Below, in pieces: positions 1-64,000 of a DNA stretch of 64,000 nucleotides (positions are counted from its first letter, which is position 1; each line of letters begins with the position of its first letter). Location: assembly GCF_001194135.2 (NCBI RefSeq), contig NC_068988.1:96857819-96921818 (forward strand), in the 5' to 3' direction. A program made the position numbers and the translations under genes. Source of the stretch: Octopus bimaculoides. Taxonomy: Eukaryota. The notes beneath the pieces are model-generated. The model searched no databases. It saw nothing but the letters and a program-made list of their open reading frames with translations, and was not told the DNA's origin.

Positions 1-388
1 AGTAATTCTCCTGAACTCTATGAGTTCTTCTAGGCTGGAGAGATTGCTGCCGTTTAATGTTCAGCTTGGACATTTGTCCATCCAATGTTTTCAAAAAACT
101 ACTCTCTCGCTTATTTTATCTGTATGTCTCTCTTTCTCACACACTCTCTCTCTCCTCTCCCTCTCCCCCCTCTCTCTCTCTCTTGTGTACTTTCAGTGTA
201 GATAGATGAGGAGAATTTTGGCGCATGTATGAGATTGTGTGTCTGCGTATGCAGGTTGATACGCATATACGTAGGCATATTTCAACATGCATGCACACAC
301 ACACACACACACATCGTACACATTCACACACATTACACATCAATAATACACTTCTACAAGCTACCATTTTTCTTCTATTTTTTCCCAG

Positions 389-572
389 GATGTTGTACAA
401 ATCGGCAATAATTTAATGTCCGAAGATCAGGCGAAAGCCTTTGACAACATGACCAAACACGAAGTGGTGGAATCGGCCTCAAATCTGATGAGTTCTGTGG
501 ATTCTGCGACTATGAAACTAGTAAATGCCATCGACGAACCGCGACTAATAGTTAAAAAGACAAAGAACATCG
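389..572 (+). CDS. adhesion GPCR exon (GAIN A region, DVVQIGNNL...KKTKNI)
   Basis: ttttcccag acceptor, open frame, G/gtatac donor; phase fits next exon. Confidence 0.8.
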
Positions 573-2392
573 GTATACATGTGTTTTTATTTTTAAGTCT
601 ATCTCTAGAGATTTTCTACAAAATTTAGAGCCAGCATTGAAAGTTACGATACTTTTGATACGAATAAGTCCATGTAAACAACGCACTGTTAACACAAAAA
701 GTAGGACACAATATTGACTTGTAAACCTTTAATATACTTAACATAAGGCGGCGAGCTGGCAGAATCGTTAGCGCGCCGGGCGAAATGCTTAGCGGTATTT
801 CGTTTGCCGTTACGTTCTGAGTTCAAATTCCGCCAAGGTCGACTTTGCCTTTCATCCTTTCGGGGTCGATAAATTAAGTACCAATTACGCACTGGGGTCG
901 ATGAAATAAGTACCAGTTACTCACTGGGGTCGATGTAATTGACCTAATCCCTTTGTCTGTCCTTGTTTGTCCCCTCTATGTTTAGCCCCTTGTGGGCAAT
1001 AAAGAAATAAGAAACGTTAGCACACCGGGTGAAATGCTCGTCTGTCTTTACGTTCTCAGTTTAAATACCATCGAGGTTGATTTTGCCTTTCATCCTTCCG
1101 GGGTCGATAAATTAAGTATCAGTTGCGTATTGGGGTCGATCTAATCGACTGGCACCCTCTCGCAAAATTTCGGGCCTTGTGCCTTGTATTGAAAATGATA
1201 TACCTAGCAGTACAATATGGTTTCAAAACGAAACGCGCTAGCCCTACCAGCAAATTATATGTATTTTTGTATTGATTTTTGAATCTACTTTGATATATTA
1301 TCGATAAAGTTGGCGGTGGAGATTCCAATATTCGTAGAAGGTTAGACAAATTGGCTTTGGTTGGCATCCTTTAGAAGTCAGTTAAATATTTACATGAAAC
1401 CTCGTTTATCACTGATCTTATTCATCACTGGTCTCGAATAACACGGTACACTCACTTGTGAACCGTGTTACGTTCAGCACGGGTTGATGTGTGATAACAC
1501 GGGTTGGCACTCAGTCGAGATTCTGTTTGTACCTCAAAACATGCCACAACAATCACCCAAAATGCTCAGCTACCCAGAATGCAGTGACGATCACTTGTAT
1601 CGAAATGACCGCGCGACGAAGCTGTGAATTTTTTATACGGATTTACGGTCTCATCAACATGGAACCAGTGAAAAGAAAAGAAAGAAATACGAAGGCACCT
1701 GATCCTAACAAATGATGCAAACGCCTGTATTTTCAAAAGAGGAAACGGTTGAGATGATCAAGAAAATACATGACAGTTGAAACGAGTTTGGGGTCAATGA
1801 CTCTACCATTCGTTTTACTTACCAGGCATGCAGAGATCAGTCATTTGTCATTGATTGGTTTGTCACTGTGTTATATTTTAACTAAACCGCCGTGGTAAAT
1901 GAGGAGAGATGTACCAGTCATGTACTTGAGTCACTTTAACTGGCCATGTCCTCTCTCTTGAATTTTGGTTTTGTTTGTTGGTAGAAACCTTTAAAAAATT
2001 TAAATCATTTCGATCAAATTCAGTGGCAAGATGCTGCAAAGGAAAAATAAATAGTTACATCGAGGGGAGAATGATGGGATGAAAATGTATGTTGGAAGGG
2101 CAAACGTATAAAATGGAAGTTGACCACTAATATTTTGTAAGTCTGTCGTGACCCTTATAAAATATCTAACATGTCCCTTATACCATCTTTCGTTCTTATT
2201 TCTTTTTTCAGAGGCTCAGCTGCAAGTATTAAATGTCGACAAATTAGAAGAACCGGAAATATCGTTTCAATCTGAAGGCAATTCTTTCGCTCTTCCTTCT
2301 GAAAATCTGCGATCCATTAGCAAAGGTAGGACCAATTCCATTTAGAAATGATACTTAGACAAAGGCATACATGCATGCATACGTACAAAACT

Positions 2393-2431
<39 letters not shown>

Positions 2432-3018
2432 CACATATACACACAGATACCCTCATACACACTATGTGTAGACATGCATGATGGACTCTTGTCTCGTCGA
2501 CGGATAAGGGTTTCGCATTTCAGAGTTGACCAAAAATGACCCTCACCCTCTGGCCGCCTGTGTACAGAGTCAAGTTTGAAATCTTATCATAGCATCCCCT
2601 ATCTGTCCCGTCGCCTTTTTTCCCTATCACCACCGGACTTATGAAGGAGCTGTGATGATGTTGGTGTTGGGGCTGGTGTCTTGAACAACCTGCACAGTGA
2701 ATATTTTTAGAGCGAGGATGGTTTGTGCAGAGCCAGTCCCATTTTAACTTGTATTGGTCTGATGCAACGAGTGTCACGAGGTCAGTTGTTACCAGGAGGC
2801 AGAAGTTGTAAATGAGCAGCCAAAAGAGCTGAAGATCCTCACCTGCCCTGGGCCTGATGATAATTAACCCCTAACTGGGATCCTAACAGGTGTTACTACT
2901 CCGGATCAGAGCAAGAACAAAAGTGGCTAAGTGGAGACTGCACACACCGAATCAGGGTCCAGATACTAGATGCAGTTTAAAGTCATACCCAGGTCAAACT
3001 GACATCTGTCTTATATAA

Positions 3019-3070
<52 letters not shown>

Positions 3071-4094
3071 TATATATATATACTTGGGTGCAGGACGTCA
3101 CCAACGGTGCAAACAGCATGAAATACGTAAACAAACGAGTTAAATATATAAGCAACGAGAAAAAAATGGAAAACAGGACAAGTAAACACAGAGAAAGGAC
3201 TCTTCCTCGGTTGTTGGTTGGTCTGTCTACTCCTCAGTATGTATTTGTGTGTCTGTGTTTGTACCCCATCCCTACCATCGCTCGACAACTGATGTTGGTG
3301 TGTTTACGCCCCCGTAACATAGCGGTTCGGCAATAGGTACCAATAGAATAAATACTAGGCTTACAAAGAATAACTCCTAGGGTTGATGATTTGTTCGACT
3401 AAAGGCGGTGCTCCAGCATGGAATGATACAAGTAAGAGAACTAAAAGAATCTGCACATAAAATGAGTTTGCTTTTTGTTTTTGTCGCAGATGGCTTGGCT
3501 AAAGTTGTGTTTGTGACTTACAACAGTTTACCGGATCTTATGCCAACGATAAAGACGGGTACACCGGACGTTCAAAAGGATGTTAAAATCTACAGCAAGA
3601 TCATTAGCGCATCTGTTGCTAATTATCATGGAGAGGTGCTCCGAGAACCTGTGGAGTTTTCTATGGAACACACTAAGGTACGCACAACTTCTCTCTTCGT
3701 TTTTCTCTTTCCTCTTCTGTCTCCTCTCATTCACCTCTCCTACATCTTCTCCTTTGTTGCTTCCCTTTTCTCTCTTTCTTTTTCCTTCCTCCATTCTCTC
3801 TCTTGCACACACACACACACACACACACACGTATTATGTCTATATGTGTGATATATGAGCGCACACAGACACACACATGTACAGATGCACCCCTCTATAC
3901 CTATGCATACAGACGTGGCCGCACGTACTTGTGCGTCTGCTATATATATACACACAGTGTTTGTGAAGTATCTATATACACAGCATACACACACACACAC
4001 ATCTGTATGTAAATACATATATGTATACGGACGTATATATATAAGTGTTTCTCTTCCCTTGTCTTGTGTATGTATGAGAGAGAGAGAGAGAGAG

Positions 4095-4177
<83 letters not shown>

Positions 4178-4604
4178 GCAGAAGCACCCTAGATGAACAA
4201 AGATGGACTGCTTCCATCATGTGTTTCTTTGTCCCTCACACGTCCGTCTCAATGTCCGTGGACGAATCAAATGTTCTCATGGTTTTCTTTCTGTTTTTTT
4301 TTCTCCTTAGCCTTTACTAACCCATGTGAAACCGCGTTGCTCTTTCTGGAACATGACAGCCAAGTAAGTGACTCATTGTATAGGTATGTGTGAGTGAGTG
4401 AGTGAGTGAGTGAGTGAGTGAGTGAGTGAGTGAGTGAGTGAGTGAGTGAGTGTGTGTGTGTGTGTGAGTGAGTGTGTTAATGTGAGTTATTTGCTTTTGC
4501 TCTTTAAGTCCCTGACTTTTTGTGAAATATTGCCTAGATATTTGATAACATGACCAACATAACGAAAGTTCTTGTAGGGTTTCCAACCAATTGTCTATAA
4601 ATAC

Positions 4605-4650
<46 letters not shown>

Positions 4651-4824
4651 CGGATTGTTACCTAACACTCCATTGTATTCCTTGCGCGAAACCAATTGTT
4701 AAGATCAACCATGTTGGATATTTAAAATTATATATTTCGGATAATATACCCACTTCACTGACAGATATACGAGTACATCTTTTCCCTAACTTATGGTCCC
4801 TTAGAAGACTCACGCGCGCGTGTA

Positions 4825-4858
<34 letters not shown>

Positions 4859-4908
4859 GTAATTCTATTATTAATTGACGATTCCCTGCCCTTATTCTTG
4901 TATATTCT

Positions 4909-4952
<44 letters not shown>

Positions 4953-6067
4953 ATATGCACTGTATATATATATTGTCTTATTCTTTTGTAGCACACGACC
5001 ATATTGGTCTCAAAGGGGATGCAAAATGATAAACTCAAATATTTACCAAACAAAATGTCGCTGCAATCATTTGACAAATTTTGCCATTCTCATGGACGTC
5101 GAAGGTATCGAGGTAATGTTCCGTAAATATATACTTACAGGTGTGTGTGCGCGCGCATGTGCATGTGGTCTGGCTGAATGGCTAAGCAGTTAATTTCACA
5201 ACTACAAGGGGTTATCGGGTCCAACCCAGCAAACCTTGGGAGGGTCATTATGCCGGCAATAATAAACACACGCACTGGTCCAGTCGTTTATTGTTATTGT
5301 TAGTTAAAGGGTTAGTTATTCCACCAAGAAATTTATCAATCAGCCATTTTTTACTAGTTTTTCTAAATCGTTTGTTAAACACTTTGGGTCAAACAGTTAA
5401 TCGATAGTTCAAATGGTCGATATTGTTCATGTTGTCATTTCTTTCTTCTTCTTGTTTTGTCAAATGATTATTTCATTGCATTGCTGCACTCTCTCCAGTG
5501 ACACGTCTCTCGCTTCTTCCATTTCTTATTATCTTAAAAAGAAATATCACTGAAGAGATTGCAGCAATGCAATAAAATAATTATTTGACAAAAAAAGAAA
5601 AATAGAAATAACAACACAAACAATACTGAACACTAACAAAAATAATAATAAAGGGCCGAACCAGTGCGTGTGTTCATTATTACTGGCACAATGTCCCTCC
5701 CGAGGTTTAATAGTATTTCCTTCAACACAAACCAAATACAAACACGAACTTTGATAAACGTGAATGAAATAAACTAGAAAACTGTCATCAGGTCAGAAAT
5801 CAATTCTGATTTCCTTATTTTCATTGGTTCTTTCTGTTTCTTTCTCGTCCAATCAGATTTCTTACACCCATCAGAACGCTCTCCGTATCATAACTTACGT
5901 TGGTTGTTCAATATCGATGATTGGTCTTTTCCTCAGTTGGATCACGTTCAACGTAGTCACGTGAGTAGAATTTAGTGCTTTCCTTCTTCCTTTTCTTCCC
6001 TTCCTTCTTTCCTTCCTTCCTTCCTTCTTTTTTCCTCTCGTTCTTTCGTTCTTTGCTTGTGTGCGTA

Positions 6068-6113
<46 letters not shown>

Positions 6114-7514
6114 TGTGGATATGCATGTACAGTATGTACAAGTGACTGCATATGTATGTGTGTCTGAGTGAATGTTAGTGTGTGAGAGTGCACGTTTGTG
6201 TGTGTAAGTGTGTTTGCGTGTGTATGTGTACATACATACATACATACATACATGCACGCACACATACATACATACATACATATATACTCTTACACACACA
6301 GACACAGATAAATAGTAAATGATTGATGGTTTCTTTTTTTTTTCCAGTGCTATACGAGGGGAACGTAACTCCATACACAAAAATTTTGTCTTTTGTCTCT
6401 TTGTTGCTCAACTTCTTTTCATGATTGGTGTTGACAGAACCAAGAATAAGGTAGAATGGGAATTTTGGTTGCTTTTCTTCCTCTATTTTTATATTTTTTA
6501 TTTATTCTTTTGTTGTTATTTTAAAATAAGACATTGATATCGTTTGCGAATTGTAGATCCCTATCTACTGGTCCATAGATTAATTACGATTGATTACTGC
6601 AATTAATAGACACAACTGCCTCTAATTTTTCCTTTTGCTCCAGTCCACTTAGTTGGCAGAAATGAGTTGTTGCTGTTATTCAAACGGGGCAGCTTTGTCA
6701 CATTCTATGTCATGCTGTATCTCCCTGAGAACTACATTAAGGGCACGCGTGTCTCTGGAATACTCAGCCATTTGCGAGTTAATTTCACAAGCAGGATGTT
6801 CTGCTGATCTGATCGACCGGAGTACACATCGTCGCGACCGACGGAGTACCAGTTTCTCGAGACATCACAAAATATACCCTGTGTTCTAGCTGCCTCCACG
6901 TTACATATTTACGTGTGTAAAAACGAACCAAGAAATCTTAACAAATGTATTCCGAAACGGAAAAAGTGAGATTTACTTGAGTTAGCTGTATCTTTCAGAA
7001 AGTACACCTATCTTGTCGGTTTAAGAAAAGTTATTCAGTTAATAATTTATTAGTTGGATCCACTAAACTGGTAAATCCAATTTGCATATATAATGCTATG
7101 TTGGTAACTTAGTCAATTAATGAAATTTGAAAGAACTTCACTGAGGTTTGGCATAATCGATACGGAATAGTGGAAAAAATTATGTCATGCTTTGACCTAC
7201 AATGTCTTTTAATCATAGATCTTCTCTTCAAAGTTAACATGAATCTGAACACCTGTCTTTATACCTGCTAAAGACTCCTGATTGTCTTCACTCTCTCCCT
7301 CTCACTCTTACTCTCTCTCTCTCTCTCTCTTTATTCCATTCTATACACAGATGGTGTGTTCAGTGTTTGCTGGGCTGATGCATTACTTCTTCTTGGCTGC
7401 ATTCTCTTGGATGTTGATGGAAGCTGCCAAAATCCTCATCATGATTGTCCAGGTGTTCAAAACCGCTAAATCGAAGATGATTTATTACTATATATTTGGA
7501 TATGGTGAGTAATG

Positions 7515-7550
<36 letters not shown>

Positions 7551-9655
7551 TATACACTAACACATACACATACACAGTTACTCATACATACATAGTCTAC
7601 ATACACACATACATGTACACTTCACATCAACTTCCCACACGTAAGCACAATGTCACACATCTTTCTATCCCTCCTTTCTTCTTTCCTTTCTTTCTCCTTG
7701 CCCGCTCTCTCTCTATATATATATGTGTGTGTGTGTGTGTTCTGGTGGCATTTCTTAAACTGTCACATATATGTGTGTGTGTACATATATGAAGATATAT
7801 ATATACATACACGCTCATTAATTACACACATACACGGAAAAATATGCACACATACATATGCATATGTATGTGTAAAACAAAGACAAGAAAAGAAAAACTA
7901 CACATACACACACATGTATGCATACACACACACACATACACACACATGACTGTGAACGGTAAACTATAAAGGTAGATGTAACATTTTTGTTAATTCTATT
8001 TTAGGATTCCCCACCCTGGTTGTCAGTATTTCAGCCATCGTCAACTTGGATGGCTACGGAACAGACAGACAGTAAGTTCGAAGTATCGTTTCTTATTTTA
8101 TTTACAGAGTTCTTTTGATAAGATCCTCTTATGCTTACTGCTCTTCAGGGATATAAACTTTGAATTTTGTATAATTTATCGAATGGTAGTTTTTTTAAAA
8201 ATATGAAGTAATATGATAAAAAGGTGTTTGTTTGAAATATAGATTAAAATTTATTGCTTTTGATTTTGGTAAGTAGACTTTAGAACGAGACTCTTGAAAT
8301 TCAAATATGCCTCTTTGGTAATTCTTCTGTAGTTAGTAATCCATAATAATTATGTATAAAATCCATTACATTGTCCTGTATTCCAAATAGAGTTCATAGA
8401 CTTAAATAATATATTATATGTATATATATAAAGTATGTATGTATGTATGTATGTATGTATGCATATGGGATATTCGTCTATTCAAGCGAAATACAAGAAT
8501 TAATACATTTGTTTCTTCTTTCGCAGTTGTTGGCTTTCCACAGAAAACTATTTTGTTTGGGCTTTCAACGGACCCGTGGCCTTTGTCTTGCTGGTGAGTT
8601 TTCTAACCTCCTATTTTTAGCCAGGGAGGAAAAGTCGGCACCCGTGACCCTTTTTTTTTAACCTAACACTTATCATTTTATCGGTAAACTCCATCTTTGA
8701 ACCCCAACCCACTTAAACAAGCAAACAGTGCGGCCTCGGCTAAGAATCATAACCCCACCGTCTTAACAAAAGGGGAAAGATTGCAACGGTCAGTGCAATC
8801 CTAGCTATATAAAAAGATGGAATGGTCATGACGAGAGCGCTTCTGATCACAGGTCTGCTGAATCAAAGCTACCTTTGCATTAAACAACATCGAATGAAAC
8901 TCTTTTCGCCATATTACCTATGCTACATCATTTTAAATTAATGGACTATGTATCAGTCTTTTGTTTTACTCTGATGACATGCTGGTTCAGAATGTAAACC
9001 GTTCTCAGAAACGATGGTCAGAGTTTCAAGAGACCTTAGTGACTTGTCCAAGATAATAACAACGTTCTGAATTAAGCAACTACGATTCACGTAAGGAACT
9101 TGTCTGCACACTTTTGAAGGAAGTTTATGAAAGTGAACAGAACAGATAATTGGTAAGACTGTTACTGTTAGACAGAATGCCATGCTGTATGCGCGCGTGC
9201 AGAGGGTGCATGTGTGTTGTGTAAATATTATCAGACTCTCAGATGTAATCTACTGTTTTGTCTCTCAATTGTTTACTCTTCTACATTTAGGTGAATGCCA
9301 TAATCCTGACCTATGCACTGATCACTATTTACCAACATTCTGGCTACGTCATTCCTGACGACATGGTAGGAACAATCGGGTATGTATAAATATATATATA
9401 TATAAATAAATATACATATAGTTCATGTTCTATATCTACCGTAAATCCGTTTTATATTCTGTCTCTTGAAGACGGAATGAGACTACTGGGCACAGCTGTT
9501 TGGACGCTGACGTCTTGACACGGTGTGGCTAGACATTCAACCTGTTTGGCGATGATACTTTTTGGCGCTGGAGCCTAACATACACACTATTTTCCTCTCT
9601 CTCTCTCTCTCTCCCTCACAACACACGCGCGCGCGCGCATCCTGCGCACAGAAAT

Positions 9656-9696
<41 letters not shown>

Positions 9697-10882
9697 TTGG
9701 GAAAACAAATTTCCAAATCAATCAGGCGTAACCCTACAGCGTTATATGCATCTACATATCGTACTTTTGGGTCTTATTTATCGCATAAGTCAGCGTCGAA
9801 TCAGCGACACCAAAGAAACGGCGCCAAAATTTGAAACCACTGTTCTCAGCTCGATGTACTCTAAGGTCAACTTGCACTTCAAACTCCTGGGTTCGATAAA
9901 GCAAATAACAATTGATGATTAAGTTTATATAATACTCCCATCTTAAATATGTGACATGACTCTAAGACAGATTATTATTATCATTTCTATGATGGATGGT
10001 CGAAACGGTAGAGCTTGGACAATATGTCTTGCCGCATTTAATTCATTGCCTTTGCATTGTGTGTTCAAATCCTTTTGAAGTCAACGTCGTCTTCAATCTC
10101 TCCGGCTTCGCTAAAGTTTAGTTCCAGTCAAGTACTAGAATCGGTAATATCAAATATCTTCTTCTCCTCAAAGAGGCCCTGAACCTAAATTAGAAACGGT
10201 TATTGTTGGCGTTGTTGTTGTTATCGTCGCCGCTTTCTGGCATTCAGAACTATTGACTATTAATGTTATTTCTTAAAAAGAATGATTCATGTATTTGCTT
10301 TGCCTCTCTTCTTCAGCGCTTGGGTTAAAGGTGCCCTCTCCCTCGAAGTTATCCTTGGTCTGACGTGGGTCTTTGGATTCTTCTACATGAACGAAGCTAC
10401 TCTCGTCGTTGCGTACATCTTCACCATTTTAAACAGTCTACAAGGATACTTCATATACTGCTTCCACTGTCTTGGCAATAAGCAGGTTGGTATCGAGACG
10501 AATGTTTTCTCGGATTCTTATATATATATATATATATATATNNNNNNNNNNNNNNNNNNNNNNNNNNNNNNNNNNNNNNNNNNNNNNNNNNNNNNNNNNN
10601 NNNNNNNNNNNNNNNNNNNNNNNNNNNNNNNNNNNNNNNNNNNNNNNNNNNNNNNNNNNNNNNNNNNNNNNNNNNNNNNNNNNNNNNNNNNNNNNNNNNN
10701 NNNNNNNNNNNNNNNNNNNNNNNTATATATATGTATGTATATATTCTTGCGAATATTATTGATAATTTTATGAATTTATTAATAATATAAAAACACATAT
10801 ATATATATTTATTTGCTCAAAATAATAGAGCACTTAATATAAGTTCAGTTACATATTCTTTTAGAATATTCCTTATAAAAGT

Positions 10883-10916
<34 letters not shown>

Positions 10917-11241
10917 TATAGTTTAATTAGAGCTTGTTATTAACAGTAACTGACATTATACAGAAGGAAAATGTAGTGCTCGTTGTGAGCCATATATATA
11001 TATATATGTATATATATAATATAATCATAATATAATATATATATTTATATAATACAATATAATATAATATATATATTTACATCACCTTATATTTTTTCAG
11101 GTATGGAAAGAATACAAACGGTTTCTAAAGGTGAAAGAAAAGTCGACTTCTGGCACAAGTACCAAAACTGCTTCAGTTACGAGAAAACCGACAGATGCAG
11201 CAAACTACGAAATGGCGGCTCCGAACCACAACAAACAGTAA
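389..11241 (+). CDS. Latrophilin-like adhesion GPCR (GAIN/GPS + 7TM), 5'-partial, 13 exons in window
   Basis: Exons 389-572, 2212-2325, 3490-3677, 4311-4363, 4992-5112, 5857-5960, 6348-6450, 7351-7504, 8005-8071, 8527-8593, 9291-9379, 10317-10485, 11101-11241 join in frame with AG/GT ends. GPS motif CSFW..W...[15 protein letters not shown]; TM motifs [44 protein letters not shown]; stop TAA 11239-11241. Confidence 0.93.
747..1010 (+). mobile_element. tRNA-derived SINE family A (CORE-like central domain), full length, tail type 1
   Basis: A box TGGCAGAATCG, B box GAGTTCAAATTCC, core ctttcatcctttcggggtcgataaattaagtacc; many copies in window. Confidence 0.85.
1011..1197 (+). mobile_element. SINE family A, second tandem copy, tail type 2
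   Basis: Same head/core, ends ctggcaccctctcgcaaaatttcgggcc. Confidence 0.8.
2212..2325 (+). CDS. adhesion GPCR exon (GAIN)
   Basis: ttttttcag acceptor; [37 protein letters not shown]; gtagg donor. Confidence 0.85.
2619..2946. repeat. Unclassified interspersed repeat, copy 1 (221-bp near-identical core 2674-2894)
   Basis: Core matches 46591-46811 with 2 mismatches counted by eye. Confidence 0.9.
3018..3069. repeat. (AAT)n microsatellite
   Basis: Direct reading. Confidence 0.97.
3490..3677 (+). CDS. adhesion GPCR exon (GAIN B)
   Basis: [10 protein letters not shown]...SKIISASV...[13 protein letters not shown]; cag/gtacgc. Confidence 0.9.
4077..4174. repeat. (GA)n microsatellite
   Basis: Direct reading. 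Confidence 0.97.
4311..4363 (+). CDS. adhesion GPCR exon (GPS start, CSFW)
   Basis: [17 protein letters not shown]; ttag/gtaagt. Confidence 0.9.
4391..4452. repeat. (GAGT)n microsatellite
   Basis: Direct reading. Confidence 0.97.
4992..5112 (+). CDS. adhesion GPCR exon (GPS cleavage site HL/T and Stachel TNFAILM)
   Basis: YWSQRGC...[20 protein letters not shown]; gtag/gtaatg. Confidence 0.95.
5857..5960 (+). CDS. adhesion GPCR exon (TM1)
   Basis: [34 protein letters not shown]; cag/gtgagt. Confidence 0.93.
6348..6450 (+). CDS. adhesion GPCR exon (TM2)
   Basis: [34 protein letters not shown]; cag/gtagaa. Confidence 0.93.
7351..7504 (+). CDS. adhesion GPCR exon (TM3-TM4)
   Basis: [24 protein letters not shown]...YYIFGY; cag/gtgagt. 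Confidence 0.93.
8005..8071 (+). CDS. adhesion GPCR exon (TM4-ECL2)
   Basis: [21 protein letters not shown]; ttag/gtaagt. Confidence 0.92.
8527..8593 (+). CDS. adhesion GPCR exon (ECL2-TM5)
   Basis: [22 protein letters not shown]; cag/gtgagt. Confidence 0.93.
9291..9379 (+). CDS. adhesion GPCR exon (TM5-ICL3)
   Basis: [29 protein letters not shown]; ttag/gtatgt. Confidence 0.9.
9657..9693. repeat. (ATAG)n microsatellite
   Basis: Direct reading. Confidence 0.95.
10317..10485 (+). CDS. adhesion GPCR exon (TM6-TM7)
   Basis: [20 protein letters not shown]...[19 protein letters not shown]; cag/gttggt. Confidence 0.93.
10542..10723. other. Assembly gap (N run)
   Basis: Ns flanked by (TA)n. Confidence 0.99.
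11101..11241 (+). CDS. adhesion GPCR last coding exon (helix 8 and short tail)
   Basis: ttttttcag acceptor; VWKEYKRFL...NHNKQ then TAA. Confidence 0.9.
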   Translation, partial: VWKEYKRFLKVKEKSTSGTSTKTASVTRKPTDAANYEMAAPNHNKQ

Positions 11242-11829
11242 CATTTATCTTCGGGCGCTAGATTTTCTACACATGAACATATGCATATATGTGTATATAA
11301 TTATATACATACAATTACATAAGCACACACAATTATATATATGCACATGTATATATATGTGTGCTATATAAACATTATGATATATAATTTATGCATATGT
11401 ATATAATATATATATGTGTGTGTGGTTTTAATTTGGGAGTCATTTGAAGGCTCTCAAAGAACACAGAATGGACAGACAGAAGTAATTTAAAACAACTCAA
11501 AGAAATATCCCATCTAAAACTGACAAAAATTTACCTTTTTCATTAAAAAAAAAATTTCTTTTCATTTTTTTCATTTTTTTTTTTTAGTCTTTATTTTCAT
11601 TTTTTTTTTTTCTGAGAATTGGATCGTACATATTGCAAAGAGATAGAAAGCTCTTTTGTTGCAGAAATTCAGAATCAAAATAAGCAAAGGAATGCTTGAC
11701 AAGCAACAAAATACCCACAAAATATAATCATAATATTATTATTATATAATGATTTCTAACGAAAATTGAAAGGAAAAAAAAAATATTCCAAACACATAAA
11801 AGTAATTTTTTAAAAGAAAAACTTTATTA

Positions 11830-12498
11830 NNNNNNNNNNNNNNNNNNNNNNNNNNNNNNNNNNNNNNNNNNNNNNNNNNNNNNNNNNNNNNNNNNNNNNN
11901 NNNNNNNNNNNNNNNNNNNNNNNNNNNNNNNNNNNNNNNNNNNNNNNNNNNNNNNNNNNNNNNNNNNNNNNNNNNNNNNNNNNNNNNNNNNNNNNNNNNN
12001 NNNNNNNNNNNNNNNNNNNNNNNNNNNNNNNNNNNNNNNNNNNNNNNNNNNNNNNNNNNNNNNNNNNNNNNNNNNNNNNNNNNNNNNNNNNNNNNNNNNN
12101 NNNNNNNNNNNNNNNNNNNNNNNNNNNNNNNNNNNNNNNNNNNNNNNNNNNNNNNNNNNNNNNNNNNNNNNNNNNNNNNNNNNNNNNNNNNNNNNNNNNN
12201 NNNNNNNNNNNNNNNNNNNNNNNNNNNNNNNNNNNNNNNNNNNNNNNNNNNNNNNNNNNNNNNNNNNNNNNNNNNNNNNNNNNNNNNNNNNNNNNNNNNN
12301 NNNNNNNNNNNNNNNNNNNNNNNNNNNNNNNNNNNNNNNNNNNNNNNNNNNNNNNNNNNNNNNNNNNNNNNNNNNNNNNNNNNNNNNNNNNNNNNNNNNN
12401 NNNNNNNNNNNNNNNNNNNNNNNNNNNNNNNNNNNNNNNNNNNNNNNNNNNNNNNNNNNNNNNNNNNNNNNNNNNNNNNNNNNNNNNNNNNNNNNNNN
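11830..12498. other. Assembly gap (N run)
   Basis: Ns. Confidence 0.99.
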
Positions 12499-12533
<35 letters not shown>

Positions 12534-12882
12534 GCTTATTAGCGCAAGCAAGCAATCGCGTTTGCTGTTACCACTATTATTATTATTATTGGTACTACTA
12601 GTACTACGTCTACTACCACTTACTCCTCCTACCGCCACCAGTATCATTACCGCCTCCACTGGACATTCACCTGCATCTTGTTACCTTTAATTTAGTCATT
12701 AGTTAGAGGATGGAACCTTGAAATTTATTCCAGGTTTGTTGAATTTAAAAGATTTTTTTTTTCACTCCTGTTTTATGTTCTATGCTATTGCTTGGAAATA
12801 TATATTAGCGTTTGCATGTTAAGATTCCAGGTTTGTTACCTAGGTGTGTGTGTGTGCGTGTCTGTGCGTGCATATGTGAACG

Positions 12883-13324
12883 AGGGCCGGCTTTAGGATG
12901 TTCAAAAAACCCAATTAGAACAACATCTGTTTGGACATTTTCTCCAAGTTTAACAAAGTACGAAGTCTGCTGATTGGATGGAAAAAAAAAGTTGCATGAT
13001 CTAAGCTTTATTTTTAATTAATGAAATATGTAAATGGAATGATTCTAATGAATTGTGAGTGACGTTTACCTAAGTTTTGTTTTGTTTTAAACAACCAATG
13101 TTAATGTGTCGTAAGAAGACAATTGAAATATTTCAGGCAGGGCCAGTCTTCGGATATTTGTTAAACCGATTTTTGCAAACGTTGTTCATAATTATTCTCC
13201 TCCAATTCCAGTGATCCATTTCGCAATGGTTTACCGTAGACATATTGGACTCAATTTGATTTCTATTAAAGTCGGAGTCCCTCTATCTGAAGCAATCAAC
13301 TGAACCCACCCTAAAGCCGGCTTT
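12883..13324. mobile_element. MITE / non-autonomous DNA transposon (hAT-like termini)
   Basis: Terminal inverted repeats gccggctttagg (12886-12897) and cctaaagccggc (13310-13321); no clear TSD. Confidence 0.55.
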
Positions 13325-14121
13325 AGAATGTGTTTATTAGGCTATGGGCTTGTTTTGTTCGTTTATCAGATCTTCCATGTAACCATGAATATCAATAAGC
13401 AGTTTTAAAACATTCGAATTACATTGTTTTGTTGTCTTTTACTTTTGTTTATTTTTTTCCATGTGTGTGGGAGTGAGAGGGCGAAATATTCTTTTCTCTT
13501 TCGTGGATGAAATTGAATAAACGTATAAATGAGTACAGGTACGAATGGCAAGGTGAATAAATAAACGAATTTATAAGACAAAGATAAGAAATATCTACAG
13601 CTGTGGCTGGCGATAATAAAGCAAAAGGTAAGCTTCCGGCATGCTGCGACATCGATGCGGTTTCAGTTCTCGGTTGAAGTAAATTCACTTTCGTTAAACT
13701 GCCAGTATCGATAAGAAAATGCGAGGAACGAATCTTTTTTTTTCCTTCCTGTATGAAGGTTTGGTGCCTAACCAAGCAATGAACATGTAATGTCTATTTT
13801 CCAATTATTGACCTTTTATCGGAAGTATGCATCGACAGGATATCGATCCCTATTAATTTTACCCTCTGAATATCGGCTTCCGGTTACCAGGTGAACCATA
13901 AGATGCAACAACAATTTCCAATTCGAACTTTGAACCATGCAAAAGAATTTTACACATATAGAAGAGAGGCTTTTTGAGATTTTAAAAATTCCTCCAAAGA
14001 TGATTCACCTCGTCGCTGTTCTGAGATCCTCATTTTATAGACGTTTATACCGGTGGTTGTATATGTGTTTGTGTGTGCATATGCATATACACATACATAC
14101 ATGTATTTATATATATGTGTG

Positions 14122-14171
<50 letters not shown>

Positions 14172-14989
14172 CGTGCGGGCGTGTGTATACGACAGGTTTC
14201 TTTCAGTTTCCATCTACCAAATCCGGTCTCAAGGCTTTTGTAGATCCGAGGCTATAGTAGAAGACACTTGTCCAGTGTCATGCAGTGGGACCGAACCTGG
14301 AACCAGGTGGTTGAGAAGCAAGCCTCTTACCACACAGCCACGTCTACGTTTAACCCGAAATACATTTTGTTCACATTTTCAGACATGAAAGTTAGGAATT
14401 TTTGCTATTTCTTTTGTTCGTCGGGATGTATGCAAACTATTCAACAACGTTGCATCCTGTGCGAATGGTGGTGGATTTCCGTCGTCGACGGCGAGGATTC
14501 AGTTATTCGGTCAAGTGAATTTCTTGCTCTTAAATCAACGTCTGATTGAATATTTAACAGACATGTGTAGCCTGGGCGTAATTCTCAGGCACAAAGAGCA
14601 GAATAAGCGTGTAGCTAAGCACTTACAACATTCTGCCAGTCGGGTAATGCAACCAGGTGGAGTTTCCACGTTGGCTTTCGATGGTGGGGGATAAGAGTGA
14701 CAACGTCCTTGGGGCAACTCCAGGCATTGACGAGAATCATTTGGGCGGCCTGTTCCGGAGGGCCACAAGTGACTTCCAGAAACCCCTGGATTGGTATTCC
14801 TATCAGTCTGAAATGCATTCTACAGGAACAGAAAGCAATCGGTCCTGTACGAGATGCGCGCAAAGAGACGAAACTGTTCCGTTCGCTCTTATTTAGAGTC
14901 TGAGCGTTGTTAGCTTCTACAGTTACGTTTATTATCTAAAAGGAAAGAAGAAAAATAATAAAGCTCTCAGTTTTGGGATCAGACTATGC

Positions 14990-16440
14990 CTGAATGTGAG
15001 GGGTCTATGGCAGCTCTGCATTATTGAAAAGATTTGAGTGAATTTAATTGACATTGAATATTTTCAGCATTATCTCGGGCGGCTGAAGAAAATGGTTGAT
15101 AAAGGGGCTACATGCCAGAACCAGTATACTATGCCTTAATTAATCTACACTATACTAGAAACTGGTGCTTGATAGAACATTTCTCGAGAAGAAAAATCAA
15201 TAACAGAATTTAAATCTTCCAAAGGTCGCTCGACGCTTTGGCAAGAATGTGCCACTGATGATAAGGACTTTCAAAGGAATATCCTAGTTTTAATTTACTT
15301 TGATTGAGTGTTTAAATAAGAAGGCATGGACGACGAAGTGTTGTTTCGAGCAGTGGTTCAAAAACATTTTTCTTATCCCACTGAGAAAAGATACAGTTTC
15401 CACAAAGCATGGCTCTTTTTAGACAATGCACCAAGTCACCCAATGAACTTAAATGAACTTTCTGATAATATGAGAGTAGAATACATCTCCAAAAATACAA
15501 TTTGTATGCTCCAACCAATGGACCAAGTTGTGATACCTCACTTCAAGGCATATTATCTGAAAAGAGTGTAGTGGGAATATATAGTGAGTACAAGGAGTTG
15601 ATGTGGCTGCGGGTATGCTATTACAAGAGTTCATAAAGAGATGAAGAATAAATTCAAGACCTATATATTTACTACATAAAATATATTTTATTTATTGGTC
15701 GATGATGATACATAGAATCAAAATGTAGAATCTAGTTGAATGAAGTAATCTATACAAGAAAGTTCAAAGATAAGAAATATAGAAATAACAGCTAAGTGGT
15801 GGTTTTCAGTCATGTAGCATAGAGAAATAGTCGGACATAGCAATGATGTGAATGGCTCTAAGTCTAATCGACTAAGAAGGGAAGAAAAGGGTTAGCAAGG
15901 TGTTTTTATCAATGGAACGCTAGACATTGTAGAGTCTTTCAAGTGAAACGCTAAGCTTCTTGAATACTTAAGAATCAAGTCTCATGACACAGATGCTTCG
16001 AGAAACTTAAAAAGGGAGGTTACTCTACAATCTTTCTTGCAAGGGAGATCATTCAGCTATCTAGCTACCGCTACAAGAGCTTTCAAATAACTTGTAAAAA
16101 CGATTGGTAAGGAGGATAAACTTATAGTTAGAGACCGGAAGAAATTAAACGTAGCGATGTTGTGGAGTCATGGGATCAAATGAAACCGTCGACTTTGAGT
16201 GATGCTTGGAACCAGACTGTATCTGTGACTTTGCAAGTCTACGTCAAGTTCGGAAAGATATGGTAACGTTTGCAAATGATGTAGGGGTTCGAAGAAGTCA
16301 CAAAAGATGATGTGTTTGGGAAGCTGGTATCCTATAAAAAATGTTTCCTTAACAAGGAGCTGATGCTGTCAGAACAAAAACAGAGATTACAGATGAGAAT
16401 GTAGAAATCTCACCAATTTCATCTACATTTACTCTCTTTC
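14990..16440 (+). mobile_element. Degenerate pogo/Tigger DDE transposase remnant
   Basis: LFLDNAPSHP...LQPMDQVVIPHFKAYYLKR (15326-15571); upstream ISREEKS..FKSSKGR-like and downstream GFEEVTKDDV segments; many stops and frameshifts. Confidence 0.8.
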
Positions 16441-17156
16441 CATCACCTGAAGATGTAAGATTGAGAGTCAGTGTAGAGGGAAGGCCGCCGATGTGTGTCA
16501 CATGTGGAGAGTTGGGCCACAGGGAGGCGTGGTGCGCCCAAAACAAACAACAAGCAGAACAGGTGGAGAGACAGGAGAGTGTGGACCAGGTCATGGTAGC
16601 AGAAAAAGAAAAAGAAACCGAGAATGGATTTACTATGGTTAAAAGGCAAAGAAGGAGGAGCGGAGGAATGAGTTCTCCGCCAGAGAAGCAGAAAAAGAAG
16701 AGAGAAGAGGTGAGAAAAGAAAAAAACTGTGAAGGAGGGCAGTAAGAAGGAAGAAAAAAGGGAAAGTAAAAAGAAAGTGAAGTTACCAGTAAAGATAGCG
16801 GTTGTTCCAGTGGAGAAGGATTCGGAAATACAAGTGCAGGAAGGAGAGTTGGAGAGATTATTTAGGATAGAGGAAGGAAAAGGAGAACAAAAAGTACAGG
16901 ATGAAGGAAAGAAGATACGAGGAAAAATATTGGTGATAAAGTAGGGGAAAAAAAGAGCAATTGTAGATAGTGCATATAATGGTTCAAATGGTACTGCATG
17001 GGAGTGGGGCCCGTGTGGTCATTTTCATTTTTGTTTCATTATAATATAATTTCATCCCATTTACATTCGTTTTATGTTTTTTTTATCCCCACAGTGGTCT
17101 TGTCTGTCCTTGTGGTGTCCGCATCTGTGTTTAGTGCTTTAAGCCTAATAAAGAAA
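16440..17156 (+). mobile_element. Non-LTR retrotransposon ORF1 (gag-like) 3' fragment with CCHC knuckle and 3' tail
   Basis: CVTCGELGHREAWC = C-X2-C-X4-H-X4-C, followed by an E/K-rich region, frameshift near 16740, ending aataaagaaa. Confidence 0.65.
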
Positions 17157-17159
17157 TCT

Positions 17160-17307
17160 GTATTTCGTCTGCCGTTACGTTCTGAGTTCAAATTCCGCCA
17201 AGGTCGAGTTTGCCTTTCATCCTTTCGGGGTCGATAAATTAAGTACCATTTACGCACTGGGGTCGATATAATCGACTTAATCCCTTGTGCCAAAATTTGA
17301 AACCACT
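17160..17307 (+). mobile_element. SINE family A, 5'-truncated
   Basis: B box and core match copy at 747. Confidence 0.8.
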
Positions 17308-17834
17308 ATATCTACATATTACTATTTTATCAAATACGGCGAAGTGTACATCTCGCTTTCTTTCGCATGTCCGAAATAATTTTCAGCACTTGACAAAATA
17401 CGGTAAGATAAGTCGTAAATTTTCTCAGTAATATGATATTAGCCATTCAGCAAATAATATTACTTTTATTCGTCACAAATATTTCACATCTCTGCAGACA
17501 GCTTTATAAAGGGAAATTACTCTTGTATGCTTATCATGCAATCTTCAAAACTAAACTATTCTGAAAGCTGAGTTGTATTGCAGAAAACACTGGTGACGAT
17601 CTAAACTGTATTCCAGGAATATAGCCATAGTTTCTAAAATTCTAAATAAAAATGGATTTCGTTATACTTGAGAAAGATGCAATATAAAAGAAAAGGAAAA
17701 TGTTGTATATCAATTTTAGTATATTGAAGTGAGTTAGTTCCCTTGAACGAAATCGGAATATTTCTATATTTGAACATATTCTCTTAAATATTTTCTCACA
17801 AACAGAAAGAAAATATTTCTATACACAAGTTACA

Positions 17835-18070
17835 AGTCACCCAAGGCCTGGCCCCAAAATCATACTTTCTCTACAGAAGTCGGGCTCAAATCACATAACA
17901 ATGCGATACAATATTTTTGCCTCCAACCTCATTCAACATTATTCCGTAAGAAATCAAAGAAAAACCATTCAAACGTTACTGGACAAATTCCTCAAAAAAA
18001 GACAAACCAACGACACCCAGGTACATCTTGGCAAACAACAACTCTCTACTTGTGTAGGGTATAATGTGCT
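17835..18070 (+). mobile_element. CR1/L2-like LINE ORF2 C-terminal remnant
   Basis: FNIIP*EIK and LLDKFL motifs typical of the end of CR1-group ORF2. Confidence 0.55.
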
Positions 18071-18391
18071 AACATGATTTAAAAGACTACCTGGACCAAG
18101 AATAGCCAAATCTTACTCAAATTAACTCGTTTTAAGGAATAACGAAATGTGTTTAAAAGGAAGGCAGAGCGAAGTGCACAGCAAACACCTCCACTAAACG
18201 CCCGAGTTGTTGTCATGGATTCTAAACTCATATTTGTAAAATAAAAATAGCATATTATTCCATAGAAAATGCCTCGTTATTTTAACACAGAATGAACTCA
18301 CATATTAGTATTAGTTGAATAACCATTAATTTATGTGAGATTCTGTGTTGATTATTGCTATATATTCGCGCATCTGTGTGTGTTCTCACAG

Positions 18392-18495
18392 TTTATTAAT
18401 AAAGCTGCAAAGACATCACAAAAACTGTTACTCAGAGTTTCACGTTTCCGTTCATTGGACAGTTTTGGTTGATTCTTTGCAGCTTTATTAATAAA
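18392..18495. repeat. Short palindromic element
   Basis: tttattaataaagctgcaaaga ... tctttgcagctttattaataaa. Confidence 0.75.
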
Positions 18496-18499
18496 GCAC

Positions 18500-19990
18500 A
18501 TTACTCTACCTCCGGTATTCGAGTACTATTCTTTCCACCTTGTTTCACATTTATGTGCTTAGTCTGGTACACACATACAAACTAGCGACAATATTAGTAT
18601 TGATAACAAAAGGCAATCTTATATTCGACCTAACACGCAGATGGTTTGTTAGAACGCCAGATACTGTGGTATTCACCTTGAAAGGACCTTCCATATGTGT
18701 GCATGATGCATAAAAACACATAGTTATACACATGGCGGGCAAGAACCGTCTCTTACAGGCGCTGGAACTACCAGAGGACCTGATTATGAGATCTGGTCGT
18801 GTTTCTTCAGCGATATGGAGGCCTCAAGAGACAGAGAGGATGTTCTTGAAGCCGAGAATTTGAACTTACGGAGACAATGTTTACATATCACCTGAAGAAA
18901 CACAACTAGATCTCATAATGTAGGGAAACGGTTGCATGACATGTACCTGCATACCTGGAGAACTACATTGTGCAGAAATAATTGTATTGTATCGATTGAA
19001 AATAAACGTCCAACCGTAATCCTTCTTGTTGACTCCAAATTTTTTCAATTATATATATATATATATATAAAGGCAAAATGTAATTACGATTTGAATTCCG
19101 TACCAACTCGGTGAGTGATTGTGACAGAAGCCATTCTTATCTCTAAAAACAACTAAGGAAGTTTAGCAAGTAACCTGATTGTGTATTTTACATTATAAAT
19201 CACTGACTAACAGCACTGACATTTATAAATGCCCCTCTGTATCGAGAGATTAGCCCCTTTCAGAGGAAAATAACTCGACAATGAACACGGAACTGCAGAG
19301 ATAATGCAAAACGATTAAACCTTCAGAATCCGAAAGAGACTGAAGGCTCATCACTGCACTTGTTGGATAAATATTCTTTATTTGTAGATTAAGAAGGCAA
19401 CCAATGGCTTCATGCAGTTAATTCCAATTTTCGAGTGTTCCGGTAAGTTATCCGAGAATCTACTGATACAAGATCTTTGTAGAATGTTCCTAACGCTTTT
19501 GTTATTGAAGGTTGTTGAGCTTATGTGAAAGGCAATTATGGCTGACATTAACTATAGTTCTATTAAAGATCTTGTAATATTTGAAACCATGGAAACTGGG
19601 TGTCTATAAGTTTTGGAAATCATCTTTATGACCACATTCATGGGCTGTGGAAGGTTATACCATAAAGTTTCCCTACTTCTAAGTGCTTCATTGGCCTAAG
19701 ATTGGTTCCATGTTATATTGATCTTACAATATTATCTTTCTAATATGGCTACCTTTTTGAAGGTTGCTTCAATGGATGGGTTAGAAAAATGCTTGCTCAT
19801 GCTTTTGACAAATTGTCTAATTATTGAAGATAGAGGTTACAGCTGTATCAATGTAAGCTTGTGGAAAGGTTTATATTAATATCTAGTAAATTAATACTAA
19901 TTGGATAATTATCTATATCGTGGTCATTCTTATTATGTACTACTCCTAGACTGTCGTTCCTATATTAAGATCTTTTTATTTCATTGTAGG
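18500..19990 (-). mobile_element. Possible degenerate Penelope-like retroelement remnant
   Basis: Weak PSFHG-like RT N-terminal motif on the minus strand; terminal segment (gaaacaaggtggaaagaatagtactcgaatacc) recurs at about 58560 and 63750. Confidence 0.3.
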
Positions 19991-21164
19991 AGGCAACCAG
20001 ATCAGCTACCTCTGGTCCATCATGGCCTCCCATAATATCAGCTGGTGGTTTGTCTCCATTATTTTTCACCCAAAAGGAATCACAAAAAAGCTAGTCTTTA
20101 TAATGACTATAAAAATACTGTCAGTGATAGATGCACACAGCATTTTAGAGATGAGATCAAAAAGAACAACATCTTTGTCTGATGTAGTATGGAGCCTTAA
20201 AGATTGGAATGTGGACAACCACCAGACTGGAGCATCATAGATGGCACTTGGACAGTTTGATGGAATTCAATGCCAGTGTCTATTTGGCATGGCTTCTATT
20301 ACTGGATGCCTTTCCTAATGCCAACCACTTTATAGTATGTCCTGGGTGCTTTTTTCATGCCACCAGTACTTGCGAAGTGACTGTGCAGCTGATAAGAAGT
20401 CAATAAAGTACCACTCAAGTACTGAGGTTGAAGGGCTCCACCAGTTTTAAAATGCCCAATACACATTCATTTTAGCATTCCTGTGATTCCATTAGAAACT
20501 CTGGCTTAAAGTGAAGCAATGTATTATGGACATTAAGCTGAACGTACAAGAGAAAAAGAGAAAAAAGAAATGAAGAAAATCCAAAACCAAGAATAAAAAT
20601 CATTTACTTAGAAAAAATACAATATTTCTTATATACAATGCAAATATTTTATGAGATTATTTTCAGCAAGATTGTCACCTTTCAAGTCCTTGCTATACAA
20701 AGAAGTATGGAATGGAAAGGACTGAGTTAATAGAATGACGTCCACCATGCTCTGCAATACAACCCCATACCACATACCCAAGTGGCCAGTGGTCCCTTAA
20801 CTCTGCAGCCATTGTCTATTTGCTGTGTTGCCTTTGTATACTGGGAAACACACATGGAAGACAGGACACATAACAGCTACTCATAAGGCAGTGGGCATGC
20901 CATACATACACAAAACACACAAACAGTCCACACACACGTGTGTTTGTCTATGTGCACAAACAGCTATATTGTCTCACACACACACAAAAAGAAACATCTG
21001 TTTCTTTCTTCTTTTTAGCAGAAGTAATATTAAGAAAGAGATGAGCCAAGGAAGTAGGAGATGAAATGTCCTCCCCCATTTTGCAGCTGGTGAATTCATA
21101 GAATGTACACCGACCCATAAAATGGCACAAGAAAATTTTGGTAAGAATATTTGTGATATTTATA

Positions 21165-21326
21165 GGCGCAGGAGTGGCTGTGTAGTAAGTAGCTTGCTTA
21201 CCAGCCACATGGTTTCCGGGTTCAGTCCCACTGCATGGCACTTTGGGCCAGTGCCTTCCACTATAGCCTCAGGCCGACCAAAGCCTTGTGAGTGGATTTG
21301 GTAGACGGAAACTGAAAGATGCCAGT

Positions 21327-21361
<35 letters not shown>

Positions 21362-21572
21362 GTATATGTATATGTTTGTGTGTCTGTCTCCCAAACATCA
21401 CTTGACAACTGATGCTGGTGTGTTTACGTCCCCATCACTTAGCAATTCAGCAAGAGAGACCGATAGAATAAGTACTAGGCTTGCAAAGAATAAATCCTGG
21501 GGTTGATTTCTTTGACTAAAGGCAGTGCTGCAGCATGGCCGCAGTCAAATGACTGAAACAAAGGAAAGAAAA
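21165..21572 (+). mobile_element. SINE family C (tRNA-like head, internal microsatellite), near full length
   Basis: ggagtggctgtgt..ggttcagtcccactg..ggatttggtagacggaaactgaaag..cagcatggccgcagtcaaatgactgaaac; related pieces at 3240-3440, 14183-14345(-), 23745-23905(-), 40985-41130, 43520-43680(-), 55370-55480(-). Confidence 0.8.
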
Positions 21573-22017
21573 GATATGGGAAGAGAACTAATAAAGATCA
21601 GCAAAAATCTTCAGGGCTGAGATGCCCTGTACATGTCTATCTCGTTGTCTCACTATCATCATTATATCTCTTTGACAGTGAACTCCTTAAAAGGAAATAC
21701 TCAAAACCCTTTCAAATCCATCCGGACCAGGTAAAAGTTATACAGGTGATGTTTAAAGTCTGGAAATTCTTTAGTCATTGTTTTGTGTGGCTGTGTCAGA
21801 ACATAAGGGATTAATTGATCCCAAGTTTGATAATGGAAAAAGGGACAGCATAAATAAATAAATGAAAATAACATAGGGGGCCACTTGGAAGGAGTTTTAG
21901 CAGGATTACAGGTCTGGGAACAAAAGCTTGATATGAGTGTAATGTGGTATTCTTTGCTGTTACAAATTGGTGATATGTGTATGAATATATATATATATAT
22001 ATATGGACATGTGCGCA

Positions 22018-22102
<85 letters not shown>

Positions 22103-22157
22103 ATAATCATCATCAATATATATATATACATATATATATAATCATCATCAATATATA

Positions 22158-22246
22158 NNNNNNNNNNNNNNNNNNNNNNNNNNNNNNNNNNNNNNNNNNN
22201 NNNNNNNNNNNNNNNNNNNNNNNNNNNNNNNNNNNNNNNNNNNNNN
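22158..22246. other. Assembly gap (N run)
   Basis: Ns. Confidence 0.99.
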
Positions 22247-22514
22247 GTCATTGTCTTTCCACTTAGAGACAACTGGTCAATTGAGAAGGGACAACAAACT
22301 CTCTTTCTTTGGTAAAGCAATGGTCCAAGTACTGAACAAGATACTTAAAAAGAACAGGTGGGGAGAGAGGGAATTTACTTGGTTCCTCAAGAAATGGTGA
22401 GAGACTGGTCATCCCTCAGGCAACTGTCAGGCAGTGCTCAGTTTTGAAGAGAGGAAATCTATTTGAATTCCTCAGACATTGGTCAGTTCAGAAGACAGGA
22501 AACCCATTGATTCT

Positions 22515-22691
22515 TCAGGCAATGATTGGAGCAGCAACAGCAGCAACCGTAGCAGCAGCAGCAGCAGCAACAGCATCACTTGTAGGTGAAGGAGGTGATG
22601 GAGAAAGGACAGCTGTAGCAACCTGGCTCAGTGTTGTCATCACGTTGTCTATTGGTTGCCAACGGGAATCATCAAGGGCCTCAAATATTTC
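22515..22691 (-). CDS. TRNAU1AP: TRNAU1AP last coding exon
   Basis: [17 protein letters not shown]...AAPIIA then TGA; ttgcag acceptor. Confidence 0.93.
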   Translation of the reverse strand, partial: EIFEALDDSRWQPIDNVMTTLSQVATAVLSPSPPSPTSDAVAAAAAATVAAVAAPIIA

Positions 22692-24969
22692 CTGCAACAA
22701 ATTAAATACAACAAAATTTCAACCACAAAACTTCTTACACTATTTCAGTTGCAAAGTTTTTAAAATTTTCTTGAACTTGTAGAACTACCTATACATTTTA
22801 CAAAGTCTCCCTAAGAAACTTCGTTTCTTAGGGCTGGGCAACCAGATTTGCAGAGCTTTTTAAAGTCATCCTTCTACTGAAAGGAAGCAGGGACCATAAA
22901 GTTTTCTTAAATCTGATGAAATGTGGGAATGCTCATCACCTTTTAAAACCCTCGAATAACGAGGAGGCTGAGAAAGTATGATCTGTTTACATAATCCCAA
23001 AGTTAATTAGTTGAAATTAGTTGCATTAATTTAATTTGAACTGTTACAAGAGAGAAAGAGACAATGTGCGCACATGCACATAGAAAATAGATTAAAGACT
23101 GTCTTTACTCACTTCACTCTGTTCAATGAATTCCGCATTGACTTTGTCGACATCGATTTCAAGGATGGGGTCTAAATAAAAGAGGGAAAACAGCAAAAGG
23201 TGATTGGGATGGAATGTACTGGAAGGATTCAAATTAAAAACAAACAAAAAACATCACAGTTGACTTTGGTAGAATTCATTCATTAGTGTTGGTCATATTA
23301 TAAAATATACTCAGTTCAATGTTGGTGAAACAAAGAGCATCCATCTAGAACCCCCCCCCCCCGGTCAAGCAAAAGACTCAGAAAGAGGTGTTGATGACAG
23401 GGAAGGCATCCAGCTGTAGAAATATCTGCCTCAGAATGTTGTAAGGCATTTTCTTCAGCATTCTTATTTAAATGAAAACCTTCCATCATAATTGTACCTT
23501 ACAAATCTTTTATGCCCATCATCATCATCGTTTTAGCAACCACTTTTCCATGCTGGCATGGGTTGGATGGAGTTTAATGAGACAGATTTTCTCTAATTGG
23601 ATACTTTTCCTGTCAACAACCTTCCCCCTGTTTCCATGCTGAGTAATATTTCCTCATTTCCAGACATGTTTCCAAGTAGAATATTGAAAATGAATGATGA
23701 CATTCATTTACAACAACCATGCTGAGACGAGGAGACTCATACACACACACAGAGAAGGCTTCCACACAGTTTCTGTGTACAAAATCCACTCCAAAAGCTT
23801 TAGTCAGCCTGAGGTTGGTAGAAGACACTTGCCCATGGTACCATGCAGAGGAACTGAACTTGAAAGGCTGTGCTTGGAAAGCAAGCTCCTTAAACACACA
23901 GCCACACCCACACCCACCAATTTCTTAGATAAATAAATGAACCTGTTGGCTATTTTCATTAAATTCCTAAATTCTTATTTTGCAAATTAACTGAAAACCA
24001 GAAGTTAATTAGGGTCAGAGAAGAGTTAAGGATTAATTACTAACCTTCCAGCATCTCCATTTCTTCATCTGTGCCTTGATCATAATAATCCTGGCGAAGA
24101 GAAAACCATTAATGTTAAAACATGATAAACTGACCCCAGAAGAATTTCAATTCAGAGCATAAAAGACAAAGGAATATTGATAAGCATTTTGCCTGGAATC
24201 CTAACGAATCTGCCAGCTCACTGCTTTAATAATAATAATAGTGGTTTCTAATTAAGACATAGGGACAACAATTTTAAGGATGGTGCTTTTTATGTGCCAC
24301 CAGCACAGGGAGCCAGTCAGGTGGCACTGGCAACAACCCACGCATGAATGGTGTGTTTCAAATTTTCCCATAAAGCCAGCAATTATAAGAGAAGGAGATA
24401 GTCGATTACAGCAGCCCCAGTATTGGATTGGCATTTCATCACAGAGTTGACCCCAGTGGAATTTCAACTGTGAACATAATGGGTCACAAGAAATGATGTT
24501 AAGCATTTCGTCTGACACACAAACGATTATGCCGGCTTGCTACCTTAATAACACTCCTTTCTAACATAGACAGCAAGGCCTGAAATTTTGTAGGGAAGGG
24601 GCTGGTTGATTACATCAACCCTAGTGGTCAACTGGTACTTATTTTACCGACCCTAAAAGGATGATGGGAAAAGCCAACCTCGGCAGAATTTGAACTCAGA
24701 ATGTAGAACTAGAAAATGCCCCAAAGCATTTTATTCAGTGTGCTAATTGTTCTGCCAACCCCCCACCCTAACAATAAGAATAATAAATGAGTTGCTGTAT
24801 TAAATGGAAGCACACTATGAATGACAGATTCTCATAAATCTGGATTCAATCAACAAATCCAAAATTTTCTACTGACAAACACACCCAAACACCCCAGACA
24901 TTACCCCACCTTGATTAGGCATTGAATGAATCACAACGAATGGCAGCAAGAATAAAAAACGAATAGTTG

Positions 24970-25019
<50 letters not shown>

Positions 25020-28000
25020 ATGTCTGCAACCTACCTGTACATGATCTGTGGTGTAACCACCAGCATAAGGGTAACCAAACTGGCTGTAATACTGGGAATA
25101 AGCTGACCAGCTCTGGTAATATTGATATTGTTGGTATTGTTGATAATACTGACTGTATTGCTGGGCACTCTGGGTTCCAGGAACATCAGGAGGGGGGGGC
25201 CTGACAAACATAAATTATAAACAATTTTTTTTTTCAATTAGTGAAAAACATACAAAGGAAAATTATTGAAAAGGTTGCAAGATGCAAAGAAAATTTTAGA
25301 AAAATAAAAAAGACATAAGTGGAAATTTTACTGGTGAGTGTGTTAAATTATAAAGTACTAAAAGAGACTGACACTCCCCAGACACAACAGAATATGCTTC
25401 AACACACGAACTCACATAAAGAGGAGGACTGGACAGCAAAAGCAGAGAAATGAATAAAAATATCTTTTAGTTTTCTTTTTGTGCTGGTGCCACATAAATA
25501 GCACCTATTATACTCTGTGGAGTGGTTGGCATTAGGAAGGGCATCCAGCAGTAGAAACCTTGCCAAAACAGATGACTGGAACCTGGCATAGCCTTCTGGC
25601 TTAGCAGCTTCTGTCAACCCAACCAACCCATGCCCACATGGAAAAACAGAGGTTGAATAATGAAGATGACAAACCCCCTTCTGAGGTGAATATGTTCACA
25701 GGTGGTGCTCCATCATGGTCACAATCCAATGATTGAAATCAATAAAATAAAAAAATTAAAGAATGGAAGAATAAATTAAGGAAAACCAAAATGAAGCAAT
25801 GAATTCCTTTGTTTGGTTACAATCTCCCAAATTGGTAAATGATATCCAAACTGTTTACACATACCTTTTAGGTGTAGCTAAACTAACCCGGATTGGTCTC
25901 CGGCCAATGGACACATGCTGCATCTCAAACATTGCCTTCTGCTGCTCACTTTCATCCGTAAACCGGACAAAGCCGTAGCCTTTACTGCGACCATAATTGT
26001 CAAGCACCACTAATACAAAGAAGAGAAACAGAAATGACAGGAAACAGAGTTATACTCGTCAGGTCAGTGTGTGTGTTTTATGGTTTAATCAAAAGAAGAA
26101 GTACAGCATTAATGGCCTTGCTATGGGGCCACTGGGCCAGATAGGCAGACTGGACGTTATCTTAAAACAAAGTGAACAGTATTAAAGATATATGGTGGTG
26201 ATAAGCCATATAATGGATTAAATCCCTCAGCAAATAAAGAGACGATAGCTTGACCATTCATGGTGTCCATCAATGTGTGATCTGATCAATCCTGTACAAG
26301 AATAAGAGAATATTTGATTGTGTGACCCACTATTCAACAGCAACATTTTAATGTCCAGTTTTCCAATGCTTGCATGGGTCAAGCAGAATTCATTGAGACA
26401 CACAACCATGCTGACCTCATGCCACATCCTTACCCCAATCAATATTTACCTTCGTTGATTGTCTTTTTGCTATTCAATTTTCTTAGCAGTTGCCAATCTT
26501 AGCCTGGAAGCTAGAATTTTGCACAAGCAGTTGAATTAGTCAGTCTGAGGACCTGTAACTTTGCCATCCAAGATTTATCACAACTGATTGCTGAGCTTCT
26601 TAAACAAGGGCCCTGAACTGTTTTGTTATTCAAATTTCCTAATAACTGTCTATTTCTCATTAGCTGCCAACTTATTCAAACAGTGGCCCCGATACTTCCT
26701 CAAAACCTGTCAAACCAATTAAGTTCTGCTACTCAAAATCAGCAGCAATTAATTATGAAAAGTTGTAAGTCAGGAAGGATGTTTTTTCGATTCTTACCTT
26801 TAGCAGCACTGCAGGAACGGAAGCATTTTGAGAAAGCACTGTACAATTCATAGTCATCAACATCATCAGAGAGGTCTCCAACAAACAAGGAGTATTCCGG
26901 ACTGTGAAATGAAACACATTCACCATGAAACAAGGACCTCGTTTAGATTTATATGTTTAAGGCCTAAAGTAATTTTTTGCATTGTCATAAAGACACACAT
27001 TTGAAGGGAAGAAAGAGAACTGAAAAAATTCTTAGGATATAACTGGTACTTTGACTAAAGGAAGAATTGAACTTATGACCTAGTGGTCAATAGTCAAGCC
27101 CTTTAACCGCACAACTAGATAAAATAAAACCAGAAATCAGTTGGGGCCCATATCTCAAAGATCAAGAGGGACTTTAAAAGCTGTTACTGCTCTCTAAGAA
27201 TGCAAAAACAATTACCATGATTAGATTTATGGTACCTGAAGAGGACAGACTCAACATTTCTCATCAACTGAAGAAAAAAAACCCCAGATATCAGGATTTG
27301 TTTGATGGGTCCCTTGTTAAGGGATGGCATGTGGACTCATCCCCAACTCAAGTTGGTTGCCATGGCTTCCCAGTTTGACCAGTGCACATTTTCCTGAAGA
27401 AGATTAGTCTGAAATTCAAACAAATGAAAACAGACACCAAGAAGAGAGGCAATGGCCCAAGGTGGCAATGGTTGACAAGAGACTTGCAAGTGGAACCCTT
27501 CCACAAGTGAAGACTAATTCACTCTTCACTGCCCCACTCTGTGTACAGAGTGTAGAGGCTAAGGGGCAAAACGCTTGTGACCCTGAGATATCGGCTGACG
27601 ATACGGAAGTGTTTCCAACATTGTGATGAATTCAAGAAAGAAAAGAGCTTGCAATGCCCCCCCCACCCCAGAAGCTCTTGCAGTGGCTCTGAGAATGAAC
27701 GCCACCTATGTATACCAAATAAACAGAAAAATACTTACGTTGATAAATGTTCTTTTCCATAACTAGCTCTGTTTAATTTAAAGCGTTTTGGCTGGGAAAA
27801 TGGTAAAAAAAAAGAGAATCAAAACAATTCAAATCTTCACTGAAAACAACATTGATACAAAATGGTGAATAATGAGAGGAATAATGGAGAGGAAAAATGG
27901 TGAATAATGAGAGGAACGAAATATGTGGAGACAGTTGAAAAGTGGTTGGAGCACAGTTAATATCTTCAAAACATAATGATGGACAGAGTGATTACAGTAA

Positions 28001-31000
28001 TGATAGAAATGAGGACTTCATCCATTTCCTGATAACACAGTCCCATCAAAGTAGAGGTTATTTCCAATTCGTGACAATTGACGAAGCATTTGGCAGAGAG
28101 AAATGATGCAGAAACTGATCCTCACTCGTCTTCATCATTTCATATCCAACTTCCCGGATGGCATCAAGTTGGATGGATTGACAAGATCCAATGGATTTAA
28201 GGACCACATCATGCTCCAGTGTTCTGCTTTGCCATGGTCGCCACAAATGGATGCTGCTCCCCACAACCATGGACTCGGTGTATTTTCTATGCCATAAGCA
28301 TAAGTGAGGCTGTCATGCAATTCACAAGACTATGAACCCTTGGGGGTTCATAGTCAGGTATAATGTTTCCTCATCATACAACCATAAAAGTGCTAATCAC
28401 AATGAAGGAATCAACTTAGTTTATAATAAGTATCCGGACTGTTGCCATAGCAATGAAACTAAAGCATGCAGAGTGAAGCTGCTTGGCACAAATTGACTTC
28501 GCATGTGCACCATTAAGTTTTAATGTTCTAGCTGTTTACAGCAGTGCTTGGTTGTAACAAGTGATCATCACACTGACCATGAGAGAGGAGATCTCGTGCA
28601 ACTGAAATCCGATTGTCCTTCTGGTCAGCTGAAATCAGGTTTGGCACAAACTTGGCAGACACGCGTCTCATATCAAAATCTTCAGTGATGATACACTGAA
28701 ATGAACCATAACTAATCTGCACATCCTCTGATAACTCACAGATGGTGATTCAACGATTTCCCCTCACAGCTGCAATTTTTATCTCAATTCTGCTGGTTAA
28801 TGTGACAGTTCCATAAAAGGAAAGAATGCTACTGTTATTTAGCCCTAGGAAACACTGTTTCCTGTTGGACTTGACACAGGAAATGTGTCAAGTCCAACAG
28901 GAAACGGTATTTCCTAGGGCTAAATAACAGTAGTATTCTTCCCTTTCGTGGGACTGTCTCATTAAGTCGACAAAATGTACTATCACTTCTCTCAGACTTT
29001 GTATGAAACATGGATTTGCCAATAAAATATCCAAACCAATGGACATTGAAATGAGACATTAAAAGAGAGATAATGTAATTACAGGGATACTGTTAGGCAC
29101 AATCTTGCCGTTCAGTCTTAACATGGCTCGGTGTGCCATCTCTGGAGAAGAAAGTTCAACAAAACAGTAACCAGCAGGCACTCTGCAAAAGAAACAAACA
29201 GAAAATAGATTATGAAGAGAAAGGCATGGCTGGGGGGTAAGAAATTTTCTTCCCGACCACATGGTTCCGGGTTCAGTTCCACTGTATGGCAACTTGGGTA
29301 AGTGTCTTCAAACCGTCCAACCCATGCCAGCATGGGAAACAGACGTTAAACGATGATGATGATCCTGCATGCTCTCTGGAGTTTGTAAGTAATTTCGATG
29401 TAGGTGACCTAATTAGCAGTGCAGGGGGGTTGTACAGAAAGTGTAATTGCTAGAATAAGAATACCATGAAGAAAGTTCAGAGGTTAGAGTATGATAGAAG
29501 TATTGATAGTCAACAAGGTATTGGTTGACCCAGGATTATAACAGAAGACCCTTACCCAAGGTGTCAGGCAGTGAGACTGATCTTGAAACCATAAGGTTGC
29601 AAAGGTGAACTTCAATCAGCATTGGAAAATACACACACAGAGGTTCTTAGATAAAATTACAATGGAAGGCTTTGATAATATAAACAAGTTAATGAGAGGT
29701 GTTTGTATAACAACCACAGTGTCAGGTGTGTTAAAAAGTGAACCTAACTTAACAATCTTTAGTAATGAATAAGTTTTCTCCAAAATCAAGGAATAAAGAA
29801 TGCATCCAAATGATGGCGGTGCTACACAAGTTATTCTAGAATTGGTCAACTTGGGAAAACCTCACCAAAAGTGTTCTTCAAGGATGATTTAGTTTAACTC
29901 TAGTGTTTAAACCAACCGCATCCAGTACAAATGTTCTACCTGTTTTTATGTTCAACTGACCAGATCCAGCCTCTTATACCTTCCCTGCAATGTCATTATA
30001 AAAATAAACAAGCACATTGTCGAAAGCTTGAAGCTCCAACATAATGCATAATTAATTTTAAAACAATGGAAATAAATAGACATTTCATTTGATTGAGAAA
30101 TCTGAATGCTAAACGGTTAATAATGATGACTTTGATAGATTTCAACTTACCCAGTCTGTTTATTCCGTATGATCTTCACACTGACAACTGTTTCCCCAAA
30201 ATAACTAAAAGCCTGAGTGATGAAGCCTTCATCCATATATGGTTCCAGCTGGGGAAAGATAGGAGAGTGTTCAAAATAAATGTTTTTATTTTTTTAAATT
30301 TTTTTTTTTTTTAAGAAATAATAATATCAATAATAATCATTTCCACTGAAATTCAATGGTGAGGGGCAATGTTAATTATATCAACCCCAGTACACAACTG
30401 GTACTTATTTTACTGACACTGAAAGGAAGAAAGGCAAAGTCTACCTCAGTGGGATTTGAACTCAGAACACAAAGAGCCTGAAGTGATGCCACTTAGCATT
30501 TTATCGGGCATGCTGACAGTTCTACCAACTTGCCACTTTAATGACAATAATAATTTCTTTACTTAGCAATTAAGGATTTACACAAAGGCCTCAGTCCTTG
30601 ATTTCAGGGACCACAGAATGATGAAAAGCAAAGCTGACCGTAACAGAATTTGAACTCATAAATTCCATTCTCCAACATTAAGAATTATGCTGACTGGAAT
30701 TTCAGATTTTATGGATGGTTTTCTTCCAGGTGAACCCTCTACTTATATAAACTCTGTTAGATAATAACTGTAAGAGCGCCGAGTGAGGAATCAGCTTGAC
30801 TTTATTAATCCTTGCTTATCGGATATATACCATCAACAACATCATCATGAAGCTTGCATGGGTTGGACAGAATTTATTGAAGCGGATTTTCTACAGCTGG
30901 ATGCCCTTCTGGTTGCCAACGCTTAGAAACTGGCACTTTTTACAAAGCTGTTCTTGATTGCTGAAGTTCGTCATTCCAACCATTGAGGAGAAACAGCAGA

Positions 31001-33533
31001 GAGAGAGGCACCACCCCTCCATTGCATCCAGTAGCTTCACTGCAACGGATGTCATTGTTACTGCAGATCAAGAGTAGGCCCTGGAGCCAACATGTGGAAG
31101 AGCCTGCTAGGGTTGGTTACTGAATTACAACAGTCAACGTCAACCTATGATGGACAGCCAAAGAAAAACAATATAAGCCAGTAGGTGAGAGCTATAAATA
31201 TGAAGTGAATCATTATTGAACATAAATGAAAGCACACACACACAGACAAATGAATGCAACATTTTAAGATATGGGAAAAGAAATCATTAAAATGCTGTTA
31301 TGAGATCAAATTATACCTGGAGAGTTCAAAGTATTAATTTTAATGCTAAACAACAATGACAGGAGTATTGCAGTTTTAAGGAGCTTTTGTTGCTGTTATC
31401 AAAGTGACATCCAAAGACTATCGGATCAGCAGAAATCCAAGTGACAAAGGCTACTATGTGAGATTTGCCAACTTTAACAAATCCGAGGCATTCAATACTT
31501 TTTTACTTTGTTTCACACAAAGTTATATATACATACATGTCCAACCCATGCTAGCATGGAAAGCGGACGTTGATGATGATGATCCTATCATCTCCGTCTT
31601 TGATTTTAACACCTACATTTATAATAATAATAATAATGATCCTTTCAAGGCCTGGATTTTGTGGGGGAGGGGGACAATCGATCACATCGACCCCCAGTAC
31701 TCCACTGGTACTTAATCAATCGACTCCGAAAAGATGAAAGGCAAAGTCGACCTCGGCAGAATTTGAACTCAGAACGTATCGGCAGACGAAATACTGCTAA
31801 TCTTAAAGAAGTTATAAAAATTATTTGAAAATATTTAACCATCACACTTGACACTTCCTCAGGATACTTAAGTCTATCTTATTATTTTGATTTTCAGTCC
31901 CACAGCCATATGAACCCAAAACCGGAACTCATTTACTGTATCTAAATGCGAAAAAATCTAAAACAAAACAACAGGGTCAAACCCGAGCGTAAGAGAAAAA
32001 GGATTATAAGAATTGGATGAGATATGATGGCTCGGCCGTCTCTCCCCAGTTCTTATATTAATCATTAATATCCAGAAATACAACAACACGAGGGATAACG
32101 GTAACAACAGATCAATAGTTTATTCTAGGTTGGTGTAGAGCCGTTTCGTTCCTGGGTGAATAGGCATGCCGCTAGAATTCCAAAGGAAGCTTCGAGCACA
32201 TGTCGGGGTTGAGTTGGGACAGCCTGGAAGAATGTCCTGTCGCCACGGCTGCTGGATGGATAAGAGAGCGAACACTATTGCTTTCACTCCACCTGTTGCA
32301 TTGCGCATGCGTGCTCGGGTACTTCCGCTGACGGCAAGTCCCTTGCACATGCGCAATGGCACTTCCCAAGATGGCGGTCACTACAGAATAAAATACATTA
32401 TTGATCGCATTATACATGAGTAAATGGAGTTTATTGTGGAGAGAGAGAGAGAAGACGATGCAATCAAGGATGAGAAAATCATTGGTTGTATGTCTACAGG
32501 ATAAAGTTGTTGGACCGAGGGTTAAACAATAAAAGTACACAGACGATATGGAGATACGTAATAAAGAGAAACATGAAAAAGCAGTGTAATTGATTAAAGG
32601 AAATAAAAGACCCAAAAGGCATAAAACCATTTTTCGTTGCCAAACATAGAGACATAACGGCATATGTATGTGTGTATATATATATATAAGCATACCTACG
32701 CAAATGTGTCTCCCGTCACCAGGCTTTGTTTCCTCATTACTTTCATTACTTTTGATAACATTTCCCACAAATACCTTTAACGTGGTGAAGATTCCCATTA
32801 TTTCTGAAACTTTTTCCCAAAGTTATGAGGAAACAAAGTGTAGTCTTGTAAGTATGCCGAGAGAGAGGGAGGGCTGTAGTCCTACACTTCAATAAGATGA
32901 GATGCTTGTGATTGAATGTCTTAGATTTTGTTTGCTCGAGATTAATGAGTGATTTGAGGTTAAACTTCGATAAAAAAAATGCTTTGAAATAAATCGTAAA
33001 ATACAGAAACAAAATCATTTTTTTTACAGAAGTTGAAATACAAAAAGGAACTTTATATCAACTTTTAATTGAAACAAACCAGCTTTTTTCGCCCTTTATA
33101 TTTCTTAATTCAATAAAAAGAAAAGCAATCCAAACGTTTTAAACGATAAACAATGACATGTTTACCAAAAAATAAAATAGTTGGACCAAATAGAATGTAT
33201 TTTATTTGCTTTCTGCAAACATTTCATAATTATTAATATTATTTCCCTGTCAGATCTTTAATTTTCTACATAACAACTAAAATAACAGGAATTTTAAACA
33301 ATTTTATTTAAAAACAAACAATGGAACAAAACAGGATTCCCAGACAACAGAAACGAAAAAAATAGAGAAAATGGATAAAAGGATTCCGAAAATATTGTTT
33401 TGTTTGTATTCTTTATGAATTACGATGTTGATTTCGTTGTATTTTGATCAATAAATGTAGAATTAGATGATGAAGGGAATAAATAATTACTTACATCTCC
33501 CATCCAAAGTGTTGAGGTCCCAGTTGCAGACAT
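22515..33533 (-). CDS. TRNAU1AP: tRNA selenocysteine 1-associated protein 1 (SECp43), complete, 10 exons, 328 aa
   Basis: Exons 33533-33495, 30248-30151, 29182-29083, 27791-27739, 26901-26798, 26009-25865, 25200-25035, 24090-24045, 23171-23113, 22691-22515 total 987 nt in frame. Two RRMs (TLWMGDLEPYMDE..AGYCFVE; [19 protein letters not shown]), Tyr/Gln-rich segment, and conserved C-terminus (EFIEQSEEIFEAL..RWQPID). Confidence 0.96.
23113..23171 (-). CDS. TRNAU1AP: TRNAU1AP coding exon 9
   Basis: [19 protein letters not shown]; tag/gtgagt. Confidence 0.92.
24045..24090 (-). CDS. TRNAU1AP: TRNAU1AP coding exon 8
   Basis: [15 protein letters not shown]; cag/gttagt; phase bridges exons 7 and 9. 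Confidence 0.85.
24560..24750 (-). mobile_element. SINE family A (diverged)
   Basis: Reverse complement of B box/core (gcagaatttgaactcagaa). Confidence 0.7.
25035..25200 (-). CDS. TRNAU1AP: TRNAU1AP coding exon 7 (Tyr/Gln-rich)
   Basis: [34 protein letters not shown]...DHVQ; cag/gtaggt. Confidence 0.93.
25865..26009 (-). CDS. TRNAU1AP: TRNAU1AP coding exon 6
   Basis: [47 protein letters not shown]; tag/gtatgt. Confidence 0.95.
26798..26901 (-). CDS. TRNAU1AP: TRNAU1AP coding exon 5
   Basis: [34 protein letters not shown]; cag/gtaaga. Confidence 0.95.
27739..27791 (-). CDS. TRNAU1AP: TRNAU1AP coding exon 4
   Basis: [17 protein letters not shown]; cag/gtaagt. Confidence 0.93.
28425..28800 (-). 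mobile_element. Mariner transposase remnant
   Basis: [33 protein letters not shown] matches the mariner linker (WVP/FVP) region. Confidence 0.75.
29083..29182 (-). CDS. TRNAU1AP: TRNAU1AP coding exon 3
   Basis: [33 protein letters not shown]; cag/gtaatt. Confidence 0.95.
30151..30248 (-). CDS. TRNAU1AP: TRNAU1AP coding exon 2
   Basis: [33 protein letters not shown]; cag/gtaagt. Confidence 0.95.
30350..30540 (-). mobile_element. SINE family A (diverged)
   Basis: Reverse complement of core and B box. Confidence 0.65.
31640..31800 (-). mobile_element. SINE family A
   Basis: Reverse complement of core (gatgaaaggcaaagtcgacctcggcagaatttgaactcagaacg). Confidence 0.8.
32014..32385 (-). mobile_element. 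Candidate solo LTR (Gypsy-like) in TRNAU1AP intron 1
   Basis: TG...CA ends, flanking 4-bp direct repeat GAAT (32010-32013 and 32386-32389), CpG-rich promoter-type motifs at the minus-strand 5' end, AATAAA (minus, 32124-32119) followed by a GT-rich tract. Confidence 0.45.
33495..33533 (-). CDS. TRNAU1AP: TRNAU1AP coding exon 1 ([13 protein letters not shown])
   Basis: ATG at 33533, gtaagt donor, RNP2 start of RRM1. Confidence 0.9.
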
Positions 33534-33539
33534 CGTTTA

Positions 33540-34240
33540 AAAGAAGCTTTTAAAGTTATTCAGGACAATAAACAAAACAATTCGTTTTAATTTATAGTGT
33601 GAAAGTGTTCAGATGAAGAAGAAACTCTCGGAATAAAAGAGAATTACAACAAAAGGAATTTTCCGTTTTGACGAAACACGTGGAAAGAATCGAAATTCAC
33701 AAGAATTGATGTCAAAAAGCAATTCATACAACAATAATTATATTTAAATAATTCAGTCAATATTCGGTTATCAATGGTCTAAAGAAAACATTTTTAGACA
33801 TCTTAATTCTTAAATATATCAAAAATCTTTAAATAATTTCCCTCAAAGACTTTTACGACATAAAACTGTCGGCATTTCGTTTGAACCGGTGTCGCAAATG
33901 AAAAAGCAGCCAGAAACAATTTATCCCCCTTCACCTCGTCTGGAACAACAGGAAGAATAAATTCAGTCGTTATTATTTTATGTCGTATTCGTTAAGTTTA
34001 CCGTATTTACTCGTATTTAAGTTGCGCCCTAAATTTAGTGTTAAATCTTGATACAAAATTGTTTCGTTTCATAGTTTAGTTTTGCCCTATCCCAATTTTT
34101 TCAGTTAAAAACCAAATATAAAATAGTGCGACTTATACAAGATTTAGTTATACGGTAATTTAGTTTAAGTTGGGGAACGAGAAATTCCAATAATGTGACA
34201 CAACTATTTGGAAAGTCTTCCAATCCTCTTTATGGAAGGT
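33540..34240. promoter_or_regulatory. Probable bidirectional promoter and first non-coding exons between TRNAU1AP (-) and ZDHHC16 (+)
   Basis: Head-to-head genes (ATGs 2.3 kb apart), locally retained CpGs around 33850-34030, no SINEs; plus-strand donor AAG/GTAAAT at 34239. Confidence 0.5.
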
Positions 34241-34526
34241 AAATGCTTTTTACTTTCTCTCTCTCTCTCTCTTTTATTTTATTATTTTAATAATATGATG
34301 AATTAATAGGAATGTATAAATCCCACACAATCCTTAACTTACAAGAGCTGTCCCATTACTATTTAAGTCCGTATGGATGGTCATGGACGGGCAATTAACG
34401 GAGCAGTTATTAACAGTTACCTACCCTTAACGTTTCTCCCCATTCACGCATGGTCTCTCTTTCTCTCTCTCTTCGGTATTTGTCTTTCTATTTGTCTGCA
34501 CTGTTTTTAATACCATTTTCAAATAG

Positions 34527-34577
34527 AAAAATTAGCCGCTATAACAACTTGCTTCACAAATAGCTACAAGAATAAAG
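34527..34577 (+). other. Candidate non-coding 5'UTR exon of the plus-strand transcript
   Basis: Long polypyrimidine tract then tag acceptor; strong donor AAG/GTAAGA at 34578. Confidence 0.35.
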
Positions 34578-35805
34578 GTAAGAATTTATTGTTCTATTTC
34601 ATATCCGTCTATTTATTCAGTTACAAAAATCTGTACGATCTAATCGGGATATTTCATTTAATATTTATAAAATCAACGTCAGTACTTCAAAATATATAGT
34701 TTTAAGTTACCAATTCATAATTCGCTTTATATTTACGCAACAAAGTTATTAAATTGCATTAGTAATCTGTTTATCTTTTCCAGCATGCACTAAGTTTAAT
34801 TTCATTGACAGGCATAAAATCTTATTTATTACCCTAACGTAAATCCTCACTGAAACTACATGGTATTCATGTTTTTCTCATGGGTCAATATTAGAGACAA
34901 GTAACACTAATTAAAAGCTGGTTGCACATTCATGTGGGGAGATATAGTGTTTAGACGAGCGAAGCTGGCCATTAGATACCATGTCATGCCTTTGTCACCA
35001 ATTTCCTATTACACCGGTAGCAGTTGTTTAAATAACGACTCCGTTGTTGCTGGGGAGCTGTGAGAGTTATTTCCCCCTGTTCGTTGGCTGCCGGTAGAGG
35101 GAGAGGGTGTCTCCTGAATGGCAGCTTCCAGGCTGGGACTTTACTGAGGAGAAGCAATTCTATCCGAATGTTATTCTTCTTTCCGACCGAAAAGGGAAAC
35201 TCAAGAATATAAATATAGATCTTTAGAGGGTGTCATAAGACACTGACACGCTTTGAAGGATTTCTTTTTAGAAATTCCTTATGTCTTTTGTGAGTATATT
35301 TTTATGCAAGGTGTTCGTTTCCTAAAAAACTTCAAATTCTTCCCAAAAAATAAGAAGAAAAAGGATTTATTTATTATTTTTAGCTTCAAACAAGTTTGGG
35401 AAATGTATTGTGGAATTATTTGTAACTCTTCTAATTCGTGCTGTCTAAATGAGGATTTTTATTTTTATGATGTTAATTGGAAAATCGGAATCACAAGAAA
35501 CAAATGAAGAAATGAGTTTTGCTTGTTTCATTGAAGAGAAAAAAAAAATTTATTTATTTAAAACTTTATAGATAATTATGAAAAAGAAAAATAACTATTG
35601 GAAAACGTCTGCACTAAATATAAACACGGACAAACTTTAAAAGATTGATAATAATTGAATGAAAAATTAAAAAAGGAAAAACCTCAACACAGCAAAGTAA
35701 GATTTTAATGAAAAAGTACGGAAATGTCGATGACTACTAAACTTTGTGTAAAGTCATGAAAGTTTTATCTGGATTATTTAGTAAGTGTCAACGTATCATT
35801 GAAAT

Positions 35806-36954
35806 ATGAAAATCTTACGTTGGCGAATCAATATTTGCCAGTGGGCAAGCAACTTACGTTTCTCTCTCAACACCACTTGCGATCTCATCAAATTAATGTA
35901 TTTCAGTCTCTGTTACAACGCGTTCACCTCACCCAGTCTAATTCTAGAGACTGGTTTGGAACCAGTTTTTTGGATCGTGGACCACTTTGCCAAGTACATG
36001 GGACCCATTCTGATGTTTATTGTGTTTGCGTTGTGTAGCATTGGTCTTGTTATATTTTATGTGATTATGATACCTCGGTACCTTTCTTATGGTTGGCACT
36101 GGTTCCTACCGAATTTCATCTTTGGAAATTGGTTGTTGGTTAACACAGTATTCAATTATGTGATGGGCTGTCGCACGAATCCAGGCCACCCACCTCAGAT
36201 TGTTCCCGAAGTGGTGTCCATCTGCAAACGTTGTATTTCACCGAAACCACCCCGGGCCCATCATTGCAGCGTTTGTAAGAAGTGTGTTCTTCGAATGGAC
36301 CATCACTGCCCTTGGCTCAACAACTGTGTTGGCTTCTACAATCACCGTTATTTCTTTCTATACATGGTCTACATGATGTCCGGCTGTCTCTATGCATGTT
36401 TTCTTTTCTATCCATTATTCTACGATAATTTTTATGTCGGCAAAGAAGTCGTATTCCACGGAGTACTGTATCCCCTTAACATGGCTTACCAGTTTTGGAT
36501 GTCTAAAAACAAAAGCTACACATACATAGCTATCTCTAATGGTACTTCTGTGAAACGAACTCCTCCTCCTCAATCTTTCAACCAGCTCACATTATCGGAT
36601 CAGATTTATCATCATTCTGTGATTTTTGTGTTTTTCCTGGGGTTTGGCTGTGTTATAGCCCTGAGCATCCTCTCTTTGTGGCATGCACGCCTTGTGAGTC
36701 GTGGTGAGACTAGTATTGAAGTTCACATTAACAAAAATGAAAGGAAAAGGCTTAAAAAACTTGGACAGACCTATGTGAATCCTTATGATTTTGGTTTTGT
36801 CCAGAACTGGAAGTTATTCTTTGGCCTGACTGAAGGTAGGACATTCTGGCGTCACATTCTCTTTCCATCTCGACACAAGCCTCCAGGAAATGGTTTACAG
36901 TGGAAAACAACTACATTTACTGTGGATAATTTTGAAAATATTCATGTGTTGTGA
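35806..36954 (+). CDS. ZDHHC16: DHHC palmitoyltransferase ZDHHC16, uninterrupted CDS, 382 aa
   Basis: Cys-rich domain CKRCISPKPPRAHHCSVCKKCVLRMDHHCPWLNNCVG plus ZDHHC16-type motifs (EPVFWIVD, ISRGETSIE-like VSRGETSIEVHINK, NPYDFG..NWK.F, PSRHKPPGNG). Confidence 0.95.
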   Translation: MKILRWRINICQWASNLRFSLNTTCDLIKLMYFSLCYNAFTSPSLILETGLEPVFWIVDHFAKYMGPILMFIVFALCSIGLVIFYVIMIPRYLSYGWHWFLPNFIFGNWLLVNTVFNYVMGCRTNPGHPPQIVPEVVSICKRCISPKPPRAHHCSVCKKCVLRMDHHCPWLNNCVGFYNHRYFFLYMVYMMSGCLYACFLFYPLFYDNFYVGKEVVFHGVLYPLNMAYQFWMSKNKSYTYIAISNGTSVKRTPPPQSFNQLTLSDQIYHHSVIFVFFLGFGCVIALSILSLWHARLVSRGETSIEVHINKNERKRLKKLGQTYVNPYDFGFVQNWKLFFGLTEGRTFWRHILFPSRHKPPGNGLQWKTTTFTVDNFENIHVL

Positions 36955-39900
36955 CACAGTTGGTACAGCTATATCAATTTTGTATTTTGCAGCTCAAATG
37001 TATTTCATTGAAAAAGTCCCAATCAAAATAGCTGACACTGATGTTCTATGAATATTTGTTGAAATTATGAAATTGTTGTCCTGTCATAGTGTAACTGAAA
37101 TAACTAGGGTATATATTTATGACTAAGGTGTATATTTAGACAATCATTCACTTAGTCCTCTTTTGCAAGTTAGACATGAGGTAACGTTTTTTTTGTTTTG
37201 TTTTTTTTTTGTTTTTTTTGGCTGAAAATAATGTAACTTATTTATTTTCTCTAATTAAGCAAAGGAATATTATTTTGTATGGAAATACTGAGATTCATAT
37301 GTTGTTGAAATAAGAAAGTTAAGGTTATAAGAATAGGTGTTAATATATAACTTGGGAGTAGTTGAATATTGCAAATAGATATAAGAAAAAAAAAAAAGAC
37401 TTTATTTTGACTGAAAAACTTATTTTTCAAAAGAATTCACCTTCTGACTCCTTCCATTTTGAGTAAAGAACTTTGCCTCTATCAAGGACTGTCAAATGCT
37501 CAAGGAAAACTAATTTAAGTCTCTGCAGATTACCTTTTTACTATTTTTTTTTTCTGTAACTTTAAGTTGTTTCTCTGCCTTTTTTGGCCAACATGATGCT
37601 TTTAAGCAGTGTTCTCTTATACATTCCACCTAGATCTTTCCAATTTAACAAGTTCCATTTTTTTTGTTTGCCATTTATTCATACAGTGGATCATATTTCT
37701 TCCTTAATTACTCATCTTCTGATTGTAATCTATGACATAAGGGGGGAGAAAAAGTGGATGAAAGCAATGCTACTAAAATTGGAACCAACAACAACAACAA
37801 TAATAACTTGAAATGCTTCAAAATAGGTAAATCTTGCACCCAACTCTAATTTTTATTTGATTAATTTTTTCAAAACACCTTTCAGATTTCTGTTTCAAAC
37901 AGCAGAACCTTTGATGACAAAATAATCAAAATTTAATTTCATCTCTCTTTTTCCATCATTTGGTTTTAGTTTTCAAAATTGAAATTCTTGAAATATTAGA
38001 AGGGAAATCTTCAAAATCAGTAAAATAATTTTATTTTGAAAGCAAATATAAAGCTAATAGCGGAAAAGAGAAATGTAAGGTTGAGAAATGAAGCCAGTCG
38101 AAAACAGAAATTGAGAATTGTTGGCGGAATCTTGATTATGGCTTAGATATAGGGTGAAGAATGGATTTTGCATATCTTCTCCAGGTCATTTGGTGATCCA
38201 GGGACTTTGGAATGGTTGGCCAGGCACTGGTTGATTAGAACCATTTCCGTATATTTTGTATCTGATGTACCAGGTGGTGTAGTTAATGTAGTTGTAAACG
38301 ATCATCACCACCATGCAAGCAGTGTTGTTTCTGGTGTTTTGTGGAAAACATGTCTGGCCATGTGAAAATATTACATTGCTTGGAAACAGGCAAGTGTTAG
38401 TGACAGGAAAAGCATCTGACTGTAAAAAAAAAAAAAGTACTCTCTCACTAAATTCTGTCTGATCCATGGAAAATGGATGTTAAATGATGCTTCAGAATTA
38501 TCAATGTTCAAAATAGTTTTGAAGAAATCTCTGATTTATCTTTTCTGAAACTTTTATTTGTTTCAATAATTCAAGAAAGACAACGCTTAACATTCTTCAT
38601 TATTGTTAGCCCCAATTTTAATATCATTGCTTTCATTCACTTTTACTTGATGCTGTCGTTCTTCACTATTTCATCAATATTCCATCAGTTTGTGCTGAAA
38701 TTCCATCATGGTGTGACCATTTTTAAAATCATCCTCAAGTAATTCTCACCATATTCCAAGAAACCACTTGACTGTAGTAAGATTGAAACCTTCAAGATAT
38801 TCTTCTTCTTTGGCCCAGTTTCTCATCATTTGCCATCTGAATGATTAACTTTTGGATCAAAAAGTATTATAACATGTCTTTCAATTACATAGTTTTATTT
38901 TATTTTTTTTCTTGTTTCCCTTACAAACTGGCATTTCTTTGAAAATGCTATAATTTTATTTTGCTTTAAATATATAAATATTATCTTATAAATGTCTGGT
39001 TATGTCTTTTATAAACTGTAAATTTTTTTGTCATTTTTTTCCCCCCGTTTTTTTCTTGTTTGTTTTGTCAATTTGTTAAAAGATAAATCTCTATTTTTAT
39101 TTTCAAAACAATGATAACCAATTTTTTTAAAAATTGTCAGTGAAAAATAAATAAACAAAAAAAAGACCCCAACAAATCTTGTTCAAATGAGTCAATGTGT
39201 AATTAACGGAATCGGACATAAAACATTGGAATCAGGACCTTGTGATTCTGACTCAACATTTTAATTACCTTCGTCCAATTCTTCAGAACATCCTGACCCT
39301 CTCACCTGTGCAATAAAAATTCATTTTCATTCCATCAATCTTTGCAGCCATTTTACAATTTCAAAAAGATCTCATTTTTTGGTTTTCTTGGTAAATCTGA
39401 ATTAACCAAAATATTTAATGAGTATTCACAAATTGAAGTCCCATTACTTACATTCTCTGTCCATTTCTTTCTTTATCATTCAGAATTTTCTTCAAAAACT
39501 AAAATTACAAAATCAAAACAAATGTCTTGGATTCATTTAAAAGCTGACTTATATATAATGAAGGAATAGTAATTAATTAATTAGCAAGATCAATACATTT
39601 CTGGATTTGAGTCATTTATTTTTATTAAATGAGATTGATTGAACATTGTTTTGTTTTTGTTGAACAAGTTTGTGTTTATGTGGAGTAGATATTTCTAAGA
39701 GTGGGGCTGATATTGCACCAAATACAAGGAAGTTACCAATTTTCAAAGGATGGAAGTGAGTGGGGATGAGCATTCATGTACTTTTGCAGAGCCTCCCAGA
39801 CTGGTGTGGGTTTACAGGGGTCATGGACACTGGCTCTTCCTCCTCCCTAAACTTGTTGATAACAAATTTTGAATTTTTGTGCCACTGTGTAATGTGTCAC

Positions 39901-40534
39901 AGTTTTCCAATTTGATTTGAGTATTGCATGGGTCCAACCCATGCCAGCATGGAAAGCGTATGTTAAACGACGATGATGATGATGAGCTTTTAACTCTTCA
40001 ACAGACCATTTGTTGTCAGTATCATATCAGGTATGGGAGTAAAAAGCAGATTAGGTCCCTGTTTTGCATTAGAATGGAACCTTTTGATAATACAGAGGTG
40101 TCTGAAGGGGAAAGAGTGAACCGAATGTTAGAACTGAGAATGAAACTGCAGAACACTTGATGTTGGAGAGCATCATCCAGTCTGTCCTTTATTCAAAGAA
40201 AGAATCTCTTTGCAACTGTTAGAGGTCAATGCTTCATTGACATTTTCCCTGCTTATTCTGGTACTGGTCACTATAGTTTTGGACTACACTCATCCATGAC
40301 TAATATTTGGTCATTTAGGCAAAAAATGTATCCACCATTTCTCAGGAATTCACTAAACCTTTGAAAGAATTGTTTCCAAGCCTGCTTTTATTTGTAACCA
40401 CTTCACATTTGCTGTGTAAGCAGCCCTTCTCTATCATCCTACTTCTTCATCTTCCTGGCACTTCTGGTGCATACACTAACTTTATATTGGGTATACTGTG
40501 TGGGATTCCTCCTTTTTTTTTTTTTTTTAACTCG

Positions 40535-40822
40535 CGTAAAAAGCACCATTTGAGTGTGGCCAGTGCCACCTGACTGGCTCCTGTGCTGGTGACACACAAA
40601 AAGTACCATTTGAGCATGGCCAATGCCAGTGCCCTCAGACTGGCCCTGTGCTGGTGACACCTAAAAAGCACCCACTAAAATCTCGGAGTGGCTGGCATTA
40701 GGAAGGGCATCCATCTGTAGAAACCTTGCTAAATCAGATTGGAGCCTGGTGCAGCCTCCTGGTTTGCCAGTCCCTGGTCAAACCGTCCAACCCATGCCAG
40801 CATGATGACAATGATGATGATG
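40535..40822 (+). mobile_element. SINE family B with upstream 66-bp tandem units
   Basis: Body plus (GAT)n tail; repeated tgactggctcctgtgctggtg..aaaaagcacc units. Confidence 0.8.
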
Positions 40823-41864
40823 TTTAGTTTCTGCTGTGTTTAGCAAACAAGAAAGAAATCTCTTTGATAAGATGCTGGTCTATCACTGGAATGGAACTTA
40901 ACGCTGGAAGCTTCCAGAATATTTATCTATTTTGGGCATTTTACAAGAATAGACTGAAATTTAAAAAAAAAAAATTATTTAGTAAGCTGTGTGGTTGCGA
41001 TGTTGACTTCCCAATTGCCTGCTTTTGAGTTCAATCCTGCTGTGTGGACCTTGAGCAAGTGTCTTCAACTTTAGCCTTGGTCTGATCAAAGCTATGTGAG
41101 TGGATATTGTAGATGGAAACTGGAAGAAGCCTGCTGCATAACAGTTGTGAACGAGTGTCACCATCTTACAAGCTGTGTCCTTCATCTCCAGTCTTCTGTG
41201 AAGTTCTGTCCGACCATGATGAAATTTAACCTTACCTTGAAACGGGTGGGTTTTGGCAACATGATGGGCACCTGGCTGTAGAAAACCTGTCTCAATAAAT
41301 TCCATCGAACCCAGGTAAGCATGGAAAAGTGGATGTGAAAATGATGATGATGACTGTGCCAACCTTGCAGATGGCAACAGAATGTTGTCTTCTTTCTTTT
41401 TAACCAAACCTTTTGGAATTGCAACATTTATTTGAAGATCTTTTGATGCCCTGTTTTGACTTCACGTTTGGAATTTTTTTACCCTGGTTCTTTGAAGAAC
41501 TTTGCTAAAAATTCCATTGTAGTTGTCTCACTAGGAAGAGGCCAAAAGTTGTACTCCATCCTGAAACACAGCAATGGCACATGGCACACTGCCTCATGAA
41601 GGTCACTTCTAGCTCTCACTGTGCATGCAACTGTGTGCTGCCATCTGTTGGTGCACTGTAGAACTAGTCTGGCAACATTTTAATACCACCTCATATTCAC
41701 AAGAATGTTGTTGACAGTAACTTCTAAGTTTTGGCCAGTTAAGCCTCCCTCTGATCACTTAACTGGCTGAAACTTTGAAGTCCCTATCAGCAACATCCTT
41801 GTCAAAGAATAAACTTGTATTCTGCATAAGTAGAGCAAGCCATCAGATTAATGTAAAATTGTTG

Positions 41865-42020
41865 AGTGGTTGGCGTTAGGAAGGGCATCCAGCTGTAGAA
41901 ACTCTGCCAAATCAGACTGGAGCCTGGTGTTGCCATCCGGTTTCACCAGTCCTCAGTCAAATCGTCCAACCCATGCTAGCATGGAAAGCGGACGTTAAAC
42001 GATGATGATGATGATGATGA
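41865..42020 (+). mobile_element. SINE family B (3' body with (GAT)n tail)
   Basis: gagtggttggcgttaggaagggcatccagctgtagaaactctgcc...ccaacccatgctagcatggaaagcggacgttaaacgatgatgatg; many copies (e.g. 20200-20370(-), 25480-25660, 38170-38480, 43340-43450(-), 52130-52340(-)). Confidence 0.85.
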
Positions 42021-44015
42021 TTAAGACGGAACATAAAAACAGACATTTAGAGAGAGAGGGAGGGAGGGAGAGAGAGAGAGAATGTATGAAAATTGTGTTA
42101 TTTGTTTTTTTAATTTTTAACCTTTAGTTAAAAAAATATCTTGAAATGTTATTAGAGAAATGTGTATTGTTTGCTGCTGATAAACAAACAAGAATAAAAT
42201 ATTGGAATGAATCTAAATGTGGCTTCTTGTCACTGCTTTGTTCTAATTCCTGACAAATTACTCTTCCTAAAATTATATGTTTTCCTTCTAAAGGTCAAAT
42301 GCTCTCAGTTATCAGGAAAAAAAGAATGTTGTCCTTGAAATTGGTTGTGAATCTGCTGTGATTTGGCTTTTCTCCTTTATTGGCTTTCAGTCAATTGTCT
42401 GTGAGGTTTTTGACGCCGTCCGCACAAAAGAATTAGCTTTGTTTTAGCTTATTTATCTTGTTGGTTTTTTTTACTTTTGGTTGCCTGGTGTTGTTGTTGT
42501 TGTTGCTTGTTGGTTAATATTACATTTATCTGAGAAGTCTCTTCACATTTCTGATGGTTAAACGTATTATTTTTACATTTATTCTAATAATCAATGTGTG
42601 TGTGTGTGTGTGTATTCACACACACTTACACAATGTATACAATAGATAGTACATCTGTATACAGATGTGTGTGTGTATACAGATGTGTGTGTGTATACAG
42701 ATGTGTGTGTGTGTGTGTGTGTGTGTATACATAAACTTAAATTTTGTCTAATTTTTAATTTTAAAACCTTTGAGAAAAAGCATGCCCAGAACTGTTATTT
42801 CTATTTTGAGATATTATTATTATTATTTAATTTTAAACTGTTTATTTTTATAAATTATTAAAAATGTCAGCATGATGCTCATCTTATGATGTTAAGCTAT
42901 TCTATGAATCCTGCTCTGCAAATGGTACTTCTTCTGGTTTACAATATGCAGTACTTCACACTTCCTAACATTTTATCACAGAATAGTTAGGAGTTTTTAA
43001 TAAAAGGGCAGCGAGTGTCCTATGACATATATCTAGATACAAATTTATCCGAAATTGAGATCCTGGTGATATAAACATTTACAAAAATAGCTTAAAACTG
43101 GTTCTGCGACATTTTTTTATCTGCATTCCCCTCTGTTGTTTTTGGCCGGGCCAGATACATTGTTCTGTAGTTACAGAATGGAAGGTCACTGTAGGTGGTG
43201 ATGGTCATTATTGATTTAGTTGTATAGATATGCTTGTGTGCACATGCATGTGTGTGTGTGTGTGTTGATATTGGGGAAGGATGTGTATATGTGTGATTAT
43301 GTATACATGTATGCGTGTGTGTGTATATATAATCCTCATCATTGCTCCAAGGTCCACTTTCCCAAGCTTGCATGGGTTAGAGGGAGTTTGTTTGAGCCAG
43401 ATTTTCTACAGCTGGATGCCTCTCCTCTCACCAACCCTTACCTGTTTCCAAGGTAACATGTTTCCCCATAATATTGGAAATGAACCACACAATATTGAGA
43501 CAAGGTAACACACACACACACATGGGATTCTTTCAGTTTCCATCTGCCAAATCCACTCACAAGGCTTGGTTGACGTGGGGTTATTGTAGAAGACACTTGC
43601 CCAAGGTGCTGTGCAATGGGACTGAACCCAAAACCGTGTGGTTGGGAAGTGAACTTCTTAAACACACAACCATTTCTGTATTTGTGTGTGTTTGAAGAAG
43701 TTCTCTTTGCAATCACGAGGTTCCAGATTCTGTCTCACAGCGGAGTATTTTGGAAGAGTTTGTTTACCGGAGGGAAGGACCATCATACGGTCAGAATCCA
43801 TCAGAGTAATTGAATTTGGAATTCAAAGGGTTTGACCTTTTTGCATAACATGTCACACTGATGCTTGGTTAAGAAGATCCTGTGGAATACTCAGCCGTTT
43901 GAACTCAATAAATTGGTGGTCATCCAATTGGATCCAATAACAAGAGTATGAGGTGCTGAAATGGACAGATTTCTATTTTATTTTTGAAACACACACGTAT
44001 GTATTCATATAATTA

Positions 44016-44647
44016 CGAGGGGAAGTCAAAAGTTATCCACACTTTTACCATAACCTATCTTTATTGTTGTCACACTATCTTCTGCTCCTGCATGCTTATA
44101 GTTGGTACTTTTGTGGTCATTTGATGGTAGTTTGAGCCTGATTGCACCGTTTTTCTTTCTGGCTTTACAATGTAAGCATGGCCACTCCACTAGTAATGTG
44201 CACCAAAGAAGAACGCAGAGCAGGGATCTGAGAGGTGGTAATGGTGAACCGCTGAACCATTATCATCTCCCGAGCTGGCTGAATCTTCTCCTCAGTAGTG
44301 GAGGTTGATGGGTGTCCTGCTTCCTCTTCGTGCATCTCTTTTCTCTGACCAGTTTTAAACTTCTTGATCCACTCATACACACTTCTACGTGGTTGTGCAC
44401 TGTCCCTGTATTGTGCTAAAAGCCTCCAATAAATTTCAACCAGAGAAATTGGATCACTGCTCTTTGTTCTTCTTTGGTGCACGTTGCTAGTGGAGCAGCC
44501 ATGCTTACACTGTAAAGCCAGAAAGAAAAATGGTGTAATCATGTGACCACAATAGCACGGACTATAAACATGCAGGAGTAGAAGACTGGGTGACAATAAT
44601 AAAGATATGTTACAGTGAAAGTGCGGATAATGTTTGACTTCCTCTTG
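44016..44647. mobile_element. Mariner-derived fold-back element made of two left ends
   Basis: About 30-bp TIRs, TA at 44014-15 and 44648-49; both arms carry the transposase start (MATPLVMCTKEERRA / MAAPLATCTKEEQRAVIQFLW). Confidence 0.85.
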
Positions 44648-45680
44648 TATATACAAGTTTTGAAACTTTTACAGGAGAGACATTTATTAGTTTCAGAGAA
44701 GTACAAAACTCTAAACTCCTTCAAATCTATGGTTCTACTCAGCAGCTGTAATCACTTGAGAACAAAAGTGTCACATATTACTCCCCCTTCTTCTTCTTCT
44801 TCACATTATCAGTCCCCCTCCACTGGAACCTTCCAGCCCCCATTATCCTCTTTTCCCACACTATTTTCACCAATCTTTGCCTTCAGTTACCTCTCCATCT
44901 CTCCATCTCAGTTCCCTCTCATATCCACCCTCATTCCCCCACTCACTTCAGTACTCCTTTGTCTCCCTCCCTACTGCTCCTTCCCCTCGCTCATCCCCCT
45001 CCATTTTAGAATTATCCTCCTTCCTGAGTCATTTCTGTTTCTCTCACCTGATGCCTTCACCTTAATGATATTTCTCATCAACCACACCTCCATCCTTGTT
45101 TATCACTTGCTCCATTCAGCTCCAGCCCCCATCTCTAACCATCTGTTACTCCCCTCTTACATTCTTATGAAACTATCCCCTCTCAACCCCTGATTCGCTG
45201 TCTGTATCCTCTTGTACCTTGAGAGTTTGTTCTTGTTCCCCATCACAACCTTCCTTTTATCTTCTTCCCAATTACTCCCCCCCCCCCATATAATGTCAGG
45301 TAGTCCTATATCTCCTCTATGACCAGACACCTTTGTTTGTCCCCCTCTCATACTTCAGCCTCTCAGCATCTCTTGCAAAGCCATAATCTTTCCTCTCTTG
45401 AATACTTTTTCTTTTCTTGACTTGTAAGTTACCTGGGCAACCCCAATGGTGCCAGTGGCATGAAAATCAGCACCCCCTACACACTGTAAAGTGGTTGGCA
45501 TTATTAGGAAGGGCGTCTAGCTGTCATTGTGGGCTTCATGCAACCCATTGAGTCCTCTCAAACCATCCAACTCATTCCAGCAGGTAAGACAGGTGTTAAT
45601 TGGTGATGGATTAATTACTATATAAAGAAATCATACTCAATGTATTTTATTCTTGTATTTCAGTTTGATCAGCCCCCATC

Positions 45681-45765
45681 ATGTCTGATGATGATGAAGC
45701 TCCCCCTGATCTGGTCCCTGCAGATATTGTTAAGGTCCCTATAACAATCATCACAGGATTTTTAG
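45681..45765 (+). CDS. ZNG1: ZNG1 coding exon 1 (exon begins at acceptor 45664)
   Basis: [28 protein letters not shown]; gtaagg donor. Confidence 0.92.
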
Positions 45766-48700
45766 GTAAGGTCTACTGGATTCTGTGCTCTTAACATCCT
45801 TTACTTATTCTGCACCCTTTTCCACATACATTTTCTCTCCATCGAATATAGTTAGGGGGTGGGGGTGGGGTTGCAGTGGGATAGTTTTCCCTGAGTGACA
45901 CTTTTATGGTGGTGGCATTTCTAGCTATGCTGCTTAAAACTCTATAGCATTAAGGCCAGGTTGGGGGTGGAGATAGCAAACTCAAGGGCTGCCTCAAGCA
46001 GCACTTTTAGGTTGGTTATATAAGCTTGTTTTGGCCCAGGGTGGGTGATAAACTCAAAGCTTGCTTGGGCAGCACACACTCTGGCCTTACCACTGTTTGT
46101 GTTCTAGTTTTCATGCAATTTTACTGTTGTAGGATTTCATTGTAAAAATATTTTATGTAATTAACAAATATATTGCATAATTAATGTATTTTATAATCAA
46201 CAGGTGCCGGTAAAACAACTTTATTGAATTATATCTTGTCGGAAAACCATGGGAAACGAATTGCTGTTATTTTGAATGAATTTGGAGAAGGTAATTAATT
46301 TGGAGAAGGTAATTAATTTGGAGAAGGTAATTAATTTGGAGAAGGTAATTAATTTGGAGAAGGTAATTAATTTGAATTGTGTTACTGGCAGGGTTTCATT
46401 GTAAAGATTTGTTATGGAATGAACAATAGACCAAACTTTAAAAAATGAGTGCTGGAATTAATTTGACTGAAACCCTTTGAGCTGGTGCTCCAGCATGGCC
46501 GCAGTCAAAGCTGGAGTCTTCTTGTAGTCTCCTCTAACTGTCTCTGTTGTCCCTTTCCCTATCACCACAAGAATTGTGAACAATGTTTGATGGTGTCTTG
46601 AACAACCTGCACAGTGAATATTTTTAGAGCGAGGATGGTTTGTGCAGAGCCAGTCCCATTTTAACTTGTATTGGTCTGATGCAACGAGTGTCACGAGGTC
46701 AGTTGTTACCAGGAGGCAGAAGTTGTAAATGAGCAGCCAAAAGAGCTGAAGATCCTCACCTGCCCTGGGTCTGATGATAATTAACCCCTAACTGGGATCC
46801 TAGCAGGTGTTTATTATTCTGGGTCAGGAATAGACCTGGGAACAGAAGTGGTAAAGTGGTGGCTGCACACTCTTCAAAACTCTGAAACTAGGGCTGCATT
46901 TGGGCCCAGGACAACATATTAGATTAAATGATTAGATTTTTTTAGGATTATACTGACCAAAGGACATGAATATAGTTTTGCCCCTGGAGTAATGTCAAGT
47001 AATCTGGACAGTAATTATAATTTCACTTTTGACCAGATTTTAGTTATTTTTATTCTTTTGTTTCAGGAAGTTCCATTGAAAAGTCTTTAGCAGTTGGTCA
47101 GAAGGGGGAATTATTTGAAGAATGGCTAGAATTACGAAATGGATGTTTGTGTTGCTCTGTCAAGTAAGTCATTTTACAGATGGTCTTGGTGGAGGCAAGG
47201 GTTGAGATGCTGTTGTTTAGACTTGGATTGATCAGACTTATAATTGAAGGCATTCCAGCCATGACCATCTTGTCTTTTTAGGAATCTGTTGGACTACATT
47301 AGCTAATTTTCTTTTTATTTTATATGAATATGAGGGCGTTTTAGCTCATCTTTAGCAAACCAAATGAACAGGACCTAATGAGGATATGGATCTGGAGATA
47401 ACCTCTCTTATAAATGTAATTGTTAAAAACACAAAACTATGTCAACAACAAACGAAAATCATTCATCAATGGAGGTGAGAATGCTGCATGTGCATTTCTG
47501 CCTGTCTGAGCTTTGTCAGTAGCATATACTCACTGACAACCACATGCTAACATAAAATGCATCACAACTGATACGGGAAAACAGTGATTGAAAAATCACT
47601 GGTGTTGCAGTTAGCTACTCAGTTGAGTGAAATTCTGTTATGTGCAATGACTGCATGCTACTGACAGAGTGCAATGAGACAGAAATGTGCATCTGGCATT
47701 CTCACTGCTGTTGATGGAGATTTTTGTCTGCTACTGATATTGTTTTTGTGTTTTTAAACACAGCATGTCCATAAGAGATATTATCTCTGGACAAATACTG
47801 CAGTTAATTTGCTTTTTCATGTATCTCCATTAAGCATGATACACAGCTGGCTGGTTTAATCTAATGATACTTCTATTGCATGTAACGGGTATTGCACTAC
47901 TACTATTACTACTACTGCTGATGAGGGTGGTGGTGGTGGTGATAATGCACAATTTGTTTTAGTTATTTTTTAATGTCATTGTATTTCTTTTTGCTTTGGT
48001 ATTGAACCGCCATTGTGGCCATGATGGAGCGCTGACTTGTGGATGTCACTAGTAGCACTGTGTAACAACAGTAACAAGCATAACAACTACTGCTACTATA
48101 ACTGTTACATTATATGATAATGTTTAAAATCTGTCTGTTCCAGGGACAACGGAGTGAAGGCCATAGAAAATCTCATGTTAAAGAAAGGAAAATTTGACTA
48201 TATCTTATTAGAGACGACGGGTTTAGCTGATCCAGGTGAGTAGATTAGCAAGCAGACAGTATTCTTGAAAGATTACCTTTTGGTGGAACCGACACGATCC
48301 AGGTGTGTGCTGGGGCACAGGTTTTAGTATAGGGAGTTTAGCTTTGCCAGCTGCATTAGTAAATGGTACCATGGAAAAAGTATCCGGGTCTTGGTGTAAA
48401 ATGGTTAAGGGTTATGGAAAGCATCCAGCCATGGAAATCCTACCTGTGCAGACACTGGAGCATTGTGCAGTCCTTGGATATGTTGGAGACTGTCAAACCA
48501 TCCAACTGATGGAACATGGATGCTGGAAAAAGATGATGGTGATAGTGTGTGTGTGTGTGTGTGTGTGTGTGAGAGCATGTTGGAAAATATTAGCTTGGCT
48601 GTACACAGGTGAGGCTTGGGGACAAGAAGGACTTCCAGTCATAGAAAATCTGTCTCACTATACTTTGTCTAACCCATGCAAACATAGAAAAGTGGACGTT

Positions 48701-51126
48701 AAATGATGATGTTCATAAATGTTGATGATTTTATATTTAGTGTACTGAAAGTATGTTTAGTAATTAAGCAGTAAACAAATATAATATTAAGTGATAATCA
48801 ATGTTATTAATTTTGCCTTGAAACCAAGCAAGTGAGGACAACACCCGACTGATTCAGCCTTTATAAGATTATATGGATACAGATTCATTGCAGAGACATT
48901 CTCTTATTTCACTAATGAGCAATTAAATATACACTGTAGTAAAGATTGTTTGCCAACATAACGTGGTTTAGGACGAATGTTGCTGTAATTTAGCCCCAGG
49001 AGACATCGTCTTCAGCTGGCTATATGGCACGATCTGTCGACACGATTGTGTCATATAGCCAGCTGGAGACGATGTCTCCTGGGGTTAAATTACAGCAACA
49101 TTCGTCCTAAACCAGGACGGCCATGTTATGTTGGCAAACAATCTTTACTCCAAAGTACTGTTGCTGAATATCTCTCGTGAGATTTAAAAATAGTAATTTT
49201 CGAAATAAATAATTTCTTGAACATTTACATGGAAAATTTTAAGAAATAGTCTCTTCTTAAAACTACAAATTTAGGAAAAATATCGAAATGTATTCTTTGC
49301 TTAGTTNNNNNNNNNNNNNNNNNNNNNNNNNNNNNNNNNNNNNNNNNNNNNNNNNNNNNNNNNNNNNNNNNNNNNNNNNNNNNNNNNNNNNNNNNNNNNN
49401 NNNNNNNNNNNNNNNNNNNNNNNNNNNNNNNNNNNNNNNNNNNNNNNNNNNNNNNNNNNNNNNNNNNNNNNNNNNNNNNNNNNNNNNNNNNNNNNNNNNN
49501 NNNNNNNNNNNNNNNNNNNNNNNNNNNNNNNNNNNNNNNNNNNNNNNNNNNNNNNNNNNNNNNNNNNNNNNNNNNNNNNNNNNNNCTTGAATCGGCCCCC
49601 TTTTTTTTTTTTTTCCTTTTCTTCATTATTTATTTCACGTTTCCCGTTTAATAATTTATACTCAAGAGGGCAGCGAGCTGGCAGAAACGTTAACACGCCG
49701 GGCGAAATGCTTAACAGTATTTCGTCTGCCGTTAGGTTCTGAGTTCAAATTCCGCCGAGGTCGACTTTGCCTTTCATCCTTTCGGGGTCGATCTAATCGA
49801 CTGGCCCCTCCCCCGAAATTTCGGGCCTAGAGTAGAAAAGAATAATTTATACTCAAACCAAGTCTCAAACTCCGAAATATGCATTTAATCTGATCGTCTT
49901 CGAGGATTCATACGATTCTGTGTTTTCTATATTTTAAAAAATAGACACATTTATAGTTATCTCAAATTTGTTTATGTGCAATTGCCAGTACACCATTTTG
50001 GGTGTGGCCGTTGCCAGTACCGCCTGACTGGCCTTCGTGCCGGTGGCACGTAAAAGCACCCACTACACTCTCGGAGTGGTTGGCATTAGGAAGGGCATCC
50101 AGCTGTAGAAACTCTGCCAAATCAGATTGGAGCCTGGTGTAGCCATCTGGTTTCACCAGTCCTCAGTCAAATCGTCCAACCCATGCTAGCATGGAAAGCG
50201 GACGTTAAACGATGATGATGATGATGATGAAGGTATGTGATTGAGCAATTATCGTTATAAGTTGATTATTGACCAGCAAATGACTGCTTAAACTAATATT
50301 ATGCAGTTAAATAAGACCACATTCTCTTTGTAATGTAGCATTATGAACATATTCTCGCAGAATGTCTGATTGACCGTTACAGTATGTTGTTCATGGAAAA
50401 ATTCACTTCAATTTCGTTTAGTATCACACTGTTGGACGGTGGACGGTCCATTCATAAGGACATTTGTAAGGAGACTCACTAAAATGTAGTGGGAGGAAAC
50501 TCAGTAGTACAGAGTTGCCTCCCTCTAAAAGTGTCTGTCTTGACGCAGATCTATAATTTACAAGAAATCTTAGCCGTAAACCTTTTTGGATATTATGTGC
50601 CCCTTACTTGGTTCTAGGACACTGAACTGCCCCTGAATTTAGATTAGAATCTAAAGGAAAGATCAGTAACATTATGCCTATAGCTAAATGATTGTCAGAG
50701 AAGCAAACTTGAAAAGAACACACACACACACACACATACACATGCATGTACGCACATACATACACACACACACACACACATATTGTTCTCCTATTACATC
50801 CATGTTTAACTCTGTCAGATGACACAAAACATGTCGTATACATGTATAATATTGCCAAAGGATTTGGGCATCAGATTTAGTTGCCCTTCCTGTTATTAAG
50901 TTTTCATGTGAATCTTATTAACTCTTGATGAGTTCTTTGGTCTTTTATTAACGAGCCCAGCACTACCAGGGTTTAACCTCCATTATTTTCACCATCTTTA
51001 TGTTTCTACCTCTGCCCCTGTTTGACTTTTGCCTGTGTCTTCTTTCTTCAGGACCAATTGCATCAATATTTTGGGTGGATGAAGAATTATGCAGTGATAT
51101 ATACTTGGATGGTAAGTAAATTCTGT

Positions 51127-51161
<35 letters not shown>

Positions 51162-51868
51162 TATAATATGTGCTTACCAACCACATGGTTCCGGGTTCAG
51201 TCCCATGCGCGGCACATTGGACAAGTGTCTTCTACTATAGCCTAGGACCGACCAAAGCCTTGTGAGTGGATTTGGTAGACGGAAACTGATAGAAGTATGT
51301 GTGTATATGTTTGTGTGTCTGTGTTTGTGCCCCCACCAACATTGCTTGACAACCGATGCTGGTGTGTTTACGTCCCCGTAGCTTAGCGCTTCAGCAAAAG
51401 AGACCGATGGAATAAGTTACCAGGCTTACAAAGAATAAGTCCTGGGGTCGATTTGCTCGACTAAAGACTCAAAACTAGCGATTCACATTGTAACCTCTAG
51501 AAATAATGGATTATATCTTGAAATATTTTGTCTTATCTTAATTTTTAATGATTTGTTTTGTAGCTTATTTTTATTGTTTTTCTACTTTTTACAGGTATAA
51601 TCACTATGATTGATGCCAAACATTGCTTACAGGTAAGATTATTATTATTATTCTTTTGGAAAGGAAATTGAGAGTGGAGAGGGAAGTGCTGTTCTCAAGT
51701 GAGTTTACTGAAAGGTGGGTGGAAGTTGTGAAAATGGCAAGAGTGGATGGTACCCCTCTAAGTGTAGACCTGTGAGTCAGAGAGAAGGAATTGGAGAGGG
51801 CACTTGCTCTTGGGCTGGTTATACGACACTGGCATAAGCCATGGGTTATGGTCTCACTTGGCTCCCTG

Positions 51869-51899
<31 letters not shown>

Positions 51900-54800
51900 C
51901 CAAATCCGTAATCACATGCTGATATGATATTTTTAATTAATCCATGCCGAAACTAATTGATTAATAAATTCATTCTATTTCCTCAGTTTTAAAGTTTGTT
52001 TTTCTTTGCAGCATCTAAACGAAGTGAAAAAAGATAACCTGGTTAACGAATGTGCAAGGTAAGCCAAGGTCAGCCAAGACATTGAATTGAGTGTAAAGTA
52101 GGGAGAGTTATTTAAGAGAAATAAAAGTCATCTGTTTTTTCCATGCTGGCATGGATCGGACGGTTTGACAGGAGCTCCAACCAACAGCAGTATGGGAAAT
52201 GAAGGTCAATTGATGGTGATTATAAACCAGTCTCCCCTGTCTGCTTTGGCATAGTTTCTGTGGCTGAATCCACTTTCTAATGTCAGCCATTTCACAGAGT
52301 GAGCTTGGTGCTTTTTATGTGGCACCAGCACTGGTGAGGTCACCAAGTAACTTGTAAGACAAAGAGACTCCCTCCCCCCAGCTGAAGTGATGTGGGGGTG
52401 GGGGTAGTATTGAAGTTGGTGGCTTTTTGCTTGATGATGAAAGGTTAAAGTATGGTAGACCAACAGGAGCAGATGTCTTTCTTGAGAGGAGATATAAATT
52501 TTACAAAGGACATAGATTGTTTACTCACACATGTATTACATACTTACTGGATAGCCATGGCTGGAATGCTCTTTGATTATTAATTGATCCGTTCAATCAG
52601 AGTTGACCAACAACAACAATAATAAATAACTTCAATAACACAGTCACCATGACTTACAACCTTAACAATCACCTCTCTCATCACCATGACCACCACCACA
52701 AATAACAACAATTCTACCTCCAGCAACATCACCGCCACCACCACCACCACCATCATTATATTCATTGTCCCTTAAAGTCACATGACTACTGCTACTGCTA
52801 ATTCTATAACACTGTCAGTACATTCAACAAGGACCATGGCAACAAGTAGGAAGAAAAACAGAAAAAGAAAAAAAACACCCCAAAAATAAGAAGAAAAAAA
52901 AAAGAAATGGCCAACAGTAAAGAATAAATTCAATTTTGAGGCATTTTTGAAGTTTGAGAATCATTTCCGTTGAAATGTTGTTGATGTTGTTCTTAATGCT
53001 GTTGTAAAGTTTGTAGCTAGCAGTGATGATGATGATGGTGGTGGTGGTGATGTTGTTTCCTTGCAGTGTGTTCTGATGAGAAAATGATTTTGATTGTGGA
53101 GATGTTGCTGCAGGGGAAAGTGGGGGTTTTTTTTTTGTTAGTTTGTGTGTTTTATTTGTCCACAAGTTTTTAAACATAACTACAGTGATTTTGTTCCACT
53201 TACTTCCGCAGATACCATGTCATTGCATGAAGATTATATTCTTAAAACTCTCTTTGTGTGCATGTATGTGTATGTGTGTGCATATACATACATATATATA
53301 ATAGAAAAATGTTTCAAAAAGAAAGTAGAAACTACACGTGGGAAAGATATGGGGAAAGTAAGGAGAATAAAGATAAAAATGCACATTGAATATCAAAAAA
53401 ATAAAGGCTTTTTTATGAAAAATAGTGATAAATAAATACAATTAGATGAACTGAGGTAGAATTAAGAGGAATAAAAATCATTATTTTGAATTGTTAAAGA
53501 GATTCAAAGTCAGGTACATCAACATGTCAGATGTCAGAATGGCTGGTTACATTAACATGGGGTTCACAGTGATGTAAAACAACCATGAAAGTAGCAAGTG
53601 TTGGTACAATACTGTAGAAATCTAAGCACCAAATCGAATTTAAACCATAGATCTGACTTGGGGTTGGTTCTAGGTGTGGTGTAGGTATAAGTAAGAACTG
53701 AAATGGGGTTTAGAATTTACAACAGCTGTTTCATTAGAACTTTATGGATGTATTCATAGCATAAATCCACCATTTTCAAGTAAAAATTGAAACAGGTATA
53801 AACAGGTGAGGTAAATTTTTGATGGTGTCATTATCCAACAACAGATAGATAGGTCATCATTCAATGTCATAGGATATCCTTTTCTAACTGTTGTTGGTTG
53901 CCATCATCAAAGTTTTATATCCCCTGTTTATACCTGTTTAAAATTTTTGTCTGAAGATGGTGGATTATATGTTATGATGCAATCTCAAGACAAAGATATC
54001 TTTATGCTCATGCACATACATACATAAATAAATATGTACATATTTATCAATTAATAATTGATAAAAGAATAGGAGTTACATAATCACCTTCATTAGCTTA
54101 CAGCTGTTTCTGCTGTAAAAAAGCAATTCAATCAGAACTAAGTGCTCGTGCAAGATCATATAGTTTCCTCAGAGCCATTAAAATGAATATATATTTGCAC
54201 GCGTGCGTGTGTGTGTGTGTGTATACATGTGTGTGTGTGTGTGTGTATACATGTGTGTGTGTGTGTGTATCTATATATATAGCTATATATGTGTATATAT
54301 ATATAATTGTCTTTTACATTTCATATGCTTGTAGACAGATTGCATTGGCTGATCTTGTGGTTATCAATAAAGTGGATCTGGTCTCAAAAACAGAACTCTC
54401 ACAGGTGAAGGAGAGAATATCGTAAGTTAGCCAATAATTTTGCTGCATTTGCAACTCTCTCCATCTCCCCTCTTTCTCTCTTGCTCTTCTTCTCTACTTC
54501 CCCCTCTCTCTCATCATCTAGTGCCTCTCTTTCTTTTTCTCTCTCTTATTATATTTAAGGTTTTGCTTGTGTCTGAATATTATACTTCAATGAGAATCAA
54601 AACTATGAAAGTCGTCTCTTGGGTGGAAAGTGCAAGATTTAATTATTCTTTAATACACTCAAACAAAATGGATTCCAATGGATCTTTATTTCATTTTAAT
54701 ATTCATCATGCAAGATTCTTGGTACTTCGTTAGGAAAGACAAAATCACTACAGTCTTGGAATGGTTGGCGTTAGGAAGGGCATCCAGCTGTAGAAACACT

Positions 54801-55695
54801 TCCAGATCAGATTGGGGCCTGGTGCAGCCTCCTGGCTTCCCAGACCCCTGTCGAACTGCCCAACCCATGCCAGCATAGAAAACGGACGTTAAACGATGAT
54901 GATGATATATGCAGCTAGACCCATTGCCTGATTTCCTTCCCAAGACATCTCTGTGACCCTTTACTTCTCTATCTACAGCTCTGAAGTTGTTCCTAGATAC
55001 CCCTAATCTTTCTCACTACCCAGAATCATTTCATTTGCTATCTGCCCCTCACTGTTAATATTGTCCTCTCCACCCACATTTTGCACTAATCATCAAATCA
55101 TCTCCCCACAATATGTCTCTCATTCTCCCCATGCACTGTATCTGTCTCTCTCTCTCTCTCTCAGCAAGGTCATCGAGTACAATACCGTGAAGTGGTTGGT
55201 TGTGGGGGTGGGGCGTCCAGCTGTGGAGACCAAGGTGAAAGAGATATTGGGGCATGATGCAGTCCTTGGACTCACTGGATCCTGTGAAACCATCCAACTC
55301 AGGCCAACACGAAGCATGCACATTAATTAGTGATGATGATGATGATGGTGACAGTGACACCTGTACATATATGTTGGGCTTCCACACAGTTTCCATTTAC
55401 CAAATTCACTCACATGGCATTGGTTGGAAGACAATTGCCTGAGGTGCCATGAAATGGGACTGAACCAGAAACCTCACAAAAGCAGGATTTGCATCACACA
55501 CACACACACACACACCTGTCTGTCTGTCTGTTGGTTGATTGAGAGATCAGTTTGTCTATCTGTCTACAAGCATATTTATGTGTGTGTGTGTGTCTGTCTC
55601 TGTGTGTGTGTATATGTATATATATGAGTGTATGTATATATATATGTCTTTGTATATGAGTCTGTGTGTGTGTATTATGTATGTATATATGTGTA

Positions 55696-55747
<52 letters not shown>

Positions 55748-58700
55748 CATACATACATATAATGTCAATTTGTATTGTTCTAGAGAGAAGTAAGTGCCAA
55801 AATTGGTTGGCCAAACTAAGAGAGTGATGATGATGATGATGATGATGTTGGCAAGAAATGACAAAGCTCACACATTCAGTACTCTGATGATAAAGTAAAG
55901 AACAAAAGCGAGAGAGAGAGAGTAAATGGCTGTTGGCTAAGAGAGTTTTGGTTTTGCTACATGTATTAGGACACAGCTTTTAAATTCCAATATGCATGGA
56001 ATCCATACAAGTCTTGATTTAAATAAAAACTATCAAGAAATGAATGTAGAAGATTTTACACACCCTACCAACCAACCAACCAACTGATTTGGTAACAAAG
56101 AAACGGTAAAAAAAAAAAAAAAGACAAAAATGGAACTTAAAGAAGGCAGGGTATCAACGGAAAGAAAGTAAAGAGAGAGGGGTGGGTCGGTAGGGTGGAG
56201 GGAGAGACATTGTGATTGCCGTAAGATGGTTGCAATGAATTGGAATGTTGTAGAGTTTTCTCTCTTTTTATTATTTCTGGAGCTTCAATCTACATGTGGT
56301 TGCCGAAAGCTTCAGAATGTTTGTATGTGTGTGTGTGTGTGGGTGTGTGTGCATGTGTGTATATGTACACCCGTCGGATGTGTGTCTGTACACCCATAGG
56401 ATATATGTATGCGTGCTTGTGTGCATGTGTGTATATGTAAATTCATAGGATGTGTATTTCTGTATGCATACACCCACACACATAAACATGTATGCACACA
56501 CACACACTCCCACACTACTTTCACAGTTTGTATATATTTGTGTGTGTGTGTATATGTTGGTGTATTCCTGCATGTTCTGATATCAATTCATTGTGCTCCA
56601 GCTGGTCGTTGAATCTATAAGAATCAGTGGTTTTCTATATTACCCCTGGCACTGGTCTCTGATCCCTGGTCAACATCTTCAAAACTTTCAAAGAACCAAA
56701 ATCCCTGGTTTAAAAATAAATTCCATGGAAATGGTTTGATTCCTGTTTACCATCATAATTAACTGCTGCTGTTGAACCAGTAATGAAGCCTCTAATTGGC
56801 TGCGTGACCTACTAGAAATAGCAACCAGATTTTTCTCAATTCTTATCTTATTATCATCTTAAGTCCTGTCATCATCATCATCATCATTAAATGTGCTTTT
56901 TTGATGTTGGCATGAGTTAGAGGAGTTGAAATAGGTGGTGAATGCCGAGGACTGCATCAAGCTTCAATGTTTCTGGAATGAAATGAAAGATGAGAGAACA
57001 AAACAGACCATTGGTTAGTGGTGTATGAAAATGTTGGTTACGCTTGGTTTGAAGTTGGTAACAGGAAGATGACGTTGCTGGCTGTAGAATCCAGACGGAA
57101 GAACTTATGTCCAACCCATGCCAGCACAGCAAAACAATGGGCACAAAAAATATGATTATAATGATGATATCTGTGTGTGTGTGTGTGTACATATACACTG
57201 TGCTTCTGCATAGTTTCCGCTACTAACCAAATTTCATTCTTGAGACCACAAGGCAACTTCAAGCTATGGTAGAGAAGACATTTACCAAAGACACTTGCTT
57301 TTCATTGGGATTGAACCTGAAAACATTTGGTTGTGATGTAAACGTTATTATCACTGAGCCATGGCTTTTTTAAAATCTGAGACTCCTATTTCCAAAACCT
57401 TCTCATTAACTATTTTCTTTCTTTTTTCTTTCTCCCACCCATTCCATCCATCCATCCATTCATCCGTCGAGCCAATGTTTCTGTTTCTCTGGAAGCACTA
57501 AATGAGAAAATTCTTCCATTTTGTTCTTGTTATTATTGTTCCCACCTTACTCCCCCCACACCCAACCCAAACTCTGGCACTTCCTTAGAACAACTAACAT
57601 TAGGAAATGAAATGACTCCACCTTGCCAAGAAGAACAATCTAGAACCAAGAATTTACCATTTCACCAATTCTCCATTTCCTTTTTAAGAAGACCTTAAAG
57701 GGAAAAAGAATTTAAATATATATATATATGTATATATATGTATGCACATACGCACGCACACACACACACACACACACATATGTGCACATACACTCACACA
57801 CACACACACACGCATACATACATATATAAAAACAGTAAACTTTCAATAAAACTATTTTCTTAAAATGAAATACTAACAACAGCAACAACATGCTTTTTTC
57901 TGCATGTGTGGGTGTCTGTGTGTTTGTTGGTACATGTGTGTGTGTGTGTACATTCATGAGTGTGTATGTTAGACTGTGTACATTTTTATGCATGCGGCTA
58001 TGTATGTATGGATGTATGTGAGTGTTTGTCTTTGTGTAGATAAAAAAAAAAACTCTAGCAACAACAACAAATATAAAGATAAAAAAAAAAGTTAATAAAA
58101 TTTTCAAATAAGACCATAAAAATAAATTACTTGGAAGAGAGTGAAATGAAATCTGTTCGTTTGCATATCGTTTGACTTTTTGTTAGTGTAAGGAGTGGAG
58201 GGGGTGGTATTTAGGATGTGTATTTGTGAGTGGGTGGAGGTTAGAGCACCCCACCCAAATACACAGACAGCTATGCATGCGCAGACATACACACATATAT
58301 GTACACATGCATACATAGACATAGAAATGCACATACATGCACACATGCGTATGTGCACGTGTATATATGCATGTGTGCACACCTCTCGCATACTACATAC
58401 ATAGCTATTGCACACACAGCTCATAAAATAAGAACCAGGCTTAAAAAGAAAGTAAAAAATGAAAATAAAGTCCCTGGGATCGATTCATTTAACTAAAAAT
58501 GTTTCAAGGCAGTGCTCCAGCATGGTCGCAGTCTAATGTATGATATGTAAGCACATTGATACAAAACAAGGTGGGGAAAATAGTACTTGAATACCAAAGG
58601 TAGAGTAAAATATGATTTAATTAAAGCTGAAAAACAGTTTGCAAAGATTTTTCTGGCTTTAATAAAACAGCATCTTTTATTTTATTTTATTTTATTTTAT

Positions 58701-58855
58701 ATTATATTATTTTATATTATATTATGTTATGTTATATTATGTTATGTTATGTTATATTTATGTATTTTATAAGGACTTAACACTTTATTCATCTTATTTC
58801 ATGTTTCCAGGACTATAAACTCTTTGGCAGAACTGATTGAAACCACTTATGGCAG
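45681..58855 (+). CDS. ZNG1: Zn-regulated GTPase metalloprotein activator (COBW/CBWD, COG0523), 3'-partial, 9 coding exons in window
   Basis: Exons 45681-45765, 46204-46290, 47067-47163, 48144-48235, 51052-51111, 51595-51632, 52012-52058, 54335-54421, 58811-58855 join in frame. Walker A GFLGAGKTT, NEFGE, CLCC (CXCC), [13 protein letters not shown]. No further exon (CobW_C domain) found before 64000. Confidence 0.95.
46204..46290 (+). CDS. ZNG1: ZNG1 coding exon 2
   Basis: [28 protein letters not shown]; cag/gtaatt. Confidence 0.95.
46279..46374 (+). repeat. 18-bp tandem repeat x5 spanning the ZNG1 exon 2 donor
   Basis: (aatttggagaaggtaatt)5; GT at 46291, 46309, 46327, 46345, 46363. Confidence 0.97.
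46554..46868. repeat. Unclassified interspersed repeat, copy 2 (core 46591-46811)
   Basis: Same orientation match to 2674-2894. Confidence 0.9.
47067..47163 (+). CDS. ZNG1: ZNG1 coding exon 3 (CXCC)
   Basis: [31 protein letters not shown]; cag/gtaagt. Confidence 0.95.
47385..47797. mobile_element. Degenerate ~400-bp palindromic (fold-back) element in ZNG1 intron 3
   Basis: Matching inverted blocks (aaaaacacaaaa, gtgagaatgc, tgtcagtagcat); centre cagtgatt-gaaa-aatcactg. Confidence 0.7.
48144..48235 (+). CDS. ZNG1: ZNG1 coding exon 4
   Basis: [30 protein letters not shown]; cag/gtgagt. Confidence 0.95.
48938..49149. mobile_element. Near-perfect ~210-bp palindromic element in ZNG1 intron 4
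   Basis: About 100-bp arms with about 4 substitutions and one ~9-nt indel; centre tgtcgaca. Confidence 0.9.
49307..49585. other. Assembly gap (N run)
   Basis: Ns. Confidence 0.99.
49666..49840 (+). mobile_element. SINE family A, young copy with 16-bp target-site duplication
   Basis: aataatttatactcaa at both 49650-49665 and 49841-49856. Confidence 0.9.
49985..50230 (+). mobile_element. SINE family B
   Basis: Near-identical to 41865-42020 body, with one upstream 66-bp unit. Confidence 0.85.
51052..51111 (+). CDS. ZNG1: ZNG1 coding exon 5
   Basis: [19 protein letters not shown]; cag/gtaagt. Confidence 0.94.
51170..51468 (+). mobile_element. SINE family C
   Basis: Aligns by eye with 21165-21572. 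Confidence 0.8.
51595..51632 (+). CDS. ZNG1: ZNG1 coding exon 6
   Basis: [12 protein letters not shown]; cag/gtaaga. Confidence 0.92.
52012..52058 (+). CDS. ZNG1: ZNG1 coding exon 7
   Basis: [15 protein letters not shown]; cag/gtaagc. Confidence 0.92.
53754..53977. mobile_element. Palindromic ~220-bp element in ZNG1 intron 7
   Basis: tcatagcataaatccacc..aaacaggtataaacagg versus cctgtttatacctgttt..ggtggattatatgttatga. Confidence 0.7.
54335..54421 (+). CDS. ZNG1: ZNG1 coding exon 8
   Basis: [28 protein letters not shown]; tag/gtaagt. Confidence 0.94.
54755..54905 (+). mobile_element. SINE family B
   Basis: Body plus (GAT)n tail. Confidence 0.82.
58811..58855 (+). CDS. ZNG1: ZNG1 coding exon 9
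   Basis: [14 protein letters not shown]; cag/gtgagt; corresponds to the SINGLGQILET segment of vertebrate CBWD. Confidence 0.88.
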
Positions 58856-59455
58856 GTGAGTTAATTTGGATTTTTGTTGTTGTTGATATTCTAGTTACTC
58901 CTTGGTTTGTCCCTGATTGAGAAGACCTATTGATCCAAGGCATTCCACACGACCACCCTGTCTTTCTTTGAGGGACATAGGACTATATTGTTTGATGCGT
59001 TCTTTCCTTCTACTTTCCTGTGTAAACATGTCTGGCCATTGGGGAAATATTACTTTTCTTGGAAACGGATGATGGTTGGTGGCAGAAAATATCCTTCAAA
59101 CTTTGACTCGCACAAGCATGGAAAAGTTTACATTTTCAAAAAAAAAAAAAAATTTTTAGGAGGAAAGAAAGAAGTGATGTGGAGAGGTGGAAAAATAGCA
59201 GTTAATGAAAGGAGATTAATTGATGGGTTGTTGTTTGGCCTCAGCCTACTTTAATGAATCAGATCATGCTGTCATGGGTTGGACGACTATTTATGCTTAT
59301 GGATGTTAATCTATGTTATCAACAACGTGTATTTCTGCAACTATACAAATGTGTAATTGGTGTGTGTTTGAATGTATGTGCATGTGCATGCATGTGTGTG
59401 TGTGTGTATCTGCGTGTGCATATAGGTGTCTATGTTTATATATATATATATACAT

Positions 59456-59646
59456 ATCATCATCATCATCATCGTTTAACGTCTGCTTTCCATACTAGCA
59501 TGGGTTGGACGATTTGACTGGGGACTGACGCTACCAGATGGCTGCACCAAGCTCCAATCTGATCTGGCAGAGTTTCTACAGTTGGATGCCCTTCCTAATG
59601 CCAGCTGTAGAAACTCTGCCAGATCAGATTGGAGCCTGGTGCAGCC
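59456..59646 (-). mobile_element. SINE family B copy with internal fold-back inversion
   Basis: (ATC)n then reverse-complement body; 46-bp segment repeated in inverted orientation. Confidence 0.82.
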
Positions 59647-60101
59647 ATTGATATATGTATTGCATGTATGCATGCACATAGATTCAAAGACACACCATTT
59701 ACACATAGATTGCCAAGATGGAGGGGTTTGTTTAGAATTGTTTGCAAAACAAACATCAGGGCAGGAAATTAACAGATAAAGATAAGCACCACACTTCTTT
59801 CTGACAAAGGATTAAAGTTTAACGACTTATCAAAAGTAATACAATTTACCCAGAAGCTATACAATATTGTGTGCATGTTTTTTTGGGGTTTTTTTTTTGG
59901 TTTTTTTGCATGCCAGTGTATATCTATGTGTATGGTGTGTATATTTAGAAATAAGCATGCAAAAATATACAAATATGCAGAAAAATATCCTTTATCAAAA
60001 CTATAAAGTTTTACTGACAGAAATCTATCAGAGCCCTGAGGTAATAAAGAAGCAGCTACTTGTTAGTGCATGTATTTTGGGTGTTTATATGCAAGGGTGT
60101 A

Positions 60102-60104
<3 letters not shown>

Positions 60105-60161
<57 letters not shown>

Positions 60162-60215
60162 TATATATATAAATATATGTATATAAATATATGTATATAT
60201 ATATATATATATGCA
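60105..60215. repeat. (TA)n-rich microsatellite (one of many TA/CA tracts in the window)
   Basis: Direct reading. Confidence 0.95.
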
Positions 60216-62279
60216 TATATACATATGTATATGTACATACTTACATCTATACATATATATGCATATGTGGGCACAGGACGTCATGAAACGTGTACAACAA
60301 AACAATACGAAGTACGGGTGCACAGAATATGAGCTATTTTTTTGAACAACGAAATACATAAGTGTAAAACATAGAAAACAGATGTTAAATAATGATGATG
60401 AGGTTCTAGGCCAAGGTTTAGAAATTTTTCCAACCCATTACCCTGAAAAAGTCCTTTTTGTTATGCTCTCCCACTGCTCAGAGGGTGAACGACAGTGTTG
60501 GATGTGACAGGATTTGAACTCAGGTTGTTGGAAATCAGAGCAAATACTGCAAGGTTTTAGATTGGATGTTCTACTGCCTCTGCCAAATCACTAGTTAAAT
60601 GGTAATGAGGAAGATGATGATGCTGGTGATGATGAAGAGGACAGTGACATGATGATGATGAAAATGGCAAGGATAAAACAATAATGACTTAAGGCTGATG
60701 ATTTCTAATTTTGTCTAATTGTAGAAATTTGCAGGATATATTGTGTTGACAGTTGAGCAATTTATTGTCATTAGTCTCATTGATAAATGTTTGGCTGCTA
60801 AATGAATTTATCTGAAACATAGTAGGGTTAAATTGACCACTCTCTCCTCAACTATATCTATCATTATTCCTGTTCTTATTACTGATCGGTTATAATTCAA
60901 ACTATCTCCTTCTCCAACTGAAGTGCTTGTATTTTGTCATTTTTTGAAACACTGCATGATTTCAGTATATTTATCCACAGATATATTCTTTCACAGATTG
61001 CTTTTACTATTAAAATGTTCAAGGTTGCCTGATGAAATGGTATAGCTATGTAATAATCTAATGTTATGCAATATCATGTAATATGCATGGTTGAATAAAT
61101 AGCCATACTGTGGAAACATGTGTAGCATAAATTGTTCATTTATGTTTCTTGATTCTGTCATAGGCTGTAATATTTGCTGCATTTTGTTGTTACATAAATG
61201 GATTTACAAGATGCTTAATATCATTATACAAGGTCAGCATTGCACTGACTGCTCTGTTAAGCAGTTGATTGGTTTTCAGTATTTTTGTATTCTTCAAGAG
61301 TACCCTGTAAGCCAAATATAGGTTGGAGCACTTCTAAGTAAATTGCCAGGATCATTTAGACCCCTGCTATTTGACACACACACACGTGTGTGTGGTTACC
61401 ATCATCATCATCATCATCATCATCATATATAATATAATATATAATTGAAAGGTAAAGGTATGAAAATACTTTGTATACTCACAGCTATGCAAGTAGAGCA
61501 GTGAGCATCCGTGAGTTTTCATGAGCATGTGTAAATGTGTTTGCATGTGTGTGTGTGTGTGTGTGTGCGTGTGTGATTGTATGTGTAGGTGTGTCAGTGA
61601 GTAAGTATACACCGTTACCTGAAAACGACTCTCCTCCTGCAGATGTAATTATTTGTCCCTTCTATCATCTCACATCGTTTGCACCCTCAGGTAAATAAAC
61701 AGTTATCCTAGATAAACAAAAACAAAGTTAGTCTGTGTTTTCATTTCTTCCCTCTTTTCATTTCATGCTTTATTTTTTAATTTGAATTATTGTTATTATT
61801 ATTTTTATTATTATTATTGCTATCATTATCATCATTCTTGTTCTCTTCTGTCATCTTATCCTCATCAGCTTCTCTTTTTCCCTATTCCCCTCCCCCCCGT
61901 ATCATTGTTGGTGTCAAGTTTCACGAGCCGTGCCGTGTGTGTGTGTGTGTGTGGTGGGTGAAAGGCAAAAGCCTGCACGTGCACAATGTCTTATCTTTTT
62001 GCTCTGTCACTCAGCTTGTTCTGCAGAACAAAGTGACAAACTTTGGCTTTCATCTCTCTGAGGTCAATCAAATATGCCACCAGTTATGGACTAAGCTGAA
62101 GGCTGGGCACCAGGATTCTTTCAGCTTTGTCCTTCTCCCACTTACAAATTTGTGGCATTTTCTTGCTACTAGAGACCAAGTATCACCGAATCAAATGTGG
62201 TAGAGTCATGATGGGTTACCTCTAGTTCAGTTCTGATCCTCAGATGAAGGGCAGCACCCAATGTCAAGGTGCTCCTTTA

Positions 62280-62615
62280 ACAGTTTTGGGTTCTGTCCCA
62301 CTACACAGCACCTTGGGCAATTATCTTTTATTATAACCCTGGGCTGATCAATGCCTTATGAGTAAATGGAAACTGTGCAGTCTGTCTCTGTCTACCTATC
62401 TTTCTGTGTGTCTTTGGGTCTGTGTGTGTCTCCACCACCACTTGACAACCAGTGTTGGTTTGTTTATGTCCCTGTGACATAGTGGTTCAGCAGAAGTGAA
62501 TGACCGAATAAGTACCAGATTTAATAAATAAATAAATCCTTGGATTGATTTGTTTGACTAAAATTCTTGAAGATGATGATGCAGCATGGCCAGAGTTCAG
62601 TGACCGAAACAAGTG
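62280..62615 (+). mobile_element. SINE family C (diverged)
   Basis: Head and 3' segment align with 21165-21572. Confidence 0.7.
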
Positions 62616-63320
62616 AGACACAAGATAAAGGGCAGAGGAGAAAGGGAAACACTCAAATCCAATTTCAGGGTCCACAAAAGACCAGAGACTTGGCTAGAAT
62701 ACCTAGAACACAGTGGTCTCCACCCAAGGCCCACTAGAATGCAGTTAAAGACAGAAAGAATCTCTTCATTGGACATTCAGTCAGTGTCAGTCTCTGAAAC
62801 ATCACTCGTAAAGCTTTTGTGAATTCAAGGATGTGATTCAGTAAGTGAATTGATGTGTTCTGTTAAGATTTCAGACCTTTACTGTCAGATTAGAGAAGAT
62901 GAGATGTTAACCAACTGTTGTTAAGTAAATAGCTGCCTAAACTTAAAATTTTCTTTAAAATATCTGAAAAGTGGATTTTTGCAATTTTCAGTTGACAGTT
63001 TTTTTTTTTACATGGTCTGAGTGAAAAGAATTGATCTTTAGTGTCTGAGGGACTCGAGACAAAAGGGATGAAGAAACGTACTTTCCAAGATATGGTATCA
63101 AACCTATTTGGAATGATTTGCTCTTAAAAATAAAAGAAATTCAATATTTTGAAAATTTCAGAAATTGCTTAAATATTTAAAGGACATTAAAATCTGACTG
63201 GTATCAGCTGTTGAGCTCAAATTTTCAGGAATTACTCTTATTATGAATACAAACAATTGGTGTAAATTTGAAGAAAATCTAAGAGTCTTTGCAACGGGCC
63301 CTTGTTGAATTTTACTGGTA

Positions 63321-63715
63321 TGACTGGCTCCCATGCTGGTAGCACGTAAAAAGCACCATCCGAATGTGGTTGATGCCAGGTCCACCTGACTGGCTCTCGT
63401 GCTGGTGGCATGTAAAAAGCACCATCTGAGCGTGGCCAATACCAGTAACCCCTGACTGGTTGCCATGCTGGTGGCACGTAAAAAGTACTCTCTGAATGTG
63501 ATCGATGCCAGGCCTGCCTGACTGGCTCCTGTGCCGGTGGTATGTAAAAAGCACCCACTACACTCTTGGAGTGGTTGGTGTTAGGAAGGGCATCCAGCTG
63601 TAGAAACACTGCCAGATCAACTTGGAGCCTGGTGCAGCCATCTGGTTCACCAGACCTCAGTCAAACCATCCAACCCATGCCAGCATGGAAAACAGACATT
63701 AAATGATGATGAGGA
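63321..63715 (+). mobile_element. SINE family B with four 66-bp tandem units
   Basis: tgactgg units at 63321, 63387, 63453, 63519, then SINE body and gat tail. Confidence 0.82.
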
Positions 63716-63885
63716 TGAGGATACAAACACAAGTAAGCATATAGGTGCAAAACAAACTGGAAAGAATAGTACTCAAATACCAAAGCAGAGTAATTATCTT
63801 CATCACAACTGTCTGATGAGCAATCATGTGAAACTGTGAATAATCGTTTGTGAAGATTTTTTTCAGCTTTAATAAAAAGTGTGCC

Positions 63886-63939
<54 letters not shown>

Positions 63940-64000
63940 TAGATATGCAGGGCAGGGAATCGTCAATTAGTAATAAAATTAATCAAAAATATCGCTATCA

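Follow-up and report, generated by a model that had tools for sequence, protein, structure and literature searches.

Five predicted splice donors in an 18-bp minisatellite across the exon 2/intron 2 junction of ZNG1 in the Octopus bimaculoides reference assembly

Results and discussion

Structure and identity of the gene

The window, by which we mean the whole 64,000-nt stretch of Octopus bimaculoides DNA analysed here, holds nine exons of a split gene on its forward strand. The exons were located by tblastn with a human ZNG1A sequence as the probe, which served no other purpose, and the conclusions were drawn from the window's own translation. The rebuilt gene comprises exons 1 to 9, and the later ZNG1 exons fall outside the window. 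The exons are as follows.

45681..45765, + strand: ZNG1 exon 1, coding part (ATG and METAP1-docking motif); the annotated gene of the public record starts at the same ATG
46204..46290, + strand: ZNG1 exon 2, 87 nt, carries Walker A; acceptor ...caacag/GTGCC, donor GAGAAG/gtaatt; 100% identity to P0121, Pfam cobW match
47067..47163, + strand: ZNG1 exon 3, SSIEK...GCLCCSV(K), with the CxCC metal-binding motif; acceptor ...tttgtttcag/GAAGTT
48144-48235, + strand: ZNG1 exon 4; tblastn and manual splicing
51052-51111, + strand: ZNG1 exon 5; tblastn and manual splicing
51595-51632, + strand: ZNG1 exon 6; tblastn and manual splicing
52012-52058, + strand: ZNG1 exon 7; tblastn and manual splicing
54335-54421, + strand: ZNG1 exon 8; tblastn and manual splicing
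58811-58855, + strand: ZNG1 exon 9; tblastn and manual splicing

Every boundary of exons 1 to 9 is of the AG/GT type, and the same boundaries are kept in O. sinensis. Intron 1 is 438 nt long, and intron 2 measures 776 nt from the first of the five donors described below and 704 nt from the fifth. The 212-aa translation matched the Pfam cobW profile (PF02492) over residues 20-207 with an E-value of 2.8e-55. The Walker A motif (GAGKTT) is encoded by exon 2 and the CxCC motif (NGCLCCSVK) by exon 3. At the N-terminus, an acidic run followed by psi-P-x-L-V-P matches by eye the motif with which ZNG1 docks onto METAP1, as defined in PMC11672702. The translation is 100% identical to an O. bimaculoides entry in UniRef (P0121), 97% identical to COBW domain-containing protein 1 of O. 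sinensis, and 87% identical to the Argonauta hians protein; the O. sinensis orthologue also carries the CobW C-terminal domain (PF07683). Because the cobW domain, the Walker A, CxCC and docking motifs, and the orthologue identities all agree, the gene is, judged by its sequence, ZNG1/CBWD, a CobW-type GTPase of the eukaryotic COG0523 zinc metallochaperone family. PF02492, the motifs and the orthologues thus uphold the name ZNG1 given in the preliminary description. A single-exon DHHC open reading frame is a neighbour of ZNG1 in the window.

An 18-bp array at the exon 2/intron 2 junction

A tandem array begins within exon 2 and extends into intron 2. The features of this junction are listed below.

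46275..46374, + strand: tandem array of the 18-nt unit AATTAATTTGGAGAAGGT, 5.6 copies; TRF period 18, 98% matches, score 193
46291..46292, + strand: donor 1 (GT); in-silico splicing gives a junction peptide common to all orthologues
46309..46364, + strand: donors 2 to 5 (GT at 46309, 46327, 46345 and 46363); copies of the donor 1 sequence
46296..46298, + strand: first in-frame TAA; repeated at 18-nt intervals (46314, 46332, 46350 and 46368)

The first copy of the array straddles the exon 2/intron 2 boundary of ZNG1, and the end of exon 2 (46290) falls inside unit 1. In agreement with the preliminary description, which placed a five-fold tandem 18-mer over this junction, the 18-mer AATTTGGAGAAGGTAATT occurs exactly five times, with starts at 46279, 46297, 46315, 46333 and 46351, and the array was also called by TRF. 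Elsewhere in the 64-kb window the same 18-mer was not found with up to two mismatches permitted. Its chance expectation is zero, since none of 100 shuffles gave a match at the same tolerance. Membership in a dispersed repeat was also considered and rejected, the 18-mer being without further copies in the window. Units 2 to 5 are mutually identical, and a single further tandem repeat in the window with a period exceeding 10 nt, an array of 2.6 copies, is equally pure. In the public record the array lies at CM046608.1:96,904,093-96,904,192 (O. bimaculoides GCA_001194135.2).

Five donors and their products

The five donors, with GT at 46291, 46309, 46327, 46345 and 46363 as first described, are the same from position -12 to +12 and share the context GGAGAAG/GTAATTAATTTG. 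We spliced each of them in silico to exon 3, whose acceptor was recovered at the boundary 47066/47067, in agreement with the preliminary description. Donor 1 alone gave the conserved EFGEG/SSIEK junction and the full-length reading frame. Donors 2, 3, 4 and 5 would lengthen exon 2 by 18, 36, 54 and 72 nt, respectively, each extra unit adding GGT AAT TAA TTT GGA GAA. The predicted exon 2-exon 3 junction for donor k is GAATTTGGAGAAG, then (k-1) copies of GTAATTAATTTGGAGAAG, then GAAGTTCCATTG.

The 18-nt spacing is frame-neutral, and translation past donor 1 reads GGT AAT TAA with the stop at 46296-46298. A 59-aa product is predicted from any donor after the first, or from retention of intron 2. 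As had been proposed for donors 2 to 5, this product keeps the docking motif and Walker A; it covers the cobW profile only at positions 1-39 of 180. The structural statements of the preliminary description thus all hold. The TAA, at codon 60, is followed in the window by seven or more exon junctions. The coding sequence in the public record for this locus begins at the same ATG and has a 322-aa product, so the TAA must be bypassed in that model.

In the splicing literature, "proximal" usually denotes the site closest to the 3' splice site. By that usage the proximal donor here would be donor 5, while the productive donor is the most upstream one, nearest the exon.

The exon 2 donor is of moderate strength. 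It forms seven of nine possible pairs with the 5' end of U1 (duplex, -6.6 kcal/mol), and it alone among the nine ZNG1 donors is missing the G at +5. Predicted RNA structure neither singled out nor masked any of the five donors (z = 0.17), and masking of donors 2 to 5 by structure was rejected on this value.

Protein records were searched for traces of the alternative products. An exact look-up of the 59-aa product in a collection of 15 billion proteins gave no match, and this absence carries no weight because the collection is without transcript-derived ZNG1 from any octopus; its cluster of O. sinensis and O. vulgaris ZNG1 consists of members from NCBI genome annotation only. A 42-aa open reading frame crossing the array in a different frame (MNLEKVI...) was not on record in the same collection. 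Homology searches with the 62-aa peptide of exons 2-3 returned no match above 87% identity. Those with the N-terminal 85 residues, which looked for fragments ending in EFGEGN or running into SSIEK, returned none above 84% identity and none from O. bimaculoides.

Comparison with other octopods and origin of the array

Orthologous ZNG1 loci from three octopods were compared with the window: O. sinensis (L001), O. vulgaris (L003, reached via the longer isoform P0243) and A. hians (L002). In both O. sinensis and O. vulgaris the junction reads GAATGAATTTGGAGAAG/GTAATTAATTTGAATTGTG: a single donor with another AATTTG after it, amounting to 1.6 copies of the unit. The A. hians junction reads GAATTTGGTGAAG/GTAATAACGG, with one donor, no repeat and no second AATTTG. 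Pairwise alignment of the window with O. sinensis showed a single gap of 72 nt, exactly four units, as the sole large difference; the flanks of the array are collinear, with few substitutions and small indels only. Repeat number differs between species (5.6 copies in the one O. bimaculoides assembly and 1.6 in O. sinensis and O. vulgaris), and the five-donor array itself is absent from the other two Octopus species. On the sequences compared, the array is specific to the O. bimaculoides reference among the four octopods.

The ancestral Octopus junction contained a 10-nt imperfect direct repeat, AAT[G/T]AATTTG, in the forms AATGAATTTG and AATTAATTTG, 18 nt apart. Since 1.6 copies are found in both other Octopus species, this direct repeat predates the expansion. 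Replication slippage or unequal exchange at the repeat would have produced the expansion, adding four perfect units (72 nt) so that the authentic donor would come to be trailed by four identical pseudo-donors. The identity of units 2 to 5 indicates that the expansion was recent. The explanation that we prefer, and hold to be somewhat better than an even bet, is a recent 18-bp minisatellite expansion confined to the lineage of O. bimaculoides or to a single allele, with splicing from donor 1 and a neutral or mildly hypomorphic effect.

At the level of the gene, comparison of exons 1 to 9 with O. sinensis gave 13 synonymous changes and 7 non-synonymous ones (pN/pS about 0.13), and the nine donors and the acceptors are all kept. 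The ratio and the intact splice sites indicate that ZNG1 has been under constraint (purifying selection). They reject an old pseudogene and cannot speak to a very recent event. A related alternative sees in this locus a decaying or redundant copy of ZNG1 whose functional paralogue lies elsewhere, in which case disruption of the donor would be immaterial. Vertebrates have several CBWD/ZNG1 paralogues, and the models for the locus fall short of the 362 aa of O. sinensis, P0121 having 213 aa and the current record 322 aa. The short models, however, are explained by read-through into intron 9 (AGG TGA) and, probably, two missed small exons: exons 10 and 11 of O. sinensis together match in size the 40 residues that the 322-aa model lacks. 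In addition to the low pN/pS and the intact splice sites, the nine exons contain no frameshifts or stops, their order and structure are those of the single O. sinensis gene, and homology searches returned one O. bimaculoides protein only. We regard a redundant copy as very improbable.

Reliability of the repeat number

The copy number of the array is provisional, resting on one assembly (GCA_001194135.2) built of short-read contigs. For this assembly, Illumina shotgun contigs of 2015 were scaffolded with Hi-C (PMC9068888). The array might accordingly be an artefact, or its copy number wrong, through short-read assembly or gap closing, with the true genome having one unit or another number. The nature of the contigs speaks for such an error, as do four N gaps of irregular size in the window, the perfect identity among units, and the size of the array, since 100 nt with a period of 18 is near the read length or resolving limit. 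Also, the sole matching O. bimaculoides record derives from the same assembly. On the other side, no gap lies within 2.9 kb of the array, and the insertion comprises exactly four in-register units and sits at a microhomology already in place beforehand, as real slippage would give. Moreover, tandem repeats are usually collapsed rather than expanded by short-read assemblers. These points favour a real array, and we consider an artefact or a wrong copy number unlikely.

Comparison with known reiterated donors

Minisatellites whose first unit lies over an exon-intron boundary have been described in human F7, IFI6, CBS, LMNB2 and PDGF (Borensztajn et al., 2006, PMC1557585). In F7 intron 7 (a 37-bp unit in 5 to 9 copies), LMNB2 and PDGF, the most upstream donor alone is used, while in IFI6 and CBS the next two donors are used besides the authentic one (PMC1557585). 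By its sequence features, the ZNG1 array is a junction-spanning minisatellite with reiterated 5' splice sites of the F7 IVS7 type, and hence of a kind already known. Specifically, unit 1 holds the exon end and the intron start, and the downstream units copy the donor exactly.

The likeness to F7 extends to the authentic donor being followed by identical pseudo-donors (4 to 8 in F7 and 4 in ZNG1) and to normal protein arising from the most upstream donor only, which for ZNG1 is deduced by translation. Copy number is polymorphic in F7 and differs between species for the ZNG1 array. The two differ in unit length (37 nt in F7 versus 18 nt), in the donor itself (UGG/GUGGGU in F7 versus AAG/GUAAUU in ZNG1) and in host (human versus mollusc). 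They also differ in reading frame: every ZNG1 unit contains an in-frame stop, whereas some F7 pseudo-sites keep the frame.

IFI6 (6-16) intron 2 and CBS intron 13 resemble the ZNG1 array in spanning the junction and reiterating the donor, but their copies are far more numerous: IFI6 has about 26 donor sites, and CBS carries 15 to 20 repeats (PMC1557585). Use of the second and third donors, as in these two genes, would be the likely form of any leakage at ZNG1. The units of IFI6 and CBS are 12 and 31 nt long. The IFI6 variants are in-frame insertions, whereas each extra ZNG1 unit brings a stop.

Engineered exons with two donors are similar in that identical donors compete and position decides the choice (PMC9225289, PMC3413131). 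They differ from ZNG1 in being artificial and assayed in human cells or extracts, with two sites instead of five, wider spacing, and donors stronger than GUAAUU. GYNGYN donors and NAGNAG acceptors are likewise close alternative sites born of short repeats at a splice junction. Usually conserved, these sites are separated by 3 to 6 nt and yield subtle in-frame protein variants, in contrast to the 18-nt spacing and unproductive alternatives of the ZNG1 array.

Predicted choice of donor

In minigenes with two identical 5' splice sites and flanking introns longer than about 250 nt, the upstream site was used exclusively, and with short introns, where intron definition applies, the downstream site was favoured (Carranza, Shenasa and Hertel, 2022, PMC9225289). 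This rule reconciles older conflicting data on duplicated 5' splice sites (PMC9225289). We predict use of donor 1 in ZNG1 because both introns flanking exon 2 exceed 250 nt, the condition for exon definition in that work (PMC9225289). Specifically, the 87-nt internal exon 2, between introns of 438 and 776 nt, would be recognised by exon definition, and the donor nearest the upstream 3' splice site, donor 1, would be picked, so that normal ZNG1 mRNA would still be made. Donors 2 to 5 would stay silent or yield a minor ladder of isoforms in steps of +18 nt, which would carry the premature stop and be expected to undergo degradation. On this view the array would have no effect or, at most, a mildly hypomorphic one, and its copy number would probably vary.

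We infer this usage of donor 1 from vertebrate systems and intron lengths. Among the options in the preliminary description, exclusive selection of donor 1 and a neutral, polymorphic VNTR are the best supported, and they agree with PMC1557585 and PMC9225289.

Several observations run counter to the prediction. When two strong 5' splice sites were both occupied by U1, nearly all splicing came from whichever of the two lay closer to the 3' splice site (Eperon laboratory, Hodson et al., 2012, PMC3413131), and the same pattern here would mean donor 5. The exon 2 donor is moderate, and its 18-nt spacing is about half of the 37 nt in F7; the precedents with leakage to the second and third donors are IFI6 and CBS. 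In every unit, moreover, the purine-rich GGAGAAG immediately precedes the GT. Enhancer effects depend on position, and purine-rich elements of this type would be expected to favour the later donors. The precedents all come from vertebrate cells, and the present case is a mollusc.

A hypomorphic or regulatory allele

The alternative in which the array matters to the animal is a hypomorphic or regulatory allele. In this case a substantial share of the pre-mRNA would be spliced at donors 2 to 5 and functional ZNG1 would fall as copies rise, the outcome being either degraded transcripts with the stop or a 59-aa fragment that retains the P-loop and the METAP1-docking motif. Such an effect has a reported counterpart in the CBS VNTR, where functional output is said to fall with rising copy number. 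The uniformity of the donors from -12 to +12, with none masked by structure, is compatible with it, as is the GGAGAAG supplied by every unit upstream of the later donors, if it acts on them as an enhancer. A weak ZNG1 allele could persist if loss of ZNG1 is tolerated, and Weiss et al. reportedly found in 2022 that zinc-replete vertebrates do tolerate it. Further points in favour are the in vitro preference of strong duplicated 5' splice sites for the one nearest the 3' splice site (PMC3413131) and the use of second and third donors in IFI6 and CBS (PMC1557585).

Against this alternative, the F7 pseudo-sites remain silent even when strengthened (PMC1557585), the exon-definition architecture predicts the upstream donor, and the ZNG1 coding sequence is constrained. 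The premature stop does lie well upstream of later exon junctions, as in a poison donor coupled to NMD. However, the extra donors are lacking in O. sinensis, O. vulgaris and A. hians, and the conservation that marks regulated unproductive splicing was thus not seen among these species. Because the array is absent from all three, it is not a conserved regulatory device, and on the loci compared the copy-number-dependent control suggested in the preliminary description is not supported by conservation. We judge a hypomorphic or regulatory allele to be unlikely. The strongest version, in which the downstream donors are substantially used in vivo, the array acts as a copy-number-dependent dial on ZNG1 through NMD-sensitive isoforms, and the reference animal is a natural hypomorph, seems to us distinctly doubtful. 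If it were true, the locus would be a natural test, in a non-vertebrate, of spliceosomal choice between five like donors only 18 nt apart.

Implications

To return to the preferred reading, the array is probably a harmless recent expansion. If real, it offers a natural experiment on 5' splice-site choice, with five identical donors at 18-nt spacing on an exon-defined mollusc exon, in which errors would be readily visible as an 18-nt ladder with a stop codon. The upstream-donor rule derived from human cells could be tested with it outside vertebrates. ZNG1 delivers zinc to methionine aminopeptidase 1; consequences for octopus biology depend on use of the later donors, in which case a weak allele could alter the tolerance of zinc limitation. 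The array also calls for care in annotation, as aligners and gene predictors may put the junction at any of five equivalent positions, four of which break the frame.

Splice donor and flanking sequence of ZNG1 exon 2

The donor of ZNG1 exon 2 lacks the G at position +5 in all four octopods compared. It reads GTAATT in the three Octopus species (46291-46296 in the window; 3591-3596 in L001, the O. sinensis locus) and GTAATA in A. hians (at about 2464 in L002), while the remaining eight ZNG1 donors within the window are GTAAG or GTGAG.

Exon 2 is also flanked by a direct repeat of approximately 45 nt, with one copy in intron 1 (46121-46167) and the other in intron 2 (46382-46426). The alignment score of the two copies is 48, compared with 18.8 ± 2.6 in shuffled sequences. 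O. sinensis also has the flanking repeat (L001 3425-3466 and 3621-3662), including 21 exactly matching nucleotides, GCAGGATTTCATTGTAAAGAT, and none was seen in the A. hians flank. An older local duplication that included the surroundings of exon 2 may have left the repeat behind, or the copies may be paired intronic elements.

The lengths of the ZNG1 introns vary greatly from species to species: intron 2 measures 776 nt in O. bimaculoides (46291-47066) and 4366 nt in O. sinensis (L001 3591-7956). Intron 9 spans ~39 kb in O. sinensis (L001 35639-74669) and extends past the end of the window in O. bimaculoides.

Public protein models of ZNG1

The public protein models of ZNG1 are short (window 58853-58859; L004 from 19876 onwards). 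The C-terminus of the O. bimaculoides UniRef entry (P0121, 213 aa) corresponds to read-through of the exon 9 donor (GGC AGG TGA). The model in GCA_001194135.2 has a length of 322 aa compared with 362 aa in O. sinensis, and the shortfall of 40 aa equals the combined size of O. sinensis exons 10 and 11.

Neighboring genes, repeats and assembly gaps

Other features of the window.
3408-3851 and 10282-10480, + strand: exons of a putative adhesion-type GPCR, with a weak GAIN-domain match and a secretin-family 7TM match
35806-36954, + strand: uninterrupted DHHC palmitoyltransferase ORF, 382 aa (PF01529, E = 2e-30)
42656-42731: period-18 array TGTATACAGATGTGTGTG, 4.4 copies, 85% matches, 3 kb upstream of ZNG1
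63321-63555: period-66 array, 3.6 copies, 74% matches, in ZNG1 intron 9

The DHHC palmitoyltransferase gene, located 8.7 kb upstream of ZNG1, is annotated as single-exon in the public record. Judged by domain matches, the two segments further upstream look like adhesion-type GPCR exons: the GAIN-domain match is below the Pfam cut-off (E = 1.8e-4), and that to the secretin-family 7TM domain (PF00002, E = 7.8e-8) covers the last helices.

Neither of the two minisatellite-like arrays found besides the one at exon 2 overlaps an exon. The window contains four N runs of irregular length (10542-10723, 11830-12498, 22158-22246, and 49307-49585), one of which falls within ZNG1 intron 4, and these runs mark the assembly as a short-read scaffold type.
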